Below, piece after piece: positions 1 through 64,000 of a stretch of DNA of 64,000 nucleotides. The notes under the pieces are model-generated. The model made no database searches. It saw only the letters and a list, made by a program, of their open reading frames with translations, and had not been told where the DNA came from. A program made the translations under genes and the position numbers. Position 1 is the first letter of the stretch; every line of letters begins with the position of its first letter. The DNA lies in IMG/VR virus record IMGVR_UViG_3300036781_000418, positions 186,001-250,000 of that record, one strand, 5' to 3'.

Positions 1-601
1 GGCCTGCACATCCGGCCGCCGTCGCCGCCATCAAGCGCGTTTCCCGGTAAACACGGACTTCTCCTCCGTCGGCCCGAACCTGTGAAGGTCTCGGGCCGAC
101 TCGTCTCCAGATCTGGCCCGTTACACTCGAGTAAGTTTTACTACCTGCCGGCGGCCCCGAGTAAGACTTACTTAAATGTGTAACAAATAGGCGTTGAAGT
201 AGTAACTTTTACAGCGCTATGTTATAGTGGTTCCATCACTTCATAATATGGCGTGTAATAAGCCCGGACAATAAGAAAGCCGGGTAGAGGAGCTCTGTAG
301 TACCCCTTCCCGTTACAAAAGATCGTCATCACGATCCGGCGTAGCTGTACGCGGAAGCTCAGTTTTGACCGAGTAGGGTAGAAGTTTGCCCTTGCGAAGC
401 GTTTGTCGGTCCAGTTAGTTATTGCTTAAGTTTGAGTGGCAGAATATCGAGGCCATATTATGGTTTCGATAATGACGAATATTATCTAGATCTGAACCCA
501 AATTCAGAATCGAAATAAGTGCAGTTTCTATGTTTGTGCTTCGAAATATACGTTAAGATGCTACTCGCAATCACAAACCTTTTGCTCTAAGGCCCACTGC
601 A

Positions 602-1219
602 ATGTCTGATGTGAACACAGCCCGAGAAAATGGCAAGAAGATCCTTCTGGTCTCTTCGCCAGTTCAAGCAATTCTGATGAACAAAGTGCTGATCGATGAG
701 ATTCGATCCGGCTTTTGGGCGAATCACCGACCATCCGGCCATGGTGATCACTGGACTGAAGTCGAAGCGATCGTGTCGACGGACGGTCAACTCGGTCCGA
801 TCAACTGGTCGGCACCACGCACCTACAACGTACTCAACCTCGACTTCTTCAACCCCAACGCTGACAAGCTCGTCGCGCTGGCCAAGTCCGTGAAGCCGAA
901 CTCCAACGAGCGCTCCGTCAAGAAGGAGCTCATCGAACTTGGTCGCATCATCGGCGGCCGCCTGGCTTCGCGCACCTCCGAGCCGATCAAGCTCGAACGC
1001 GGCAACCACAAGCCTGGCACCTTGACCGCCTCGGTCCGCAAAGCCCGTGAAGCTGGTTGCACCTTGGCCGACGTGATCGCCCTCTCGAAAAGCGGTACGG
1101 CCGCCGCGAGCGTGAAGCCGAAGACGACCACCGTCAAGAAGCGCGTTGAAGACGCGGGTCTCGAACTTACCGGTGCGATCGCTGGTCCGATCACCCACGT
1201 CGCCGCCCTCGCCGAGTAA
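602..1219 (+). CDS. hypothetical phage protein
   Basis: 205 aa ORF with the genome's codon bias, following a ~600 bp non-coding region. Confidence 0.7.
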   Translation: MSDVNTARENGKKILLVSSPVQAILMNKVLIDEIRSGFWANHRPSGHGDHWTEVEAIVSTDGQLGPINWSAPRTYNVLNLDFFNPNADKLVALAKSVKPNSNERSVKKELIELGRIIGGRLASRTSEPIKLERGNHKPGTLTASVRKAREAGCTLADVIALSKSGTAAASVKPKTTTVKKRVEDAGLELTGAIAGPITHVAALAE

Positions 1220-1289
1220 ACCTCTGGCGCCTCACAACGGGCCGTAGACCATGTCGGTTCACGGCCTTTGTTTCATCTAGGAGCACACC

Positions 1290-3350
1290 ATGGACTTTGC
1301 CATTTTCAAGGCGGCGGTCTCGAAGCGATTCGAGTTTCTCGCCAGGCACTCGCTGTTTCGCGTCAACCTCGACGCTGACAACGGTCAAGGCACGATCATC
1401 TCGGGCCGCGACCGCATCTGGGCAACCTACCTGAGCGCCTTTCCGGCCGGCGCGGACCCCATCTTCCGTGAACGCACGGAACACGACTGCAACTGCTGCA
1501 AGTCGTTCATCCGCGCGGTCGGCAACTGCGTCGCCATCGTGGACGGCAAGTTGGAAACCCTCTGGGACCTGAAGGTCAGCGATCCAAACTACCAGATCGT
1601 CGCCGACGCGATGGCCGCCTTCGTGCGCAACGGCAAGGTGACCGACATCTTCCTGCACATGGAGTCCACGGCTGGCCGTGACAAGACGTTTGAGCAAGTC
1701 CTCGGCGGCGAGAACATCACGTGGAACCACCTCGCTGTCACGCTGCCGCGCGACACGGTGGTGGACAAGCATGACATCCCGTCGACGCTGAACGGTCCGC
1801 GCGACGACCACCAAGTCCTGCACCGCTCGCTCACCGAGTTCAGTGTGGAAGCCTTGGACATCGTGCGTGAGCTCATCGCGCAGAACTCCCTTTACCGCGG
1901 TGAAGAGGACAAGTACGCCACGACCGAGTTCCACAAGCTGAAGACGGTGTTCGACACCCTGCTCACGGACCAGGCCAAGGACCTCTTCGTCTGGACGAAG
2001 GTCAAGGGCATCTCGGGCGCGGTCTCCCGCATCCGCAACTCGACGATCGGCACCCTGCTCATCGACCTCTCCGCCGGCGTCGAGCTGGACGTTGCGGTGG
2101 CCAAGTACGAGGACAAGAAGTCGGGCACGAAGTACAAGCGCCCCACCGCCCTCGTCACCAAGGGCATGATCGACAAGGCCAAGGAAACCCTGCAGAAGCT
2201 CGGCCTGGTCTCTGCGCTGGAACGTCGCTTCGCCGGTATCAGTGACATCACGGTCGACAACATCCTGTTCGCGGACCGCAGCGCCAAGGCCCTGATGGCC
2301 GACTCCATCATGGACGAGCTGACGCCGACGTCGAACACGCGTCCCAAGAACCTCGACAAGGTCGAGGAGGTGACGATGAACGGCTTCATCACCAACATCC
2401 TGCCGCACGTCAAGACCATCGAGGTGCTGTTGGAAAACCAGCATCTGACCAACATGGTCTCGCTCATCGCGCCTGGTGATCCGACGTCGGGCTCGCTCTT
2501 CAAGTGGGACAACCGCTTCAGCTGGTCCTACAACTCCGGTGTGGCGGACTCGATCAAGGAACGTGTGAAGAACGCCGGTGGTTCGGTCAACGGTGTCCTG
2601 TGCTGCCGCTTGGCCTGGGAATACTCCGACGACCTCGACTTCCACATGTACGAACCGTCGGGCGGCACGCACATCTCCTTCTCCAACAAGCGCCAGAAGT
2701 CCATCTGTGGCGGCATGCTGGACGTTGACGCCAACGGCGGCGACGGTCAACGCCCTGATCCGTGCGAGAACATCTTCTACGAAGACAAGTCCCGCATGAA
2801 GGAAGGCGACTACCGCCTCACCGTGCACAACTGGAACCGTCGCTCGGCGGGTATCGGCTTTGAGGCTCAAGTCGAGTTCGACGGCAAGACGTTCAACTTC
2901 TCCTACCCGCGTGTCGTCGCGGACAAGGAAGAGGTCAACATCGCGGTCATCAACTACTCGAAGACCGCTGGCTTCACCATCAAGTCGGACCTCGGCCAGA
3001 TCAACCTGTCCAAGGAGTTCTGGAACTTGAAGACCCAGAACTTCCACAAGGTCAACGTGCTGATGATGTCGCCCAACTACTGGGACGGCCAAGTCGGCGT
3101 CGGCAACAAGCACTACTTCTTCATGCTCGAGGACTGCCTCAACGACGGTTCCGCGCGTGGCATCTTCAACGAGTTCCTCAAGGATGAACTCAACCCGCAC
3201 CGCAAGGTCTTCGAGATGGTTGGCTCGAAGATCAACCTTGCCAGCACCGAGGCGCAGCTCAGCGGCCTTGGTTTCTCCTCAACCCTCAAGTCCCATGTCG
3301 TGGTTCGCGTTACCGGCGCGTTCACCCGCCTCATCAAGATCGTCTTCTAA
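1290..3350 (+). CDS. large conserved phage protein with a C-terminal YfaP/DUF2135-like segment
   Basis: AGGAG RBS; HDCNCCKSF Cys motif; LAWEYSDDLDFHMYEP..GGMLDVDAN..ENIFY resembles the YfaP-type signature. Confidence 0.6.
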   Translation: MDFAIFKAAVSKRFEFLARHSLFRVNLDADNGQGTIISGRDRIWATYLSAFPAGADPIFRERTEHDCNCCKSFIRAVGNCVAIVDGKLETLWDLKVSDPNYQIVADAMAAFVRNGKVTDIFLHMESTAGRDKTFEQVLGGENITWNHLAVTLPRDTVVDKHDIPSTLNGPRDDHQVLHRSLTEFSVEALDIVRELIAQNSLYRGEEDKYATTEFHKLKTVFDTLLTDQAKDLFVWTKVKGISGAVSRIRNSTIGTLLIDLSAGVELDVAVAKYEDKKSGTKYKRPTALVTKGMIDKAKETLQKLGLVSALERRFAGISDITVDNILFADRSAKALMADSIMDELTPTSNTRPKNLDKVEEVTMNGFITNILPHVKTIEVLLENQHLTNMVSLIAPGDPTSGSLFKWDNRFSWSYNSGVADSIKERVKNAGGSVNGVLCCRLAWEYSDDLDFHMYEPSGGTHISFSNKRQKSICGGMLDVDANGGDGQRPDPCENIFYEDKSRMKEGDYRLTVHNWNRRSAGIGFEAQVEFDGKTFNFSYPRVVADKEEVNIAVINYSKTAGFTIKSDLGQINLSKEFWNLKTQNFHKVNVLMMSPNYWDGQVGVGNKHYFFMLEDCLNDGSARGIFNEFLKDELNPHRKVFEMVGSKINLASTEAQLSGLGFSSTLKSHVVVRVTGAFTRLIKIVF

Positions 3351-3362
3351 AGGAGCTACTCC

Positions 3363-3770
3363 ATGTCTCTCGAAACTCTGTTGATCACCGCCGCCAAGGA
3401 CCAGTGGCGCTTCGCCTCCCCCAAGGGCGACCTCGCCCTGGAAGACCTGTTCGGCCTGTCGCTGCAGTCCAACACGGGCAAGGCCAACCTGAACGACATC
3501 GCCATCGGCCTGCACACGGAAGCCAGCGCTTCGTCCCAAGCCATCTCGTTCGTCGAGCCCGCCATCAAGAACAGCGACTTGCCGGCTCAGAAGCTCGAGC
3601 TGGTCAAGATGGTGATCGCCATCAAGGTCGGTGAACGCGACGCCGCCCTCGCTGCCAAGTCCAAGGCCGAGCAGCGCCAGAAGATCATGCAGCTGATCGA
3701 GGCCAAGAAGAACGAGGCCATGGCCGGCCAGTCGCTCGACGAGCTGACCGCCATGCTCGCCGCGCTGTAA
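3363..3770 (+). CDS. hypothetical coiled-coil phage protein
   Basis: AAGGAG RBS; 135 aa; helical C-terminus. Confidence 0.75.
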   Translation: MSLETLLITAAKDQWRFASPKGDLALEDLFGLSLQSNTGKANLNDIAIGLHTEASASSQAISFVEPAIKNSDLPAQKLELVKMVIAIKVGERDAALAAKSKAEQRQKIMQLIEAKKNEAMAGQSLDELTAMLAAL

Positions 3771-3771
3771 T

Positions 3772-3796
3772 ACGGCGACACGAGGCGACGCCGGTT
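3772..3796 (+). repeat. dispersed intergenic repeat ACGGCGACACGAGGCGACGCCGGTT (copy 1)
   Basis: Same core at 11026-11052(-), 16591-16615, 48495-48511 (partial), 48562-48584(-) and 59838-59857. Confidence 0.85.
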
Positions 3797-3991
3797 GCAA
3801 CGACCGGCTGGTTGCTTAAGGCACCACACCAAAGGGCGACGGCCACCACCGTCGCCCTTTCTGGCACCTGGAGCTGATCCCAAACATGGTCCCAATCTTT
3901 GGGACGCCCCTCGGCCGGCCGCGTTAAATAATTCAGTTAAGCCAACGCGAATAGACGCCGCGGATAACAACCGACAACGAGGAGGTCTCGA

Positions 3992-5134
3992 ATGTCAATC
4001 AAAGGAAAAGCACTTGTCCTTATCGGACGGTGTGAACCACCCCACCTAGGGCACATGCACCTAGTTGCTGAAGCGGCCAAGAAGGCCGAGTTCGTTATCC
4101 TACTGCTGGGAAGCAGTGGTCGACCACGCAACAACAAGAACCCCTTTACCTTTGAAGAGCGCGCGGAGATTTTCTCCACATGGGCCGCCCTCCAAGGTGG
4201 TGGACTGAAGGATCGGTTGTACGTCCTGCCGTTGCGCGACTTCATGTACAACAACAACCACTGGATCCACCAAGTTCAGCAGAAGGTCAAGCACGCGCGC
4301 GACTTGGCTGAGCTGGAGCATGGCTGCACGATCAACGAGGTTCGGCTCACGGGCTCGGACCGCGACTCAACCACGTGGTACCTTCACGCGTTTCCGCAGT
4401 GGCACACCAACTTCCTGCCGCCGTTCACGATGCCTGGAAACTCGGACGTCAACGCCACGGCGATCCGGGCCGCGCTCTTCAACGACCAGTCCGTTGGGCT
4501 GGAGACGCTGCATGAAATCACGGTCGACTTCCTCGTGAACTTCCGTTCAACGGACGAGTTCAAGACGTTGAAGGCCGAGTACGACTTCATGCGTGAGTAC
4601 ATGCGGCCGTACGCCACCCTGCACCACCCACCGACCTTCCAGACCGTCGACGCCGTGATCGTTCAATCAGGTCACACGTTGATGGTGAAGCGCGCCAACC
4701 TACCTGGCTTCGGGCTGTGGGCCCTGCCTGGTGGCCACCTCAACGTCGACGAGTGGATTCGTGACGCGATCGTCCGTGAGTCGATTGAGGAGACTGGCAT
4801 CTGCTTCGGCACTGGCTCACGCGCCCGTGAGTACACCGAGGAGTTCATGAAGTCTCGGATTCGCGAGCTCAAGACGTTCGACCACCCTGAGCGGTCGCTG
4901 CGCAAGCGGTCCATCACGACGGCCGGGTACATTCGGCTGGACGACACGAAGGCCCTGCCACACGTCACTGGACAGAACATGCCGCTCTACGAAACGGGTG
5001 GTGTGATCATTCCTGAAACGTCGAAGGCCGCGTGGATTCCAAACGTGCTGCTTCCCTCCATGATGAATGAGATCTTCGAGGACCACCTCGACATCATCGA
5101 GGACCTGCAAGGTGCGATCTACGGAGTCGTGTGA
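3992..5134 (+). CDS. nadM: bifunctional NMN adenylyltransferase / ADP-ribose pyrophosphatase (NadM-Nudix)
   Basis: GRCEPPHLGH (HxGH), KNPFTFEER, NATAIR, TVDAVIVQSGH and Nudix box GGHLNVDEWIRDAIVRESIEETG. Confidence 0.9.
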   Translation: MSIKGKALVLIGRCEPPHLGHMHLVAEAAKKAEFVILLLGSSGRPRNNKNPFTFEERAEIFSTWAALQGGGLKDRLYVLPLRDFMYNNNHWIHQVQQKVKHARDLAELEHGCTINEVRLTGSDRDSTTWYLHAFPQWHTNFLPPFTMPGNSDVNATAIRAALFNDQSVGLETLHEITVDFLVNFRSTDEFKTLKAEYDFMREYMRPYATLHHPPTFQTVDAVIVQSGHTLMVKRANLPGFGLWALPGGHLNVDEWIRDAIVRESIEETGICFGTGSRAREYTEEFMKSRIRELKTFDHPERSLRKRSITTAGYIRLDDTKALPHVTGQNMPLYETGGVIIPETSKAAWIPNVLLPSMMNEIFEDHLDIIEDLQGAIYGVV

Positions 5135-5502
5135 TGCTCTACTACCTCGCCGCCCCCTACACCCGCGTGGACGATCGTGAAGCGCTGATGCGCGACGTGA
5201 TGCGGTTCAGCGGTGAGCTGATGGTCAAAAACCCGGGACACCATGTCGTCTCACCGTTGTTCAACCACTACTCACTCAACCACGTTCCCGCCCTTGGCGT
5301 GGACTACAACTTTTGGAAGAGCTACTCGCAAGATCTTCTGAAGCGCTGCGACGCCTTGATCGTGCTGACCTACGACGGTTGGCTTGATTCGACTGGCGTC
5401 ACGGATGAAATCAACTTCGCGAGAAGCCTTGGACTGGTGGTACGGTTTGCCGCCCCATCTGAACTTGACCACTGGAAACTTACCCTCTCAACAGGAGAAT
5501 GA
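5131..5502 (+). CDS. DUF1937 / nucleoside 2-deoxyribosyltransferase-like protein
   Basis: YYLAAPYT...CDALIVL..GWLDSTGVTDEINFA pattern. Confidence 0.65.
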   Translation: MMLYYLAAPYTRVDDREALMRDVMRFSGELMVKNPGHHVVSPLFNHYSLNHVPALGVDYNFWKSYSQDLLKRCDALIVLTYDGWLDSTGVTDEINFARSLGLVVRFAAPSELDHWKLTLSTGE

Positions 5503-6179
5503 TGATGACTGCACCTGCAATGAACTTCCCTGGCGCCGACAAACTGATGTCGCGCTTCTTCCGCCCGGCTGAGGGCATCGTCTGGGACTTGATGTCCGGC
5601 AAAGTCGGTGTCCAAACCTCTGAGGGCATCGTGACTCTGTCGGGTGAGGGCGACGACGCTCAAATCTCGATCAACTTGCTCGACGATTTCGGCATGCCGC
5701 TGCCCGCCTTCGCTCAGTCCACCCCCGTCGACGCCATCAAGGTCGGTGACATCATCTACCGCGGCAAGCGCGAGACGGTCTCTTTCGTCATCAAGGCTGA
5801 AGACGGCAAGTTCCGCGTGATGAACGTGGACGGCACCTCCTCCGCCTGGTCGCCGCCGAAGGTCAACGTCCTTGGCTTCGACTCCGGCGTGATGGTCCTC
5901 CGCTCGCTGATGACCATGCTGCCGAACGGCGACAAGGGCCTGGGCCAGATGCAGTCGATGCTGCTGCCCATGATGATGATGGGCGGTGACAACGCCGACC
6001 TCGAGAAGCTGATGCCCCTGATGCTGATGTCCCAGACCGGCAACTTGGGCGGTGGCGCTGACGCCGGCGGCATGGGCAACATGATGCAGATGATGATGCT
6101 CATGAAGATGATGGGCGGTGACAAGGGCGGTACCCCGCTGCTCGGTGGTAAGGGTGGCAACCCTTTCAACCGCGGCTAA
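5499..6179 (+). CDS. hypothetical protein with Met/Gly-rich low-complexity C-terminus
   Basis: AGGAG RBS; repeated LPMMMM/MMQMMML blocks. Confidence 0.75.
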   Translation: MMMTAPAMNFPGADKLMSRFFRPAEGIVWDLMSGKVGVQTSEGIVTLSGEGDDAQISINLLDDFGMPLPAFAQSTPVDAIKVGDIIYRGKRETVSFVIKAEDGKFRVMNVDGTSSAWSPPKVNVLGFDSGVMVLRSLMTMLPNGDKGLGQMQSMLLPMMMMGGDNADLEKLMPLMLMSQTGNLGGGADAGGMGNMMQMMMLMKMMGGDKGGTPLLGGKGGNPFNRG

Positions 6180-6190
6180 CCGCTAAGACG

Positions 6191-6622
6191 GTGTTGGAGG
6201 AGCTGGAGGACGCGTACACCTCCAGCTTGATTCCACTCACCGATGCGGAAAGCCGAATGTTTTCCAGAGTCCTCATCGTCGGTACGAAGTACTACGACGG
6301 ACTCGCAGAGTACGACATGTTTGCGGAAGAGGACAAGTTCCTGTTCCTCCTGCCTGATGTGAAGAACCGCTACGACATCAACGCTGTCATGCTTCACAAC
6401 GGTAAAACCAGGATTGGTCACGTATCTCGAGGGGCTGGACTTTCGAGCATGTGTGAGCAGTTCAAGAGTTGGGGTGTACACCCCAAGGAGCGGACGGCCA
6501 ATACGGTGTTGGTCTGTAAGCTGGTAGCGCGCCTCGGCGAGGATCTGATCATCGCCGCCACGCATCGTGTTAATGAACGGAAAGCGCGTAAGTACGCGCA
6601 GTTGAAACTCAAAGGAGCCTAA
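6191..6622 (+). CDS. HIRAN-domain-like protein
   Basis: IVGTKYY...PDVKNRYDINAVMLH...RIGHV matches the HIRAN pattern; start codon uncertain. Confidence 0.6.
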   Translation: MLEELEDAYTSSLIPLTDAESRMFSRVLIVGTKYYDGLAEYDMFAEEDKFLFLLPDVKNRYDINAVMLHNGKTRIGHVSRGAGLSSMCEQFKSWGVHPKERTANTVLVCKLVARLGEDLIIAATHRVNERKARKYAQLKLKGA

Positions 6623-6624
6623 TC

Positions 6625-7515
6625 ATGGGTGCAGGAAGTTGGTCACGTGATGACTATGAAACGTATGCGACGACGACGAACTACGTCAAGGCCCCGCGGG
6701 CCGAGGTGTTCCGCAACAACCGCATCGTCGATTCGCTGAATCCGGCGAAGGCGCTGCTGCGCGAAAGCTGCGACAGCGCGGACAACCCCAACGCGACGCC
6801 GGTGATCATCGCCCTCGACGTGACGGGATCGATGGGCGAATACGCCGAGCGCATCGCCAAGCAGGCGCTGCCGAAGATCATGACGAGCATCATCGAGGGC
6901 AAGCCCATCAGCGACCCCCACGTCATGTTCATGGCCTTCTCGGACATCAACACGTCGGCCTACATGGACTCCTTCCAGGTGTCGCAGTTCGAAGCCGACA
7001 TCCGCGTGCTCGAGCAGCTGCGTGAAATCTACCTGGCTGGTGGCGGTGGTGGCAACGCCTCCGAGTCGTACGACCTGCCGTGGTACTTCGCCGGCACCCG
7101 CACGAAGACCGACGCGTTCGAAAAGCGCGGCAAGAAGGGCTTCCTCTTCACGATGGGCGATGAACGTGCACCGTACCAGGCTGTCAGCGCCTCCGACTTG
7201 AACCAAGTCTTCGGCGGCCAGCATGAAACCTTCATGCCAATTGAAGCCCTGGCACGGGCCAAGGAGAAGTACAACGTCTTCCACATCGTCATCGAGCAGG
7301 GCAGCGGCTGGCGCAACGACGAGACCGCCATCAAGCAGACATGGAACGCGATGCTTGGCTCCAACGTCCTGTACCTCCGCGACTTCACCCTCCTGCCCGA
7401 GGTGATCACCGCCACGATGCGCATGACCGACGGCTCGGTCACGATCAACGACGTGCTGGCTGAGTCCACCGACCGCCAGGAACTGGCCCACTGCTTCCAG
7501 AACATCCTGGGTTAA
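6625..7515 (+). CDS. vWA (MIDAS) domain protein
   Basis: IIALDVTGSMG (DxTxS), GGGGNASESY, FLFTMGDE. Confidence 0.85.
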   Translation: MGAGSWSRDDYETYATTTNYVKAPRAEVFRNNRIVDSLNPAKALLRESCDSADNPNATPVIIALDVTGSMGEYAERIAKQALPKIMTSIIEGKPISDPHVMFMAFSDINTSAYMDSFQVSQFEADIRVLEQLREIYLAGGGGGNASESYDLPWYFAGTRTKTDAFEKRGKKGFLFTMGDERAPYQAVSASDLNQVFGGQHETFMPIEALARAKEKYNVFHIVIEQGSGWRNDETAIKQTWNAMLGSNVLYLRDFTLLPEVITATMRMTDGSVTINDVLAESTDRQELAHCFQNILG

Positions 7516-7535
7516 GCAACCAACAGCGAGCAACC

Positions 7536-8750
7536 ATGAAAACAGCTTACGTAGTGATCGGCGCCGGCTTCGGCGATGAAGGCAAGGGTTTGATCACCGA
7601 CTACCTCACACGGCGTAGTGGTGGACGAGCGGTTGCTCGCTTCAACGGTGGCGCACAAGCTGGACACACCGTCCAGCTGCCCAACGGGGTGCGCCACGTC
7701 TTTGGACACTACGCGTCTGGCACCTTGGCCAACGCTAACACGATCCTGTCGAACAAGTTCATCGTCAACCCGTTCCTCCTGAAGAAGGAGCACGACGCGC
7801 TGGCGAAGATCACGAAGGGCCGCACCCAAGTCGCCGCGATGGCTGGAGCTCGGGTGACGACCTTCTACGACATGGTCCTCAACCAGCTTAAGGAACGCGC
7901 CCGCGGTAACGACCGCCACGGTTCCTGTGGCTGTGGCATCAACGAGACGGTCACCCGCCACGAAGAGCTTCCGCTTCGCGTCGGTGACCAGGTGTCGGAG
8001 TTCTACGCCGTCCACAAGGCGATGGCCGTCAAGCTCCACAACTACGTTGAGGCGAACAACCTCGACTGGCAAGCACTTGTCCGTGAAAACGGCTCGTTGG
8101 AGCTGGATCCGATCACGCACGCCTGGTCTGCCTACTCGACCATCCAAGACCTGATCGTCAAGGTCTCCGATCGACCAGCCCACCACCTGGTGCCGTCGGT
8201 CTTTGAAGGTGCGCAGGGCCTGATGCTCGACGAACACCTTGGCGCCTTTCCACACGTGACCCGCTCGATGACGGGCCTGCCGCAGGCGGTCGCCGCCGCG
8301 ATGGACATGGGTGTGGATCACCTGATTCCGGTGTACGTCACCCGAGCCTACTCCACGCGCCACGGTGCCGGGTTGTTCAAGTACGAGGACCAGCCGATCT
8401 CCGACGGCTTCGTCTTCGTCGACCCCACCAACGTGGACAACGAGTGGCAAGGCTCGATCCGCAAGGCCCCACTCCGACTTGGTCAACTCCAGCACTTCAT
8501 CGGTTCCGACCTGGTGCGTGGTGAACGGATCGCCGAAGCGTGTGGCGTCACCCTTGGCAAAGCCCAGCTTGCCGTCACGTGCCTTGACCAGCTCGGTCCA
8601 AACGTGAACGTGATCGACATGTTTGGCGAAGTGCTGGACATCAAGACCGAAACCCTCCACAACGTCATCGCGACGGTCTGTGCGTTGGAACCCTTCTTGC
8701 TCAGCTACGGTCCCACCAACCAGGATGTTCGAGTGGCGCCTCGCGTTTAG
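7536..8750 (+). CDS. purA: adenylosuccinate synthetase-like protein (divergent PurA clade)
   Basis: GAGFGDEGKG, RFNGGAQAGHT, FEGAQG, PHVTRS, TRHGAG. Confidence 0.8.
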   Translation: MKTAYVVIGAGFGDEGKGLITDYLTRRSGGRAVARFNGGAQAGHTVQLPNGVRHVFGHYASGTLANANTILSNKFIVNPFLLKKEHDALAKITKGRTQVAAMAGARVTTFYDMVLNQLKERARGNDRHGSCGCGINETVTRHEELPLRVGDQVSEFYAVHKAMAVKLHNYVEANNLDWQALVRENGSLELDPITHAWSAYSTIQDLIVKVSDRPAHHLVPSVFEGAQGLMLDEHLGAFPHVTRSMTGLPQAVAAAMDMGVDHLIPVYVTRAYSTRHGAGLFKYEDQPISDGFVFVDPTNVDNEWQGSIRKAPLRLGQLQHFIGSDLVRGERIAEACGVTLGKAQLAVTCLDQLGPNVNVIDMFGEVLDIKTETLHNVIATVCALEPFLLSYGPTNQDVRVAPRV

Positions 8751-8844
8751 AATGAAGTATGAGGTAAGTTTGTCGTCCACCTCGTTAAGGACGACTTGAC
8801 CGACGCGACCGACGCTTAGGTCCTATGGATAGAGAGGTTCTACC

Positions 8845-10377
8845 ATGCAGACAATTATTCCCAAGAACGACGTCCTCGACGCCTCCAGAATGCGTCGTCG
8901 CGCCACCCCCGCCAAGCCACCGTTGCGCTTCAACATGGTGCTAGCCGCGGACTCCTACAAGTTCTCCCACCCGTTCTCGTACCCCAAGAACATCAGCGGC
9001 TTGTTCTCGTACATCGAGGCCCGGACACATGGTGCACACATCATGATTCCGGCCGGCTTCGAGGCCACGTTGCAGCGCTACCTGTCGGTGCCCATCACGA
9101 TGGAGGACATCGACGAGGCCGAGGCCTTCATGAAGCGCCACGGCGAACCGTTCGCCCGGAACGTCTGGGAGCACGTCCTCACCAAGTACCACGGCTACCT
9201 GCCCGTGATCATCCGTGCCGTGCCTGAGGGAACTCCCGTCAAGAGCAGCAACATCATGGTGTCGATCATGTGCGTCGACGAGCTGGTCGCCGAGAACATC
9301 TTCTGGCTGGCCTCCTTCCTTGAGACCTTCCTGCTCCGTGCCGTCTGGTACCCTACCACGCTGGCCACCAACGATTACGAGTCGAAGCTCGAGATCAAGC
9401 GCTTCTACAAGATTGCCGGTGAGGACCTTGCCGGCATCGACTTCGCCGTCCACTGCTTTGGCGCTCGAGGTACGACCTGTCACGAGCAAGCCGAGATCGC
9501 CGGTGTCCACGCCTTCATGTACAAGGGCTCGGACACGGTTGAGGGCATTCGCTACGTCAACCACTACTACGACTGCGAGATGGCCGCGTTCTCCGTGCCC
9601 GCCACCGAACACTCGGTCGCCACGTCGTTCGGGCTGACGAGTGAAGACGAAGTCCGCTACATCGACCATCAGCTGACGGCGTTCGCGAAGCAAGGTGCGA
9701 TCATCTCGCTGGTGGCCGACTCCAAGGACACGTCGCGCTTCGTGGATCACATCTGCACGACGTTCCATGACCGCATCGTCGACCTCCATGAACGGCTTGG
9801 TGTGAAGGTTGTCGTCCGTCCAGACAGCGGCGATCCGCTTGAGATCGTGCCGATGATCTTGGACAAGCTGGCCAAGGCCTTCCCGACCACTCGCACCGTG
9901 CACGGCTACATCAAACTGTACGGCGGCGTTGGTATCCTACAAGGTGACGGCGTCGACACCATGCTGATCAAGACGTTGCTCGGCAACATCATGGCCCGCA
10001 ACTACTCGCCTGCAAACATCATCTTCGGTTCGGGCGGTGCGCTCCTGCAGAAGGTTAACCGTGACACGCACAAGTGGGCGCAGAAGGGCAGCGCCATCTT
10101 GGTGAGGACTCCTGTCGCGGTCGGCGCGCACGGTGGCACCTTCACGTACGCGTGGCAAGGCATCGCCAAGGACCCCATCACCGACCCTGGCAAGAAGTCG
10201 AAGGAAGGTCTCCTGACCCTGATGCGGAACTCCTTCACCGGCCAGTACGCCACCATCCGCATCGACAAGGATCCGGTGAAAGACGAGTGGGTGGACGTGA
10301 TGGAGGACATCTACGACTGTGGACAGTTCTTCAACCTGTCCAACATGGACCAAATCCGCACACGCTGCGCCATCTGA
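8845..10377 (+). CDS. nadV: nicotinamide phosphoribosyltransferase (NAMPT)
   Basis: ADSYKFSH, SYIEAR, VWYPTT, FGARG, VPATEHS, VVRPDSGDP, LQGDG, FGSGGALLQKVNRDT, KDPITDPGKKSK. Confidence 0.93.
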   Translation: MQTIIPKNDVLDASRMRRRATPAKPPLRFNMVLAADSYKFSHPFSYPKNISGLFSYIEARTHGAHIMIPAGFEATLQRYLSVPITMEDIDEAEAFMKRHGEPFARNVWEHVLTKYHGYLPVIIRAVPEGTPVKSSNIMVSIMCVDELVAENIFWLASFLETFLLRAVWYPTTLATNDYESKLEIKRFYKIAGEDLAGIDFAVHCFGARGTTCHEQAEIAGVHAFMYKGSDTVEGIRYVNHYYDCEMAAFSVPATEHSVATSFGLTSEDEVRYIDHQLTAFAKQGAIISLVADSKDTSRFVDHICTTFHDRIVDLHERLGVKVVVRPDSGDPLEIVPMILDKLAKAFPTTRTVHGYIKLYGGVGILQGDGVDTMLIKTLLGNIMARNYSPANIIFGSGGALLQKVNRDTHKWAQKGSAILVRTPVAVGAHGGTFTYAWQGIAKDPITDPGKKSKEGLLTLMRNSFTGQYATIRIDKDPVKDEWVDVMEDIYDCGQFFNLSNMDQIRTRCAI

Positions 10378-10379
10378 TC

Positions 10380-10406
10380 AAGGGAGCTTCGGCTCCCTTC
10401 CTTCTT
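10380..10406 (+). terminator. putative intrinsic terminator
   Basis: AAGGGAGC-TTCG-GCTCCCTT hairpin right after nadV, followed by a pyrimidine run. Confidence 0.65.
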
Positions 10407-10416
10407 GGAGCTCACC

Positions 10417-10617
10417 ATGATCGTCCTTCTCATCGTCACCAAGCACGTCACCAAAGCCGGTGATGTGGCCGGCATGAACTGCCTTGTTCATGAGACGGAT
10501 CCGTACACCGCCAACATGATGAAGGCTGGCGCGCAAGAGCACAACCGCGGCAAGCCAGGCGTTGTCCGAAGCGAAATGACGACTGTGGAGATCATTGAGC
10601 TCGCCAACACCAACTAG
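10417..10617 (+). CDS. hypothetical protein
   Basis: GGAG RBS before ATG 10417. Confidence 0.55.
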   Translation: MIVLLIVTKHVTKAGDVAGMNCLVHETDPYTANMMKAGAQEHNRGKPGVVRSEMTTVEIIELANTN

Positions 10618-10743
10618 GAGTTGCTCCATGGACCAGAAGTTCGACGACTTGGACGCCGCGTTTCTCACGGCCTGCATCATGTACATCGTGCTGTTTGCGT
10701 TCTGGTGCATTGACACGGACAAGCTGAAAGATCGGATTAAGAG

Positions 10744-10989
10744 ATGGCTGAAAAGATGACCGCACAGCAGATCATTGCGGTGTTGCTGATGAACCAGGGC
10801 ATGGCCCTGCACAACGCCTCCAGCGTGATCGGTGCGAGCGAGATTTTCGAACTTGAGCGACGTGACCTGGCCTACCGTTCGGTCACGTCGCAGACCTGGC
10901 ACTACTCCAAGCTCACGCACTCCGGCGTTGAGCTCGCCCGGAAATTCCTGAACACCGAGCTGCCGAAACGCATCGGTGCACCCGAGTAG
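10744..10989 (+). CDS. hypothetical protein
   Basis: ORF in a co-directional gene run. Confidence 0.5.
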   Translation: MAEKMTAQQIIAVLLMNQGMALHNASSVIGASEIFELERRDLAYRSVTSQTWHYSKLTHSGVELARKFLNTELPKRIGAPE

Positions 10990-11071
10990 GCACCGTTGTA
11001 GGGCGCCTCACGTTATATGATCGAATGCAACCGACGACGCCTCGTGTCGCCGAAACTATGAGGTCGATGAG

Positions 11072-11344
11072 ATGAATACCGCGTTCACCAAGCTGTTCTT
11101 CCTTCACAACTCCGGCGTTCTGCCGGCCCCGACTCCTGAACAGACGGCCAGCGACTACTTCAAGTCGCTGATGAACGTGGAGATCATCCAGGCAACTGGC
11201 GAGAAGAAGGTGATTGGTGAAGCCTACGGCTACCATGAGCTCATGGACTTCTCGAAGCGGCTGATCCTCATCACGCGCATCGACACCGCGGACATGGACG
11301 AACTCCGCGGTATCCTCAAGGAAGTTATCAAGGAACTGACATGA
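11072..11344 (+). CDS. hypothetical protein
   Basis: ORF with ATGA coupling to the next gene. Confidence 0.6.
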   Translation: MNTAFTKLFFLHNSGVLPAPTPEQTASDYFKSLMNVEIIQATGEKKVIGEAYGYHELMDFSKRLILITRIDTADMDELRGILKEVIKELT

Positions 11345-12015
11345 TCTTCAAACCTCGTCCAACGTATGAACTGACCTACCACAAGCCCAACGTGGCCAGG
11401 CTGATCCGAGTCCGTAACTTTCTGGCACAGGTGCCGTTTGAACAGCTCAGCCTGTCAAACTGGGTCGTCGCTGACGGCATGTTAAACGTGGTGCCCAACA
11501 AGAAGCAGCAGATCGGCAACGTCATTGTCGAGGCCGAATGCGGCACGATCGCCTGCGCCGTCGGCTGGGCGTGCGCCGCACCGGAGAACATCGCCGAGGG
11601 GCTGTTCATGAACTACAAGACGGGAGATTATGCTGGCGCGCCAGCATACGTGGTGGATAAACAGATGTGGCTTGGTTGGGAGGCCATTGAGCAGTTCTTT
11701 GACCTTGATCCGATGCAAGCCCGCCTCTTGTTCTACAGTCGTCGCTACCATGGCTTCCTCATGACGACTGAGTCGGACGCTCGCTACGTCGACTTGGAAA
11801 CCCATGAGCTGTGGCATGACCCATTGCGGCGCGGCATCGCGCACACTGACAAGAACTTCATGCCGGCCGTCGTCTTTTTGCAGGACACGTTCAGTATACC
11901 AGCCTTGCATCAAGGCGTTATCAGCGACCATGAGCTGGTCATGAAGCGCCTTGATCGCTTCATCAGCCTGTTCGAGGAACCAAAGCGTGGCCTGATCATC
12001 TCCTCGGAGGACTGA
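11341..12015 (+). CDS. hypothetical phage protein
   Basis: CGTIACAVGWA Cys motif; coupled on both sides. Confidence 0.65.
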   Translation: MIFKPRPTYELTYHKPNVARLIRVRNFLAQVPFEQLSLSNWVVADGMLNVVPNKKQQIGNVIVEAECGTIACAVGWACAAPENIAEGLFMNYKTGDYAGAPAYVVDKQMWLGWEAIEQFFDLDPMQARLLFYSRRYHGFLMTTESDARYVDLETHELWHDPLRRGIAHTDKNFMPAVVFLQDTFSIPALHQGVISDHELVMKRLDRFISLFEEPKRGLIISSED

Positions 12016-12172
12016 TGAAGCGCGTCGTTCAAGTCTTGCTAATCTGCGGCTTGGCCACGGTGGGCACGCTCATCCACACCGTGTTGCTGTTGAATCCACT
12101 GTGGTTCAGGCGGGCGCTGCTGAACCGGTTCTACTGTTCCAACTGGAGCATGCTCACCGTCCTGCCACCGCT

Positions 12173-12574
12173 ATGACCTGGGCTCGACGTCACCACAACG
12201 GCTACGAGTGCTCGTCCAAGGGCGACCGCCGGTTCTCGGCCTTCTACGCGAAGCTGCCTGACGGCCGCTCGATCGAGGAAGCCTACCAGCTCGACGTCAA
12301 GGGTTACCGCGCCAAGGGCGACGACGCGAAGCTTGGCAAGGGTAAGCCGCCTTTGAACGGCAAGTCGCGTGAGGTGCTCTGGGAAGAGTACCTCGCCCTC
12401 TGGAAGGTGTGGGCTGAGCATCACCTGAACGACTTGGTCGACCTTTGCATGCTCCAGCGAGTTCACGTGCTGACTGATCAGTTCGCGACCTCGTCAATCA
12501 ACCAAGCTCGCGCCCTGGACTTCATCTGTGAAGAGGTCTGGGCCGCGGTGAACAATGAACCTTTTACCCTATGA
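12173..12574 (+). CDS. phage protein, possibly NADAR-like fold
   Basis: YECSSKGDRRFSAFYA..IEEAYQLDVKG..LTDQFA..INQARAL; ATG 12173 overlaps the stop of a 53 aa ORF at 12015-12176. Confidence 0.5.
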   Translation: MTWARRHHNGYECSSKGDRRFSAFYAKLPDGRSIEEAYQLDVKGYRAKGDDAKLGKGKPPLNGKSREVLWEEYLALWKVWAEHHLNDLVDLCMLQRVHVLTDQFATSSINQARALDFICEEVWAAVNNEPFTL

Positions 12575-12861
12575 ACACGCTCTCAACGTTGATCTTTGGC
12601 GACGCTCGACTTGAACTTGACGTCATTGAGTCGCTTGACAGTCGAGTTTTCTCAAGAATGTGCGACCACAGCGGCCGCACCGTGGTCACGTTATCCTGCA
12701 AAGGGCTGGGTGCCGGTCATTACTTTGTGGACGGTGACGTGCTGTCCACCAGCGTCACGCTACACAAGCTCCACAACGACAACTTGGTGTTTCCGTCAGG
12801 TAAGATTCTGACCTCGTACAGCCTCGAAGGCACGGTTAAAGAGGTCAAACTGCGTAAATAG
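12571..12861 (+). CDS. hypothetical protein
   Basis: ATGA-coupled ORF. Confidence 0.5.
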   Translation: MNTLSTLIFGDARLELDVIESLDSRVFSRMCDHSGRTVVTLSCKGLGAGHYFVDGDVLSTSVTLHKLHNDNLVFPSGKILTSYSLEGTVKEVKLRK

Positions 12862-12911
12862 ATCCTGACTAACTTGGTGTACGCGTAGCGTCGCCGAGTT
12901 AGAATGTACCT

Positions 12912-13205
12912 ACCATGTCGAAAGACACGGTGATTGTCGTAATTCGGCTTGAGTTGATGAGGGTAACACGGGGGTTCAACTCCCCCCAGCTCCACCAAAA
13001 GGGTTTACTGGAATCTTTCTGATGGGGCTGAACGGGTAATCGACTACGCTACTGAAATGATAGACGCGACATGCAAGGCGATCTGCACCGATGATGTTTG
13101 TCGGAAAGAAGCAAAATCTTTAAATGCTAACAACAGCGTTTACGCTCTCGCCGCTTAAAAACCGTGCGCAGCTGGGGCCGATCGCCTTATAATCCAAAGA
13201 TCACT
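12912..13205 (+). ncRNA. ssrA: circularly permuted (two-piece) tmRNA, tag ANNSVYALAA*
   Basis: T-arm plus CAGCTCCACCA (ends 12997) lies upstream of the GGGGCTG 5' end (13024); G3-U70 pair; resume codon GCT at 13126 after TAAAT; TAA at 13156-13158; outer ends approximate. Confidence 0.92.
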
Positions 13206-13229
13206 CAAGGGGCTTCGGCCCCTTGTTTT
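13206..13229 (+). terminator. intrinsic terminator of tmRNA
   Basis: CAAGGGGC-TTCG-GCCCCTTG-TTTT. Confidence 0.85.
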
Positions 13230-13303
13230 ATGCCCAGACCCAAACAATCTGTTGGCGTAAAACCGTAAATAGTCTATGATGCCTCCATTGGTCGAGGCAC
13301 CCC

Positions 13304-13732
13304 ATGTTTATCAAAGTCGCGCTAGCAGCTCTTACCTTCAGCTCCCTTGCGGTCGCGAGTCTCGTGACGCAACCTGAAGACAACTACCTTTCCGTCGCCA
13401 AGTCGCCGGACCTGGAGTTCACGATTGATAAACGAACGATGGTGGTCGACGTCGAGACCACCTCCTTCGAGTTCGACCTCCACACCAAGTTCGCTCATCC
13501 GATCGAGTACAAGGGTAAGGGTGCGACGGAGGTCGTTGAGCGGACGCTCGTAATGTGTCACGAGCAGGCCATGGTCACGTTGAAGCAGCGAGTCCTGGAC
13601 GAAGACGGCGGTCTGATCGACCAGCGTGACACCTCCAAAATTTACCCGTACGCCAAGCCCGGGTTTCACCGTCAACTCCTGCAGTTCTTCTGCGCCCCTG
13701 CGGAAAAGCGTAAGCCGGACACCACCGTCTGA
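13304..13732 (+). CDS. secreted/periplasmic hypothetical protein
   Basis: N-terminal signal peptide; TAAATA at 13266; GAGG RBS. Confidence 0.65.
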   Translation: MFIKVALAALTFSSLAVASLVTQPEDNYLSVAKSPDLEFTIDKRTMVVDVETTSFEFDLHTKFAHPIEYKGKGATEVVERTLVMCHEQAMVTLKQRVLDEDGGLIDQRDTSKIYPYAKPGFHRQLLQFFCAPAEKRKPDTTV

Positions 13733-13792
13733 ACCTGAACTTTACACTTACCGTTGTCACCGTTACATGACGATGTGTTAAGATGCCGATAC

Positions 13793-13869
13793 GACTCCAT
13801 AGCTCAGTTGGTTAGAGCAGCGGCCTTCAAAGCCGCCGGTCCTCGGTTCGAGCCCGAGTGGAGCCACCA
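13793..13869 (+). tRNA. tRNA with UCA anticodon (opal-reading), copy 1
   Basis: GACTCCA/TGGAGCC-ACCA acceptor; anticodon arm GCGGC-CTTCAAA-GCCGC; canonical D and T arms; short variable loop. Confidence 0.88.
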
Positions 13870-13928
13870 AATGTCGTCGTCCGTGGATGCGACGGATCAG
13901 GAGCTGTTGGCCTGAACTTTAGTCCATT

Positions 13929-14005
13929 GCGCCCATAGCTCAGCGGTCCAGAGCAACTTGCTTCAAACTTGTTGGTCCTCGGTTCGAATCCGAGTGGGCG
14001 CACCA
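13929..14005 (+). tRNA. tRNA with UCA anticodon (opal-reading), copy 2
   Basis: GCGCCCA/TGGGCGC-ACCA; anticodon arm ACTTG-CTTCAAA-CTTGT with two U-U mismatches. Confidence 0.78.
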
Positions 14006-14025
14006 TCAACCTAACGAGGCTTGCC

Positions 14026-14481
14026 ATGCTACCCGCCGTCTGCGTGCTTATCCAGCACCACCAAGACAAGGACTTCTACATCGCCGTCTCGCGTCGCGAC
14101 GACCCCTCCCACTGGGGGCTGCCTGGCGGCAAGGACGACGATGAACACGAGTCGAACATTGAAGCCGCCCAGCGTGAGTGCAACGAGGAGATCGGCATCC
14201 TCGCCGCCCTAACGTCCTTCGAGCCCATGTACGTGGGACTTTGTCCGGGTGACGTGAACTTCTGGGTGACCACCTACGCGTTCATGGACCCTGAGCCGAT
14301 CCACTTCGACGAGCTCGTGGCCGAGAAAGGCCTGGTCGTCGAGTGGAAGTCCGAGCAAGACCTCTGTGATCCGAAGTTGACGCCCTTCGCGGCCTACAAC
14401 GTCGAGGTCTTCAAGTCGCTCCGCAACCGTTGGCCAAGTGGCGTGATTCCAGTTCCTGGTGTCTCCTACTTCAAGGGCTGA
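14026..14481 (+). CDS. Nudix hydrolase
   Basis: WGLPGGK..ESNIEAAQRECNEEIG Nudix box; GAGG RBS before ATG 14026. Confidence 0.85.
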   Translation: MLPAVCVLIQHHQDKDFYIAVSRRDDPSHWGLPGGKDDDEHESNIEAAQRECNEEIGILAALTSFEPMYVGLCPGDVNFWVTTYAFMDPEPIHFDELVAEKGLVVEWKSEQDLCDPKLTPFAAYNVEVFKSLRNRWPSGVIPVPGVSYFKG

Positions 14482-14659
14482 CCATGCGCTGGGTCTACCT
14501 TATCCTGGTGGCGGCGGTGATCATCGCGATCGTCTCAATCACGGGACTCTGCTACTCCTTCGACGACCACAACTACCGCCTGGCCGGCGCGTCGTGCATT
14601 GGGTTGTTCGCGTCGTGGATGGCGATCATCGTCTTCTTTGTCAAGCTAAAGGACTAACC

Positions 14660-15028
14660 ATGCAACGCCTCAAGCTCTTTTTCAAGAAGTGGGGTCTTCG
14701 CGGCCAGCTGCAGACGATCGACGAGCAGGTTGAACGGCTCAAGGATAACTTGATCGAGCTTGAGCGGACGCTCACCTTGCTCCAGGCCGCCGAGACTGGA
14801 ATTGAGCCAGGCCCAGACGCCCCCGCCGCGCTCATGCGCGTGCAGTACCACATTGTTCAGGTGACCGACGCCATGAAGCGCAGCACGAGTCACCTCACTG
14901 AGTTCAAGCGGTTGCAGGCCATGCTTGAAGGGCTGCTGGCCGCCATGGACCTTGATCGCTTAGTCAACCAGAGCAACAGGTTGTCGGGGCCGACGATTGA
15001 TCGTATAATGGCCTCGTCAGATCGCTAA
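14660..15028 (+). CDS. hypothetical coiled-coil protein
   Basis: AAGGA RBS before ATG 14660. Confidence 0.6.
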   Translation: MQRLKLFFKKWGLRGQLQTIDEQVERLKDNLIELERTLTLLQAAETGIEPGPDAPAALMRVQYHIVQVTDAMKRSTSHLTEFKRLQAMLEGLLAAMDLDRLVNQSNRLSGPTIDRIMASSDR

Positions 15029-15057
15029 ATAGTTCCATCAACCCACTGGAGAATACC

Positions 15058-15411
15058 ATGGAATCGTGAGTCACTCAAAAGCACTACCTCTACACCATCT
15101 CCCGCCGCGACCTCCCACTCGCGCAACAGGCTGTCCAAGCTGCTCACGCGGCGATTGAACACGCCTACCAGTACGGCCGATCTCCCGATCACCACCCGTC
15201 GTACATTCACCTCACCGTTCGAAACCAGCACGAGCTGATCAAGCTCAAGGCGCGCCTGCACCTCAACGAGGTCGACACCGCCGAGTTCCACGAGCCCTAC
15301 CTTGATTGGGGACTCACGGCCATCTCTTGCCTCGTCACCGAACAACAACGTCACCTCACTAAAGGGCTCCAACTCTGGCGCCTTCCCACTCAGGAGAATC
15401 ACCATGAATGA
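15058..15411 (+). CDS. Pth2-like peptidyl-tRNA hydrolase with in-frame TGA at codon 4 (putative readthrough); absent from the ORF track
   Basis: GGAGA RBS; MES*VTQKHYLYTISRRDLPLAQQAVQAAHAAIEH...EFHEPYLDWGLTAIS..KGLQLW; RxDL..Q..HA and TA motifs of the PTH2 fold; stop overlaps the next start. Confidence 0.8.
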
Positions 15412-15901
15412 AGAACAGAAAGCCAAGCTTGAGCATCATCTTCCGATCCGCATGATCGTGCGCCTGCAAGATGGCAAGGTCCAAGGTCTGACGGAGGAAT
15501 CGTTCAGCATGAACTGGAGCGACAGCCGTGTGAACGTGTTCTGGTCGGGCAAGGCGTACAGCATGCTTGGTGAACATCAGCTGAATGGCGTGAAGTCTGC
15601 TGAACATAACAGTAAGCCTAACGATCCAAATGAGTTGATCATTGATCCTCTGGCTGAAGATTCACCGATTGAAGTAGACTGGGATAAGTGGCTCTCCGCT
15701 ACCAACAAGTACGACAAGCGAAACGCACCCTTCGTAGTGAAGTCACATGGCACTTGGCAGCTTCGCGCTATTTCAGCCGAAAGACAGGTTGCCAAACACA
15801 AGACCTTGGCGGAACAGTACCAGGCATACTACCAAGAAGAGGCTGACAAAGTCAACAAGATCAACGCAATACTAAACCCGCCAGAGGAGACCGAAGAATG
15901 A
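15404..15901 (+). CDS. hypothetical protein
   Basis: AGGAG RBS before ATG 15404 (MNEEQK). Confidence 0.7.
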   Translation: MNEEQKAKLEHHLPIRMIVRLQDGKVQGLTEESFSMNWSDSRVNVFWSGKAYSMLGEHQLNGVKSAEHNSKPNDPNELIIDPLAEDSPIEVDWDKWLSATNKYDKRNAPFVVKSHGTWQLRAISAERQVAKHKTLAEQYQAYYQEEADKVNKINAILNPPEETEE

Positions 15902-16509
15902 AGATCACCTACACCCCAAACCCGCTGAACACCGTCATCGAACTTGACGCCCATGAGCAGGAGCTGTTCAAGCTGAAGTTGAGGATCGAAGAGTACGAGA
16001 ACATGATGTTCAACGCCCACTGGAACTTGACTCGCTCGTCTGAGTACCTGGCCACCTTGCCGCGGATGAAGACGCTTGAGGACGCTCGTGCTGAAGCCAT
16101 CAAGAGGATCGACCCCGAGTACTGGTGCAGCGACGACCGCACCAAGCTGGACGACCGAATCGACGAGCTCTTTGACCACTACCTTGGTGAACTTAGCATG
16201 AACCACAGCGGTGACTGCACCTGCTTTCCGTGCTCCTGCGGTAAGTGTCACGCTGAGGGCATGCTCGGCCTCGACACGACCAAGGGCCTCAGCAAGTACA
16301 TGGCCTCCAAGATCGAACGTGCCTTCTCCTACAAGGACGGCGACGTGTGGAAGCAGCGTACCCTTGAGGAAGTCCTTGAGCGCATGCGCGGCTACGACCC
16401 GAAGATCACCGACGAAGGTGTTGACCCGGGCTGGCTCAAACGCGGTGAGGCTGAGTTCAACTCGTTCCCAAGTGGAAGGAGGAGAACACGCGTGCCCTCG
16501 CCTGGCTAG
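15898..16509 (+). CDS. hypothetical protein with Cys cluster
   Basis: HSGDCTCFPCSCGKCH putative metal-binding motif. Confidence 0.7.
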   Translation: MKITYTPNPLNTVIELDAHEQELFKLKLRIEEYENMMFNAHWNLTRSSEYLATLPRMKTLEDARAEAIKRIDPEYWCSDDRTKLDDRIDELFDHYLGELSMNHSGDCTCFPCSCGKCHAEGMLGLDTTKGLSKYMASKIERAFSYKDGDVWKQRTLEEVLERMRGYDPKITDEGVDPGWLKRGEAEFNSFPSGRRRTRVPSPG

Positions 16510-16540
16510 AGGCGTACGCCAACGAGCACTTCCCTTCACA

Positions 16541-16615
16541 CAGCGCTCACTCGTAGAGGCATTAGCTGACAGATAGTGCGGGTTCACGTTACGGCGACAC
16601 GAGGCGACGCCGGTT
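16541..16615 (+). repeat. ~75 bp intergenic element, inverted copy at 48562-48635
   Basis: CTCGTAGAGGCATTAGCTGACAGATAGTGCGGGTTCA...CGGCGACACGAGGCGACGCCGGT is nearly identical to the reverse complement of 48562-48635. Confidence 0.9.
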
Positions 16616-16702
16616 CAACCCGAAGAAGCAGTACACATAGTTCACCACAACGACCGAACAAATGCAACCGGTCACCAACCGTTAAGCCGAAAGGACCTTA
16701 CT

Positions 16703-17290
16703 ATGACATGGTCGTGAGTCACTCTACCGACCAGCTTTGAAGAGCTGAAGACCGCCATGCAGGCCGGATACCAGACCACGGGTCTGAGCTTCTGGGACCA
16801 TGGGGTGATGGTGAAGGGTTACTTCGAGGACCTGATGGGCCAGCGCACGCTGACCTGGCGGCTGCCTCAGTGGTACCTCACCCATGAGGATAAGATCAAG
16901 GACGCGCTCCGTCCAAGGATGGACCAGCTGACCACGTATCAGCTCTGGCATGACCTTGGCAAGCCGTACTGTCGCACCGTCGACGAGCAAGGTAAAGTAC
17001 ATTACCCTGACCACGCCGACGTCTCAAGTCACATCTGGCGCAAGCTTGGTGGAGATCCATTGATCGCCGACTTGATTGAACGGGACATGCTGTGTCACCA
17101 GCTTCGTCCAGCGGAGGCCCATGAGTTCGCCTCCAACCCCAACGCACTCGCACTGCTGATCACCGCCCTCTGCGAGCTGCACGCCAACGCCTCAATGTTT
17201 GGTGGCTTGGAATCCGAGTCCTTCAAGATCAAGTGGAAGCGACTCGACAAGTGCGGTAACATCATCCTCAACAGTATCTTCAAGGAGTAA
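16703..17290 (+). CDS. HD-domain phosphohydrolase with in-frame TGA at codon 5 (putative readthrough)
   Basis: AAGGA RBS; MTWS*VTLPTSFEELKTAMQAG.. is in frame with the 16757 ORF; DHG...LWHDLGKP..HYPDHA..DMLCH HD motifs. Confidence 0.75.
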
Positions 17291-17295
17291 TCCAA

Positions 17296-17550
17296 ATGAA
17301 CTTCAATTCCCGTGAAACCTACCTCGTCGCCGTAGCTCAGTGGAAGGCCGAATACGCCGCCCACAGCCTGGCTATCCGCCAGCTCAAGCATGACCGCAGC
17401 AACCTGCAACGCGAGGGGAAGGACGTCTACCGTACGTTGGTCGCCATCACCGTCGCGAAGAACCAAGCGACCGAGATGATCAACGAGCGCCTTGCCAGTA
17501 AGGAGGCGGCTCAAGCTCAGTACGAAGAAGCGCGAGTGAAGGCCGCTTAA
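17296..17550 (+). CDS. hypothetical protein
   Basis: AAGGAG RBS; 84 aa. Confidence 0.7.
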   Translation: MNFNSRETYLVAVAQWKAEYAAHSLAIRQLKHDRSNLQREGKDVYRTLVAITVAKNQATEMINERLASKEAAQAQYEEARVKAA

Positions 17551-18077
17551 CTTCGTTTATCGGCGCTGACCATGAAGCTCAGGATCGGTCGTTGGGCTGG
17601 CCCTGAGCTTCCAGCTGGTGCCACTTTTTCACGCCAACCATGCTCAAGCTGCTTGTCAAGCTCGGCCTTCGTGGCGGCGGCCATGTCAATCTTAAACAGA
17701 CCGCCAACCAGCTGGTGCGACCACTTGTTGAACAAGTTAGCTGGAGGTACGAACACGTAGCGCCCAGCGGCGACTAGTGATTCAAGGTACTCATTGATCG
17801 CCTTCTTAGCTCCCTTGAAGCGCAACTCAGCTGGAAGATAGTCTTGTGGGTTGTCATGCTCGTTACCCCAGCCTGCAATGCTGGTCAACTCACAGTCAAA
17901 CATGATGCACTCCCAGAACTCACCATCACCAAGTAGCGAACGTTCGCTCCCGTTGGTGGATGAGCGCTTCAGGTCATAGCGCTCAAGCAGGCGGTGGAGT
18001 GCGATTGATACTTCCTGCCTAACGTAAGGGAGCTGATCGGCTCCACGCTTCTGCATGTGAATTTCGCGTAGCTTCAT
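17547..18077 (-). CDS. hypothetical protein, last gene of the AAA/vWA operon
   Basis: TAATG-coupled to the vWA gene; ADQLPY motif resembles the paralog family at 22729-25806. Confidence 0.65.
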   Translation of the reverse strand: MKLREIHMQKRGADQLPYVRQEVSIALHRLLERYDLKRSSTNGSERSLLGDGEFWECIMFDCELTSIAGWGNEHDNPQDYLPAELRFKGAKKAINEYLESLVAAGRYVFVPPANLFNKWSHQLVGGLFKIDMAAATKAELDKQLEHGWREKVAPAGSSGPAQRPILSFMVSADKRS

Positions 18078-19867
18078 TAGAAGTGGCTGATGAGGGCGCC
18101 GCCCATACCGAGTTGACGAACGATAGAGTCGTAGGTGCCCACACCGTCGAAGATCGCGCCGAACTGCGATGGGTGCCCCTTGATCAGCTTCTTCAGCGTG
18201 GCGAAGTTTGCGCCTTCGGCCATGTCTGAGTCTGACATGACGATGACGTTGTACTTCTTACGGAGCAGAATTTCCAACTGGCCCGCCAAGTCATCGGTGA
18301 AGTTGGTCGCGCCACCTTGGTGCTCCTTGAACACGTGGTCCAAGCTGAACGAGGTACCGCCACCGCCTTCGTCGGCCTCAGAGGCCGACTTCAGCTTGAT
18401 GGCTGAGCCACCTGAGCCAGAGACTGTGCAGCGGTAGAACGTGTAATCGTCGGAGAACTCGCAGACGATGAACGTCTTGGCGACGCTCGACTGCTTTGAC
18501 GCCTCACGTGCGTTGGCCAACACCTTGTCGATGTGGGTGCCCATGGAACCAGACGAGTCGATGACGAGGCAGAGCTTGACCTTCTGGGCTGGCACGACGA
18601 CCTCACCTGGCTTGACGGCCGCGGCGCCAGTCTTCTGAACCATGTCGATCGAGGTGATGTTGCGACGGTGGACCTTCTGGTAGGTCGTCTCCGTCGTGTC
18701 GGACGAGCGCATCAGGCGGTCCAGCAGCGCGCGCCAGTTGTAGCGTGGCTTGACGGCCTGAACTTCACGGCGTGCGCCGGAGTTGTTACCTTGGCCACCC
18801 TTACTGGCGGTGTTCGTCTTTGGATCGGGCCCGTCTTGGGCACCGTCTTCGTGTTCACCCGCCGCCTTGCTGGTCTTCTTGGAGTGGTTCTCCATGTCGC
18901 TTTCAGACGGGGCTTCACCGGTGCGCGGATCCTCTTGGTTGTCCGAGTCGATGTGATCGTCCGTCAGGTCACCCAGCTGCTGCTCAACCTGCTTCTGTTG
19001 TGGCTTCGTCAGCTTGTCGAACTCAGACTTAACAAGCTCGTACATCTCACGGTAGGTGAGCTGGCGGTCGTAGTTGATCAGGTCGTTGAACAACCCCATC
19101 GGCAGCGGTTGGTGTCCAGCCTTCGTCAGGTCGTAGTTGGAGCGGAAGTCACCAGTCCAGTTGTGGATCAGTGGCGAGCCGCCCATCACCTTCATGTGGT
19201 GGAAGTCGCCGTGCGTGTAGTGGTAGAACTCGTGCAGAATCAGGAACTCAAGGGTCGAGTATTCGTTTGGAAACTCACCACCGTTGGCCTCGTACTTCTT
19301 GGACTTCGGCTTGATCTTTTGGGCGTGCGCGAAGTTCAGCAGGGTCTGCATGAACGGCACGTTGAAGATGAACTCGCCGTTGCCCGTCGCGGCCGCCGTG
19401 TCGACGTCCTTGAACTGCTTGTTGTCCTTCTCATCGTCGCCTGGAATCAAGATGATACGTGGCGAGATGATTGGCTTCTTGTTGTAGTAGTTCCGAAGCG
19501 GGAAGATCGAGCGGTTCTCGGCCTTCACACGACGGACGAGCTTGGAGAACAGCACTGGTGAGAACTGTGGACCGCTGTTGTCGGCGTGCTGGCCTTCTTT
19601 GCGAGCGTCCGAATAGCGCTTGAACAGCTCCTGCTCAATGATGTTCTTTTGGATTGAGTGGTACAGGATCGGCGCCTTCGTCGCGATCGAGCTGAACTTC
19701 GCCGCCTTCGCGTCGATCTCGTCCTTGATCACCGACTCCTTTTTGCCCTCAAGCTGGGCGAGGTACGAGAGCGCCGCCTTGATGCGCGCGTCGGCCCAGG
19801 TCGACTGCGGGGAGACCGTGTCGACCTTGGCCTTGATGTTGTTGATCATCTCGGCTTCATTGATCAC
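18077..19867 (-). CDS. metallopeptidase-vWA fusion (DUF2201-like), MoxR partner
   Basis: ILHEFYH (HExxH); acidic/Gly linker; LVIDSSGSM MIDAS; GGATNF; VMSDSD. Confidence 0.85.
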   Translation of the reverse strand: MINEAEMINNIKAKVDTVSPQSTWADARIKAALSYLAQLEGKKESVIKDEIDAKAAKFSSIATKAPILYHSIQKNIIEQELFKRYSDARKEGQHADNSGPQFSPVLFSKLVRRVKAENRSIFPLRNYYNKKPIISPRIILIPGDDEKDNKQFKDVDTAAATGNGEFIFNVPFMQTLLNFAHAQKIKPKSKKYEANGGEFPNEYSTLEFLILHEFYHYTHGDFHHMKVMGGSPLIHNWTGDFRSNYDLTKAGHQPLPMGLFNDLINYDRQLTYREMYELVKSEFDKLTKPQQKQVEQQLGDLTDDHIDSDNQEDPRTGEAPSESDMENHSKKTSKAAGEHEDGAQDGPDPKTNTASKGGQGNNSGARREVQAVKPRYNWRALLDRLMRSSDTTETTYQKVHRRNITSIDMVQKTGAAAVKPGEVVVPAQKVKLCLVIDSSGSMGTHIDKVLANAREASKQSSVAKTFIVCEFSDDYTFYRCTVSGSGGSAIKLKSASEADEGGGGTSFSLDHVFKEHQGGATNFTDDLAGQLEILLRKKYNVIVMSDSDMAEGANFATLKKLIKGHPSQFGAIFDGVGTYDSIVRQLGMGGALISHF

Positions 19868-22419
19868 TTGAACAGCTCCGTCACGTACTTGCGCATCTTG
19901 CCGTTGAAGTCAACGACGTCGGTGATGATGTCGGCGTCGGCTGACGCCAGGTGGATGACCACCTCACGGAGCGCGGCCTTCGCGGCGTCGACCATCTTGT
20001 TGGAGACGTCGTGCGCCTTCATCGCGTGCACGACTTCACGCATGATGTATTCTAGCTTAGCGATCTCTTCGTCTTGAACCTTGATGGCCAGGGTCTTCTT
20101 GTCCATGTTCTTCGTCTTACCGAAGGCTTGGAAGGCGTTCTTCGCGTCGTTCTTGACGGCGTCCATCAGGAACTCGCTGAGCTCTTCCTTGAACTGGACG
20201 GAGTCGACGGACGTGATGTAGTTCACGAACTCGAGGTCGTTCAGCAGGTGCTTGGAGTGGTCGTCAAACGGACGTTGGAGCAGGCTCTTGAGGTCCTTCA
20301 GCGAGTCGACCTTGCGCTTGAACAGCTCACCAAGGGTGAAGTCGTCCGTCGACATGATCCAGTCGTTGATGCTTTCGATCGACTCAGGGGAGTCGACGCC
20401 GTGCTTGTGCTTGATCACGTACTCAAGGGTGTGCTGCACGGCGCGGGAGATGGCGGTGCGGATAGCCGCTTCGCTCTCAGTCACGTCGTGTTCTGGGTCC
20501 TCAAGCTTCTTGGACTCACGCTTGTACGTGCGGTCGACCGACTTCGCCATGTTCGTCAGCATGTCCGTGTACTCACGAGCGGAGACGTATAGGCCGGTGT
20601 CGGCGATGTTCAAGACGAAGTGCGGGTCGGCGCCGTTGACCTTACCACTGCGGGTGCGGAAGCGGTCCACCAACGCGTAGAGGACGTTGTGCGAGATCTG
20701 TGAAGCCTCTGGTGAGACCTTCAGGTCGACTGTACTCAAGTGCTTCTTGAACTTGTCCCACGACACGCCGACTGGAATCACGTCCATGACGTCGCGCACG
20801 TGCTTGGTCAGCTCCTGCGTACCCTTACCAGTTGGGTTGACGGCGGCCACGACGACGGAGTCGTCCGGCAGCTTGTACTCAGGCGTGAACTCCTTCTCCA
20901 ACAGAACCTTACGGATCGCGTTGAAGACCTTCACGTTGGTGCGGTTCATTTCGTCGAAGAAGATCAGGTAGTGAACGTCTTGGCCCTTCCAAGCGGCGAA
21001 GCGGGCGTCGCCCTTCTCCTTGCCGAAGAACTTGACGAGACGTTCCTTGAGGTTTGCCTCACCGGTCTTCATCTGCTTCTGGATGTCGTCCCAGAGCGGC
21101 GGCTTGGAGAACGAAACCTGCAGGCCGTCCTTACCACGCTTGGAGAGCGGCACGCCGATGACTTCTTCCGCGGAGAGGTTCTGCACGTCGATGAAGACTG
21201 GAACGAGGTTCAAGTCGGTCGCGAGGTCGGTGATGTGCTTCGTCTTACCCGCACCTGGCAGGCCGCCGATGACTGGGATGTACTTGCGGGCGTTGCCCAG
21301 CTTCATCTTCGTCTCGATCTGGTGCTTCAGCGTCGAGCGCCAGTCGGCGTCGTCCACGTTGTCTGGGTTACCCTCGAAGCCGTGGTCTTCCTTGATCAGC
21401 TCGTTGACGGCCTTGATGACCGCTTCGGAGATCGCGGCCTTGTCGCCGGTCTTGTAGTTCTGGAAGTTGATCTGCACGTTCTTCAACAGTGCGTCCGCGT
21501 CTTCCTTGGACTTCAGTGGGAAGGCGGAGTTGATGTAGATCAGGAGCTGTTCCCAACGGCGTGGCGAGACGCGCACGTCCGCGTTGATGTCGTCGTGGGA
21601 GAGGATGCCCTTGTGCTCTTCCTTCGTCATCAAGTCGTAGAACTTCTGGAGCAGCTTCTCGTTCAGCTGAACCTTCTTGTTGTTCTTGTACTTGTTGATG
21701 ATGTAGGCGAACCACTCGTCCGTGCTTGGGGTGTCGAAGTTCAGCATGCGGAAGTCCTCGTTTTCGAGGATGTCGCCCACACCGGAGTCGACCAAGTTCG
21801 ACGCGAAGATCACGTAGAGGTCGTCTGGGAGTGGGTTGGAACCGATGCGACCGTTCAGGATCGAACGCAGCATGTTGCGGATCGAGCTGGACGTCTGACG
21901 GAAGTACTCGTCCAGGAACAGGATGGCGCGGTACTTCGAGCGGATGTCCTTGATCTCGTCTGGAATGGCCTTGTCGGAACCGCCAAGCTCTTCCCAAATT
22001 TGCTTCAAGTCACCACGGGCCATGACGGCCTTGATCACGCCGGAGTCGGTGGCCTTCGAGGCCTCCTTGACTTCGGAGTACAGGGCCGACTTAGCCAGCT
22101 CGATGTCGTACTCTGAGCCACCCTTCGTGTCGATGTGCAGGTGCTCGGTCTTTGAGGCGCCGCTCGGCTTGACCACGATGAACGGGATGTCGATGATGTG
22201 CTCTTCGACGATGTGCGGGGTTTCAATGATGATCAGCTCAAGGCCGAGCAGCGTGGCCATGTCCTTGACGAACGAGGTCTTACCAACCCCGGTGTCGCCA
22301 CCGAGCAGGTAGCCGGCCTGGCTTAGGCCGTCATGCTTGGCGTGCATGTTGTCAAAGATGTGCTCAAGGGTCTCGACTTTGCCGCTAATGTCGAGGTTTG
22401 CAACGTCTAGTTTCTTCAT
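19864..22419 (-). CDS. MoxR-like AAA+ ATPase with two tandem AAA modules
   Basis: Module 1 GDTGVGKT / LFLDEYFR / FASN; module 2 GLPGAGKT / IFFDEMNR / AAVNP. Confidence 0.88.
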   Translation of the reverse strand: MKKLDVANLDISGKVETLEHIFDNMHAKHDGLSQAGYLLGGDTGVGKTSFVKDMATLLGLELIIIETPHIVEEHIIDIPFIVVKPSGASKTEHLHIDTKGGSEYDIELAKSALYSEVKEASKATDSGVIKAVMARGDLKQIWEELGGSDKAIPDEIKDIRSKYRAILFLDEYFRQTSSSIRNMLRSILNGRIGSNPLPDDLYVIFASNLVDSGVGDILENEDFRMLNFDTPSTDEWFAYIINKYKNNKKVQLNEKLLQKFYDLMTKEEHKGILSHDDINADVRVSPRRWEQLLIYINSAFPLKSKEDADALLKNVQINFQNYKTGDKAAISEAVIKAVNELIKEDHGFEGNPDNVDDADWRSTLKHQIETKMKLGNARKYIPVIGGLPGAGKTKHITDLATDLNLVPVFIDVQNLSAEEVIGVPLSKRGKDGLQVSFSKPPLWDDIQKQMKTGEANLKERLVKFFGKEKGDARFAAWKGQDVHYLIFFDEMNRTNVKVFNAIRKVLLEKEFTPEYKLPDDSVVVAAVNPTGKGTQELTKHVRDVMDVIPVGVSWDKFKKHLSTVDLKVSPEASQISHNVLYALVDRFRTRSGKVNGADPHFVLNIADTGLYVSAREYTDMLTNMAKSVDRTYKRESKKLEDPEHDVTESEAAIRTAISRAVQHTLEYVIKHKHGVDSPESIESINDWIMSTDDFTLGELFKRKVDSLKDLKSLLQRPFDDHSKHLLNDLEFVNYITSVDSVQFKEELSEFLMDAVKNDAKNAFQAFGKTKNMDKKTLAIKVQDEEIAKLEYIMREVVHAMKAHDVSNKMVDAAKAALREVVIHLASADADIITDVVDFNGKMRKYVTELFK

Positions 22420-22422
22420 GGC

Positions 22423-22638
22423 TTAGTCGTAGTTGTGGTACTTCTTGTGGGCGACCGGGTGGGTCTTGGCGAGCTGCTGGTGGGCGAAGGCACGGAGCGC
22501 TTCGAGCTCCTCTTCCTCAGTCTTGAACTTCGGCAGCTTCTTGGCTTCTTCCAGCTTGGCGGCCTCGTCTACCTTGACGGTTGGGACGGAGAGCTCGACG
22601 GGCGGCTTGTTCTCTCCTTGGTAGCGAAATAGCTTCAT
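22423..22638 (-). CDS. small hypothetical protein
   Basis: AGGA RBS; first gene after the minus-strand TAAATA. Confidence 0.65.
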   Translation of the reverse strand: MKLFRYQGENKPPVELSVPTVKVDEAAKLEEAKKLPKFKTEEEELEALRAFAHQQLAKTHPVAHKKYHNYD

Positions 22639-22666
22639 TGTTGGGTTCCTGGTAAGGCGATAGGGC

Positions 22667-22702
22667 TATTTACGTCGACATGGCAACACAGCAGCCTAAA
22701 TA
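22667..22702. promoter_or_regulatory. divergent pair of TAAATA late-type promoters
   Basis: TATTTA at 22667-22672 (-) and TAAATA at 22697-22702 (+); the motif recurs upstream of many genes in this GC-rich genome. Confidence 0.65.
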
Positions 22703-22728
22703 TGAAATCTATTGAACTCGTCCTTAAA

Positions 22729-23202
22729 ATGATCCTTCAGCAGCTTTTCGAAGCCGACATGTACAGCGAGGTTGGACCACGGTCTACCGCGTACAAGGAG
22801 TTGGCCAACCGATTCGACCTGACCATGTCGTCCGGTAAGGGGCTCCCAGCAGTCGGCAAATCCAGCGTTCGGTTCGCCTACGGCCTGAAGCCAAAGGGCG
22901 GTGACACTGGCGAGACGAAAGCCGGCGAGGACCGCCTACCGTACAAGCTCCGGCTCAAAGGGTTCCTGAACGAGCTTGTCAAGCTCCTGAAGGACGAGCT
23001 GGCTGAAGGTCGAGGGGTTGACATCCTGTTCGGTGGTGCCGCCAAGGCTAAGCACCCAGTCGACGCTGACACGATCAAGGACATCGTCCACCAGGCCACG
23101 ATGAACGCGATAGTGCCAGGTGGTGCCTACTCGTCGTCCGCCCCACTCGCCTACGCCGACTGTATCGGTTGGGTCATCAACTTTCCAGAGGACGCTAAGT
23201 GA
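22729..23202 (+). CDS. paralog family member 1 (putative virion/internal protein)
   Basis: MILQQLFE start; EDRLPYKLRLKGFL and IGWVI motifs. Confidence 0.65.
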   Translation: MILQQLFEADMYSEVGPRSTAYKELANRFDLTMSSGKGLPAVGKSSVRFAYGLKPKGGDTGETKAGEDRLPYKLRLKGFLNELVKLLKDELAEGRGVDILFGGAAKAKHPVDADTIKDIVHQATMNAIVPGGAYSSSAPLAYADCIGWVINFPEDAK

Positions 23203-24080
23203 AGCTCGACCTACTCTTTGAATCCGCCGCTCAGGTTCGACCGTTCGCGAACGAGATGTACGCCAAGTTCCGAGCCATCGCCAAGAAGTACGACCTGGTC
23301 TTCGACATCCCGCTCGGCTGGCCGCAGATCAGCAGCAAGCAGGTCGGCTTCGGCGGCACCCTCAAGCTGATCAGGGGTAAAGCGGACGCTGAACAGCTGC
23401 CGTTGAACATCCTAGTTAAGGGCTGCCTTAAGGAGATCTCCAACGAGCTTGGTCGACTGATGGACGAAGGCCACACCATCCAGGTGTTGCCTGGCCTGCG
23501 CAGCCAAGACCACAACGTCGGTGGCTACAACGCCCCTAAGGGCACGCCCCGGCCGAACCTACGGGTCAGTGTTACGAACAAGGACGAGATCTTCCGTAAG
23601 CTGATGGACGGTGTCGAGTTCAAGCATGCTGGACACAGCATGGCGGCCGGCCCGACGGTCGGCTGGACGGTCTCCGTTCCAACGGACTACATCAAAGAGA
23701 AGGCCAAGCTCTACGTGCTGAGCGCCACGATCTACACTAGAAACGATCGTGCCAAGGCCTACAAGTTTACAGCGCACGCGTTCGTGCCACTGACTGACAA
23801 GTCAACGCTTGAAGAGATCGGCAAGTTCGGAAACATCGGTTACCACGCCACCACCGACAAGCAGTCACCCGAGCTGGTGCAAAAGCTGTTCACCTTCACC
23901 AAGCAACTTTACGGTGGGTCACCGAAGGTTGACAAGCTGACCTTGGCCGACATCAACTGGTTTGGCGTAAGCTACACCGGTAGCAAGAAGCAGTACCGAC
24001 GCGACTCCAACGAACTATCACTTGCCGAGTTCAAGAAGCTGGCAAAGTTTATCCATGACAACGCAGTGCAAGTACCATGA
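23199..24080 (+). CDS. paralog family member 2
   Basis: MKLDLLFE; AEQLPLNILVKGCL; VGWTV. Confidence 0.7.
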   Translation: MKLDLLFESAAQVRPFANEMYAKFRAIAKKYDLVFDIPLGWPQISSKQVGFGGTLKLIRGKADAEQLPLNILVKGCLKEISNELGRLMDEGHTIQVLPGLRSQDHNVGGYNAPKGTPRPNLRVSVTNKDEIFRKLMDGVEFKHAGHSMAAGPTVGWTVSVPTDYIKEKAKLYVLSATIYTRNDRAKAYKFTAHAFVPLTDKSTLEEIGKFGNIGYHATTDKQSPELVQKLFTFTKQLYGGSPKVDKLTLADINWFGVSYTGSKKQYRRDSNELSLAEFKKLAKFIHDNAVQVP

Positions 24081-24964
24081 AGATTGAACAACTACTCACC
24101 GAACAAGTCGACCACGCGTTGGCCAAGCAACTGACCGCCCAGGTGCGTGAAATGGCGGCCAAGATGGAGTTTGTCATCAGCACCGACAGCGGTTGGCCAG
24201 CGGTAAACCGAAACGAAGTGCTCATTGGCTTTTCCCTCTATGAAAAGGGCGGCCAGTCGGCTAACCTAGACGATCGCCTGCCGTACGCAATCAGAGTCAA
24301 GGGCTTTCTCAGGTTGATGGAGCCGTTGCTCGGTAAGCTGCTTGATGAAGGTCGATCGTTGTCCATCCTTGTTAGGTCTGAAAAGACGAAGCGCATTCCA
24401 GTGTCGAGTAAGGCGGACCTACGCAAGGCGCTTGAAGAAGGCGTCAAGTCGCCGTCCAGTGGCAGCTTTGCAAAGATTGGCTGGGCCGTTGGTGACACGC
24501 CTGAAGGCATTGCTGCGGCCGACGCGGGTGGCCGCACGAAGATCGCACGGGTTGACATCACAATCGGCGAGCTGTCAGGCAAAATCGAATTGATTGGTTC
24601 AGCCAAAACGCCGTCACCTGAACGTGTGTGGAACAGCGTGCAGTTCTTTACGGTGTTGCCTGAAAAAGATCCAATGGTGAAGGCGGTGCGCACCACGCCA
24701 GACACGTCTTCCGTCTACACCATCTTCTACGATCACCAAGGCAAGAAGCCAAACGAAACGATTGCCCGCAAGCTGAACGTGATAGCCAAGAAGTACGGTG
24801 GTCCAGACTTGATGGCTGACCCTGAAAAGCAGCACAAGATCTTTAACTTTGCAGTCAACACGAAGGTTTCACCAAAGGGCCCACGCACCGCGGTCGAGCT
24901 GACGCCTGAGCAGTTGAAGGCCCTGCTTGCCGACCTGTTGAAGCTGAAGAACGAGTACTTCTAA
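24077..24964 (+). CDS. paralog family member 3
   Basis: MKIEQLLTE; DDRLPYAIRVKGFL; IGWAV. Confidence 0.7.
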   Translation: MKIEQLLTEQVDHALAKQLTAQVREMAAKMEFVISTDSGWPAVNRNEVLIGFSLYEKGGQSANLDDRLPYAIRVKGFLRLMEPLLGKLLDEGRSLSILVRSEKTKRIPVSSKADLRKALEEGVKSPSSGSFAKIGWAVGDTPEGIAAADAGGRTKIARVDITIGELSGKIELIGSAKTPSPERVWNSVQFFTVLPEKDPMVKAVRTTPDTSSVYTIFYDHQGKKPNETIARKLNVIAKKYGGPDLMADPEKQHKIFNFAVNTKVSPKGPRTAVELTPEQLKALLADLLKLKNEYF

Positions 24965-25806
24965 TGAAACTAGAAACCCTGCTTGAGACAGCCGACGAAC
25001 GCGAGGCCATCGAGATCCACAAGAAGTTCAAAGAAGTCGCCAAGGGACTTGAAGTTAGGCAGGTCAACGGCCAGGCTGGCCCACACATGACGACCAAGGG
25101 CGCGTGGTACGGTGGCGGCTTCACGCCTGAAGGCGGCCAAACCGCCGAACGCAAGGCGGGTGACGATCGTATTCCGTTCGACCTGCGCGTGCGTGGGTAC
25201 TTGAAGCATGTTGCCAGCGTTCTTGAGCAGCACGTCAAGGCCGGTGACGTCGTCAAGATCGCCAAGGGGCCGAACCGCAACAACGTGACCGATGTCAAGG
25301 CGGGCGACGACGTCTTCAAGCTCCTTCAGCAGAACGTGATCAAGACGTCCTCGTCCATGTGGGACAATGCAATGGACTCCGTGATGTGGTTCATCGGTCA
25401 ACCGGACGACGGCACCCGGTTGGTTCACATGTACGTCTCCGTCTCGCTTCGATACGACACGGCCGCTGGAGCCGTCGGTGATCGTCACAAGGGCATGAAC
25501 TACAGTGCGTCGGTCGACAACGCGGAATACCTAGCACTGCAGCGGAAGTTCAACTCGCTTGCCAAGAAGGCGACGGGTAAGACCTACCTCTACGTCAGTC
25601 AACGAAACGAGTTGCAGGCCAAGCTCATCAAGGCACTGCCACAGCTGATCGACGATAAGGCCAAGCTGTCCTTTATAGCCAAGCACCATGATGACATCGA
25701 TCTGGTGTCCATGGAGCTCAAGCAACATCCATACGAGAAGATCACGAAGCTGTCATCGGAAAAGTTCATGGAGAAGCTCAAGCTTGTCGTTGACCTCCTG
25801 ACCTGA
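24964..25806 (+). CDS. paralog family member 4
   Basis: MKLETLLE; DDRIPFDLRVRGYL; VMWFI. Confidence 0.7.
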   Translation: MKLETLLETADEREAIEIHKKFKEVAKGLEVRQVNGQAGPHMTTKGAWYGGGFTPEGGQTAERKAGDDRIPFDLRVRGYLKHVASVLEQHVKAGDVVKIAKGPNRNNVTDVKAGDDVFKLLQQNVIKTSSSMWDNAMDSVMWFIGQPDDGTRLVHMYVSVSLRYDTAAGAVGDRHKGMNYSASVDNAEYLALQRKFNSLAKKATGKTYLYVSQRNELQAKLIKALPQLIDDKAKLSFIAKHHDDIDLVSMELKQHPYEKITKLSSEKFMEKLKLVVDLLT

Positions 25807-25873
25807 GAAACGTGTTAGAGGGCGCACGCTTCGCGATACAATGTGCACATGCCCTTAGATTAAAAGGGCACTA

Positions 25874-26170
25874 ATGTCTGAACGAATTTGGTACAAGGCT
25901 CGTCTGAAAGAGGCGGCCAGCAACATCTACACCGAGAGCTTCTACCCCGAGGCGAAGAAGCGGACTGGAACCCGATGGGTCTGGTTCACGCAGGAGGACG
26001 TCACCTCCCAAAACCAACGGGTCCTTGTCACTTCCGGCATGAGTCGCAACAAGTTCAGGATGATGACCCTTGAACTGGCGTTGGCCTTCCTTGAACCAGC
26101 GTGCAAGGCGACGAAGGCCGAGACGACCATGTTGAACGACCTGAGCTCACACCTCGAACGAAACATCTGA
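25874..26170 (+). CDS. hypothetical protein
   Basis: TACAAT -10-like box upstream; coupled to the next gene. Confidence 0.6.
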   Translation: MSERIWYKARLKEAASNIYTESFYPEAKKRTGTRWVWFTQEDVTSQNQRVLVTSGMSRNKFRMMTLELALAFLEPACKATKAETTMLNDLSSHLERNI

Positions 26171-26670
26171 TGCCGACCACCCACCTCTACATCGATTTGG
26201 AGGATACGATCATCGCCCCAGTCGCGGAGGGGTGGACGAACGTGCACCTGGTAAACTCAGAGAAGGTGAAGGCCTTCATTCAAGAGCTGAAGCCGGACCA
26301 CGTTCACATCTTCTCGTTCGCGATCCACTCAGACCATGACCGCATGCTGTTCAACATGTGGGTGCGTGAGCGGTTGGAGCGGGCACTTGGTGTCACGTTC
26401 GGCTTCGTTCCAACGACGGACGAGATCACGGAGATGACATGTCGAGGAAAGGGAATCAGCCCCCAGTACACGACCTTCAACGACCTGTGCGACTTCTTCG
26501 GCAAGGCTGAGGCGTTCCGTCAGGTGATGCGACACCAGTGGAAGGGCGTGGTCAACCATCCCAACACCTCGGTCAACGTCATCTTGCTGGACGACGACGT
26601 GATCAACGAGTCGTTCACCTGGCCTGATCTCAAAATTGAGGGACGTACGATCAACGTCAACAAACTATGA
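26170..26670 (+). CDS. HAD-superfamily-like protein
   Basis: LYIDLEDTII motif I; VILLDDD motif IV. Confidence 0.6.
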   Translation: MPTTHLYIDLEDTIIAPVAEGWTNVHLVNSEKVKAFIQELKPDHVHIFSFAIHSDHDRMLFNMWVRERLERALGVTFGFVPTTDEITEMTCRGKGISPQYTTFNDLCDFFGKAEAFRQVMRHQWKGVVNHPNTSVNVILLDDDVINESFTWPDLKIEGRTINVNKL

Positions 26671-26767
26671 TACGTACCTACGGTTCAATGCTCGTCTATC
26701 GTCGTCTGCGGCTGGTCTTGTCCGGAACCGCGAACGACCTTTCATCAGCCTCTCACTTCACACCGCC

Positions 26768-27073
26768 ATGGCCAATATCGCTCAATTTCAAACCTTTGCC
26801 ACCACGCCAACTCCTCAACCAACTCCAGTCCCAGCGAGCAAGCGAGACTTCGTTGTCGGGCAGCTGAAGTTGGGTATCCGTACCGTCACCTTCAAGAAGG
26901 CCGACGGCACGATCGCCATCCATGAAGCCACGTTGGCCGACTTCCTGATGCCGCACCACAAGCGGTCCAGCTTCGCCAACCGCGCTGAGAACGAACACGT
27001 CGTCTCGTTCTACAGCATCACCCGTCAAGACTGGCGCTCCTTCCGCGTCGACAGCCTGATTGCCTGCGTATGA
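26768..27073 (+). CDS. WYL-like/SH3-fold (DUF2693-type) protein
   Basis: VTFKKADGT..ATL...FYSITRQDWRSFRVDSLI. Confidence 0.7.
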   Translation: MANIAQFQTFATTPTPQPTPVPASKRDFVVGQLKLGIRTVTFKKADGTIAIHEATLADFLMPHHKRSSFANRAENEHVVSFYSITRQDWRSFRVDSLIACV

Positions 27074-27411
27074 CCACTGACCTCAACGTCATCATCTTTA
27101 CCGTCCTGGGTTTCAAGGACATCGTCGCCGAGAAGTTCATCAGGGACAGCGTGAGCAACACGACCATCAGCGTCAAGAACCCGCTGTTCGTCGAGCTGAC
27201 CGGTGACAGCACCGCGGCCGGCGTGGCCGTCTCGTTTGACCCAATCAGCCTGATGTACGAGGCCAACCAGGTCCTGGAGATTCCGCTGACCAGCATCCTC
27301 GTGATGCCGGTGTCAGTCGACGCCGAGCTGGAGAAGGCCTACGTCGCCGCCACGGCCGGAATTCGCGCTGGTTCAGGTGGCTCTGGTGCGCCGGCGATCC
27401 TCCACAGCTGA
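27070..27411 (+). CDS. hypothetical protein, possible Sm-like fold
   Basis: ATGA-coupled; beta-rich pattern DIVAE..ISVKNP. Confidence 0.5.
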   Translation: MTTDLNVIIFTVLGFKDIVAEKFIRDSVSNTTISVKNPLFVELTGDSTAAGVAVSFDPISLMYEANQVLEIPLTSILVMPVSVDAELEKAYVAATAGIRAGSGGSGAPAILHS

Positions 27412-27511
27412 TCGACACTGAACCACACAACGACCAGGGCCGGGAGGCCCTGGGGTCGTCTCGGTGAGCCCTAGTGGTGTAAATAGAACACACCAACTTA
27501 GGACGACCCTC

Positions 27512-28318
27512 ATGCAGACCCTACACGAGCTTCTCAACCTGATCAAGGAAGCGGACGACGACACTGACACTGAGACGGAGGCTCCGGAGAAGGACGAACC
27601 GACCGATGAACCGAAGAAGGAGAAGTCGATCGACGTCAACACGTACGCCTACGCCCTTGAGGACATGAAGGACGCGCTGCCGACCAAGCACGGTAAGGCG
27701 ATGGCCGCCCTGTGGTCGAAGCCAGGCAAGCTGCTCTGGCACGGCATGCCGCTGTTCACGACGGACGGCAAGCACCACGAGTACGCTATCCACGGTGAGG
27801 GCTTCGACAAGATCGAGGAAGCCTGCCTGGAAGAGGTGTCCAACTTGACGCTCGAGGAAGAGATTGACGTGGACGGCGTCGGCGAGTTTGAGGACGACAC
27901 CTTCAACATCCAGTGGGAGGTCACCTTCGACCCGAAGGACCACACGAAGATGGAGTGGGTCGGCTACCACAAGGAACAGGACGCCTTCATCATCGGCTAC
28001 GATCTTTGGGCGGACAGCTCAACGGAGGAGGCCTTCAACCAAGCCTTCGACAAGGAGTTCGAACATGTCACCGGTCAAGACCATGACCTCAAGGACGATG
28101 ACGAGGACGACCACAACAAGATCTACAACGCCGCCTGGAAGAAGTACCAGAGCGGTCAGTACGGCTTCTTCGGCGTTGTCTTCGGCGTGAAGTACAAGAA
28201 CGGTGGCCTGGTAGCCAAGGTGCTGACCCCGTTCACTCACTCAGGCGGCTTCCACCGTGGCTCATACCCACTCCTGAAGGAAGACGCGATGTGGCCAAAC
28301 CTCTTCGTGCCGGATTAA
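27512..28318 (+). CDS. acidic hypothetical protein (putative late/virion)
   Basis: TAAATA at 27480; AGGA RBS; MQTLHELLNLIKE. Confidence 0.7.
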   Translation: MQTLHELLNLIKEADDDTDTETEAPEKDEPTDEPKKEKSIDVNTYAYALEDMKDALPTKHGKAMAALWSKPGKLLWHGMPLFTTDGKHHEYAIHGEGFDKIEEACLEEVSNLTLEEEIDVDGVGEFEDDTFNIQWEVTFDPKDHTKMEWVGYHKEQDAFIIGYDLWADSSTEEAFNQAFDKEFEHVTGQDHDLKDDDEDDHNKIYNAAWKKYQSGQYGFFGVVFGVKYKNGGLVAKVLTPFTHSGGFHRGSYPLLKEDAMWPNLFVPD

Positions 28319-28319
28319 G

Positions 28320-28736
28320 ATGAAGCTCAACATCCTACTGGAAGACGACATGTCACATGAGGACATCATGGACGTGCTTGAACTCATCAAGAAGAAGTTT
28401 GAGCGGACGTACGAGGTTGAGATAGACAAGGAAGTCCCACGGCTGATCTTCTACATCGCCTCAACGAAGGACTTTCCGTTTGATGATGACGATCGCGTTG
28501 GTGAGGACTTTGCGGTCAAGGTTGGTCGCGTTGCCGGCAACTGGGCGATCATGTCAAAGGTTCCAAACGGTACGACCCCACAAAGCCGGGGTCGTACGAA
28601 CATCATTGAGGTTGATGAGGACGGCAAGATCATTCCACAGCTTGAACAGATTCTGCCGAAGTTGGTCAAGGACCTGAAGCGGCTGGAAGCCGACAACCAT
28701 TGGAAGATTGAATGGTGCGACAACCATGAAGCTTGA
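28320..28736 (+). CDS. hypothetical protein with MKLNILLE N-terminus
   Basis: Shared N-terminal motif. Confidence 0.65.
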   Translation: MKLNILLEDDMSHEDIMDVLELIKKKFERTYEVEIDKEVPRLIFYIASTKDFPFDDDDRVGEDFAVKVGRVAGNWAIMSKVPNGTTPQSRGRTNIIEVDEDGKIIPQLEQILPKLVKDLKRLEADNHWKIEWCDNHEA

Positions 28737-28763
28737 AAACCTAAATGAGGAACTGTTCGACGT

Positions 28764-29183
28764 ATGAAACTCAACCACCTACTTGAAACCGAGATGGACG
28801 CCGAAGAGTACGACCTTGCGTTGATGCTCATGAAGAAGCAGTTCGATAAAATTCCAGGCGTGAAGGTGATCACGTACCCAGCTAAAAACTCTGGAGTAAG
28901 TCATATTACGCTGAGGTTGGGCGAGGTTAGACGTGTTGGCACCGATGAAATTTCCGACTGTGACATCACAGTTTGGAACCGATTCAAGGATAAGGATAAT
29001 GGCTGGCAAGTCAAGGGTATCTTTTACACCAAAAAAGGTCAAGTGAACCCAGAGCTGATTCATCGAACCACACATGACGACAGCGCCGTTATCAAGGTAG
29101 TGCACTCGGTTATAGATCAGATCAAGGACAATCTTACTACTCTTGAAAATGCCGGTAAGATCGTATGGACGCGCGTCAAGTGA
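28764..29183 (+). CDS. hypothetical protein with MKLNHLLE N-terminus
   Basis: Shared N-terminal motif; more AT-rich than its neighbours. Confidence 0.65.
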   Translation: MKLNHLLETEMDAEEYDLALMLMKKQFDKIPGVKVITYPAKNSGVSHITLRLGEVRRVGTDEISDCDITVWNRFKDKDNGWQVKGIFYTKKGQVNPELIHRTTHDDSAVIKVVHSVIDQIKDNLTTLENAGKIVWTRVK

Positions 29184-29460
29184 AGACCCAGTCCCGAGAA
29201 AAGTGGGCGAACTTTTTGGCGCTTCGCTAAATAGGCGATACAATTACAACTTACGCTGCTTCATTGCAGCACGGGAAGAAACTTCAAATGTCGGTTCTAG
29301 GTTATTCAGTCACATCGTTGCCAGTCAGTGGACTCGGTTGCGGCGCGCCTGCATATGCCTCCCCGCTTACGAGGGCTCTCGGTTAGAAAGTTAGTTTACT
29401 AACATGATTACCGAGGGCCTAGACGAAAGTTTAGGCCCTCGATTGTTATGTGTGCTTTGT

Positions 29461-29534
29461 CAGAGTGTGGTGCCAAGTGGACGGCGACCTGCTTTGGAGA
29501 CAGGAACATGTCGGTTCGAGGCCGACCGCTCTGA
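29461..29534 (+). tRNA. tRNA-Pro(UGG), atypical, no encoded CCA
   Basis: CAGAGTG/CGCTCTG-A; TTTGGAG loop; weak D arm. Confidence 0.55.
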
Positions 29535-29732
29535 CAAAGCACATCTAGCGAGAACCCAAGTGCAAGGTTAGCCAAGCACAACGGTGCGATAGAATGCATT
29601 CATGCAAGTTGATGTTGAAGTTTGACATCGACAAAACAACTGAGGCCTTGCTTCAGTGACCTACCTCGGTAGGTACGCTCATTAAAAATTTGACGTGACA
29701 TCTAGTCCAAGGGCACCAACCCTTGGACATCT

Positions 29733-29806
29733 GCGCCCATAGCTCAATGGTAGAGTATCGCTTTGACATGGCGATTACGAAGGTTCGATTCCTTCTGGGC
29801 GCACCA
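29733..29806 (+). tRNA. tRNA-Val(GAC)
   Basis: TCGCT-TTGACAT-GGCGA; CCA encoded. Confidence 0.9.
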
Positions 29807-29809
29807 TTG

Positions 29810-29957
29810 TTCATAAACCCAAGAGTTACCGCTTGCAATCGGTTATCTACTTTAACTTGGTGTAAAAACCCGGAGTGCGGTTCGAGTCCGCACAACGCCC
29901 ATACTGGCTTCGGGGGCAATCTCCGAGAGCTACTTTTGTTGCTCTTGGGTTTATGAA
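29810..29957 (+). ncRNA. Y-RNA-like element A
   Basis: 16 bp outer stem TTCATAAACCCAAGAG/CTCTTGGGTTTATGAA; TACCG-N9-GGTTATC; internal T-arm GTGCGG-TTCGAGT-CCGCAC. Confidence 0.65.
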
Positions 29958-29966
29958 TTTTTCTGT

Positions 29967-30052
29967 GTGGACATGACTGAGAGGCTGAAGGTGACGGGCT
30001 GTAACCCCGTTCTGTAAAAAGCGCGTAGGTTCGAATCCTACTGGCCACACCA
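29967..30052 (+). tRNA. tRNA-Tyr(GUA)
   Basis: ACGGG-CTGTAAC-CCCGT; long variable arm; CCA. Confidence 0.9.
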
Positions 30053-30061
30053 AGTTTAGAT

Positions 30062-30135
30062 GCGGGATTCGTATAGTGGTATTACCTCAGCCTTCCAAGC
30101 TGATGATGAGGGTTCGATTCCCTTATCCCGCTCCA
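30062..30135 (+). tRNA. tRNA-Gly(UCC)
   Basis: TCAGC-CTTCCAA-GCTGA; U73-CCA. Confidence 0.93.
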
Positions 30136-30150
30136 CATTAAGAGGCTTGA

Positions 30151-30618
30151 ATGGCTAGAGGAAGAATTGAAGTCTCACGTGAGCAACTCCTCCAAGCAAT
30201 TGAATCGACAGATTCTGCCGTTCAAGCTTCTAAGCAGTTAGGATTGATGTACACCACGTTTATTCGCAGGTGTAAAGAGCATCAACTATATGCTCCAAAT
30301 CAAGGTGGTAAAGGAACTCAAAAACCTCGACCACAGATGAAAATCGCTCTTGAGGATATCTTCAACGGTAAACATTTGATGGATTCAAAAGCCATTAAAC
30401 GGAAACTGTTTGAAGCAGGTCTTAAGAAAGAAGAATGCGAGTGTTGTGGAATAGGTCCAGTGTGGAATGGCAAGAAGCTTACGCTTCAGCTTGACCACAT
30501 TGATGGAGATCGAACTCACAATGCTTTTGAGAATCTGAGAATTCTCTGCCCTAACTGTCACACTCAGACAGCCACATTTAGTAAGGGTAAAAATAGGACA
30601 CATGCGTCTGTGGCGTAA
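30151..30618 (+). CDS. HNH endonuclease (free-standing, homing-type)
   Basis: CECCG..LQLDHIDGDRTHNAFENLRILCPNCHTQT; AT-rich; stop lies inside the downstream tRNA-Leu. Confidence 0.9.
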   Translation: MARGRIEVSREQLLQAIESTDSAVQASKQLGLMYTTFIRRCKEHQLYAPNQGGKGTQKPRPQMKIALEDIFNGKHLMDSKAIKRKLFEAGLKKEECECCGIGPVWNGKKLTLQLDHIDGDRTHNAFENLRILCPNCHTQTATFSKGKNRTHASVA

Positions 30619-30689
30619 TTGGTAGCCGCGCTAGGTTGAGGGCCTAGTCCTATAATGGGGTGCAGGTTCGAGTCCTGTCAGACGCACCA
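30604..30689 (+). tRNA. tRNA-Leu(GAG)
   Basis: CTAGG-TTGAGGG-CCTAG; long variable arm; ACCA. Confidence 0.9.
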
Positions 30690-30696
30690 TGTTTTT

Positions 30697-30771
30697 GGGG
30701 GAGTACCTCAGTGTTAGAGGGCCCGCTTTTTAAGCGGAAAGTCGAAGGTTCAACTCCTTCCTCCCCCACCA
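30697..30771 (+). tRNA. tRNA-Lys(UUU)
   Basis: CCCGC-TTTTTAA-GCGGA; ACCA. Confidence 0.85.
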
Positions 30772-30775
30772 GTTT

Positions 30776-30891
30776 GAGAACCGTCGTTGATTGGTTATCG
30801 GAAAAGTCAGGGGTGCTTAAACCCCAGGATGAGCATGGTTCAAGCCCGTGCACCCTCGCAAGAGGTTTTACCGATCTGCATTTTTGTTCTC
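30776..30891 (+). ncRNA. Y-RNA-like element B
   Basis: GAGAAC/GTTCTC outer stem; AACCG-N9-GGTTATC; internal T-arm-like GCATGG-TTCAAGC-CCGTGC. Confidence 0.6.
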
Positions 30892-30901
30892 TCCGTTTTC
30901 C

Positions 30902-30996
30902 GACGAACCGTCGTCGAAGGGTTATCTAGTTCACGACTAAAGGGCGCGTATGTGTCCGGCTGCAGAAGCCATCACCCTTCACATCATTTGTTTGTC
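30902..30996 (+). ncRNA. Y-RNA-like element C
   Basis: GACGAAC/GTTTGTC and GAAGGGT/ACCCTTC stems enclosing three small hairpins; AACCG-N9-GGTTATC. Confidence 0.65.
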
Positions 30997-31000
30997 ACTT

Positions 31001-31075
31001 GGGCTTCTAGTATAGGGGGAATTACTACTGTCTTGCACGCAGTGAATCGGGGTTCGAGTCCCCGGAGGTCCACCA
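31001..31075 (+). tRNA. tRNA-Ala(UGC)
   Basis: ACTGT-CTTGCAC-GCAGT; G3-U70; ACCA. Confidence 0.9.
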
Positions 31076-31084
31076 AGTTTTAAT

Positions 31085-31161
31085 CGGAGTGTAGCGCAGT
31101 CTGGTAGCGCATCTGCTTTGGGAGCAGAGGGTCCCAGGTTCGAATCCTGGTACTCCGACCA
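31085..31161 (+). tRNA. tRNA-Pro(UGG)
   Basis: CGGAGTG; TCTGC-TTTGGGA-GCAGA; ACCA. Confidence 0.95.
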
Positions 31162-31221
31162 CGTTTTCGCACGGCACGGATGACCGTTATCATCCACACT
31201 ACTACGACTACAAGGAACTAA

Positions 31222-31509
31222 ATGGTACACGTAAAGATCATGTCCGGTGAGGACACGCACGATTCTTACCCAGGTAAGAACTACACGCTGATCACAGTCA
31301 ATGACCGAGATCGGATTCAGTTCGGCGAATGGGGTTCGCTCTTCGGTAACCCAGCCAACACAGCTGACGATCGCGGTGGAAACACCGAGGTGATGATCGT
31401 GATTCGCGAGAAGAGTTCAGAGCAGGAGACGTACCCGCTGTTGGGGAACGTCTACATCATGAACGATCAAGGTAAGACGATTGCGACTCGCCAGAAGAGC
31501 ATCAATTAA
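31222..31509 (+). CDS. hypothetical protein
   Basis: AAGGA RBS; 95 aa between tRNAs. Confidence 0.65.
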   Translation: MVHVKIMSGEDTHDSYPGKNYTLITVNDRDRIQFGEWGSLFGNPANTADDRGGNTEVMIVIREKSSEQETYPLLGNVYIMNDQGKTIATRQKSIN

Positions 31510-31516
31510 GAACAAC

Positions 31517-31624
31517 GCGGACGTAGCTCAGTTGGATTAGAGCTCGGCACACAAAACAAAGGCGGCCGGCTTGCCGATCAGTAGTGTGACGCGGTCAGAG
31601 GTTCGAGCCCTCTCGTACGCACCA
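31517..31624 (+). ncRNA. tRNA-like RNA with an expanded anticodon loop
   Basis: Normal acceptor, D and T arms with ACCA; CACAC/GTGTG stem closes a ~31 nt loop with no 7-nt anticodon loop. Confidence 0.7.
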
Positions 31625-31806
31625 AACGCGGACTCTCCCTGCTCACAGCGCTCGGAACGCCCATACAACCCATGGAAGAGCTCCTAGCTAGTACCTAGAG
31701 GCGGACTTTCGGCATCACTTAAAAACTGGTGCGGTTGGTGGTTAGCTTGTATGGTGCTCCCTGAGTAAAGAGGACCCGACCGGACAAGTCGCAAAACTGT
31801 TCCGAT

Positions 31807-31882
31807 GCAGGGGTAGCTCAGTTGGTAGAGTACTTGTTTGCCAAGCAAGACGTCGCGGGTTCGAACCCCGTTCCCTGCTCCA
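31807..31882 (+). tRNA. tRNA-Gly(GCC)
   Basis: CTTGT-TTGCCAA-GCAAG; TCCA. Confidence 0.93.
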
Positions 31883-31888
31883 AATTTT

Positions 31889-31978
31889 GGACACTTGGCC
31901 GAGAGGCTTAAGGCACCGGTCTTGAAAACCGACGGGCCCTTACGGGTCCCGTGAGTTCGAATCTCACAGTGTCCGCCA
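31889..31978 (+). tRNA. tRNA-Ser(UGA)
   Basis: CCGGT-CTTGAAA-ACCGA; long variable arm; GCCA. Confidence 0.92.
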
Positions 31979-31983
31979 GAACA

Positions 31984-32045
31984 TAGCAACCGCACGTGCA
32001 GGGTTATCATCCATTCGCTCTCCCTGTACAACCTCTTTGTTGCTA
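31984..32045 (+). ncRNA. minimal Y-RNA-like element D
   Basis: TAGCAAC/GTTGCTA and GTGCAGGG/CCCTGTAC stems; pyrimidine-rich loop; AACCG-N9-GGTTATC. Confidence 0.65.
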
Positions 32046-32056
32046 GTATTTCAGTT

Positions 32057-32180
32057 AGGGATGTCGTCCAGTGGTAGGACAGCCGCCTCAACGTCGTGAA
32101 TGACATCTTTAGTTGCGCAAGTAACCGCCGCTTCATGGTTATCCAAGCAGCTTACGTGGGTTCGATCCCCACCATCCCTA
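32057..32180 (+). ncRNA. tRNA (Gly-like) with the Y-type stem inserted in the anticodon loop
   Basis: AGGGATG/CATCCCT; D and T arms intact; ~53 nt insert AAC..CTTTAGTTGC-GCAA-GTAACCG-N9-GGTTAT. Confidence 0.7.
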
Positions 32181-32224
32181 ACCCCTTGACTTCAAGGGAA
32201 AGTATCCATTGGGTTCTTTCCTTT

Positions 32225-32354
32225 GGGGTCGTAGTGTAGTGGACAGCACGTTAACATCGATTGCTCCCTTTGTTGGACTTTGAATCCAACCGCTCGTGAT
32301 TGGTTATCTTTCTACAAAAAGACAGGATGGGTTCGAATCCCATCGACTCCACCA
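32225..32354 (+). ncRNA. tRNA-like RNA (G3-U70, ACCA) with the Y-type stem inserted 5' of the anticodon arm
   Basis: GGGGTCG/CGACTCC-ACCA; insert TAAC..CTTTGTTGGA-CTTTGAA-TCCAACCG-N9-GGTTA. Confidence 0.7.
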
Positions 32355-32367
32355 AAATTCTTTCCAT

Positions 32368-32496
32368 GCAGTCTTGGCGTAACGGTAGCGCGCGAACAGT
32401 CGTTCGCATCTTTAGTTGTCGCAAGGCAACCGTTCGTGAATGGTTATCTAAAGTACAAAGACGAGGTCCGTGGTTCAATTCCCGGGGACTGCACCA
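32368..32496 (+). ncRNA. tRNA-like RNA (ACCA) with the Y-type stem inserted in the anticodon stem
   Basis: GCAGTCT/GGACTGC-ACCA; insert AAC..CTTTAGTTGTC-GCAA-GGCAACCG-N9-GGTTA. Confidence 0.7.
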
Positions 32497-32564
32497 ACTA
32501 TTGGAGACGACAATGACAAACGAGAAAGGGCGATTGTGTTAGGTTAACTACACAAGGAGCCCAA

Positions 32565-32942
32565 ATGAGCCGAACCTTTCGGTGCAAGAACTACGAAGAC
32601 ACGCAGAACACGAGCTGGGACCGTCAAGGTCGCAAGATCGGTGGTTTCTACTGCGAGTACAGCTACGCGAACGAAGTCTACGACAGCAACCTTCACTGGG
32701 GCTGGCGGTACGTGCACATCTTTCGCCCTCCAACTCAGGAGGAGCTGATCAAGGCGTACTGGCGGAACCACGGCGAAAGCCGACACCGCTGCGCTCGCTC
32801 TCCCAGTCGGTACCACCGCGGCACGAGGATGGCGGAGAATCGTCGAATCAACAACCAGGAGCTGCATAAGTTCCTGAAGAACCCAGATCACGAGCCGATG
32901 CTCGAGGCCAACCCTCGAAACTGCTGGTGGGACTGGAGCTGA
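32565..32942 (+). CDS. hypothetical basic protein
   Basis: AAGGAG RBS; 125 aa. Confidence 0.7.
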   Translation: MSRTFRCKNYEDTQNTSWDRQGRKIGGFYCEYSYANEVYDSNLHWGWRYVHIFRPPTQEELIKAYWRNHGESRHRCARSPSRYHRGTRMAENRRINNQELHKFLKNPDHEPMLEANPRNCWWDWS

Positions 32943-33048
32943 TTTTCCGTTGTGAGCCTTGATCGGCCAAAGTCGCTGACTTATACGGAACCTGTGCAGC
33001 CTCATCAGCTGCACCGTGGTGACCATGGACAGTCACCGATCATTCAAC

Positions 33049-33135
33049 GCGGGTGTGGCGAAATTGGTGGCCGCGCTAGGTTTAGGTCCTAGTGGATTTA
33101 CATCCTTGCAGGTTCGAATCCTGTCACCCGTACCA
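33049..33135 (+). tRNA. tRNA-Leu(UAG)
   Basis: CTAGG-TTTAGGT-CCTAG; long variable arm; ACCA. Confidence 0.92.
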
Positions 33136-33299
33136 GTTTGGGGAGCATGGTTAGCGCCGTGTTCAGGCTAGCTTGGCCAAGCGGTTTAGTAGCGGACGGC
33201 CGTTCGCGAGCGACTTAGAGATGATGGTAGTGCTGTTCGACTCAGCGCCATCGAAAGCCACCCAAAACCCATAAATACTCCATACGTTTTGGAGTAGCC

Positions 33300-33629
33300 A
33301 TGAAGGTTGCACAGTTGTTCGAAGAGCTGAAAGCCTACACAGGTGGTCGGCTTTCAAAGACTCTCGAGAATGCAATGTTGGAGTTCTGCGATGCGTTTGA
33401 CATCGACAGCTTCTCGGTCTCAACTGAGAAGTTTCATCAGCCGCATCCAACTAAAGGTTGGAGCGATACGGTAAACGTGAAGAACTTCTTCATCAACATG
33501 GGGACTGAAAAGAACGCGACGCTGTTGAAACGGTACTTGAAGGACAAGGGCTTTGGAGTCGAAGATCGATACCGCCCTGAACATGTCGTCAATACTTGGA
33601 ACGTTCCAAAGAAGTTCAAGTCAAAGTAA
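33300..33629 (+). CDS. hypothetical protein with MKVAQLFEE N-terminus
   Basis: TAAATA at 33272; GGAG RBS. Confidence 0.7.
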   Translation: MKVAQLFEELKAYTGGRLSKTLENAMLEFCDAFDIDSFSVSTEKFHQPHPTKGWSDTVNVKNFFINMGTEKNATLLKRYLKDKGFGVEDRYRPEHVVNTWNVPKKFKSK

Positions 33630-33632
33630 CAC

Positions 33633-33720
33633 GCGTCGTGACCCTACATCGGTCTTCTAAGCCGATGACGAAAAAGAGTAGGATGGACGTCCACGGGTTC
33701 GATTCCTGCACGCCGCTCCA
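33633..33720 (+). ncRNA. D-arm-less tRNA-Arg(UCU)-like RNA
   Basis: GCGTCGT/ACGCCGC-TCCA; ATCGGT-CTTCTAA-GCCGAT nested in a CCTAC/GTAGG stem; T-loop TTCGATT. Confidence 0.55.
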
Positions 33721-33738
33721 TAACACAGAGGACCGATC

Positions 33739-34101
33739 ATGATTTTGCTTGAGTACCCCGACAACAAGAGCGCCCGCCAACACCTTACCTTGGGTAAGGA
33801 CTACGCGGTCGTTCGAGAGCTTGGCAACGGTCTCGTGATCGAGGCCGACAACTCAACTCCTGAGTCGCCCAACTTTCACACGCTGTTGGCTTCACGCTTC
33901 AAGGAAGTCGGTGTTGTGGTAAACCGTGACTGCACGAAAGCGAAGCCGATGCCGTTGGAGCTTGGACCGAGAGCGGTCGAGCTCAACATCATCTGGGACC
34001 ATGATGACATTGAAGACCTAGCTCCCGACCTTGACTCACGTTACGCCCACTTCAAGTGTGGTTCATGTGGGCACGATTGGTGGGCGGATTTAGGCGATTA
34101 A
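33739..34101 (+). CDS. hypothetical protein with C-terminal CxxC
   Basis: GAGGA RBS; KCGSCGHDW. Confidence 0.65.
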   Translation: MILLEYPDNKSARQHLTLGKDYAVVRELGNGLVIEADNSTPESPNFHTLLASRFKEVGVVVNRDCTKAKPMPLELGPRAVELNIIWDHDDIEDLAPDLDSRYAHFKCGSCGHDWWADLGD

Positions 34102-34104
34102 CTT

Positions 34105-34192
34105 GGAGATGTGGCAGAGTGGCCTATCGCACAACCTTGGAAAGGTTGAGGACTTTATCGTCCCATGGGTTCGAATCCCATCATCTCCTCCA
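34105..34192 (+). tRNA. tRNA-Ser(GGA)
   Basis: CAACC-TTGGAAA-GGTTG; long variable arm; CCA. Confidence 0.9.
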
Positions 34193-34198
34193 GACAGA

Positions 34199-34276
34199 AG
34201 CAGGGTAGCTCAGCCAGGTAGAGCGCTGGTCTCATAAGCCAGAGGTCGTGGGTTCAAATCCCTCCCGTTGCAACCA
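34199..34276 (+). tRNA. tRNA-Met/Ile2(CAU)
   Basis: CTGGT-CTCATAA-GCCAG; imperfect acceptor stem; ACCA. Confidence 0.75.
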
Positions 34277-34357
34277 ACACGTGGACCCTTGTTCACGGTA
34301 CAGCGACCGTAGCGTCGCAGTAGAATTGACTCATCAACAACGCATTGGACCGATGCT

Positions 34358-34669
34358 ATGCAACACAAGATGAACCAACTGATGCGTGTCAGCAAGACAC
34401 TTGGTTTCACTGAGTTCGCGTTTCCACTCGAACTCACGTACGGTCCAGCCTACGACGGCTACTGGATTGATCGAGTTGGACGTCTCTTTTCCACCAAGCG
34501 TGGTGAAGTTACGCCGCTGATCGCCAAGTGCACGGCCTTCGTCAAGGGCAACAGCTACGGCCTCATCATCCGTGGTAAGAACAAGTCGGTCTCTGGAACC
34601 GAACTGCTCCATGAACTGCGCAGCTCGCCCGAATGGCCGGTGCTGCTCGAACAATGGGGCAACATGTAA
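34358..34669 (+). CDS. hypothetical protein
   Basis: ORF between tRNAs; TAGAAT upstream. Confidence 0.55.
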   Translation: MQHKMNQLMRVSKTLGFTEFAFPLELTYGPAYDGYWIDRVGRLFSTKRGEVTPLIAKCTAFVKGNSYGLIIRGKNKSVSGTELLHELRSSPEWPVLLEQWGNM

Positions 34670-34675
34670 GATCAT

Positions 34676-34761
34676 GCGCATGTGGTGTAATTGGTAGCCA
34701 CACTTCTCTCAAAAGGAAGCGTCCGTAGGGCGTGTCGGTTCGAGTCCGACCATGCGCACCA
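34676..34761 (+). tRNA. tRNA-Leu(CAA)
   Basis: CTTCT-CTCAAAA-GGAAG; ACCA. Confidence 0.92.
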
Positions 34762-34893
34762 GGTGAGACCCCCGAAGTGACTAGGACGCGAGGCGGTCAT
34801 CGAGTAGAGGCGGCCACGGAATCGTGGCGGTAAGTAGTGAACACAACCTCCTCTACCGACCAGTGAGGTGACTGGATGAGAAAGCAGGGTTAA

Positions 34894-34993
34894 ACGCACT
34901 GATGAGCTGGTGAGAGTCCAGCGAAACGGGAAGGTGAACAGCCGATCGAGCGCTAGGTCGCGGCTCTCGACGCAGTATCCTTTCCGTATGCGT
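34894..34993 (+). ncRNA. type I hammerhead ribozyme
   Basis: Stem I ACGCA/TGCGT; core CTGATGA; stem II GCTGG/CCAGC; GAAA; stem III CGGGAAGG/CCTTTCCG; GTA cleavage triplet ending at 34988. Confidence 0.85.
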
Positions 34994-35007
34994 AAATAGA
35001 AACATAT

Positions 35008-35093
35008 GCTGGAGTAGCCAAGTGGTTGACGGCAACTGCCTTGTAAGCAGTCGGAGTTATCCCGCGCAGGTTCGAATCCTGTCTCCAGCTCCA
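35008..35093 (+). tRNA. tRNA-Thr(UGU) with an unusually long variable arm
   Basis: ACTGC-CTTGTAA-GCAGT; extra arm CGGAGTTATCCCGC; TCCA. Confidence 0.8.
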
Positions 35094-35336
35094 AGAAGTT
35101 CCAGGTGACTACGTGTAGGGGGTCTGGCCCAGTGCACACAGAAAATGCGTAGGATATTGGCCGTGAGAACCATGGTTTATGAGGCATGAGAAAAAGATTT
35201 GTCGGGACTGTGCCTCCGGAAACGACATGACCTGCACGAGAATAAGAGCAATGGTAAGCTTTGCAGGGTGCCACAAATATTTGTCAACGCGGAAGCAGTT
35301 GACCGGGGCTCTGTGTTTCATCCCCAACCTATCAAT

Positions 35337-35415
35337 GTCGAAGTGGGAGAGTGGATTACTTCCGACAGGCTGCAACCCTGTAGACGCATCGGTTCGATTC
35401 CGGCCTTCGACTCCA
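35337..35415 (+). tRNA. tRNA-Cys(GCA)
   Basis: ACAGG-CTGCAAC-CCTGT; U73-CCA. Confidence 0.85.
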
Positions 35416-35528
35416 AACGGGACCCTACGTAAGGGTAAAACGTCTGACCTGACGGGGAAACGCTTGAAGGGGCGCCTGACGGTGGGAGAAACAGACGACG
35501 AAACTGTAGGTCCTTCGGTTTCAACAAT

Positions 35529-35614
35529 GCGACTGTGGCGTAATTGGTAGCCGCGCAACGCTCAGAACGTTGTGGTCCTAGACCGTGGAGGTTCGAGTCC
35601 TCTCAGTCGCACCA
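35529..35614 (+). tRNA. tRNA-Leu(CAG)
   Basis: CAACG-CTCAGAA-CGTTG; ACCA. Confidence 0.92.
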
Positions 35615-35623
35615 TTGATCAAT

Positions 35624-35711
35624 AGCGGGGTAGAGCGTAGTTTGGTAGCGTGTTGGGCTCATAACCCAGCGTCGTAAGACCCCGGAGGTTCGAGTCCTCC
35701 TCCCGCAACCA
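35624..35711 (+). tRNA. initiator-like tRNA-fMet(CAU) with an extra arm
   Basis: 1:72 mismatch; GGG/CCC anticodon stem; CTCATAA loop; variable hairpin GTC-GTAA-GAC. Confidence 0.75.
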
Positions 35712-35718
35712 CAACAAT

Positions 35719-35844
35719 GGTCCAATAGTGTAGTAGCACGATCAACAAAAGCACATCATCATGGCGGTAGCCAAGCCTAGGAGAGCGCATCTCCCACTGA
35801 TGAAGGAGCAGGTGGAGAATCGGGACTCCTGCGTTGGATCACCA
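35719..35844 (+). ncRNA. tRNA-like RNA with a large structured central insertion
   Basis: GGTCCAA/TTGGATC-ACCA; short D arm; TCATCA/TGATGA stem; GCAGG/CCTGC T-stem with an oversized loop. Confidence 0.55.
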
Positions 35845-35849
35845 GAATT

Positions 35850-36014
35850 AAGCAACCGATAGATAACGGTTATCAGAAAGTAGCGTCGAAAGACTTGTGG
35901 GTTCGAGTCCCACCTGAGAGTCACCTAAGACGTGATGGTTTGTACTCAGTGGCGGAATTGGTAAACGCACAACTCCGGCCGCAAGGCCATCTCCGTGTCG
36001 CTCCTTTGTTGCTT
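35850..36014 (+). ncRNA. YrlA-like Y RNA (circularly permuted tRNA-Leu-like module)
   Basis: AAGCAAC/GTTGCTT outer stem; AACCG-N9-GGTTATC; then T-arm, loop-closed acceptor stem CTGAG/CTCAG, D-arm TGGCGGAATTGGTAAACGC. Confidence 0.75.
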
Positions 36015-36038
36015 TTCATAAACTAGAGGAACTTTCCC

Positions 36039-36485
36039 ATGTCAACCAAGTATGAACTCCACGTCACCACGTGGGAGTGTGATGCTGATCATCACTTGAC
36101 CAAGATTCTCGAGAATCTTAGCCGTGACGACGTTACCGCGTTCGTTGAACTGGCCAAGAAGTTCGCCTCAACACACGCCACACCACCGGGCGTCGGCAAC
36201 CACAGTGTGGCCGACGACGTGCTCGTTGAGGCGGTCCAGTCGGTGCTGACAAAGTACCCAGACGCTTACTATCTTCAGCTGCTCTTTGAACAAGACGCAC
36301 CTAAAGATTACCAAGGTGACATCAGCCTTGCTGACTTTTACTGGCAGGCCCTATGCGAGTCGCTGTTGGACTATCCAGTGATCGAGCCGTACCAAGACGA
36401 GTACCACTTTTGCCGCGTCTACTGCGTCCACAAGGTCTATGAAGTCCCAGTCGCGAAGGTCGACGTCACGGAGTGTTTCCAATGA
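36039..36485 (+). CDS. hypothetical protein
   Basis: GAGGA RBS. Confidence 0.7.
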   Translation: MSTKYELHVTTWECDADHHLTKILENLSRDDVTAFVELAKKFASTHATPPGVGNHSVADDVLVEAVQSVLTKYPDAYYLQLLFEQDAPKDYQGDISLADFYWQALCESLLDYPVIEPYQDEYHFCRVYCVHKVYEVPVAKVDVTECFQ

Positions 36486-36754
36486 GACCGCTGAACGCAC
36501 GCCAGATCGGCGAGCTTGAAGCCCGTGAGTTTCTCGGCGACGAAACGTGGAAGCGTTGGAAGATCGCGTATGACGAAGCCATGGGCTACCGCAAGACGCT
36601 GAAAGGCAAACCGACGGAGGAGCAGCTGCTGACCCTCCAGAACAACGCAATGGACATCGAGTTCTACGGCTCCGTGCTGTTCCACTCGGCGACCCTTGCA
36701 AACCGAAACATGTGCGGCTGCACTCGATGCGGCCAAGCACGACAGAACAAGTAA
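36473..36754 (+). CDS. hypothetical protein
   Basis: Likely start ATG 36482, coupled to the upstream stop. Confidence 0.55.
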   Translation: MFPMRPLNARQIGELEAREFLGDETWKRWKIAYDEAMGYRKTLKGKPTEEQLLTLQNNAMDIEFYGSVLFHSATLANRNMCGCTRCGQARQNK

Positions 36755-36881
36755 ACCGCTCGTTGTTGATTATCCCTTCCACCCTTAGGGACCTTAGTGT
36801 AACTGGTAGCATTCCGGATTGATACTCCGGGGGATGGGTTCGAATCCCTGGTCAAACTCGACGACACTTCTTTGTTTACTT
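36749..36881 (+). ncRNA. Y-type stem enclosing a near-complete tRNA-Ile(GAU)
   Basis: AAGTAAAC/GTTTACTT and GTTGTTGA/TCGACGAC stems; inner D-arm, CCGGA-TTGATAC-TCCGG, T-arm; no CCA. Confidence 0.65.
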
Positions 36882-37010
36882 CTCAAAAACGCCGGCCTTC
36901 ACGGGTCGGACCTTCGCCGAACGTGGTAGGCGTATCGCTGGCTAAATCGATTATGCGGGCGTAGCTAAGTAAAGACAACTCTTTCTAGTTATCGGACTAA
37001 ACTGGACCAT

Positions 37011-37100
37011 GGAGATATGGCTGAGAGGCTTAAGGCGACGGTTTGCTAAATCGTAGGCCCTTCACCGGGCCCGTGGGTTCGAATCCCACTATCTCCTCCA
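37011..37100 (+). tRNA. tRNA-Ser(GCU)
   Basis: ACGGT-TTGCTAA-ATCGT; long variable arm; CCA. Confidence 0.9.
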
Positions 37101-37280
37101 AACACGATGTCACGTCAGATTTTGAGAACTCCGAGGGCCGCACCTCGATAACTTGCGGTCGGTGGTCACGCCATCGTGAATAACGCGTGACGGGTTCGGC
37201 TCTACCCCAGTTAGCAAATGAGCAGGCACGGCAGGAGTCTTTAACGCATCGTTGGACGGAGGTCCATCATGTCCGCTTAT

Positions 37281-37367
37281 GGGGAGTTGGTAGCGTGGCG
37301 CTTAACCGGTTTCGAAAGCCGGCCGCCCTCTTACGGGGGCAGGGTTCGATTCCCTAACTCCCCTCCA
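37281..37367 (+). tRNA. tRNA-Ser(CGA), 8/4-type fold
   Basis: GGGGAGTT/AACTCCCC 8 bp acceptor; AGGG/CCCT 4 bp T stem; tiny D loop; CCGGT-TTCGAAA-GCCGG. Confidence 0.7.
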
Positions 37368-37380
37368 ACTTTACACCATC

Positions 37381-37680
37381 ATGAAACTTCGCTACGTTCT
37401 TCAGGCACTCAGGGACCAGCTCCCTATTCGCCGCTTCCTACGCAACTTTCTCGTGACGAGAAACGCGTGGGGCCTGTTCCACATCAACTCACACGTCGCA
37501 CAGCGCTCAGGTAAGCCTAAGGTCGGCTACCCAACGAAGGCGTCGGCGATTCGAGCTGGTGAGAATATGGGGAAGAAGACGGGCTACCACTACAGCCCGT
37601 ACAAGTGCTGCCACTGCGCCGACTTTCACATCGGTCGGAACCGCGACTCCATCGCAGCCCGACCTGAACAACGACCTTAG
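37381..37680 (+). CDS. hypothetical protein with C-terminal zinc knuckle
   Basis: YKCCHCADFHIG. Confidence 0.65.
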   Translation: MKLRYVLQALRDQLPIRRFLRNFLVTRNAWGLFHINSHVAQRSGKPKVGYPTKASAIRAGENMGKKTGYHYSPYKCCHCADFHIGRNRDSIAARPEQRP

Positions 37681-38798
37681 ACGGCCGTTGGTGTGCTTGG
37701 CGCGGCCAAGGTGGTCATAGCCGCCGAGATCTGCGTCGAACCGACGAAGCCGGTGTTGATGTACTGGAACGTCGCGCCAGCCACACCCTTAACGGCGAAG
37801 CCAGTGCTGCCGTTCGAGTAGATCGTCGAAGCCAGCGACGCGAAGGTGCCGCCGTTGGCGACCACCGCAACGTCCGCGTTCAGCGAATCGTTCGTCACGT
37901 ACATGCCTTCCACGACCAACGTGCCACCCAGCACCGAGACGGCACCAGTTGCGTTGTTGGCTTCAAGGCCGCCGTTCGACAGGTAGATCTTGCCAGACCG
38001 CATGATGATGGCGGGTGAAGCACCGCACTCGGACACGAAGTTGCGAGCGTAGCCCGACACGTTCAGCAGGTCGACGGCCGCGGTGGAACCGCTGGCGACC
38101 TTGATGTCGACATTGACCCAGTGCATTGGCGAGGCCGTGACCGAGGTGCCGTTCACGAGGATGGCGCGCTGGCCGGCGTTCTGCATGGCGATCTTGACGT
38201 TGCGCAGTTCGAGCAGTCCAGCATTGACGCCGGTCATGGTGATAGCATCACCAGCACTTGGGTTGACCATCACGTCGCACAAGCCAAGGATCGTGTTGAA
38301 CTCGTTGCCGTTCAGCGTGGTCGACGGGTTGTAGGTGACGGAGCCGTTGATCGTGGTGCCAGCACCGGTGGAACCACCGAAGCCGACGATCACGGTGCGA
38401 GGGCGTGACACGCTCACGGCACCTGAGTAGACGCCTGGAAATACGAGGATGGTTGCCAAGGCACCGTCGGCCACGACCGTCAGCGCGTTGTCATGTGCCT
38501 TCTGGATAGTCAGGAACGGCTTGGAGATCGAACCGTCACCAGTCGTGTCGTTGCCGGTCTTGGAGACGAAGATGGCGGGCGTGAACGGTGCGATCGTCGT
38601 TGGCGCGCTGCCGCCACCTTCTTCGAACTCGATCCAGGCGGTGCCGTCCCAGGTGTAGTAGGTACCAGGCGCAACGCCTTCATCCGTAATGAGGATGATG
38701 TTGCCAGGCTTGATGTCGTTTGGGTAGGTCGCGGCGAAGGAGTCGGCGCGAGCACGGGTCATCGTCTGTGGACCCTTACCAATAGCACGATAGGTCAT
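37677..38798 (-). CDS. beta-helix (pectin-lyase-like/DUF1565-type) protein, possibly structural
   Basis: IFVSKTGNDTTGDGSISKPFLTIQKA..VFPGVY; AAGGA RBS; TAAATA at 38827-38832(-). Confidence 0.7.
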   Translation of the reverse strand: MTYRAIGKGPQTMTRARADSFAATYPNDIKPGNIILITDEGVAPGTYYTWDGTAWIEFEEGGGSAPTTIAPFTPAIFVSKTGNDTTGDGSISKPFLTIQKAHDNALTVVADGALATILVFPGVYSGAVSVSRPRTVIVGFGGSTGAGTTINGSVTYNPSTTLNGNEFNTILGLCDVMVNPSAGDAITMTGVNAGLLELRNVKIAMQNAGQRAILVNGTSVTASPMHWVNVDIKVASGSTAAVDLLNVSGYARNFVSECGASPAIIMRSGKIYLSNGGLEANNATGAVSVLGGTLVVEGMYVTNDSLNADVAVVANGGTFASLASTIYSNGSTGFAVKGVAGATFQYINTGFVGSTQISAAMTTLAAPSTPTAV

Positions 38799-38906
38799 AG
38801 TGTTCCTTGTCAGGTAGTCATCCTGGTATTTAGCAAACCAACACACCAGGTTGTTCAACGTGAACCCACCCACGTACAATAGAGCAACCACCACCCAAGG
38901 AACGCT

Positions 38907-39584
38907 ATGCTGCTCGCGGCCCTAGCCCTCTCAACCACGATCTCGACCTGTTCCTGGAACAACCCAGGTGCCGATCCGTACATGGGTCGTTTTGAGGACG
39001 CGATCGACCGCTACGAGTTCATCGACGAAGACGTGCGGGCCAGGCTGAAGGCCAAGGTTGCGGCACATGAGTACGACGACATGGTGGAGATCAAGCGTGA
39101 CGAGATCCACGGACGGCAGGAGTACTCCAACGAGCTCTCCAACATGAACTTCGGCAAGGGTCGGGTCTGCGTGACGGTGGACCGGTCTGGTTGGAAGCCG
39201 GAGCACGTTGAACGTGGCCTGGTGTTCTGTGTCGACGGCACCTGCATCTTGATTCCCACGGTTTGCCGTAACGTGACCGTAATAACTCGGCTTCAACGGC
39301 TGACGGGTGGCGCCTCAGCTGGGCCGCTTGAAGGCCAGACGTTCGGTCTCGGTCCAGCTCCAGTGTCGCCACCCACCTCGCTACCGGTCGATGACGTCAC
39401 GTACGGCCTCTCGGCGACACCGGTGGGGCCGAGTACGTTTAGTTCGCCACCGATGTTGTACCAACCAATCGTCGTTCCACCGTTGCCGCCACTCACCGCG
39501 ATCCCCGTCGTGCCCGAGCCGTCCAGCCTGTGGCTGATGCTCGTCGGGCTGGCCATGATCGCGGTTCGAAAGCTCCGTCGGTAA
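38907..39584 (+). CDS. PEP-CTERM protein (MHFG-family-like)
   Basis: Signal peptide; CSWNNPGADPYMG..MNFGKGRVC..CRNV; C-terminal VPEPSSLWLMLVGLAMIAVRKLRR. Confidence 0.85.
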   Translation: MLLAALALSTTISTCSWNNPGADPYMGRFEDAIDRYEFIDEDVRARLKAKVAAHEYDDMVEIKRDEIHGRQEYSNELSNMNFGKGRVCVTVDRSGWKPEHVERGLVFCVDGTCILIPTVCRNVTVITRLQRLTGGASAGPLEGQTFGLGPAPVSPPTSLPVDDVTYGLSATPVGPSTFSSPPMLYQPIVVPPLPPLTAIPVVPEPSSLWLMLVGLAMIAVRKLRR

Positions 39585-39886
39585 TGGCCACCTACGACTC
39601 CAAGGCTGAGTGCCCGCTCTGTCGTCGTCCGCTCGGTGACGACAAGATTGAGTGGCACCACCTGACACCAAAGTCCAAGGGTGGTGAGACCACCTACCCA
39701 CTCCACGCGATCTGTCACCGCAAGATCCACGCCACCTTCAACAACGACGAGCTTGCCGCGACGTACAACACGTTCGGTGCGCTGCGGTCCCATTCAGCAA
39801 TAGACTCGTTCGTGAAGTGGGTTCGCAAGAAGGACGGCACGTTCTATGATCGGTCAGCTCCAGCCAAACGAAAGAAACGAAAATGA
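39584..39886 (+). CDS. small HNH endonuclease-like protein
   Basis: CPLCRR..EWHHLTPKSKGG..LHAICHRKIH. Confidence 0.8.
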   Translation: MATYDSKAECPLCRRPLGDDKIEWHHLTPKSKGGETTYPLHAICHRKIHATFNNDELAATYNTFGALRSHSAIDSFVKWVRKKDGTFYDRSAPAKRKKRK

Positions 39887-40185
39887 GCGACAAAAACCAG
39901 CTTGAGCCAGACGACCTTGCGATCGTGATCAAGAGCCTTACTGGCAAGTCCATCGGCAAGATAGTCACCTGCCTCCACAAGAACCCCATGGGGCCTGACC
40001 CCGTGTTCGGTGACGTGTGGCTGGTCCAGTCCTCACACGCCGACCTCATGGTCTTCGTGGACGGCACGACCTCGAACCAAGCCCACATGCCGCAGGACTG
40101 GCTGAAGAAGATTCCCAAAGACCCCATCCCGGACGATGAAGACGTCCTTGAACTTAACCCTACTAAGGAACTGGAGAACGTATGA
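39883..40185 (+). CDS. hypothetical protein
   Basis: ATGA-coupled ORF. Confidence 0.6.
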   Translation: MSDKNQLEPDDLAIVIKSLTGKSIGKIVTCLHKNPMGPDPVFGDVWLVQSSHADLMVFVDGTTSNQAHMPQDWLKKIPKDPIPDDEDVLELNPTKELENV

Positions 40186-40487
40186 TCGACCAAACAGTGA
40201 TCACGTACTACGCTATCGTCATGACGCTCAACGTCCTCAACATTGTGTTTTGGATTTGGTACGATCGTACCACGGGTGGACTGACCGACGGCGAGTTCAC
40301 AATCGGCACGTTGCTGTTGTGTATCGCGTTCTTTGCACTTGGTTGGGTGCCTATCTTGGGCTTGATCATCGTGATCATGACAACCTTTGCGGCCATCGGA
40401 ACGGCGTATGACGAAAACCTCTTGCGCTTCAAGGACTTTATCCACATGCCCATCGTGCGTAAGCGAGAACCGAAGAACCCAGATTGA
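40182..40487 (+). CDS. membrane protein
   Basis: Two to three hydrophobic segments; GGAG RBS. Confidence 0.6.
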   Translation: MIDQTVITYYAIVMTLNVLNIVFWIWYDRTTGGLTDGEFTIGTLLLCIAFFALGWVPILGLIIVIMTTFAAIGTAYDENLLRFKDFIHMPIVRKREPKNPD

Positions 40488-40598
40488 GGTTCATGAGTAG
40501 AACCCAAGGGCTTACTATGGTCAGGCGTCGACGCTAAATAGGCAGTCGATCAAGAAGATCGACGCTTTGATCTAACTTTACCTTTTTGGAGATATTTT

Positions 40599-41678
40599 AT
40601 GAAGATGCATCTGATTTTCTTGAACGACCACTCTGGCTCAATGCAGGGTATCACGCGCTACGCGATGGCTGACTACAACTCAGTCACCAAGGCCGCTGCC
40701 GACGCCGCAGCCGCCCACAACATCCCCTCGACCTTCACGACAATTTCCTTCGGCAAGTACAACGGTGGCCGCTTTGCAGGGCGTGGCTACGCACCGATGC
40801 TGGAATCCCAGTTCGTGCCGTCTGACATCGCCAAGGCCATGACGAGCTGGCCAGCCGACGGCGGCACCCCGCTGTGGGAGGCCTTGATCCTTGCGATCAA
40901 CACCGCCATGTCGGCGCCGGACTACGCCGACCCTGAAACCACCTTCAACGTCGTGCTGACGACCGACGGCCAAGCGACCGACGATTACGAGTACGGCGGC
41001 GCAGCCCAGAAGCTGATGAAGGAGTGCATCGCCACCGACCGCTGGACCTTCGTGTTCCGCGTTCCGCGTGGTGGTGCTCGTTCGATCATCCAGAAGGGTG
41101 TGGACGAAGGCAACGTGATCGAGTGGGAACAGTCCGCAAAGGGTGTCGCCGATTCGACGGCCGCCACGTCGCGTGGTATGCAGGACATGTACCTTGGTCG
41201 CACGCAAGGTGTCCGTTCGACGAAGACCTTCTACTCGAGCCTGAAGGACGTCACCTCCGCCGACGTCAAGGCCGTGCTGACGGACATCTCAAAGGAAGTC
41301 CAACTCTGGCCGGTGTCAGCACCGGAAGCTGGCACGCAGATCCGCACGTTCGTCGAGTCCCGTCTTAACGATGGCAAAGGTGGCAAGCTGCTCAAGGGTG
41401 GTGCGTTCTACCAGCTGGTGAAGACCGAGACGAAGATCCAGGACTACAAGCTCATCGCCATCCGCGACAAGACGTCCGCCTCGATCTACTGCGGTGCCGC
41501 AGCCCGTGACATGCTCGGCCTGCCGAAGTACGGTGACGTTCGCGTTGCGCCGCAGGACCACGGCAACTTCGACGTGTTCATCCAGTCAACCAGCGTGAAC
41601 CGCAAGGTCGATGCTGGCACCCAGATCATGTACTGGCCTGGTGTCGGTGTTGCGTACAAGGAGGGCGCCTCAGCCTAA
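40599..41678 (+). CDS. vWA domain protein
   Basis: FLNDHSGSM, GGTPLWEA, VLTTDG; TAAATA at 40535. Confidence 0.85.
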   Translation: MKMHLIFLNDHSGSMQGITRYAMADYNSVTKAAADAAAAHNIPSTFTTISFGKYNGGRFAGRGYAPMLESQFVPSDIAKAMTSWPADGGTPLWEALILAINTAMSAPDYADPETTFNVVLTTDGQATDDYEYGGAAQKLMKECIATDRWTFVFRVPRGGARSIIQKGVDEGNVIEWEQSAKGVADSTAATSRGMQDMYLGRTQGVRSTKTFYSSLKDVTSADVKAVLTDISKEVQLWPVSAPEAGTQIRTFVESRLNDGKGGKLLKGGAFYQLVKTETKIQDYKLIAIRDKTSASIYCGAAARDMLGLPKYGDVRVAPQDHGNFDVFIQSTSVNRKVDAGTQIMYWPGVGVAYKEGASA

Positions 41679-41740
41679 ACTGCTGGGTTACCCCAACCAA
41701 ACAAAGGGGCCTTGTGCCCCTTCTTTCATTTGAGGACAAG

Positions 41741-42241
41741 ATGGCTGGATATCACGTTACCAACATTCCGCGCGGCGAGTACGGCGAGCTCTCAAAGATC
41801 CAAGAGGAGCTGCTTGAGGCGATCGACTCCGAACACCAGGGCGTCAAGCTCATGGTGGCTCAAGAGTTGTCGGACATCATCGGCGCGATTCAAGGCTACC
41901 TGGCCAAGCACATGCCCGACACCACGCTCACCGACCTGGTGCAGATGAGTGAGGTCACCCAGCGCGCCTTCAAGGCCGGGGGTCGCACACCGAAGCCTGA
42001 GACCGATGGCACGGGCAAGTATTCAGTGTCAGACTTGATGAGTCTTACACCAGGTGCTCGAACCAAGACGCCGTTCATCGACGGCCAAGTGATCAAGTCA
42101 TCTTGGGTGCGGGCAAATCGTGAAGGCCACATTGAACTAGTCGTGTTGGAGTTGATGTCGGGCCTGCAGCTGGAACTGCTGGCGGCTGAACGCAACGACC
42201 TGCAAACCATCGGCGTGATCTTTGGAAAGGACACCGTATGA
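41741..42241 (+). CDS. MazG-like nucleotide pyrophosphohydrolase
   Basis: KIQEELLEAID..AQELSDIIGA (EExxE..ExxD). Confidence 0.65.
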   Translation: MAGYHVTNIPRGEYGELSKIQEELLEAIDSEHQGVKLMVAQELSDIIGAIQGYLAKHMPDTTLTDLVQMSEVTQRAFKAGGRTPKPETDGTGKYSVSDLMSLTPGARTKTPFIDGQVIKSSWVRANREGHIELVVLELMSGLQLELLAAERNDLQTIGVIFGKDTV

Positions 42242-42458
42242 GTCACATCAGTCGGGATATTAAGGACTTCAACGACGCGCTCGATGACGAACTGATAAAC
42301 GCCCTTGACCGCGCCATTTTTGATGAACTCATGAATGAGCAGGATTTTCCTGACCGTGAGCTTGTCATGCGAGTGTGGGACGCAACCCTGGCCAACGGCG
42401 TGCGCAACGTCTTTGACGGTCCACTGCTGTACAAAATTATCAAGTGCAAGGACGAAAA

Positions 42459-43193
42459 ATGAACACCATCGACTACTCCCTCCTGGCTGACGCCACCAAG
42501 CACTACCGTGACATGGGCTACGCGGCGATTGAGGTGCCGTGGCGCGTCTCTGTCGAGGTCTTGAACATCACCAAGCCAGCGTACGTCACCAACACGGACT
42601 ACAAGATCGAGGGTACCAACAAGGCCCTGATCGCGTCGGGTGAACAGGGCTTCATGTACCTGATGAACAAGGGCCACCTTCCACCAGGCGGCTACCAGAC
42701 CATCACGCCCTGCTTCCGCAACGAGCAGTACGACGCGACACACTCCAAGCAGTTCATGAAGTTGGAGTTGATCGAAGTGGTGGCGGAGTGCCAGGCGATC
42801 GGCCAGCACCACGTGCGAGCGCTGTTGGACGTCGTACTGAACGCCATGAAGAAGCTGGCGCCGTCGGACTACCACCGTGAACGACTGATGGTCGTGCAGC
42901 AGTCGGAGTGGGACCCGTTGGCGGTGCCCGGCACGGTGCAGCTGGACATCGAGGCTGAGTTCAACGACAAGCGCGTCGAACTTGGTTCCTTCGGTGCACG
43001 TCGCGCCCACTTCGGTGCGTGGGTCTACGGCACCGGCCTCGCTGAACCTCGGTTCTCCAAGACCATGCAGGCCCTGAGCCAACAGCAGTACCTTGAGGCC
43101 ACCGTAAATAGGAGCGATGAAACGAACGACACCCATGTACAAGCTGCTCCTCACCCTATTCTTGAGCGTCTCACTCGACGCGCAGGCACTTGA
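42459..43193 (+). CDS. stand-alone class II aminoacyl-tRNA-synthetase-like catalytic domain
   Basis: Motif 1 GYAAIEVP; LIASGEQ; motif 2 TPCFRNE..FMKLE; motif 3 ELGSFG..GTGLAEPR; no anticodon-binding domain. Confidence 0.7.
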   Translation: MNTIDYSLLADATKHYRDMGYAAIEVPWRVSVEVLNITKPAYVTNTDYKIEGTNKALIASGEQGFMYLMNKGHLPPGGYQTITPCFRNEQYDATHSKQFMKLELIEVVAECQAIGQHHVRALLDVVLNAMKKLAPSDYHRERLMVVQQSEWDPLAVPGTVQLDIEAEFNDKRVELGSFGARRAHFGAWVYGTGLAEPRFSKTMQALSQQQYLEATVNRSDETNDTHVQAAPHPILERLTRRAGT

Positions 43194-43932
43194 CGCTCCA
43201 CTGCCGCTGACGGCCTGCGTGGCGCTGACACCGTACGGTCTGCCCGTCACACAGAAGCAACGCACCACGAAGATCTGTCGCACGGGCTACGTGCTTGAGC
43301 ACGACGACGTCCACCACGTTCCAGTGTGGGTGGCGTACTCGCTCACGCCCGACCAGGCAACGGGCTGCTACCCACGTGTGAGCCACTTCGTGCCTGAGCC
43401 TGGCCTGCCACCTGGTGCGTCCGCTCAGTTAAAGGATTACGCCAAGCACGGCTACGACATCGGCCACCAGGCCAACGACTCCGACATGCGCTGGTCAAAG
43501 CTGACCGAGGAAGAGTCCAACATCTTCGCCAACGCCGCGCCACAGTTGCCCGAGTTCAACCGCGGCATCTGGAAGAAGCTTGAGGACACTACCCGTGGTT
43601 GGGCCATCAGCCGTGGCCACAAGCTTAAGGTCTACATCGCGCCCGTCGTGAACGCCCAAGACAAGGCGATCGGCGTCGACCAAGTTATTGTGCCACACGC
43701 CTTCGTGAAGGTGTTGGTTGACACCCAGACGAACGAGGTGCTGGCGTTCCTGTTCAAGCACGAGGGCTCGAAGGCCGACCTAAGCACGTTCGTGACGAGC
43801 TTGGCTGAAGCGCAGCGTCAGAGCGGCGTCATCTTCCCAGTGCCGCCGAACGCGGTCCTATCCACCACCATTTGGCCGGTGACGTTGAAGTCGAACCGCG
43901 CGGCCAAGTCCAACGTGTGCCTGTTGAAATGA
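43135..43932 (+). CDS. secreted DNA/RNA non-specific endonuclease (NucA/EndoG family)
   Basis: Signal peptide; PVWVAY, GYDIGHQA, NAAPQLPEFNRGIWKKLE, VPHAFVK. Confidence 0.88.
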   Translation: MYKLLLTLFLSVSLDAQALDAPLPLTACVALTPYGLPVTQKQRTTKICRTGYVLEHDDVHHVPVWVAYSLTPDQATGCYPRVSHFVPEPGLPPGASAQLKDYAKHGYDIGHQANDSDMRWSKLTEEESNIFANAAPQLPEFNRGIWKKLEDTTRGWAISRGHKLKVYIAPVVNAQDKAIGVDQVIVPHAFVKVLVDTQTNEVLAFLFKHEGSKADLSTFVTSLAEAQRQSGVIFPVPPNAVLSTTIWPVTLKSNRAAKSNVCLLK

Positions 43933-44119
43933 GCGGCTCTGTCTACGTCGTCATGGACCCTGGCAAGGATGGCATGCACTACCCTGACAAGATCGTCTCC
44001 ATCCATGCCGACTTCACCAAGGCCTACGAGGAACGCAAGCTCCTTCAAGACCGTCGTGAGTATGAGGACACCTTCATGGAGTACGAGCCCTACTACGTTC
44101 GTCACTGGCACCTATCATC

Positions 44120-44386
44120 ATGATCAACATTCCGCCAATCTACCTTCCACTCATCAAGAACCTCGACCCTAAGACGTTAGCGGCTGAGCTCTGCTCGGTG
44201 CAGCCCATGACGCAGGAGACTGGTGACGCCCTCAAGTGCATCATCAAGACAGCGGCGGAAGTTGAAGCCGAGGAACCAGCACAAGGCGCCGAGCGCCACG
44301 TCTTCTGCAAAGGTTGGGAGATCTACTACGGCACTGAGTGGATCGACTACGATGTGTGGGCGAAGATCAAGCGGGCTGGGCTGTGA
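44120..44386 (+). CDS. short protein with a gp23-capsid-like VQPM segment
   Basis: LPLIKNLDPKTLAAELCSVQPMT. Confidence 0.45.
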   Translation: MINIPPIYLPLIKNLDPKTLAAELCSVQPMTQETGDALKCIIKTAAEVEAEEPAQGAERHVFCKGWEIYYGTEWIDYDVWAKIKRAGL

Positions 44387-44578
44387 AGGAGGTCTTCGTC
44401 GATCCACCTAATCGCACGGTGGCAGGCGCCGACTACACTGAGACCAGCCTGGTCTACCGCCTGAGGAAGCGGGCCGAAATTCGTCGGCAAATTCCTACAC
44501 GTAAGTCGGTGCAAGAAGGCACGCCCGACCGACTTGCGGATCTACTTGAAGAGGCCGCCACCGAACTAGAGAGGCTCT

Positions 44579-44857
44579 ATGCTGACCTTCTATCCAAAAG
44601 ACCTGCCGATCTGGGGTGATCGATTCTGCTTCACCAACGACATCACGCTCGTGACGAAGGAGAAGTATGACCACACCAGCTTTGATACTTACCGTGCATT
44701 CTTGACTTTCCTTGAAGAATGCGGTGTGACGTTCACTGACCCAAACAACAAGGTCGAACTCCGTTCGACACCTTACCCATATGAACGGTGGGGCGTTGAT
44801 CCACATACGGTGGTTCAAGGCGACGTCATCTACGGTACAATTACTACTCGATCGTAA
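44579..44857 (+). CDS. hypothetical protein
   Basis: GAGG RBS. Confidence 0.5.
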   Translation: MLTFYPKDLPIWGDRFCFTNDITLVTKEKYDHTSFDTYRAFLTFLEECGVTFTDPNNKVELRSTPYPYERWGVDPHTVVQGDVIYGTITTRS

Positions 44858-44941
44858 GGAGGAAGCTATGTCACAGCTAAACGCGGTTCCAACGGAATCC
44901 CACGACACTCTGTAAACGGAGTCTCACCCAAGTTCCGACGC

Positions 44942-45256
44942 ATGTCGGAACTCTACCGCTTCTTCGCAAGCGGCAAGTCGAGTAAGCTCGACTTCAGCGA
45001 CGAGGCGCTCTTGTCGCTCTACAACCACGAGTCCTACGGCACCCCACTCAGCGAGCAGAACGGCTTCGCGGTGGGTAAGCAGTACCTGAACCTTCAGGTC
45101 ACGATGTGGCGGGAGGACCTTCGCCGCGGTTGGCTCTTCAAGTCCGAGCTGTACGAAGACCCGAACCTGCCGCACTGGTGGTTGGACTCAGTTCTTCAAC
45201 ACACGTACACTGGTGCTACCTGGGCGCAGCTTCAGGCCGAGTGTCGCCGTATTTGA
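44942..45256 (+). CDS. hypothetical protein
   Basis: ORF with the genome's codon bias. Confidence 0.6.
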   Translation: MSELYRFFASGKSSKLDFSDEALLSLYNHESYGTPLSEQNGFAVGKQYLNLQVTMWREDLRRGWLFKSELYEDPNLPHWWLDSVLQHTYTGATWAQLQAECRRI

Positions 45257-45295
45257 GCGCGTAGCGTACAATGCGCTCATACACGAAGGACACAT

Positions 45296-45523
45296 ATGAG
45301 CGCACGCAACGACCTGGGACTTATCGCTGGACTCTTGACGGTTGAACTGGACGTCAAGACACGGCAGTTCACTGAAATCACGGCGATGGAAACGATCAAC
45401 GTCGAGGAGGCGAAGATCAAGGAGTCCATCCTTATGTTCATCCAAGCTGATCTCGTCCGACTGCACAAGATCCACACGGAGGCGGTCATGGCCGTCGCTC
45501 GCTGTGAGAAGGAACCGGCGTGA
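45296..45523 (+). CDS. hypothetical protein
   Basis: TACAAT box; AAGGA RBS. Confidence 0.6.
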   Translation: MSARNDLGLIAGLLTVELDVKTRQFTEITAMETINVEEAKIKESILMFIQADLVRLHKIHTEAVMAVARCEKEPA

Positions 45524-46047
45524 CCCACCTACCACTGCATCCTGACGATCTGACACCGCTCTGGGAGATGGTGCGGCCATGGGCCCAACGTCGCTTCGCT
45601 AAAAGTCAGATTACGCCGGACGAAGGCGTGATTCGCATGGACGTCAACGACTTCGACATCACCGTCAAGAACCGACGCACCTGGTCGTTCTACATGCAAC
45701 TCACCGGTTTTGGTACGGCCAACGGTGAGGTGACCTACGGCTCGGCCAACATCGACGTGATTTTCTCCCCGCCCGACCACTACGACGTCATCGAGTTCCG
45801 GGCCTCAATTCACCAAGGACAGTTCACGGGCGTGCGGCTCGGTCCAAACTTCTTGGGCCTCGGCAACAAGCACCCGGTCACCAGCATCCGCAACGAAACC
45901 ATCTTGCAGGAAGTCGCCGCCATGTTGAAGGGACACTCTACCATCACCCGCACCCGCTTGGCTGACTTCAAGCCGATCGCGCCGCCTCCAATCGCCCCGC
46001 CGCCAGCTACACCGCTCTTGCGCCGTCTGTTTTGGTGGTGGCGCTGA
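45520..46047 (+). CDS. hypothetical protein
   Basis: GTGA-coupled ORF. Confidence 0.6.
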   Translation: MTHLPLHPDDLTPLWEMVRPWAQRRFAKSQITPDEGVIRMDVNDFDITVKNRRTWSFYMQLTGFGTANGEVTYGSANIDVIFSPPDHYDVIEFRASIHQGQFTGVRLGPNFLGLGNKHPVTSIRNETILQEVAAMLKGHSTITRTRLADFKPIAPPPIAPPPATPLLRRLFWWWR

Positions 46048-46466
46048 TGGGCATGATCCGAATTTACCAGGGCAAGAGCAAGCCGAAGCCGAAGAAACCC
46101 GGCTGGGAGCAGGAGAAGCAGCAACACGACGAGTGGCTGGCCAAGGTAAACTCCATGACCCTTGGCGTGACGAAGCCGAAGAAATGGACCAAGGAGAAGA
46201 TCGACCCGGTCGTGAAGAAGCCCGTCGTGAACAAGACAAGGTTAACGAAGGCCGGAAAAAGTGTGATGACGCCTGGCGACACGAGCACGAAACCCGTGCT
46301 GCGGCCGGAAATTCTCTACAGAGACGATCCGGAAATGTTGGCTCGAGAACTCAAAGCCCGGGAACGCCAGTTCAACGTCGCGCCCGCGTACAACAAGGGC
46401 GGTGATCAGTACGTGTCTGAGGAGGAGCTGGTGAAGCTCTTATCCGGCAACAAACGCCGGTCATAA
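46047..46466 (+). CDS. basic phage protein
   Basis: C-terminal VAPAYNKGGDQYV motif. Confidence 0.6.
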   Translation: MGMIRIYQGKSKPKPKKPGWEQEKQQHDEWLAKVNSMTLGVTKPKKWTKEKIDPVVKKPVVNKTRLTKAGKSVMTPGDTSTKPVLRPEILYRDDPEMLARELKARERQFNVAPAYNKGGDQYVSEEELVKLLSGNKRRS

Positions 46467-46605
46467 CGTGTAACGGCCGGCAGACCTGACATTAAAGTGT
46501 AACGCGGGGGAACTTTTGGCCAGAGTGTTAAAAAGTGTTTAGAATGACCATGTTCGCACCAAGCGAACGATCGATCGCTCAACTTGTGTCATAAGGACTT
46601 TCAAC

Positions 46606-47439
46606 ATGAAAAAACTCCTGCTTTCTGTACTGGTGGTCGCGGCGTCGTTCGCCGTCCACGCAGATCCGGTCCCGGATCCTGGCATGCTCACCTTGACCGG
46701 CTATCAGAACGGCTCCGCGCCGATCGGTACCGTGACGGTGAATCCGCCCGGCTTGTTCAACAACCAAAGCGAACTGGTCGCGGTCAGCGGCCTCAAGGGT
46801 TCGTTCGACGATGGCTTTGGTGCTGTCAGTCTCAACGCGCTGTTCTGCGTCGAGCTGTTCGCTCCCACGGGCAACATCGGTCAATCCCTGGCCTACACGC
46901 AGAACACGCCGGGTCTCGGCGCCTACAGCATGGGTTTCACGGCGCTGCAGTCCTCGCGCCTGAACAACCTGTTCGCCAAGGAATTCGCGACCTACGGCGT
47001 CGTTGGTGGAACTACGGCCACGCAGTCGGCCGCCACGCAGCTCTCCATCTGGGAGATCCTGTACGGCGGTGATGCTGGCTTCGGTGATCTGACGGGCAAC
47101 CTGCTGGAAACCCTGGGTGTGGCCGACACGAACGGCTTCTGGTCGACCGACCTGGCCGGTGCACGCACCACGGCTGAAGGCCTGCTGGCTGGCATCGACT
47201 CGTACGACTCCTCGGGCTTCAACGTCTCGCTGACGTCGTACAACAACGGCCTGTCGAAGCCCGGCTACCAGGACTTCATCTCGGTGGACGTCAGTCTCGG
47301 TTCGCAATGCGGTCTGAACCCGCTGGGTTGCGATCCGACCACGGTGCCGGAACCTGACTCGCTCGCTCTCACCGGTGTCGGTCTGATGGGTCTCGGCTTC
47401 GTCGCTCGCCGTCGCAAGGCCAAGCAGCTGCAAAGCTGA
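46606..47439 (+). CDS. PEP-CTERM sorting-domain protein
   Basis: Signal peptide; FCVEL..AATQLSIWEILY; C-terminal VPEPDSLALTGVGLMGLGFVARRRK. Confidence 0.9.
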   Translation: MKKLLLSVLVVAASFAVHADPVPDPGMLTLTGYQNGSAPIGTVTVNPPGLFNNQSELVAVSGLKGSFDDGFGAVSLNALFCVELFAPTGNIGQSLAYTQNTPGLGAYSMGFTALQSSRLNNLFAKEFATYGVVGGTTATQSAATQLSIWEILYGGDAGFGDLTGNLLETLGVADTNGFWSTDLAGARTTAEGLLAGIDSYDSSGFNVSLTSYNNGLSKPGYQDFISVDVSLGSQCGLNPLGCDPTTVPEPDSLALTGVGLMGLGFVARRRKAKQLQS

Positions 47440-47463
47440 TCAGCCACAAGCTGATTCCTGAGC

Positions 47464-47492
47464 AAAGCCCCTGGTAACCCCAGGGGCTTTTT
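47464..47492 (+). terminator. intrinsic terminator
   Basis: AAAGCCCCTGG-TAAC-CCAGGGGCTTT-TT. Confidence 0.85.
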
Positions 47493-47587
47493 GACGTTCG
47501 TAACTCTGTAAAGTTCCAGCAGTCCGGTCAGGGCTGCCACGCGGACCCTCTAAATAATGCATCGCAACCGCATTACTAGGAGAAACC

Positions 47588-48475
47588 ATGTCCGCAATTC
47601 TCACCAAGCTCGTCGCATGGCTGAAGTCCATCTTCGCGTCCGCCGAAGTTCAAGTCAAGCAGGAAGTCACGACCATCGAGGCCGTGGCCAAGCAGAAGAT
47701 TCAGGCCGCTGAACAGACCGTCGTGACCACCTTCGAGCAGAAGCTCCAAGGCTGGATTCCAGACGCGATCGACACGCGCGACCAGGTGTTCACGCTGTCC
47801 GCCCCACTGCCACCGTCCGTCGACCTGCGCTCCCAACTCAAGCCAGTCGACAACCAAGGTGCGCTCAACTCGTGCGTCTCCCACGCCGTCACGTCCGCAC
47901 TTGAAACCGTGCTGAAGGTCTCCGACCTCTCGCGTCTCTTCACGTACTACAACGCACGTTCGCTTGAAGGCCGCACGGGCATGGACGCTGGCTGCGCGAT
48001 TCGAAACGCCGTCAAGGGCGCCGTCACCTACGGCATCGCACCTGAAACCGACTGGCCGTACGTCACCACGCAGGTTCTGGTCGCCCCACCAACGAAGTCT
48101 TACACCGACGGTACCCCGTTGAAGGCACGCATCGGCTACGCCCAAGTCACGACCTTGACCGCGCTGAAGACCGCCCTCGCCACGGGTCTGCCAGTCGTCT
48201 TCGGCTTCACGGTCCCTGACGTCTTCGCCAGCGCCGTTCAGTCCGTCGGCACCGCCTACACGGGCGTCCTGCCGTACCCAACTGCCGCAAACAAGTTCAT
48301 CGGTGCGCACGCGGTCCTGGCCGTCGGCTACGATGACCCGTCGGGCATGGTGATCGTGCGTAACTCGTTCGGTCCTGCATGGGGCAAGTCCGGTTACTTC
48401 ATGATGCCGTATGCATGGTTCGCCAACATGACCGGCCTGGTGTCAGACGCATGGGTGCTGAGCCCTAAGGCCTAA
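47588..48475 (+). CDS. papain-like C1 cysteine peptidase
   Basis: SVDLR..NQGALNSC, HAVLAVGYDD, VRNSFGPAWGKSGYF. Confidence 0.92.
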   Translation: MSAILTKLVAWLKSIFASAEVQVKQEVTTIEAVAKQKIQAAEQTVVTTFEQKLQGWIPDAIDTRDQVFTLSAPLPPSVDLRSQLKPVDNQGALNSCVSHAVTSALETVLKVSDLSRLFTYYNARSLEGRTGMDAGCAIRNAVKGAVTYGIAPETDWPYVTTQVLVAPPTKSYTDGTPLKARIGYAQVTTLTALKTALATGLPVVFGFTVPDVFASAVQSVGTAYTGVLPYPTAANKFIGAHAVLAVGYDDPSGMVIVRNSFGPAWGKSGYFMMPYAWFANMTGLVSDAWVLSPKA

Positions 48476-48561
48476 CACACGTCCGTACGACTCTACGAGG
48501 CGACGCCGGTTCACTCCGGTCGTCGCCTTTGTTGTACCTACTGTCGAACTACGGCGTGTGC

Positions 48562-48635
48562 ACCGGCGTCGCCTCGTGTCGCCGCCAACTGAACCCGCAC
48601 TATCTGTCAGCTAATGCCTCTACGAGCGAGTGCTG
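48562..48635 (-). repeat. ~75 bp intergenic element, second copy
   Basis: Reverse complement of 16541-16614 with few substitutions. Confidence 0.9.
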
Positions 48636-48820
48636 AAGGTAAATACGCCGAACTCTGGAGCACCTCATGAACATCGTCCTTCGTCTGAACGACCTTTACC
48701 TCTCACTCGTCATGACGAACACGTTGGAGCAGTTCACGAACTGCCTGATGCTCGTCGTGTTCTGCACCCTGACCTGATACGAAGGTTGTTCACGGCCGGT
48801 GAGGCCGTTAGAATGGTGGC

Positions 48821-49348
48821 ATGAGCTCGAAACGTCCACCACCAAAGAACCCGTTCCCGATCCAAACCAACACGTTTGGAAAGGCGCCCGCGGCCATCTA
48901 CCTCTGTCACCTGCTGAACGAGGCGAAGGACGTGAACATGCTGCGTCGAATCTCCGCCTTGTTCCAAGCGCAGCGCACCCTCCTCAAAGAGGTCGTGGCC
49001 GCCCACAAGGACTACGACGTGCTGTCAACCAAGTCCTTAGGCGCCCTGCTCACGATGATGGCCAACAACATCCGAGATCAGGTGGGCCAAGGCATCCGTA
49101 AGGACGCACCCTTCTTCGCCGACCTCGTCGTCAACATCCTCGACGGTGACATCAAGACGTGGCGCAACCGCCAAGCTGAAGCCAAGAAGCGCTTCGTCAA
49201 GCTCCAGCGGACCGCCGCCCCAGGCACGGTCTTCGAGCAAAACTGGTGTCCAGCCGACGAGGTGGAGGGCGAGAAGACCGTCGAGCTGCTCAGGGAGCGG
49301 TCGAAGAAGTACCTCGAGCGCAAGGGCAAGAAGGACACGTTGTACTGA
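48821..49348 (+). CDS. hypothetical protein
   Basis: TAGAAT a few nt before ATG (possibly leaderless). Confidence 0.6.
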   Translation: MSSKRPPPKNPFPIQTNTFGKAPAAIYLCHLLNEAKDVNMLRRISALFQAQRTLLKEVVAAHKDYDVLSTKSLGALLTMMANNIRDQVGQGIRKDAPFFADLVVNILDGDIKTWRNRQAEAKKRFVKLQRTAAPGTVFEQNWCPADEVEGEKTVELLRERSKKYLERKGKKDTLY

Positions 49349-49554
49349 CATGACGATCTTCAAACTTATCGGTACATGGGTCTTGGCTGCCAAGGACGCT
49401 CGTGTTGAGCGTGTTAGGTTTAAGTTGTTCCTGGCACAAGCCAGACTCCGTAGCATGCAGCAAAATTCCCGCAGCTTCACGTCCTCAGAGTTCGTCGAGC
49501 AAGACGTTCGCGTGGCCAGACTGCAGTACAGCCTACAACGATTGGAGCGGCGCC

Positions 49555-50046
49555 ATGAAGCCAGTTAAGTTCTTCGCCGTGCTGGCCATGTGCTGTTGGC
49601 TCAACGCCTGGTTTCTCGAGCCTGGCGTCTACAACTTCTACGCGATGGTCACGTTGCCTGGCACGTTCCTCCATGAGTCCGCCCACTACCTGATGGCAGC
49701 CATGTTGGACGGTCACCCTGGCAACTTCAACCTCATTCCATCTGGTGACATTCTTGGCTCGGTAACCTTCTACCCAAACTGGTACAACCCAGCGCCGGTC
49801 AGCTGGGCGCCGCTCCTGCTGATGCCGTTCACCGCCTTCTTCGCGGCCATGGCGGCCCGCGCCCAGCTGCTGATGCTGCCAGTCTGGGGCTACGTCTCAG
49901 CGTGCTCATGGGCGGCCAGCACGCCGTCACCACAAGACTACCACAACGCGCTGGTGATGCCGACCAGCTTTCCGTTTGGCGTCATCATCTTGGCGGCCGT
50001 CACGTGGGCCGTCTACAAGATCACTCGCCGTATGGTGTTCACATGA
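49555..50046 (+). CDS. membrane metallopeptidase (M50B-like)
   Basis: PGTFLHESAH (HExxH) in a TM context; PSPQD. Confidence 0.65.
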   Translation: MKPVKFFAVLAMCCWLNAWFLEPGVYNFYAMVTLPGTFLHESAHYLMAAMLDGHPGNFNLIPSGDILGSVTFYPNWYNPAPVSWAPLLLMPFTAFFAAMAARAQLLMLPVWGYVSACSWAASTPSPQDYHNALVMPTSFPFGVIILAAVTWAVYKITRRMVFT

Positions 50047-50375
50047 GCGTAAATACGGACGAGCCGAAGCTCTGGGAGATCCTAGTTCCGACGGTGCGAC
50101 GTGCTGACGGCAAACCCATCCGCACTCGCTTCCACCGGGTCTGGGACAATAAGGTTCGTGAAATCAGCGGTGGTCTCACGATTCTTACCCCAGCGAAAGG
50201 CCAGTGGGTAGCTCCTGATGGGGAGCTGTTTGTTGAACGCATGATCCCAGTAAGGATACTTGCAACACGGTCCCAGATTGAGGAGATCGTTGATCACACG
50301 CTAGGTTACTATGACCAACTCGCGGTACTCTGTTACTGCGTCAGCAGTGAGGTGATCTTAAAGCACAGGAGTTGA
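50043..50375 (+). CDS. hypothetical protein
   Basis: ATGA-coupled ORF. Confidence 0.6.
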   Translation: MSVNTDEPKLWEILVPTVRRADGKPIRTRFHRVWDNKVREISGGLTILTPAKGQWVAPDGELFVERMIPVRILATRSQIEEIVDHTLGYYDQLAVLCYCVSSEVILKHRS

Positions 50376-50379
50376 AACT

Positions 50380-50766
50380 ATGACGACCATTCTTCGATGG
50401 CCGCCGACCTCGGTAACGCACCATGAAGTCTACAAGGACCAGTTCACCTGGGTCAGCGAAGACGAACGCGACAAGCTGATCGCCGAAGTTCAACGGATCG
50501 CGGCCGACTACATCGTCTTGGCTCCTCGTTCGGCTAACTTGATCCACAGCTTCGCCACCATGGCGGAGACTGCTGGCTACCACTTGTCCATGGGCATGGA
50601 CATTCGCAACCACTACTTGCTCTACCACACGAGCCCGCTGACGAAGCGGTGGCGCGATAACCCCTACTCGCACGACATCCGCTTCGGTATCGACTTTTCA
50701 CCTGACCACCCAGACGCGATCTCAACTCTGATCTTGAAGGAAGTATGGATTCAACTTCATCCGTAA
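50380..50766 (+). CDS. hypothetical protein
   Basis: AGGAG RBS. Confidence 0.6.
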   Translation: MTTILRWPPTSVTHHEVYKDQFTWVSEDERDKLIAEVQRIAADYIVLAPRSANLIHSFATMAETAGYHLSMGMDIRNHYLLYHTSPLTKRWRDNPYSHDIRFGIDFSPDHPDAISTLILKEVWIQLHP

Positions 50767-51365
50767 AGGTGCTGTTCCTCGACGTGGACGGCGTGCTGAA
50801 CACATCGACCAGCTGCCTGCTGAAGTGCGGCATGTACCTGTCGACGTGCGCCCAGCGTGACGCGTGGTGGGAGCTGTTTCACCTGGTCGGTCATGATGAC
50901 CAGGTGCCGTACGGTCCGACCTACAGTGTCAACTCGATCGACCCAATGGCCGTCGGGCTGGTGAACCGCTTGTTGGACAAGGAACCGACCCTGCGGATCG
51001 TATTCTCCAGCTCGCACCGTTCGTTCTTTGCGGCCTCAACCTACGAGTACCCGTGCGAGTTCGCCTCGCCGATTCACTTGGAGCGGCTGACGACGTACCT
51101 CACGTCGCTTGGTATCAAGATTCAGGGTCGGTTGATCGGCATCACACCGCGCCTGCACACTCGCCGTGGTCTGGAGATCAACACCTGGCTGCAGGCCTAC
51201 GACGGTCCGGAGATCACGCACCACGCGGCGGTCGACGACGAGGCGGCTATCTACCCGTACGAGACGACGCTGATCCGAACCGACGCGAAGTTCGGCCTGA
51301 CGGCGGACAAGTACTTCGAGCTCTGCAACGCGCTGGGCATCCACGAATCACCGATCATCTACTGA
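50745..51365 (+). CDS. HAD domain protein (Swiss-army-knife RNA-repair type)
   Basis: VLFLDVDGVLN, IVFSSSHR, RGLEINTWL, AAVDD, GLT. Confidence 0.8.
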   Translation: MDSTSSVKVLFLDVDGVLNTSTSCLLKCGMYLSTCAQRDAWWELFHLVGHDDQVPYGPTYSVNSIDPMAVGLVNRLLDKEPTLRIVFSSSHRSFFAASTYEYPCEFASPIHLERLTTYLTSLGIKIQGRLIGITPRLHTRRGLEINTWLQAYDGPEITHHAAVDDEAAIYPYETTLIRTDAKFGLTADKYFELCNALGIHESPIIY

Positions 51366-51517
51366 CCATGGCTGGAACAAACGACGTCACGGGCGACAAG
51401 CTCATCAACAAGCGAAACTCAGACGCGTACCGCGACAACTGGGACGCGATCTTCGGCAAGAAGGAAGTTCCACCGCCGAAAGAAGAAGAGCCGACTGATG
51501 AGCCGGCTCCTGAATAA

Positions 51518-51593
51518 CTGTCCGTAGCTCAATTGGATAGAGCCACGCCCTCCTAAGGCGTAGATCCCAGTTCGAATCTGGGCGGATGGACCA
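51518..51593 (+). tRNA. tRNA-Arg(CCU)
   Basis: ACGCC-CTCCTAA-GGCGT; A20; ACCA. Confidence 0.9.
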
Positions 51594-52667
51594 TCAGTCC
51601 TCGAACTGATCCATGTAATCCAACCAACGACGACGTGAACGATCCAAGTAGCGGAGCAGCGTTTGACGCGTGTTCTGCACGAAGAACGTTGGGTTGGCAC
51701 GCACCATCGACAGAACCTTCGTGATGTCATGGACGTCAGTAGGGTCAGCGTAGATTGGGTACGACCAGTCGATCTCAGCCGAGGTGACGAGTGGCCGACC
51801 GACGAAGGTCGCGTCCGCGGCCACGATGTTGAACGTCTCGCTGAACGAGACCTGCATCAGAATGTCGATGCCCGCCATCGTCGTCAGGAAGTCCTCGTGG
51901 CTCTGCCACTCGTGAGTCACCAACGTGAACTGGTCCGACGGCAGGACCGCGAACAGGTCATGGATGTTCTTGAACGGCGGTGCGCCACCCTGGTCGATCC
52001 GCGTGTTGACGTGGAAGCGCAGCTTTTGTCCAGTCTGCTTCACCAGCCTGATCGCGGCCATGGCCTGCTGCAGGTGGTTCTTCATTGGGCGCATGGCGCC
52101 GAAGCAGGCGATGTCAAGCGTGTCCTGCTGTGTGTAGTTGTGCGGGTGGCTTGGCAGCGGTTCAAAGTTCGTTGGGTAGTAGTTCATGAGCAGCGGAAGC
52201 AGCTCGTCGAGCTCATCGTCCGTGTAGCCCATCAACGACGCGCACAGCTTGATGTCCTCACGGATGCGTTCGGAGTTGCACGCAACCGTAACACCAGCCG
52301 CGAGGTACCCGAAGATGCGCTCCATCGCTGGACCTTCGGTCGCGATGAACGGCACGTCACTGTGAACCCGCACAACCCACTTACGACCAGCGTGGCGTGG
52401 AAGCGCCATCAGCTCGGTGAACTTCGATGGGAGCACCCAGATGCCTTCAATGAAGACAACCTTCGGGTTGTACGCTACGACCGTCGCGTCAATGGTGTTA
52501 CCGTCGATCGTGATGACCACGTCGCTGGTGACCTCTTCCGCGTTTAGCATGTCACTCACGAACTTAGCGGAGTTGTACATCCCGGTTGCGATTTGATTTG
52601 AACCCGAGTATGAGGGATCAGAAAGATAATCTGCTCGGCGCTTAAGGAGGAAGAGTGCGGTGGTCAT
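51594..52667 (-). CDS. GT-B glycosyltransferase (family 4-like)
   Basis: CFGAMRPMKNH..VSFSETFNIVAADA; TAAATA at 52692-52697(-). Confidence 0.75.
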   Translation of the reverse strand: MTTALFLLKRRADYLSDPSYSGSNQIATGMYNSAKFVSDMLNAEEVTSDVVITIDGNTIDATVVAYNPKVVFIEGIWVLPSKFTELMALPRHAGRKWVVRVHSDVPFIATEGPAMERIFGYLAAGVTVACNSERIREDIKLCASLMGYTDDELDELLPLLMNYYPTNFEPLPSHPHNYTQQDTLDIACFGAMRPMKNHLQQAMAAIRLVKQTGQKLRFHVNTRIDQGGAPPFKNIHDLFAVLPSDQFTLVTHEWQSHEDFLTTMAGIDILMQVSFSETFNIVAADATFVGRPLVTSAEIDWSYPIYADPTDVHDITKVLSMVRANPTFFVQNTRQTLLRYLDRSRRRWLDYMDQFED

Positions 52668-52760
52668 GAACTTTGCTGCTGTTGGTCCTTCTATTTATCG
52701 AAGTGCGCCGTAAAACGGTGCTACAATGACCTTCCCTTCTCAACTTTACGGAGCACCATC

Positions 52761-53684
52761 GTGGAGCTTTTCGGAATCATGTTTAACGGCTTGGCCATGC
52801 TGTGCTTGGTGGTCATCAGCCTCTTCATCTTCGCGGGGATCTGGCTTGATCGTCGCGGAACATGGTGGGCATGGAAATGGGCGGGTACGGCCGCACTGTT
52901 CGCCTACGTCTACTACATCAGCAACCTCCCGTACAACTTCGACGCCGTCCTTGGTGTGTTGACCTCCGCCGCCTTCTGGAAACCAGTCGGTACGTTCATC
53001 GGCGTCGGGCTGCTGTACACCGTCGTTGAGTTCCTCGCTGGCAACTACCGCATGGCCCGCAAGATCGCCGCGCTGTGGCAGTCCTTCCTCTCGAGCCGTC
53101 TGTCGTTGCGGTTGCCTGGTCAGCAACACTCGTCCACTGACCTGTCGTTCCTGCAGTTCGCCGACCCGTCGTACGCCGCCAAGGCCGCCGCGGTCGACGC
53201 TGACCTTGCCACGACCAAGTCGCTGATCGCGAAGTTGGGCAAGCAAGTCTACGTACCGCTCGCCGAACTGGGTGGTGAGAACGCGCAAGCCAGCGAAGAG
53301 TTGGCCGGCCTCATCACCAAGTACGGTTGGAACTACAGCTACGTGGGCCGCCTTGATGAGGGTCACTACGTTGGTGACTACAACGACCAGCTCAAGGAAC
53401 GCCTGGGCGACTTCGTCGGCAGCGTGCGCTTCTACGCGGACTACATCGACTTGAACATCGTGACGTCCTCCGCGCCACCGACCCTCGAACCGTCCGTGAA
53501 CAAGCTGCGCCTCGGCAAGTCCATCTGCGCCTGGGCCCTGCTGTGGCCGTTCTACGCGATCCACCTGCTGCTGGGTGACCTGCTGCAACACGTCGCCGAC
53601 GCCCTCGCCTCCCTGTTCGCCAAGTTCGGCAGCCGCTTCGTGAAGCTCGCCTTCGCCGGCGTCTTCGACATGAAGACCAGCTGA
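52761..53684 (+). CDS. multi-pass membrane protein
   Basis: Several TM segments; GGAG RBS; GTG start. Confidence 0.65.
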   Translation: MELFGIMFNGLAMLCLVVISLFIFAGIWLDRRGTWWAWKWAGTAALFAYVYYISNLPYNFDAVLGVLTSAAFWKPVGTFIGVGLLYTVVEFLAGNYRMARKIAALWQSFLSSRLSLRLPGQQHSSTDLSFLQFADPSYAAKAAAVDADLATTKSLIAKLGKQVYVPLAELGGENAQASEELAGLITKYGWNYSYVGRLDEGHYVGDYNDQLKERLGDFVGSVRFYADYIDLNIVTSSAPPTLEPSVNKLRLGKSICAWALLWPFYAIHLLLGDLLQHVADALASLFAKFGSRFVKLAFAGVFDMKTS

Positions 53685-53734
53685 TCACCAACGCTGTAAC
53701 CTAAATAGGGAGGCGTTGCCTCCCTATTTCCATT

Positions 53735-54802
53735 ATGACCGCTCTCAAAACCTTCGAGCCAAACACCCTTGGTCGTGACATTGTCCTTGGTGACATGCAC
53801 GGCAAGCTTGGGCTCGTGCAGAAGGTGCTGACCCACCTGAACTACGATCCACAAGTTGACCGTCTCTTCTCGGTTGGTGACCTTGTTGACCGTGGCGAGG
53901 ACAACCTCGGCTGCCTACGACTCCTGCGTCAGGGCCTGAACGCCGTACAGTCCAACCATGGCGAGTTCATGTCCCACGCCTACTTCGGTCCGAACGACTC
54001 GACGTTGGCGATGAACTGGCCCAGCAACGGCGGCATGTGGGCGATCGACCAATGGGTTGAGTGGCACGACTTTCTGCACACCAACAAGCACATGAGTCAA
54101 GAGGCGGCCGAGTTGGCCGAACTTGCTGAGCTCCAACGTGAGCTGCCCGTGCTGATCACCATCAACCACCGCAACGGCAAGAAGTACCACATCGTCCACG
54201 CGGAGTTGCCGTACCTTCGGATGTACGAGCCGATCACGGACCGTCAGCTGTCTGACCCTGCCAAGGTACAGTTCATGTCGGATCGAAAGTATGACCGGTA
54301 CAACCTTGAGCGCTGCTTCCTTTGGCTGCGTGACATGTTCGGCTCGTTCCATGAGGCGGACATGTCGAACGAAGCCGTCTTTAAGCGGCGAGTTGCGGGA
54401 ATGGCCCACCACTCGCACATCAACATGCGTGAAATCTTCACGGACCAGCTGAGCCACGTAATCTCAGGCCACACGCCAGTACACCGCCCGTTCACCATGG
54501 TGGGCCAGACGAACATCGACACGGGCTCCTATAAGGAGTTTAAGTACAAGTGGGCCGGTGTCACCGCGTTGGTCCTAGACGACTGGACCTTCTGGAAGGC
54601 TCGATCCGAAGGTGTCGAGCAGGTTCAGCCGATGACTATGACCTTTGAGGACTTTGAAAGCTATGGACAGAACAATGACGTTCAAGTGCTCCCCGGAACA
54701 GGAGGAGTACATCATGGATCACCTACAACGGGGGACGAAGGACGTCCTGATCCATCACTCGGAACGGACGTGGATTGCGAACCACGTACACAAGAAGGTT
54801 GA
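53735..54802 (+). CDS. metallophosphoesterase (NinI/PphA-like Ser/Thr phosphatase)
   Basis: GDMHG, GDLVDRG, SNHG, VHA, GHTP, IDTG. Confidence 0.9.
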   Translation: MTALKTFEPNTLGRDIVLGDMHGKLGLVQKVLTHLNYDPQVDRLFSVGDLVDRGEDNLGCLRLLRQGLNAVQSNHGEFMSHAYFGPNDSTLAMNWPSNGGMWAIDQWVEWHDFLHTNKHMSQEAAELAELAELQRELPVLITINHRNGKKYHIVHAELPYLRMYEPITDRQLSDPAKVQFMSDRKYDRYNLERCFLWLRDMFGSFHEADMSNEAVFKRRVAGMAHHSHINMREIFTDQLSHVISGHTPVHRPFTMVGQTNIDTGSYKEFKYKWAGVTALVLDDWTFWKARSEGVEQVQPMTMTFEDFESYGQNNDVQVLPGTGGVHHGSPTTGDEGRPDPSLGTDVDCEPRTQEG

Positions 54803-55054
54803 AGGTGCCTGTTCCATCAAGGGCGCTGACCTTGACATCACCACGGGAGCATGGACCGTAACCGTTCATACACCCGATAATACTCGCGCCGAACTGTAGG
54901 CCGTCGACTTAAAATGGTGACATGAAACTTGTAGTCAAACAACCGAAGCAGCGCAATAAGCGGCTTCACGAGGTGTTGGGACGATGCAAGAGCGGTAAGA
55001 TGAAGGATCGTCGACGGCTCGCTAAGAACCAGGACGATCGCAACTGGAAGAAGT

Positions 55055-55537
55055 ATGACTGCGAATGACCTAGACGATTTGGACGTGCTGATCACACGGG
55101 CATTGCTCAACGAGCGCATCAACGTCTTCGGTGAAGATGCCGGTGGTCGCAACTACTACCAACCCTTCTTCTCGACGGTGGCCTTGGTTGACACCATCTT
55201 TGGCGCAAAACGGTTTGAGCGCTCTTTTCAAGTGTCCACCATCGTCACCTACGCCATTGAGTTCCTGCTGGTGACGTCAACGATCGGTGAACTCTACGAT
55301 TCATTGGGCATGCGTCGTGAAGAGCAAGGCATGGACGAGCCAGTCGTCGACACCGTGAACAAGCTGAACAACGCCAAGTTGATCGGCGACCGCAACCTCG
55401 AGCTTGGCCTGCGCGCCGCCTTCCAAGGTGTCGGTATTCCGGACGTTGCCTGGACGCTGCCGAACAAAACCATCAAGGGTGCTGACGGCAACGAACGCAC
55501 CCAGATCATCTTCTTCCTCGACAAAATTCCGATGTAG
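55055..55537 (+). CDS. hypothetical protein
   Basis: 160 aa ORF. Confidence 0.6.
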   Translation: MTANDLDDLDVLITRALLNERINVFGEDAGGRNYYQPFFSTVALVDTIFGAKRFERSFQVSTIVTYAIEFLLVTSTIGELYDSLGMRREEQGMDEPVVDTVNKLNNAKLIGDRNLELGLRAAFQGVGIPDVAWTLPNKTIKGADGNERTQIIFFLDKIPM

Positions 55538-55731
55538 GTGACCCTATGCGCTGGCGCTGGTTTATTCGACTCCTTGAATATCTGCACCTTCGGTGCCGTC
55601 ATGAAGACGTGTTCATCGAGACGATCCATGAACAGAGCCTGCGCGGTGGCTACGCCCATTGGTCCAACGTCTTCAAGTGCCAGAAGTGCGGCCGATTCAG
55701 CACTCACGAACTCGACCTTTAGGAGAACCAC

Positions 55732-56835
55732 ATGGAACGATACCTGGTCGGCGGTGCAGTCCGCGACGCGCTGATGAACGTGACACCAAAAGACCGTGAC
55801 TGGGTCCTTGTCGGCGCTACGCAGCAGGACATTGACGACATGGTCAAGGAAGGGTACCAGTGGGTTGGTGCCGACTTCCCCGTGCTGATCCACCCAAAAA
55901 CGAAAGAGGAGCACGCCCTCGCCCGAGTCGAACGTAAAGTCGGCCATGGCTACAACGGCTTTGAGGTGGACACGGAGGGCGTCACCCTCGAGCAGGACCT
56001 GGCACGTCGCGACCTGACCATCAACGCGATGGCTTGGGACACGAGCCCATCGATGGTGTACGAAGACGACATCATCGACCCGTACGGCGGTCGCAATGAC
56101 ATCAAGCACAAGATCATCCGTCACACGACGATGGCCTTCGTTGAAGATCCGCTCCGAGCCCTGCGTGTCGCGCGCTTCGCCGCCCGCCTCAGCTTCAGCG
56201 TCCACCCCACCACACACGACCTCATCAAGCACATGGGAACGTCCGGTGAACTGGAACACCTGACCGACGAACGTGTCTGGGCCGAGGTGAAGAAGGGCCT
56301 AAGCGGTCCGCACCCCACCGTCTTCATGTACCAGCTCTACAACCTCGGCATCATCAAGCACTGCGCAGTACTGCGTGAGGTCTTTCCATGGACCTACGAG
56401 TTCGTCGCCTACGGCGTGACGAAGTACCTGCGCATGGTCAAGGAGGAAGATCGCTTCGAACTGGGCCTGGCCTGCATGATGGCGTGTGGTGACGTTGAAA
56501 AGATCAAGGCCATTCCGTCCAGGACGAAGAAGGTCTACAACAACATCGGCTACCTGAACGAGATCCATGACTGGTCAAACGTGGCGGCCGACAAGTTGGT
56601 GACGGTCATCACGAAGATCGGCGGCCTACGTGAAGGCACGATGTTTGACGACATCGTCACCTGCCTCCAGCTGACGAAGCCAACGCAGATCGAGATCATC
56701 GACATCTTGACGGCCAGCCGCATGGTGATGCAGCAAGTTCGAGCCGACCAGTTCCCAGACCTTGAAGGCCAAGCGCTCGGGGCCGCGATGATCCAAGAAC
56801 GTGCGAAGCGCGTTGCTGAGCTGTTGTTACAATAA
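55732..56835 (+). CDS. cca: tRNA nucleotidyltransferase (CCA-adding enzyme)
   Basis: [53 protein letters not shown]. Confidence 0.93.
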
Positions 56836-56862
56836 CAACATCGACCACCTACAAGGAAAGCA

Positions 56863-57111
56863 ATGTCCCGCAACAGCAAAGGTTACCGCACCGTCGCTCG
56901 CCGCAAGGCCAACACACTGGCCCGTAAGAACGGCAACCCAGGACCGGCAAAGACGATGCCGCAGCACGGCAAGCGCTGGACCTACCGCCACAACCCCGAA
57001 GTCGCGAAGCGCGTCGCGGAAATGATCAAGGCGACGGCGGTCGCCGATCGCCAAGCCAAGACCTCCGGCAAGGCGCTCCTCGCCAAGGCCGGTGGCGCAT
57101 CGAAGGAGTAA
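56863..57111 (+). CDS. small basic protein
   Basis: AAGGA RBS; K/R-rich. Confidence 0.65.
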   Translation: MSRNSKGYRTVARRKANTLARKNGNPGPAKTMPQHGKRWTYRHNPEVAKRVAEMIKATAVADRQAKTSGKALLAKAGGASKE

Positions 57112-57114
57112 TCC

Positions 57115-57615
57115 ATGGAAGCCAAGGTCATCGACTCGAAGACGCTTCGACGTCTTGTGTACTACTACGGGCCATGGCACGAGTACCGTGACACGGTGTG
57201 GAGCGACGAAGAGCACACGTGGGTCGCAACGGGCACCAAGTACACTCGTGACACCGACATCTGCGACCTCTTCGGCGCGATCTGCAAGGCCTTGCTGAAC
57301 ATCAGCATGTTGATGCTCATGCTTTCCGTCGCGGCCTTCGTACTCGGTGACCTTGGTGCTTGGGTTCTGGCTGCCGTTCAAGCACACCACTGGATCGAAG
57401 TAGGTCCAGGCTTCGTGGTGGTCTCTGTCATGTTGGCGATGATCGCGTTTCTTGCCGTCATCATGGGCATCTACTACGGCGGCAACTGGCTGATTAAGAA
57501 GATTGACGAACGTCGTGGCCGTAAGGCCGTGGCGTCAGGTGTCAACTACATGACGATCGGCGACGCCTGGAAAGCATGGCGCGAGAAGTACTGCTTCAAG
57601 TTGGAGATCCGCTGA
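57115..57615 (+). CDS. membrane protein
   Basis: Two TM segments. Confidence 0.6.
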   Translation: MEAKVIDSKTLRRLVYYYGPWHEYRDTVWSDEEHTWVATGTKYTRDTDICDLFGAICKALLNISMLMLMLSVAAFVLGDLGAWVLAAVQAHHWIEVGPGFVVVSVMLAMIAFLAVIMGIYYGGNWLIKKIDERRGRKAVASGVNYMTIGDAWKAWREKYCFKLEIR

Positions 57616-58004
57616 TGTTCGCCGTCCTCACCCTGTTGACGCTGCTGCAGCTCAAGCACTTCATCATCGACTTTCCAATGCAGGGTCCGTTCCAGTACTT
57701 GAACAAGGGAACGTACGGTCACCCAGGCGGCCTGCTCCACGCGCTCAACCACGGCATCGGCACCCTGTTGGCGCTGTGCGGTCTCAGTCTCTTCGGAGTT
57801 CACGTCGCGCTGGTGACGGTGGTGTGGTTGTTCCTGTTCGACATGGTGATTCACTACCACATCGACTGGGCCAAGATGAGCCTCAACAAGAAGCTTGGCT
57901 GGGGACCGACGACGCATGAAGAGTTCTGGTGGCTCCTTGGTCTTGACCAGCTCCTCCACCAACTGACCTACCTCCTGATCGTTTACCTGGCACTTGCACC
58001 ATGA
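57615..58004 (+). CDS. DUF3307 family membrane protein
   Basis: KHFIIDFPMQ..HYHIDWAK..LGLDQLLHQL. Confidence 0.85.
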   Translation: MFAVLTLLTLLQLKHFIIDFPMQGPFQYLNKGTYGHPGGLLHALNHGIGTLLALCGLSLFGVHVALVTVVWLFLFDMVIHYHIDWAKMSLNKKLGWGPTTHEEFWWLLGLDQLLHQLTYLLIVYLALAP

Positions 58005-58504
58005 GCATTCCAAAGAAGTGTGACTTGAACTTCTTCATCGACTCGGACGGCGTCGTCGCTGACTTCGTCACGACGAAGCTGAAGTTGGGCATGACGTCTG
58101 AACAGTTCAAGCACGAGCCCGGCGCCTACACGTACCTTGGCTTCATGCCCGGCGCTGAAGACGCACTGACACGGTTGAAGATGTACGACGACGCGAACAT
58201 CGCCCGTGTTTGGATCGCCACCAAGACACCGGCTGGCGCACCGTACGCATACTCCGAGAAGGCGCTCTGGTACCGTTGGAACGCGCCATGGCTTGAGGAC
58301 CGCGTGATTCTCATCCATGACAAGTCGCTGCTTGGTACGGAGAACGACGTGCTCGTCGACGACCGCGCCCACAAGGGCGGTTGTGAGCACTTCCGCGGCA
58401 CGTTCATCAACTTCGGTTCGGATCAGTACCCCAACTGGTCAGTGGTTCTCCAGAAGCTGGAGGACATCATCATTCAACGTCAACAGGCAAAGGATCAACC
58501 ATGA
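58001..58504 (+). CDS. 5'(3')-deoxyribonucleotidase (NT5C, HAD)
   Basis: FIDSDGVVADF, MPGA, EKALW, LVDDR. Confidence 0.8.
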   Translation: MSIPKKCDLNFFIDSDGVVADFVTTKLKLGMTSEQFKHEPGAYTYLGFMPGAEDALTRLKMYDDANIARVWIATKTPAGAPYAYSEKALWYRWNAPWLEDRVILIHDKSLLGTENDVLVDDRAHKGGCEHFRGTFINFGSDQYPNWSVVLQKLEDIIIQRQQAKDQP

Positions 58505-58773
58505 GTGCTGAACATGAACGTGTCGTCGCGATCAACGAAGCGGTCGACAACCTCGTCAACTACCTGCAATCGTTGCCCAAGGAACAGTACGCCAAGGCGA
58601 TGGTGCTCCAGAACCGCATCTGGGCGGCCATGAACGAAGCCGGTGACGATCCGCAACAGCGCCTCGTCCACTTCATGAAGGTCTTCGCTCAGGTGACCGC
58701 CGAGCAGGCCAACCTGATGGTCGCGGCCGTCTGCAAGTACGTGGGCGACGAAGTTCCGAAAGCGCCGACTTGA
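58501..58773 (+). CDS. hypothetical protein
   Basis: ATGA-coupled ORF. Confidence 0.6.
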   Translation: MSAEHERVVAINEAVDNLVNYLQSLPKEQYAKAMVLQNRIWAAMNEAGDDPQQRLVHFMKVFAQVTAEQANLMVAAVCKYVGDEVPKAPT

Positions 58774-58979
58774 CGTCCATTCTCCGCAAGATCGCGGTCG
58801 ACCTCCTACACGGTCGACTTCCGCCTTCAGCTTCGGTGGAGTTGAAGGAGGAGCGTCTCAAGCTCTGTGAGGGCTGCGACAACTTCAAACCACTGGCTCG
58901 TCAGTGTGGTCTTTGCGGATGTTTCATGGACATCAAGGCCAAGCTCCTCGAAGCCACCTGTCCAATTGACCTATGGTGA
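58770..58979 (+). CDS. small Cys-rich protein (DUF6171-like)
   Basis: RLKLCEGC..QCGLCGCFMDIK..CPIDLW. Confidence 0.65.
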   Translation: MTSILRKIAVDLLHGRLPPSASVELKEERLKLCEGCDNFKPLARQCGLCGCFMDIKAKLLEATCPIDLW

Positions 58980-58983
58980 CCCT

Positions 58984-59784
58984 ATGCACGTAAACATGAA
59001 CACCCCTACCGCCGTGGAAACTCGTTCCGGCCTCTTCATCGACTTGGCTGATCCAGACCCAGCCACCATCCTGACGACCGATATCTTCTGGGCCCTGTCG
59101 CGCCAGCCACGCTTCGGTGGCGCCTCTACCTGCGAGGAGATCTACACGGTCGCCCAGCACTCCGTGCTTGCGGCCCACCTGGTCTACAACCTGCTCTTCA
59201 GCGGCTCCATCTTGGAGGACGCTCCGGTTTACCCCAGTGGTGGTAATACCGTGACCGGCGAGCTGTGGATGCGCTTCCGTCAGTTCGTAATGTACAAGGT
59301 TGGCGAAGGTCGGGCCGATCACGTTGAGACCATCAAGACGATGGAGCTGTTCACGGCCCTGACTCAGGGCGCCCATGAACCCAAGCTGCGCGTCGTCTTG
59401 GAAGGCCTCCGCCACGACTGGGCCGAAGGTTACCTGATCGACTTGCCCACGCCGGTCAAGCGCTACCAAGGAGTTCGTGCCGCCTACGAGGAGCTCGAGC
59501 AGAAGGTCATGGGCGCGATCAACGCGCGCTACGACCTTGATGTCATCACCCCACACCTGCCGATCATGGACATCATGGTCAAGTGGGCCGACGACCAGGC
59601 CTTGGCGATCGAGGCCGCGCAGTTCATTCCATCAGGTGGCATCGGCTGGATGGTGTGGTCGAAGCCCCTGCCGCCTGACTTGACCGTGGAGATGGAGGTC
59701 TGGGACGGAGTATGGGACCAGGTTGAAGCTCGCCGCCAGCTGACCGAGCTCAACGGACACCTGATGCGTCAGTACCACGCGTAA
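58984..59784 (+). CDS. HD-domain 5'-deoxynucleotidase-like (YfbR/YfdR family)
   Basis: ALSRQPRFGG, YTVAQHSV, RHDWAEGYLIDLPTPVK, VKWAD. Confidence 0.8.
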   Translation: MHVNMNTPTAVETRSGLFIDLADPDPATILTTDIFWALSRQPRFGGASTCEEIYTVAQHSVLAAHLVYNLLFSGSILEDAPVYPSGGNTVTGELWMRFRQFVMYKVGEGRADHVETIKTMELFTALTQGAHEPKLRVVLEGLRHDWAEGYLIDLPTPVKRYQGVRAAYEELEQKVMGAINARYDLDVITPHLPIMDIMVKWADDQALAIEAAQFIPSGGIGWMVWSKPLPPDLTVEMEVWDGVWDQVEARRQLTELNGHLMRQYHA

Positions 59785-59942
59785 CCTGACCGACCTCAAC
59801 TGACGGCCTCCTCGTGAGGCCGTCATCGTCTGCACCGTACGGCGACACGAGGCGACGACAGGGCCTTCCGAAGCACGGCGACGTAGAGACATACACGGCA
59901 CGTGCCTGTAAATAGCTGATCACCACCGGTACCTTTGAGCAC

Positions 59943-60698
59943 ATGTACAAGAACCTATCCGATCTTCTCAAGGAAGACTTCGACGACACCGTCCACAAGG
60001 CCTTCGGGACCGTCAACTCCGCCTTCTCTGACGTCTACGGCCGGTTCAAGCGTAAGCAGGACGAAGCTGAGGCCATGGACGCCAAGTCAAAGGCCGCCGC
60101 GGACGCTGAGCAGAAGAAGAACGACAAGGTCAACGCGACCATCTCCGCGGCCGAAGGCGACCAGCACCTGAAGGCCATCATGTACGGTGACCTGTTCGGT
60201 GCACAGACAATGTACGACGAGCATGGTGACTTTGAAGACCCGGCCTGGCACAGCCTGTCGGCCGAGAAGGTGCAGGACCTGCAGAAACTGGCGAAGAACT
60301 TCAAGGCTGACATGACGACCCTCAAGAAACAACTGACCCAGCGCATGGCTAAATCAGACCAGATTAAGGCGTACGAGCGCAGTGAAGTCGCTGGTTGGAT
60401 GAACGACCGCACGGTCAACCGAGGCATCCTTAGCCTCCTACAAAACCCAGTCATCAGCGGCATCTTCGCCAACCTCCTTACAAGTCGAAACGTTGAGACG
60501 GCCGTTGATAAAATCTACAACAACTTCGTCGCTGGCATCGTCAAACAAAACAAGCGTGTTAGCTCAAAGATGTCCTCACCGCTATCTGACGAACGACTGG
60601 TGCGTTTTCAAGGCGCGTTGGTGAATCAAGTTGAGAGCCGTGCCAACCTGTTTGTGGATGCGCTTGAGAAACTTGAGCACGAAACCATCCGTGAGTAA
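59943..60698 (+). CDS. hypothetical late protein
   Basis: TAAATA at 59909; MYKNLSDLLKE. Confidence 0.65.
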   Translation: MYKNLSDLLKEDFDDTVHKAFGTVNSAFSDVYGRFKRKQDEAEAMDAKSKAAADAEQKKNDKVNATISAAEGDQHLKAIMYGDLFGAQTMYDEHGDFEDPAWHSLSAEKVQDLQKLAKNFKADMTTLKKQLTQRMAKSDQIKAYERSEVAGWMNDRTVNRGILSLLQNPVISGIFANLLTSRNVETAVDKIYNNFVAGIVKQNKRVSSKMSSPLSDERLVRFQGALVNQVESRANLFVDALEKLEHETIRE

Positions 60699-60727
60699 AT
60701 AAGAGTACACCACTTGGAGTCCATCCG

Positions 60728-61048
60728 ATGAAATATGAGAACCTACAGACCCTAGCCGCACTGTTCAAGCCACGCTTGGAAGAGTCCGGGGCTGGCAAGT
60801 CGAACGTTGAGCGATCACTAGGTTCCGTAAATGACGCCCTGGCCATGCTGCATCGACTGCTGAAGCCAGGCGGTCAACTCCAAGACGACCTGAAGCGTGG
60901 TCAGTTCATGCACCTTGACAAGGCCGAAGACGAGCACGGTGAGAACGTCACGCAGCGCCTGGCCTCGATTACCAGCACCTACATCAAGGAAGTTGAACGC
61001 CTGACGACGGAGCTGGAGCTCATGGTTCACTCCAAACCTGACACCTGA
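60728..61048 (+). CDS. hypothetical late protein
   Basis: TAAATA at 60696; GGAG RBS. Confidence 0.65.
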   Translation: MKYENLQTLAALFKPRLEESGAGKSNVERSLGSVNDALAMLHRLLKPGGQLQDDLKRGQFMHLDKAEDEHGENVTQRLASITSTYIKEVERLTTELELMVHSKPDT

Positions 61049-61102
61049 TCCTCAGTTTCATTGTCTTCGATCTGCCTCATCAGGTACGTCTCAACGTAGA
61101 AT

Positions 61103-61723
61103 GTGCCTAATGAGGCAGCATCGTTTGGAGAACCTGTGACTAAGATTCTGTACGTGTACGAACATGAGTTGGAGCTTGACGTTGGATTTGAGCTCCTGAA
61201 GCTGGAGCGGTTGGAACGCTACGCGTTCGTCGGTCAGCGCTGTGGATCCCCATCTGGCCGCGCCCTGTTCGCCAGCCTGCGAGACGAGCCGGCGATCCGC
61301 TGTTTCAACTGCGGCCTGAAGGCCAGCGTTTGGATCGTGGACCGCTCCGCGAACGAGCAGTACCCTAACCGACAGCAGGGCGTCATAAATCGTCGGATGA
61401 ACCTCTTCGGCCGGAACGCTGAAGGCGAGCTGGTGATGATGACCCAGGACCACATCATCCCAGTATCCAAGGGTGGTTTCACGGTCCTCGAGAACTTGCG
61501 TCCCGCGTGTGAGCGCTGTAACTCACGACGTGGGAACACGATGAACGCGAACGATCTAAAATTCATGAAGCAGCACCCACACCTGCACCTTCATGGTAAG
61601 GTCAAGAAAGGCAAGAAGCGGCATGCGCCAAGACATGAACAAGCTCCTGACGGAACGGGAGCGCCAACACTCGCACGCGAAGTACCGTGCAATCCGTCAC
61701 ACGAAGTACAACTCGCTGCTTAA
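61103..61723 (+). CDS. HNH endonuclease
   Basis: CFNCG..MTQDHIIPVSKGG..ENLRPACERCNSRRG; start uncertain. Confidence 0.8.
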   Translation: MPNEAASFGEPVTKILYVYEHELELDVGFELLKLERLERYAFVGQRCGSPSGRALFASLRDEPAIRCFNCGLKASVWIVDRSANEQYPNRQQGVINRRMNLFGRNAEGELVMMTQDHIIPVSKGGFTVLENLRPACERCNSRRGNTMNANDLKFMKQHPHLHLHGKVKKGKKRHAPRHEQAPDGTGAPTLAREVPCNPSHEVQLAA

Positions 61724-62618
61724 CGACGGCGAAGTTGGCGGGAAGCAGGGCGTCACCAAGCCCCACAAGCAGCGCTACGACCAGAAGTCCTTCAACGAGA
61801 ACCTCAACCCACTGTTGGGGTACCTCCACCGCAGCGTGGGTCGGCCTTGGGACAAGGTCTACTCCGAGATCTGCGAGGCCTTTGACACACGCAAGGTCAT
61901 CAACCGCCACATCCTCGTGCACCTCGCCGACTTCGTCATCCTTGACGCGGTGATGAGGGACGGGGTCGTGTCCAAGCTTGACACGGGCTACACTGGCAAG
62001 CGTGAGAAGGACTACGAAGCGCGGTGGCGGCCGCTGTCTGAATGGACCGAGTCGCAGTCCTACCCGCTCTACTACAAGCACCCCATCGACGGCCTGTTGA
62101 AGATCCAAAAGGGTCCGTCGTACCGTCAAGTTCGGAAGCAGCGCGATCAAGCCCGTGAAGCTGAACATGCCAAGGTCTACCGTCGCATCGCGCCGTTGGT
62201 TGAGGCGATCAACCACAACGGCATTTGGTACCGCTGCGAGTGGGAGCCCTACCCAGAACCAACCGTCATCTACGTCTGCCCGCCGCTGAGAACTCCTGAG
62301 ATGTACGGCGTCGCCTCTTGGAGCGACCTCTCTGACGAAACCAAGCGCAAGCACGGCCAAGCGGTGAACCGCTACGACTACAAGCCTGGCCACATCCCTG
62401 GTTACGAGCTGTGCAAGGTGATCGAGAACATCAGCCGAGTCGAACGTTTCTCAAAGGAAGTGCTTGGTTCAACCGTGCGGCGCGGCGCCGACGGTAACAA
62501 GCCCAAGCTGGCAAAGTTCTACCTGCGTGACGTCACCCAGTGTTCACACAACCAGCTGCGTGACTACGGCCTGGTGAACACCCACGTCGCCAAACAGCGC
62601 TCGCGCCGCGGTCGCTAA
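61623..62618 (+). CDS. conserved-looking basic hypothetical protein
   Basis: MRQDMNKLLTERER..NENLNPL..VGRPWDKVYSEIC. Confidence 0.65.
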   Translation: MRQDMNKLLTERERQHSHAKYRAIRHTKYNSLLNDGEVGGKQGVTKPHKQRYDQKSFNENLNPLLGYLHRSVGRPWDKVYSEICEAFDTRKVINRHILVHLADFVILDAVMRDGVVSKLDTGYTGKREKDYEARWRPLSEWTESQSYPLYYKHPIDGLLKIQKGPSYRQVRKQRDQAREAEHAKVYRRIAPLVEAINHNGIWYRCEWEPYPEPTVIYVCPPLRTPEMYGVASWSDLSDETKRKHGQAVNRYDYKPGHIPGYELCKVIENISRVERFSKEVLGSTVRRGADGNKPKLAKFYLRDVTQCSHNQLRDYGLVNTHVAKQRSRRGR

Positions 62619-62699
62619 ATACACCGTGCCACCCTGGCACGTCTAAACGGAGTCTTAATTTGGGCTCTTACTCCGTGAGCCGTTTCAATAGGAGATACC

Positions 62700-63527
62700 A
62701 TGATGTATCAACAAAAGCTTGTCGTTTCCGTGAAGGCGAATGGCAAGGTCCTGCGGGAGCAGGGCGACAACGTCTTCGTGCCGTTCGGTTCGGAGTACAG
62801 CCTCTTCATCAAGAACTTGAACACCGTGCGCGCGTCGGTTAGCATCAGCATCGACGGCGAAGACGCCACCAGCGGCTACTCACTGATCGTCGGTCCCAAC
62901 GAGTCGTTGGAGGTTGAGCGCTTCATCAAGGACGGCAACCTTCAGGCTGGCCAGCGCTTCAAGTTCATCGAGCGCACGAACAAGGTTGAGCAGCACCGCG
63001 GTGTCGGCTCCGAGGATGGTCTGATCCGTGTGGAGTACCAGTTCGAAAAGCCGTACGTTCCGCCAGCCTACACGATCACCAGCACCTACTTCAACAACCC
63101 ACCACCAACGTACTACACGTGCGCTCGTGGGCGAATCGGCAGTGTGCAACCTAGTGCACAGGACTATGTAAAGGACTATTCAAAGGGTCTCGACAACGTC
63201 TTCCTGAACAGCACGTTCTGCAGCACTACCGGCGCCGCGACGTTCGACAGCGGTGAGGTCGCTCAAGCGCAGAATGTGGCCTTGAACGACGTGGGTATCA
63301 CGGTCGGCGGCTCGGTCTCGCAGCAGCTGTTTCACCAGGTGCTCGACTTCCAGAAGGAGGCGGCGAAGCACGTGATCGTCATGCACATGCGTGGTCAGGT
63401 TGGTGAGACGGTGATCAAGACTCCAGTCACCGTGAAGCACAAGGTTGAATGCCCAACCTGCGGAACTAAGAACAAGTCGTTCACGAAGTTCTGCGGCGAG
63501 TGCGGCACAGGTTTGTCAATGGTGTGA
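62700..63527 (+). CDS. hypothetical protein with C-terminal double zinc ribbon
   Basis: CPTCG..KFCGECG; AGGAG RBS. Confidence 0.75.
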   Translation: MMYQQKLVVSVKANGKVLREQGDNVFVPFGSEYSLFIKNLNTVRASVSISIDGEDATSGYSLIVGPNESLEVERFIKDGNLQAGQRFKFIERTNKVEQHRGVGSEDGLIRVEYQFEKPYVPPAYTITSTYFNNPPPTYYTCARGRIGSVQPSAQDYVKDYSKGLDNVFLNSTFCSTTGAATFDSGEVAQAQNVALNDVGITVGGSVSQQLFHQVLDFQKEAAKHVIVMHMRGQVGETVIKTPVTVKHKVECPTCGTKNKSFTKFCGECGTGLSMV

Positions 63528-63575
63528 CCCAACTCTAGTTGATCCCCTCGCTCGTGGTGTCGTTAAAATGGCACC

Positions 63576-63989
63576 ATGAAGATCTACCTCAACCGCAAGT
63601 TCACTGAGAACCTCAACACGTTCGGCAACGGTATCCTCATGGGGATCGTCGAGTCGCCGACGATCCTGTGGGCCATCGTTCGATGGCCCTTTCGGCTTGT
63701 CAAGAACATCTGCCTTACCATCTTCGAGTACGGTGGCGCTGAGGTTGGGTTGACGGTGCTCTTGATTGGAACAATTGTTGGGATTATAACCATCCTCATT
63801 GGTGTCCTCACCATGGCAACAAACGGGGCTGACGCCACGCCATCAGAGATCCGCGAGGCTCGAGCGGTCAGCGCCTGCACCGACCAGGCTATCAAGGACG
63901 CTGGCGTCAAGAACGGTGACGTTCCACTGATCCACCTGCAGGTTAAGAACATCGTCAAGGTCTGCGCGACGAAGGAGGCCCTCAAGTGA
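63576..63989 (+). CDS. membrane protein
   Basis: TM segment; TAAAAT box immediately upstream. Confidence 0.55.
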   Translation: MKIYLNRKFTENLNTFGNGILMGIVESPTILWAIVRWPFRLVKNICLTIFEYGGAEVGLTVLLIGTIVGIITILIGVLTMATNGADATPSEIREARAVSACTDQAIKDAGVKNGDVPLIHLQVKNIVKVCATKEALK

Positions 63990-64000
63990 GCTTTAACCCA

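What the first reader, a model, noticed from the sequence alone, without database searches (positions are those of the whole stretch)
35850..36014. Circularly permuted tRNA-Leu-like RNA (T-arm, closed acceptor stem, then D-arm)
Seen: after GGTTATC come a variable-arm hairpin, T-arm GTGGG-TTCGAGT-CCCAC, a CTGAG/CTCAG stem closed by a 26-nt loop, then a Leu-type D-arm. This is the order described for YrlA and is the strongest single support for the Y RNA reading.
Basis: partly seen in the sequence, partly recalled or inferred. Interest (0 to 1): 0.7.

Follow-up and report, generated by a model that had tools for sequence, protein, structure and literature searches.

The report
Phage Y RNA with permuted tRNA-Leu body
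This 165-base stretch of a 343-kb soil jumbo phage is very probably a YrlA-type Y RNA, a small RNA that binds the phage's Ro60 protein through a bulged stem and carries a tRNA-shaped domain whose parts come in circularly permuted order; this kind of RNA is already known, but this copy is an unusual variant.

Summary
At window 35850-36014 (+) lie a T arm, a CTGAG/CTCAG stem closed by a 26-nt loop, and a tRNA-Leu-type D arm, in that order.

The two ends pair into a 7-bp stem followed by a bulged C and G·U/A-U pairs, then GGTTATC. This is the layout of a Ro60-binding Y RNA helix.

I built a covariance model (R1) from 20 phage YrlA-like RNAs, including the published mycobacteriophage ET08 YrlA. 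In 80 actinobacterial rsr loci, all 146 R1 hits lie on rsr's strand, the strong ones just upstream of the gene. R1 ranks this element first in the whole 342.6-kb genome: 48.2 bits, E about 1e-10, full length.

The genome encodes a complete Ro60 (TROVE plus vWA), but 72 kb away. About ten related elements in other viral contigs keep every helix through compensatory changes.

Verdict: a real YrlA-class Y RNA. It is a variant because it has a class II Leu-type tRNA body, an extra hairpin and an AAC[C]G core, sits in a tRNA array unlinked to rsr, and scores far below Rfam's YrlA threshold.

It is one of nine Y-RNA modules in this genome. Three of them have ordinary tRNA topology: open 7-bp acceptor, NCC(A) tail, and the Ro-binding stem in place of the anticodon loop. 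I found no description of that form.

No expression or binding data exist.

The parts
35850..35856 (+). P1 5' strand (AAGCAAC) of the terminal Y RNA stem
   Evidence: Pairs with 36008-36014. The equivalent columns covary across the family: 8 of 11 pairs in this helix show changes on both sides.
35857..35859 (+). Bulged C, then G and A that pair with U36007 and U36006: the Ro60-binding core C[C]GA / UUG
   Evidence: In alignment A4 the core C-G pair is kept in 27/27 sequences, G·U in 26/27 and A-U in 18/27. It corresponds to the GNCGAA motif of Chen 2014, but with A in place of the first G.
35862..35869 (+). P2 5' strand (GATAACGG, one bulged A)
   Evidence: Pairs with CCGTGTC at 35993-35999. 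Relatives show compensatory changes, for example GACGTTGG/CCGATGTC and GATGATGG/CCGTTGTC, each 8/8.
35870..35874 (+). UUAUC (the YUAY motif), part of the invariant GGTTATC
   Evidence: Invariant in alignments A1, A2 and A5. YUAY is described as conserved at the start of the V region of YrlA.
35879..35883 (+). Anticodon-stem equivalent, 3'-side strand (AGTAG)
   Evidence: Pairs with CAACT at 35970-35974 in 4 of 5 positions (one A·A). Relatives have ACCGG/CTGGT, ACTGG/CTAGT and ACGGG/CCCGT at 5/5.
35884..35896 (+). Long variable arm with hairpin GTC-GAAA-GAC, ending in U48
   Evidence: Read from the sequence. ARAGORN draws it as a class II variable arm in the rejoined construct.
35897..35913 (+). 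T arm GTGGG-TTCGAGT-CCCAC
   Evidence: The T stem covaries in the family, with 99% of cells paired.
35914..35949 (+). Closed acceptor-like stem: CTGAG / CTCAG around a 26-nt loop that can add an inner GTCAC/GTGAT helix
   Evidence: All 6 pairs of the equivalent helix covary. Close relatives close this stem with GNRA tetraloops (sequences).
35950..35969 (+). U8-G9, D arm GCG-GAATTGGTAAA-CGC (3-bp stem, class II/Leu type), then A26
   Evidence: The best matches in the genome are the four tRNA-Leu genes. The D arm TGGCGRAAYYGGTARACGC is shared by about ten related elements.
35970..35974 (+). Anticodon-stem equivalent, 5'-side strand (CAACT)
35977..35988 (+). Extra hairpin GGCC-GCAA-GGCC at the junction where a tRNA would have its anticodon loop
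   Evidence: The same hairpin position holds CCC-GCAA-GGG, CCC-GAAA-GGG and GCC-GCAA-GGC in L058, L156 and L159.
35993..35999 (+). P2 3' strand (CCGTGTC)
36006..36014 (+). 3' strand of the core (UU) and of P1 (GTTGCTT)
32057..32496 (+). Three tandem paralogous Y-RNA modules in ordinary tRNA topology: E5 32057-32183, E6 32225-32354, E7 32368-32496
   Evidence: R1 also hits across their junctions at 42-43 bits, but with P1 mismatched.
29810..32044 (+). Four further Y-stem modules with their ends at the Y stem and no D arm: E1 29810-29957, E2 30773-30891, E3 30902-30996, E4 31985-32044
   Evidence: They give weak R1 hits.

Best explanation
Window 35850-36014 (+) encodes a YrlA-class Y RNA of a jumbo phage.

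Shown by sequence and comparison:
- The 5' and 3' ends pair into a stem. It runs P1, a bulged C, G·U and A-U pairs, an internal loop, then P2. This matches the Ro60-binding helix of Y RNAs.
- The stem carries a tRNA-like domain whose parts run in permuted order: anticodon-stem 3' strand, long variable arm, T arm, a closed acceptor-like stem, U8-G9, a tRNA-Leu-type D arm, then anticodon-stem 5' strand.
- The nucleotides needed for the tRNA elbow and core are all present: U8/A14, A15/U48, G18G19 facing U55C56, and U54/A58.

Inferred:
- The RNA is cut out of the long tRNA-array transcript.
- Its stem binds the phage's own Ro60 (Rsr; TROVE plus vWA; genome 293610-295322).
- Its tRNA-shaped end recruits a tRNA-elbow-binding partner or an exonuclease such as host PNPase. 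This follows the Ro60-Y RNA-PNPase complexes of Deinococcus and Salmonella and of Thermus phage phiLo.
- The particle therefore acts in RNA quality control or repair during infection, alongside the phage's tRNAs, CCA-adding-like enzyme and two Rnl2-type ligases.
For: 1. Anatomy read directly from the sequence; all 45 proposed pairs are standard pairs.
2. R1 was built only from other phages' YrlA-like RNAs, including the published ET08 YrlA. It hits this element full length at 48.2 bits, E 1.2e-10, the best hit in the window and in the 342.6-kb genome.
3. R1 is a genuine YrlA detector. In 80 actinobacterial rsr loci all 146 hits lie on the rsr strand, and the strong ones lie just upstream of rsr at up to 96 bits. 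They include Gordonia polyisoprenivorans, a species named in Chen 2014. Rfam's RF02553 YrlA model picks the same Gordonia interval.
4. The genome encodes a full Ro60: TROVE 7.7e-27 and vWA_Ro60 1e-48.
5. All 7 near-complete related jumbo records that carry the AACCG...GGTTATC module also encode TROVE. In the cultured-phage collection only 362 of 50,697 records do.
6. Family covariation: 92% of cells are paired, 21 of 26 pairs have changes on both sides, and the covariation score is 0.58 against 0.17 for shuffles and 0.09-0.13 for slid partners.
7. In the Leu-type subgroup the AC stem and P2 also change in a compensatory way.
8. The rejoined halves fold as a class II cloverleaf, and the D half is closest to tRNA-Leu genes.
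9. Phage Ro60-Y RNA pairs and their PNPase complex are documented.
Against: - There is no RNA evidence. Only DNA runs hold the sequence, so expression, ends, modifications and Ro60 binding are all untested.
- Rfam RF02553 gives only 18 bits, E 0.16, over the T-to-D core, against a gathering score of 69. At a wider window it gives nothing.
- The gene lies 72 kb from rsr. Chen et al. 2014 (PMC4201824) found YrlA within 4 kb.
- The D and T stem sequences, reported as nearly invariant in YrlA, differ here, and the first G of GNCGAA is an A.
- Thermodynamic folding alone does not single out the model: z = -0.17 for the wider region, and the model energy is -37.4 against an MFE of -49.4 kcal/mol.
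- AACC and GGTT could instead pair locally, as RNAalifold proposed. Both are invariant, so covariation cannot decide between the two.
- The co-occurrence with Ro60 is partly phylogenetic, because the carriers are related phages.
Confidence: 0.82

Rival explanations
1. It is a tRNA-like structured RNA that works without Ro60. It might serve as a processing signal in the tRNA-array transcript, or as a decoy for host enzymes or defence nucleases that recognise the tRNA elbow. On this view the Y-RNA-like stem is only a closing helix.
For: - The gene is unlinked to rsr and sits among about 25 tRNA genes.
- Rfam's YrlA model barely sees it.
- The partner of the YrlA tRNA-like domain is unknown even for the type member.
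Against: - The stem is not a generic helix. The C[C]GA/UUG core and GGTTATC are invariant, while the pairs around them covary.
- The same core occurs in rsr-adjacent YrlA of bacteria and of phage ET08.
- All near-complete carriers encode Ro60.
Confidence: 0.1
2. It is the decayed remnant of two neighbouring tRNA genes, the 3' half of one and the 5' half of a tRNA-Leu, with no function of its own.
For: - The D half resembles the tRNA-Leu(CAG) gene about 320 nt upstream. The V arm resembles that of the tRNA(CAU) gene about 140 nt upstream.
- Other odd tRNA-like pieces lie nearby.
Against: - The acceptor strands are complementary to each other, and the outer ends pair.
- About ten relatives in other contigs keep all helices through compensatory changes, and several close the acceptor-like stem with GNRA tetraloops.
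- The D arm is closer to those relatives than to the phage's own tRNA-Leu genes.
Confidence: 0.04
3. It is a circularly permuted tRNA gene, as in the red alga Cyanidioschyzon merolae. The transcript would be circularised and re-opened to yield a working tRNA-Leu.
For: - The 3' half precedes the 5' half and their acceptor strands are complementary.
- The phage has two RNA ligases and a CCA-adding-like enzyme.
- The rejoined halves look like a class II tRNA.
Against: - No anticodon loop exists or could be formed. The anticodon-stem equivalent opens into a hairpin plus P2/P1, not a 7-nt loop.
- The acceptor has only 5 Watson-Crick pairs and no CCA.
- Relatives seal it with tetraloops, which leaves no processing site.
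- The 'Leu(cag)' label comes from a loop I borrowed from another gene.
Confidence: 0.03

Closest known systems
YrlA (Y RNA-like A; Rfam RF02553; Chen et al. 2014 PMC4201824; structure Wang et al. 2018, bioRxiv 312249, PDB 6CU1)
   Same: - The ends pair into a Ro60/Rsr-binding stem with a bulged-C core.
- A YUAY motif, a variable region, a T arm, a closed acceptor-like stem-loop and a D arm follow in that order.
- The tertiary-pair nucleotides of tRNA are kept.
- A Ro60 gene lies in the same genome, on the same strand.
   Different: - The tRNA body is class II and Leu-type: a 3-bp D stem with an 11-nt loop and a 13-nt variable arm.
- The D and T stem sequences are not the near-invariant YrlA ones.
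- An extra GNRA hairpin sits at the junction.
- The core reads AAC[C]GA rather than GNCGAA.
- The gene is 72 kb from rsr, inside a tRNA array.
- It scores 18 bits against the gathering score of 69 with RF02553.
Mycobacteriophage ET08 YrlA and its neighbouring Y-like RNAs, upstream of Ro gene gp220
   Same: - Phage-encoded.
- CCG-N9-10-GGTTAYC on the 5' strand.
- The order T arm, closed stem, D arm.
- A small hairpin after the D arm.
- More than one Y-like RNA per genome.
   Different: - In ET08 the RNAs lie directly upstream of Ro. The D arm is the canonical GCTCAGTGGTAGAGC.
- Here there are nine modules, spread over tRNA arrays.
Thermus phage phiLo Yrl1/Yrl2 with phage Ro60 and host PNPase (PMC12135203)
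   Same: A phage Ro60 plus phage-encoded Y-like RNAs. This is the model for the inferred mechanism, in which the RNA tethers Ro60 to an exonuclease.
   Different: The phiLo RNAs were found next to the Ro60 gene by a CGAA motif. That paper reports no tRNA-like domain for them. Nothing about binding has been tested here.
Circularly permuted tRNA genes of Cyanidioschyzon merolae (recalled from memory, not checked here)
   Same: The 3' half of the tRNA is encoded upstream of the 5' half, and the acceptor strands are joined by a linker.
   Different: Those genes mature into decoding tRNAs with an anticodon loop and a CCA end. This element has neither.
Permuted (two-piece) tmRNA
   Same: It is another tRNA-like RNA whose gene is circularly permuted. 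This same phage encodes one at window 12886-13249.
   Different: tmRNA has an open, aminoacylatable acceptor and a tag reading frame, and it works with SmpB on ribosomes. It has no Ro60-binding stem.

Membership tests
YrlA / bacterial Y RNA | A Ro60 (TROVE) ortholog is encoded in the same genome | tested here: met
   A 570-aa ORF at genome 293610-295322 (+) matches TROVE at 7.7e-27 and vWA_Ro60 at 1e-48.
YrlA / bacterial Y RNA | The RNA gene lies within about 4 kb of rsr on the same strand (Chen 2014) | tested here: not met
   The strand is the same but the distance is about 72 kb. No R1 hit lies near rsr. Related jumbo phages show the same separation of 13-165 kb.
YrlA / bacterial Y RNA | The 5' and 3' ends pair into a stem carrying the GNCGAA(N0-1)G / bulged-helix Ro-binding motif | tested here: inconclusive
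   The stem and the C[C]GA / UUG core are present, and the core is invariant across the family. The first G of the motif is an A, giving AACCGAU. Binding itself is untested.
YrlA / bacterial Y RNA | A conserved YUAY motif at the start of the variable region | tested here: met
   UUAU lies within the invariant GGTTATC at 35868-35874.
YrlA / bacterial Y RNA | The order T arm, closed acceptor-like stem-loop, D arm | tested here: met
   T arm at 35897-35913, closed stem at 35914-35949, D arm at 35952-35968. The equivalent helices covary.
YrlA / bacterial Y RNA | The nucleotides for tRNA tertiary pairs are kept (U8:A14, R15:Y48, G18:U55, G19:C56, U54:A58) | tested here: met
   Read from the sequence: U35950/A35956, A35957/U35896, G35960 and G35961 facing U35903 and C35904, and U35902/A35906. 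The fold itself was not probed.
YrlA / bacterial Y RNA | Near-invariant D-stem and T-stem sequences of YrlA (Wang 2018) | tested here: not met
   The D arm is tRNA-Leu type rather than GCUCAGUGGUAGAGC as in ET08 and most of alignment A2. The T stem is GUGGG/CCCAC.
YrlA / bacterial Y RNA | Reaches the gathering score (69 bits) of Rfam RF02553 | tested here: not met
   It scores 18 bits, E 0.16, on model positions 29-81 only. Accepted YrlAs also fail this cut-off: ET08 scores 37.4 bits and Gordonia 45.2 bits. The cut-off is therefore narrow.
YrlA / bacterial Y RNA | A significant full-length match to an independent YrlA covariance model that finds rsr-adjacent YrlA | tested here: met
   R1 gives 48.2 bits, E 1.2e-10, over model positions 1-137. 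In 80 rsr loci R1 gave 146 hits, all on rsr's strand, the strong ones just upstream of rsr.
YrlA / bacterial Y RNA | Bound by Rsr in vivo; pseudouridine 55 and dihydrouridine present | not testable with these tools
   No RNA runs hold the sequence. The complex-prediction job was not folded.
Permuted tRNA gene (functional tRNA after re-joining) | A 7-nt anticodon loop can be reconstituted, with a 7-bp acceptor and a CCA or processing site | tested here: not met
   There is no anticodon loop. The acceptor has 5 Watson-Crick pairs and no CCA, and relatives close it with tetraloops.

The most novel reading that the evidence does not exclude
This phage and a group of related Ro60-encoding jumbo phages carry a whole repertoire of Y RNA / tRNA chimeras in both circular permutations.

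- One form is the YrlA form, with its ends at the Ro-binding stem and a closed acceptor, like this finding.
- The other form appears undescribed and has ordinary tRNA topology: an open 7-bp acceptor, a discriminator plus CC(A) tail, D and T arms, and the Ro60-binding stem capped by a loop where the anticodon loop should be.

Tandem arrays of the tRNA-shaped form read across their junctions as YrlA. That points to duplication and truncation as the route by which YrlA arose, and it bears on the proposal that YrlA came from dimeric tRNA transcripts.

The tRNA-shaped Y RNAs could be CCA-tailed, or even charged. They might bring Ro60 to tRNA-handling machinery.
Probability: 0.55. Interest if true: 0.75.

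Novelty: new variant of a known kind. Interest (0 to 1): 0.55.

Why it matters
Y RNAs tether Ro60 to effectors, but two questions about the tRNA-like YrlA class remain open: what its tRNA-shaped end binds, and how the class arose.

- **A separate subfamily.** This element shows that the Y stem can carry a different tRNA body, class II and Leu-type, and can sit among tRNA genes far from rsr. Surveys restricted to the rsr neighbourhood, or run with the current Rfam model, will therefore miss such genes.
- **The origin question.** The same genome holds the permuted and the non-permuted arrangement side by side. The origin of YrlA can therefore be studied by comparison.
- **Natural variants for experiments.** The two forms, one with a closed acceptor and one with an open acceptor and CCA tail, can be used to test what the tRNA-like end does.
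- **Phage biology.** It adds a multi-RNA Ro60 system to the tRNA, tmRNA, ligase and CCA-enzyme toolkit of jumbo phages.

Tried and rejected
**Searches that gave nothing or too little**
- Rfam at gathering thresholds gave only tRNAs and tmRNA in the window. With E <= 10 over 35650-36100 it gave only noise. Only a 186-nt query brought up RF02553, at 18 bits.
- blastn of the region against 50,697 phage records found no match.
- A search for relatives of the downstream 148-aa ORF in viral contigs found none. Pfam finds nothing in that ORF.
- The search for sequencing runs found two DNA metagenomes and no RNA, so I did not use read laying.
- The complex-prediction job for Ro60 plus the RNA was counted but not folded. 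It is no evidence either way.
- Single-sequence MFE folding is uninformative: z = -0.17.
- The promoter and terminator scans were at background level.
- Two reviews by the Wolin group are not in the library.

**Ideas considered and dropped**
- A hammerhead ribozyme, suggested by a CUGAUGA at 35796-35802. There is no GAAA after the second stem and no Rfam hit.
- GTCGAAAG in the V arm as the GNCGAAN0-1G motif. It is not conserved in relatives (L058 and L255 differ), so it is a coincidence.
- The Y modules inside E5-E7 as tRNA introns. ARAGORN with introns allowed does call Gly(ccc) with a 53-nt intron and Thr(cgt) with a 38-nt intron. But the sites are non-canonical. In most family members only 4-6 nt separate the D arm from P2, so no anticodon loop can be rebuilt.
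- The YqeY-like gene directly upstream of rsr as the conserved partner. The adjacency is not kept in relatives.
- The local AACC/GGTT hairpin proposed by RNAalifold. I judged it less likely, because covarying P1 stacks directly on AAC/GTT and P2 covaries. Both segments are invariant, so it is not excluded.

Full report
**Setting.** The window is bases 186001-250000 of a 342,591-bp viral record with direct terminal repeats. The sequence comes from a soil metagenome. The record is a jumbo phage with 40 tRNA genes called by ARAGORN and a permuted tmRNA. The finding lies at the end of one tRNA array. A tRNA-Leu(CAG) gene lies at 35529-35614, a tRNA(CAU) gene at 35624-35711, and an odd tRNA-like piece at 35719-35844. 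A 148-aa ORF starts at 36039.

**The observation.**
- GGTTATC at 35868-35874.
- A GTC-GAAA-GAC hairpin at 35885-35894.
- T arm GTGGG-TTCGAGT-CCCAC at 35897-35913.
- CTGAG at 35914-35918 pairing with CTCAG at 35945-35949 over a 26-nt loop.
- U8-G9, then D arm GCG-GAATTGGTAAA-CGC at 35952-35968.

Among all tRNA genes of the genome, the four best matches to the D half are the four tRNA-Leu genes. When I rejoined the two halves in normal order with a borrowed anticodon loop, ARAGORN drew a class II cloverleaf with a 3-bp D stem and a long variable arm. The anticodon label in that output means nothing, because the loop was borrowed.

**The full anatomy.**
- AAGCAAC (35850-35856) pairs with GTTGCTT (36008-36014).
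- C35857 is bulged. G35858 and A35859 pair with U36007 and U36006.
- After a small internal loop, GATAACGG (35862-35869, one bulged A) pairs with CCGTGTC (35993-35999).
- UUAUC follows. A 5-position anticodon-stem equivalent, AGTAG/CAACT with one A·A, then connects to the tRNA-like core.
- An extra GGCC-GCAA-GGCC hairpin (35977-35988) sits where the anticodon loop would be.

All 45 proposed pairs are standard pairs. This is the YrlA layout as described by Chen et al. 2014 and solved by Wang et al. 2018: a Ro60-binding stem formed by the ends, a YUAY motif, then V, T, a closed acceptor-like stem and D. Those authors already call YrlA a circularly permuted tRNA with a closed acceptor. They also note that many YrlAs have class II-like variable loops.

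**Known phage reference.** Mycobacteriophage ET08 is named in Chen 2014, and I located its YrlA upstream of its Ro gene. It reads CAGG-C-CGA, nine bases, GGTTACC, V region, T arm, a 6-bp closed stem, TA, D arm, a small hairpin, then CCATG plus the 3' strand. The element here is parallel module for module.

**Test against YrlA.**
- Pattern scans of IMG/VR returned more than 50 elements with CCG-N8-11-GGTTAYC followed by a T arm. Their flanks pair into a terminal stem.
- I aligned 20 of these, including ET08 and none from this genome. I annotated only the helices that pair in nearly all rows, and built model R1.
- To check that R1 really detects YrlA, I fetched 80 actinobacterial rsr loci. R1 gave 146 hits there. 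All are on the rsr strand, and the strong ones lie just upstream of rsr at up to 96 bits.
- The Gordonia polyisoprenivorans hit, at 93 bits, coincides with the interval that Rfam's RF02553 YrlA model picks.
- In the window R1's best hit is exactly 35848-36016: full length, 48.2 bits, E 1.2e-10. It is also the best hit in the whole genome, and nothing lies near rsr.

**Rfam's own model is less kind.** RF02553 gives 18 bits (E 0.16) on the T-to-D core, and only when the query is cut to 186 nt. The same model gives 37.4 bits to ET08's published YrlA and 45.2 bits to Gordonia's, against a gathering score of 69. The curated cut-off therefore excludes accepted members as well. I record this membership criterion as not met, while noting how narrow it is.

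**Ro60.** A 570-aa ORF at genome 293610-295322, on the same strand, has TROVE and the Ro60 vWA domain. It is about 37% identical to the Ro proteins of mycobacteriophages. It lies 72 kb downstream of the RNA. All seven near-complete related jumbo records (331-417 kb) that carry the AACCG...GGTTATC module also encode TROVE. The three carriers that lack it are fragments estimated at 12-16% complete. Among cultured phages only 362 of 50,697 records match. In the relatives the R1 hits again lie 13-165 kb from rsr on the same strand. Separation from rsr is therefore typical of this phage group, and it departs from the 4-kb rule of Chen 2014.

**Comparative support.** About ten elements in other viral contigs share the Leu-type D arm TGGCGRAAYYGGTARACGC after a T arm and a closed stem. 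The closest, L159:984-1129, has nearly the same P1, P2 and hairpin.
- Across R1-aligned family members 92% of cells pair and 21 of 26 pairs change on both sides. The covariation score is 0.58, against 0.17 for shuffles and 0.09-0.13 for slid partners. The core C-G, G·U and A-U pairs next to the bulged C do not vary.
- In the Leu-type group the anticodon-stem equivalent reads CAACT/AGTAG, CTGGT/ACCGG, CTAGT/ACTGG or CCCGT/ACGGG. P2 reads GACGTTGG/CCGATGTC, GATGATGG/CCGTTGTC or ATTGATGG/TCGTCAGT.
- The acceptor-like stem differs completely between relatives and is often capped by a GNRA tetraloop. That argues against cleavage of this loop as a conserved step. A few G-type members (for example L111:6021-6167) instead have a 7-bp stem followed by ACCA, like the RNase P-cleaved M. 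smegmatis YrlA.
- In the present element, which has 5 Watson-Crick pairs and a 26-nt loop with a possible inner helix, cleavage cannot be predicted.

**Mechanism.**
- Shown: the sequence architecture, its conservation, its co-occurrence with Ro60, and its recognition by a validated YrlA model.
- Inferred from the family: the stem binds the outer face of the Ro60 ring, and the tRNA-like end recruits a partner.
- Documented partners in other systems are PNPase in Deinococcus and Salmonella, and host PNPase with the phage Ro60 of Thermus phage phiLo. Wang et al. predict a protein that binds the tRNA elbow.
- The phage also encodes a CCA-adding-like nucleotidyltransferase and two Rnl2-type RNA ligases but no RtcB. 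This fits a role in RNA surveillance or repair during infection, but does not prove it.
- No promoter or terminator stands out. The RNA is probably processed from the array transcript. The upstream tRNA-like piece ends with ACCA five bases before P1.

**The wider family in this genome.** GGTTATC preceded by (A)ACCG and a spacer of 9-11 bases occurs nine times, all in tRNA arrays.
- Five copies have their ends at the Y stem but lack a D arm: E1, E2 and E3; E4 in the window; and E9 at genome 255474-255540. E1 and E2 keep a T arm. E4 and E9 are hairpins of 60-65 nt with pyrimidine-rich loops, reminiscent of YrlB-type RNAs.
- Three copies in tandem, E5 to E7 at 32057-32496, have ordinary tRNA topology. 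Each has a 7-bp acceptor, D arm, a 9-bp P2, the UUG/C[C]G core, P1 closed by a loop, UUAUC, a variable region, T arm, the acceptor 3' strand and NCC(A).
- Fifteen such elements from this and other contigs align cleanly. The acceptor pairs in 100% of cells, with six of seven pairs covarying. P2 is 95% paired with five compensatory pairs. The covariation score is 0.55 against 0.17.
- R1 also hits across the E5/E6 and E6/E7 junctions at 42-43 bits, but with P1 and the acceptor mismatched. The tRNA-shaped elements therefore contain every YrlA module, with the break point moved from P1 to the acceptor.
- A tandem array of this form, read from one P1 loop to the next, is a YrlA. This bears on the proposal that YrlA arose from dimeric tRNA transcripts.
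- I found no description of the tRNA-shaped form in the held literature. Two relevant reviews could not be read.

**Rivals.**
- A decayed pair of tRNA fragments is contradicted by the covariation and by the paired ends.
- A permuted gene for a working tRNA-Leu is contradicted by the lack of any anticodon loop, CCA or processing site.
- A Ro60-independent tRNA mimic remains possible at about 10%, because binding is untested and the gene is unlinked to rsr.
- A protein-coding reading (the 60-aa minus-strand ORF at 35742-35924) has nothing in its favour, and the helix-preserving changes in relatives are those of a structured RNA.

**Verdict.** The element is a YrlA-class Y RNA of a distinct, Leu-type, rsr-unlinked subfamily, found in Ro60-encoding jumbo phages. 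As a single gene it is a variant of a known kind. The more surprising result is its context: nine Y modules, in both circular permutations.

Noticed in passing
window 32057-32183, 32225-32354, 32368-32496: Three tandem tRNA-shaped RNAs. Each has an open 7-bp acceptor, D and T arms and an NCC(A) tail, and the anticodon loop is replaced by a Ro60-binding-type stem (UUG / C[C]G core, GGTTATC) capped by a loop. Fifteen such elements from this and other jumbo-phage contigs covary strongly. This looks like YrlA in non-permuted topology. I found no description of it.
   Followed up: partly
window 29810-29957, 30773-30891, 30902-30996, 31985-32044; genome 255474-255540: Five more Y-stem modules with their ends at the stem and no D arm. 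Two keep a T arm. Two are hairpins of 60-65 nt with pyrimidine-rich loops. They are possibly YrlB-like partners of the same Ro60.
   Followed up: partly
window 35719-35844: An odd tRNA-like RNA of 126 nt. It has a 7-bp acceptor (GGTCCAA/TTGGATC) followed by ACCA and a short D-like arm, but no canonical T loop or anticodon arm, and about 90 nt of other structure including CUGAUGA. It has no Rfam match and ends 5 nt before the Y RNA.
   Followed up: no
window 31517-31624: A tRNA-like gene of 108 nt with an enlarged anticodon region that lacks the Y motif. Rfam's tRNA model gives 38 bits. ARAGORN calls it only when an intron is allowed.
   Followed up: no
window 12886-13249: A circularly permuted (two-piece type) tmRNA gene with tag ANNSVYALAA. 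Rfam gives beta_tmRNA 113.9 bits and tmRNA_permuted 105.8 bits. It is a second permuted tRNA-like RNA in the same phage, and it hints at a proteobacterial host.
   Followed up: no
window 13793-13869 and 13929-14005: Two tandem 77-nt tRNAs with anticodon UCA, which ARAGORN labels SeC. They may be UGA-reading suppressor tRNAs. I did not examine stop-codon usage in the genome.
   Followed up: no
window 35624-35711: The tRNA(CAU) gene is 88 nt long with a long variable arm, which is unusual for Met/Ile. Its variable arm, AGCGTCGTAAGAC, is nearly the same as that of the Y RNA, AGCGTCGAAAGAC. This suggests local exchange between the two genes.
   Followed up: no
window 55741-56121; genome 262917-263378 and 177577-178140: A CCA-adding-enzyme-like nucleotidyltransferase (PolyA_pol domain, 74.7 bits) lies in the window. 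Two Rnl2-type RNA ligase genes lie outside it. No RtcB was found.
   Followed up: partly
genome 292956-293396 (locus L257:3957-4397), outside the window: A 146-aa YqeY-like protein (a GatB-tail type domain, linked to tRNA binding) is encoded directly upstream of the Ro60 gene. Three of five related phages have such a gene, but not next to rsr.
   Followed up: partly
locus L111:6021-6167 (another viral contig): A Leu-type YrlA-like element. Its acceptor-like stem is a perfect 7 bp followed by ACCA and a 5-nt linker. It looks like the 3' and 5' ends of a single tRNA-Leu joined head to tail, and it may be an RNase P substrate like M. smegmatis YrlA.
   Followed up: no
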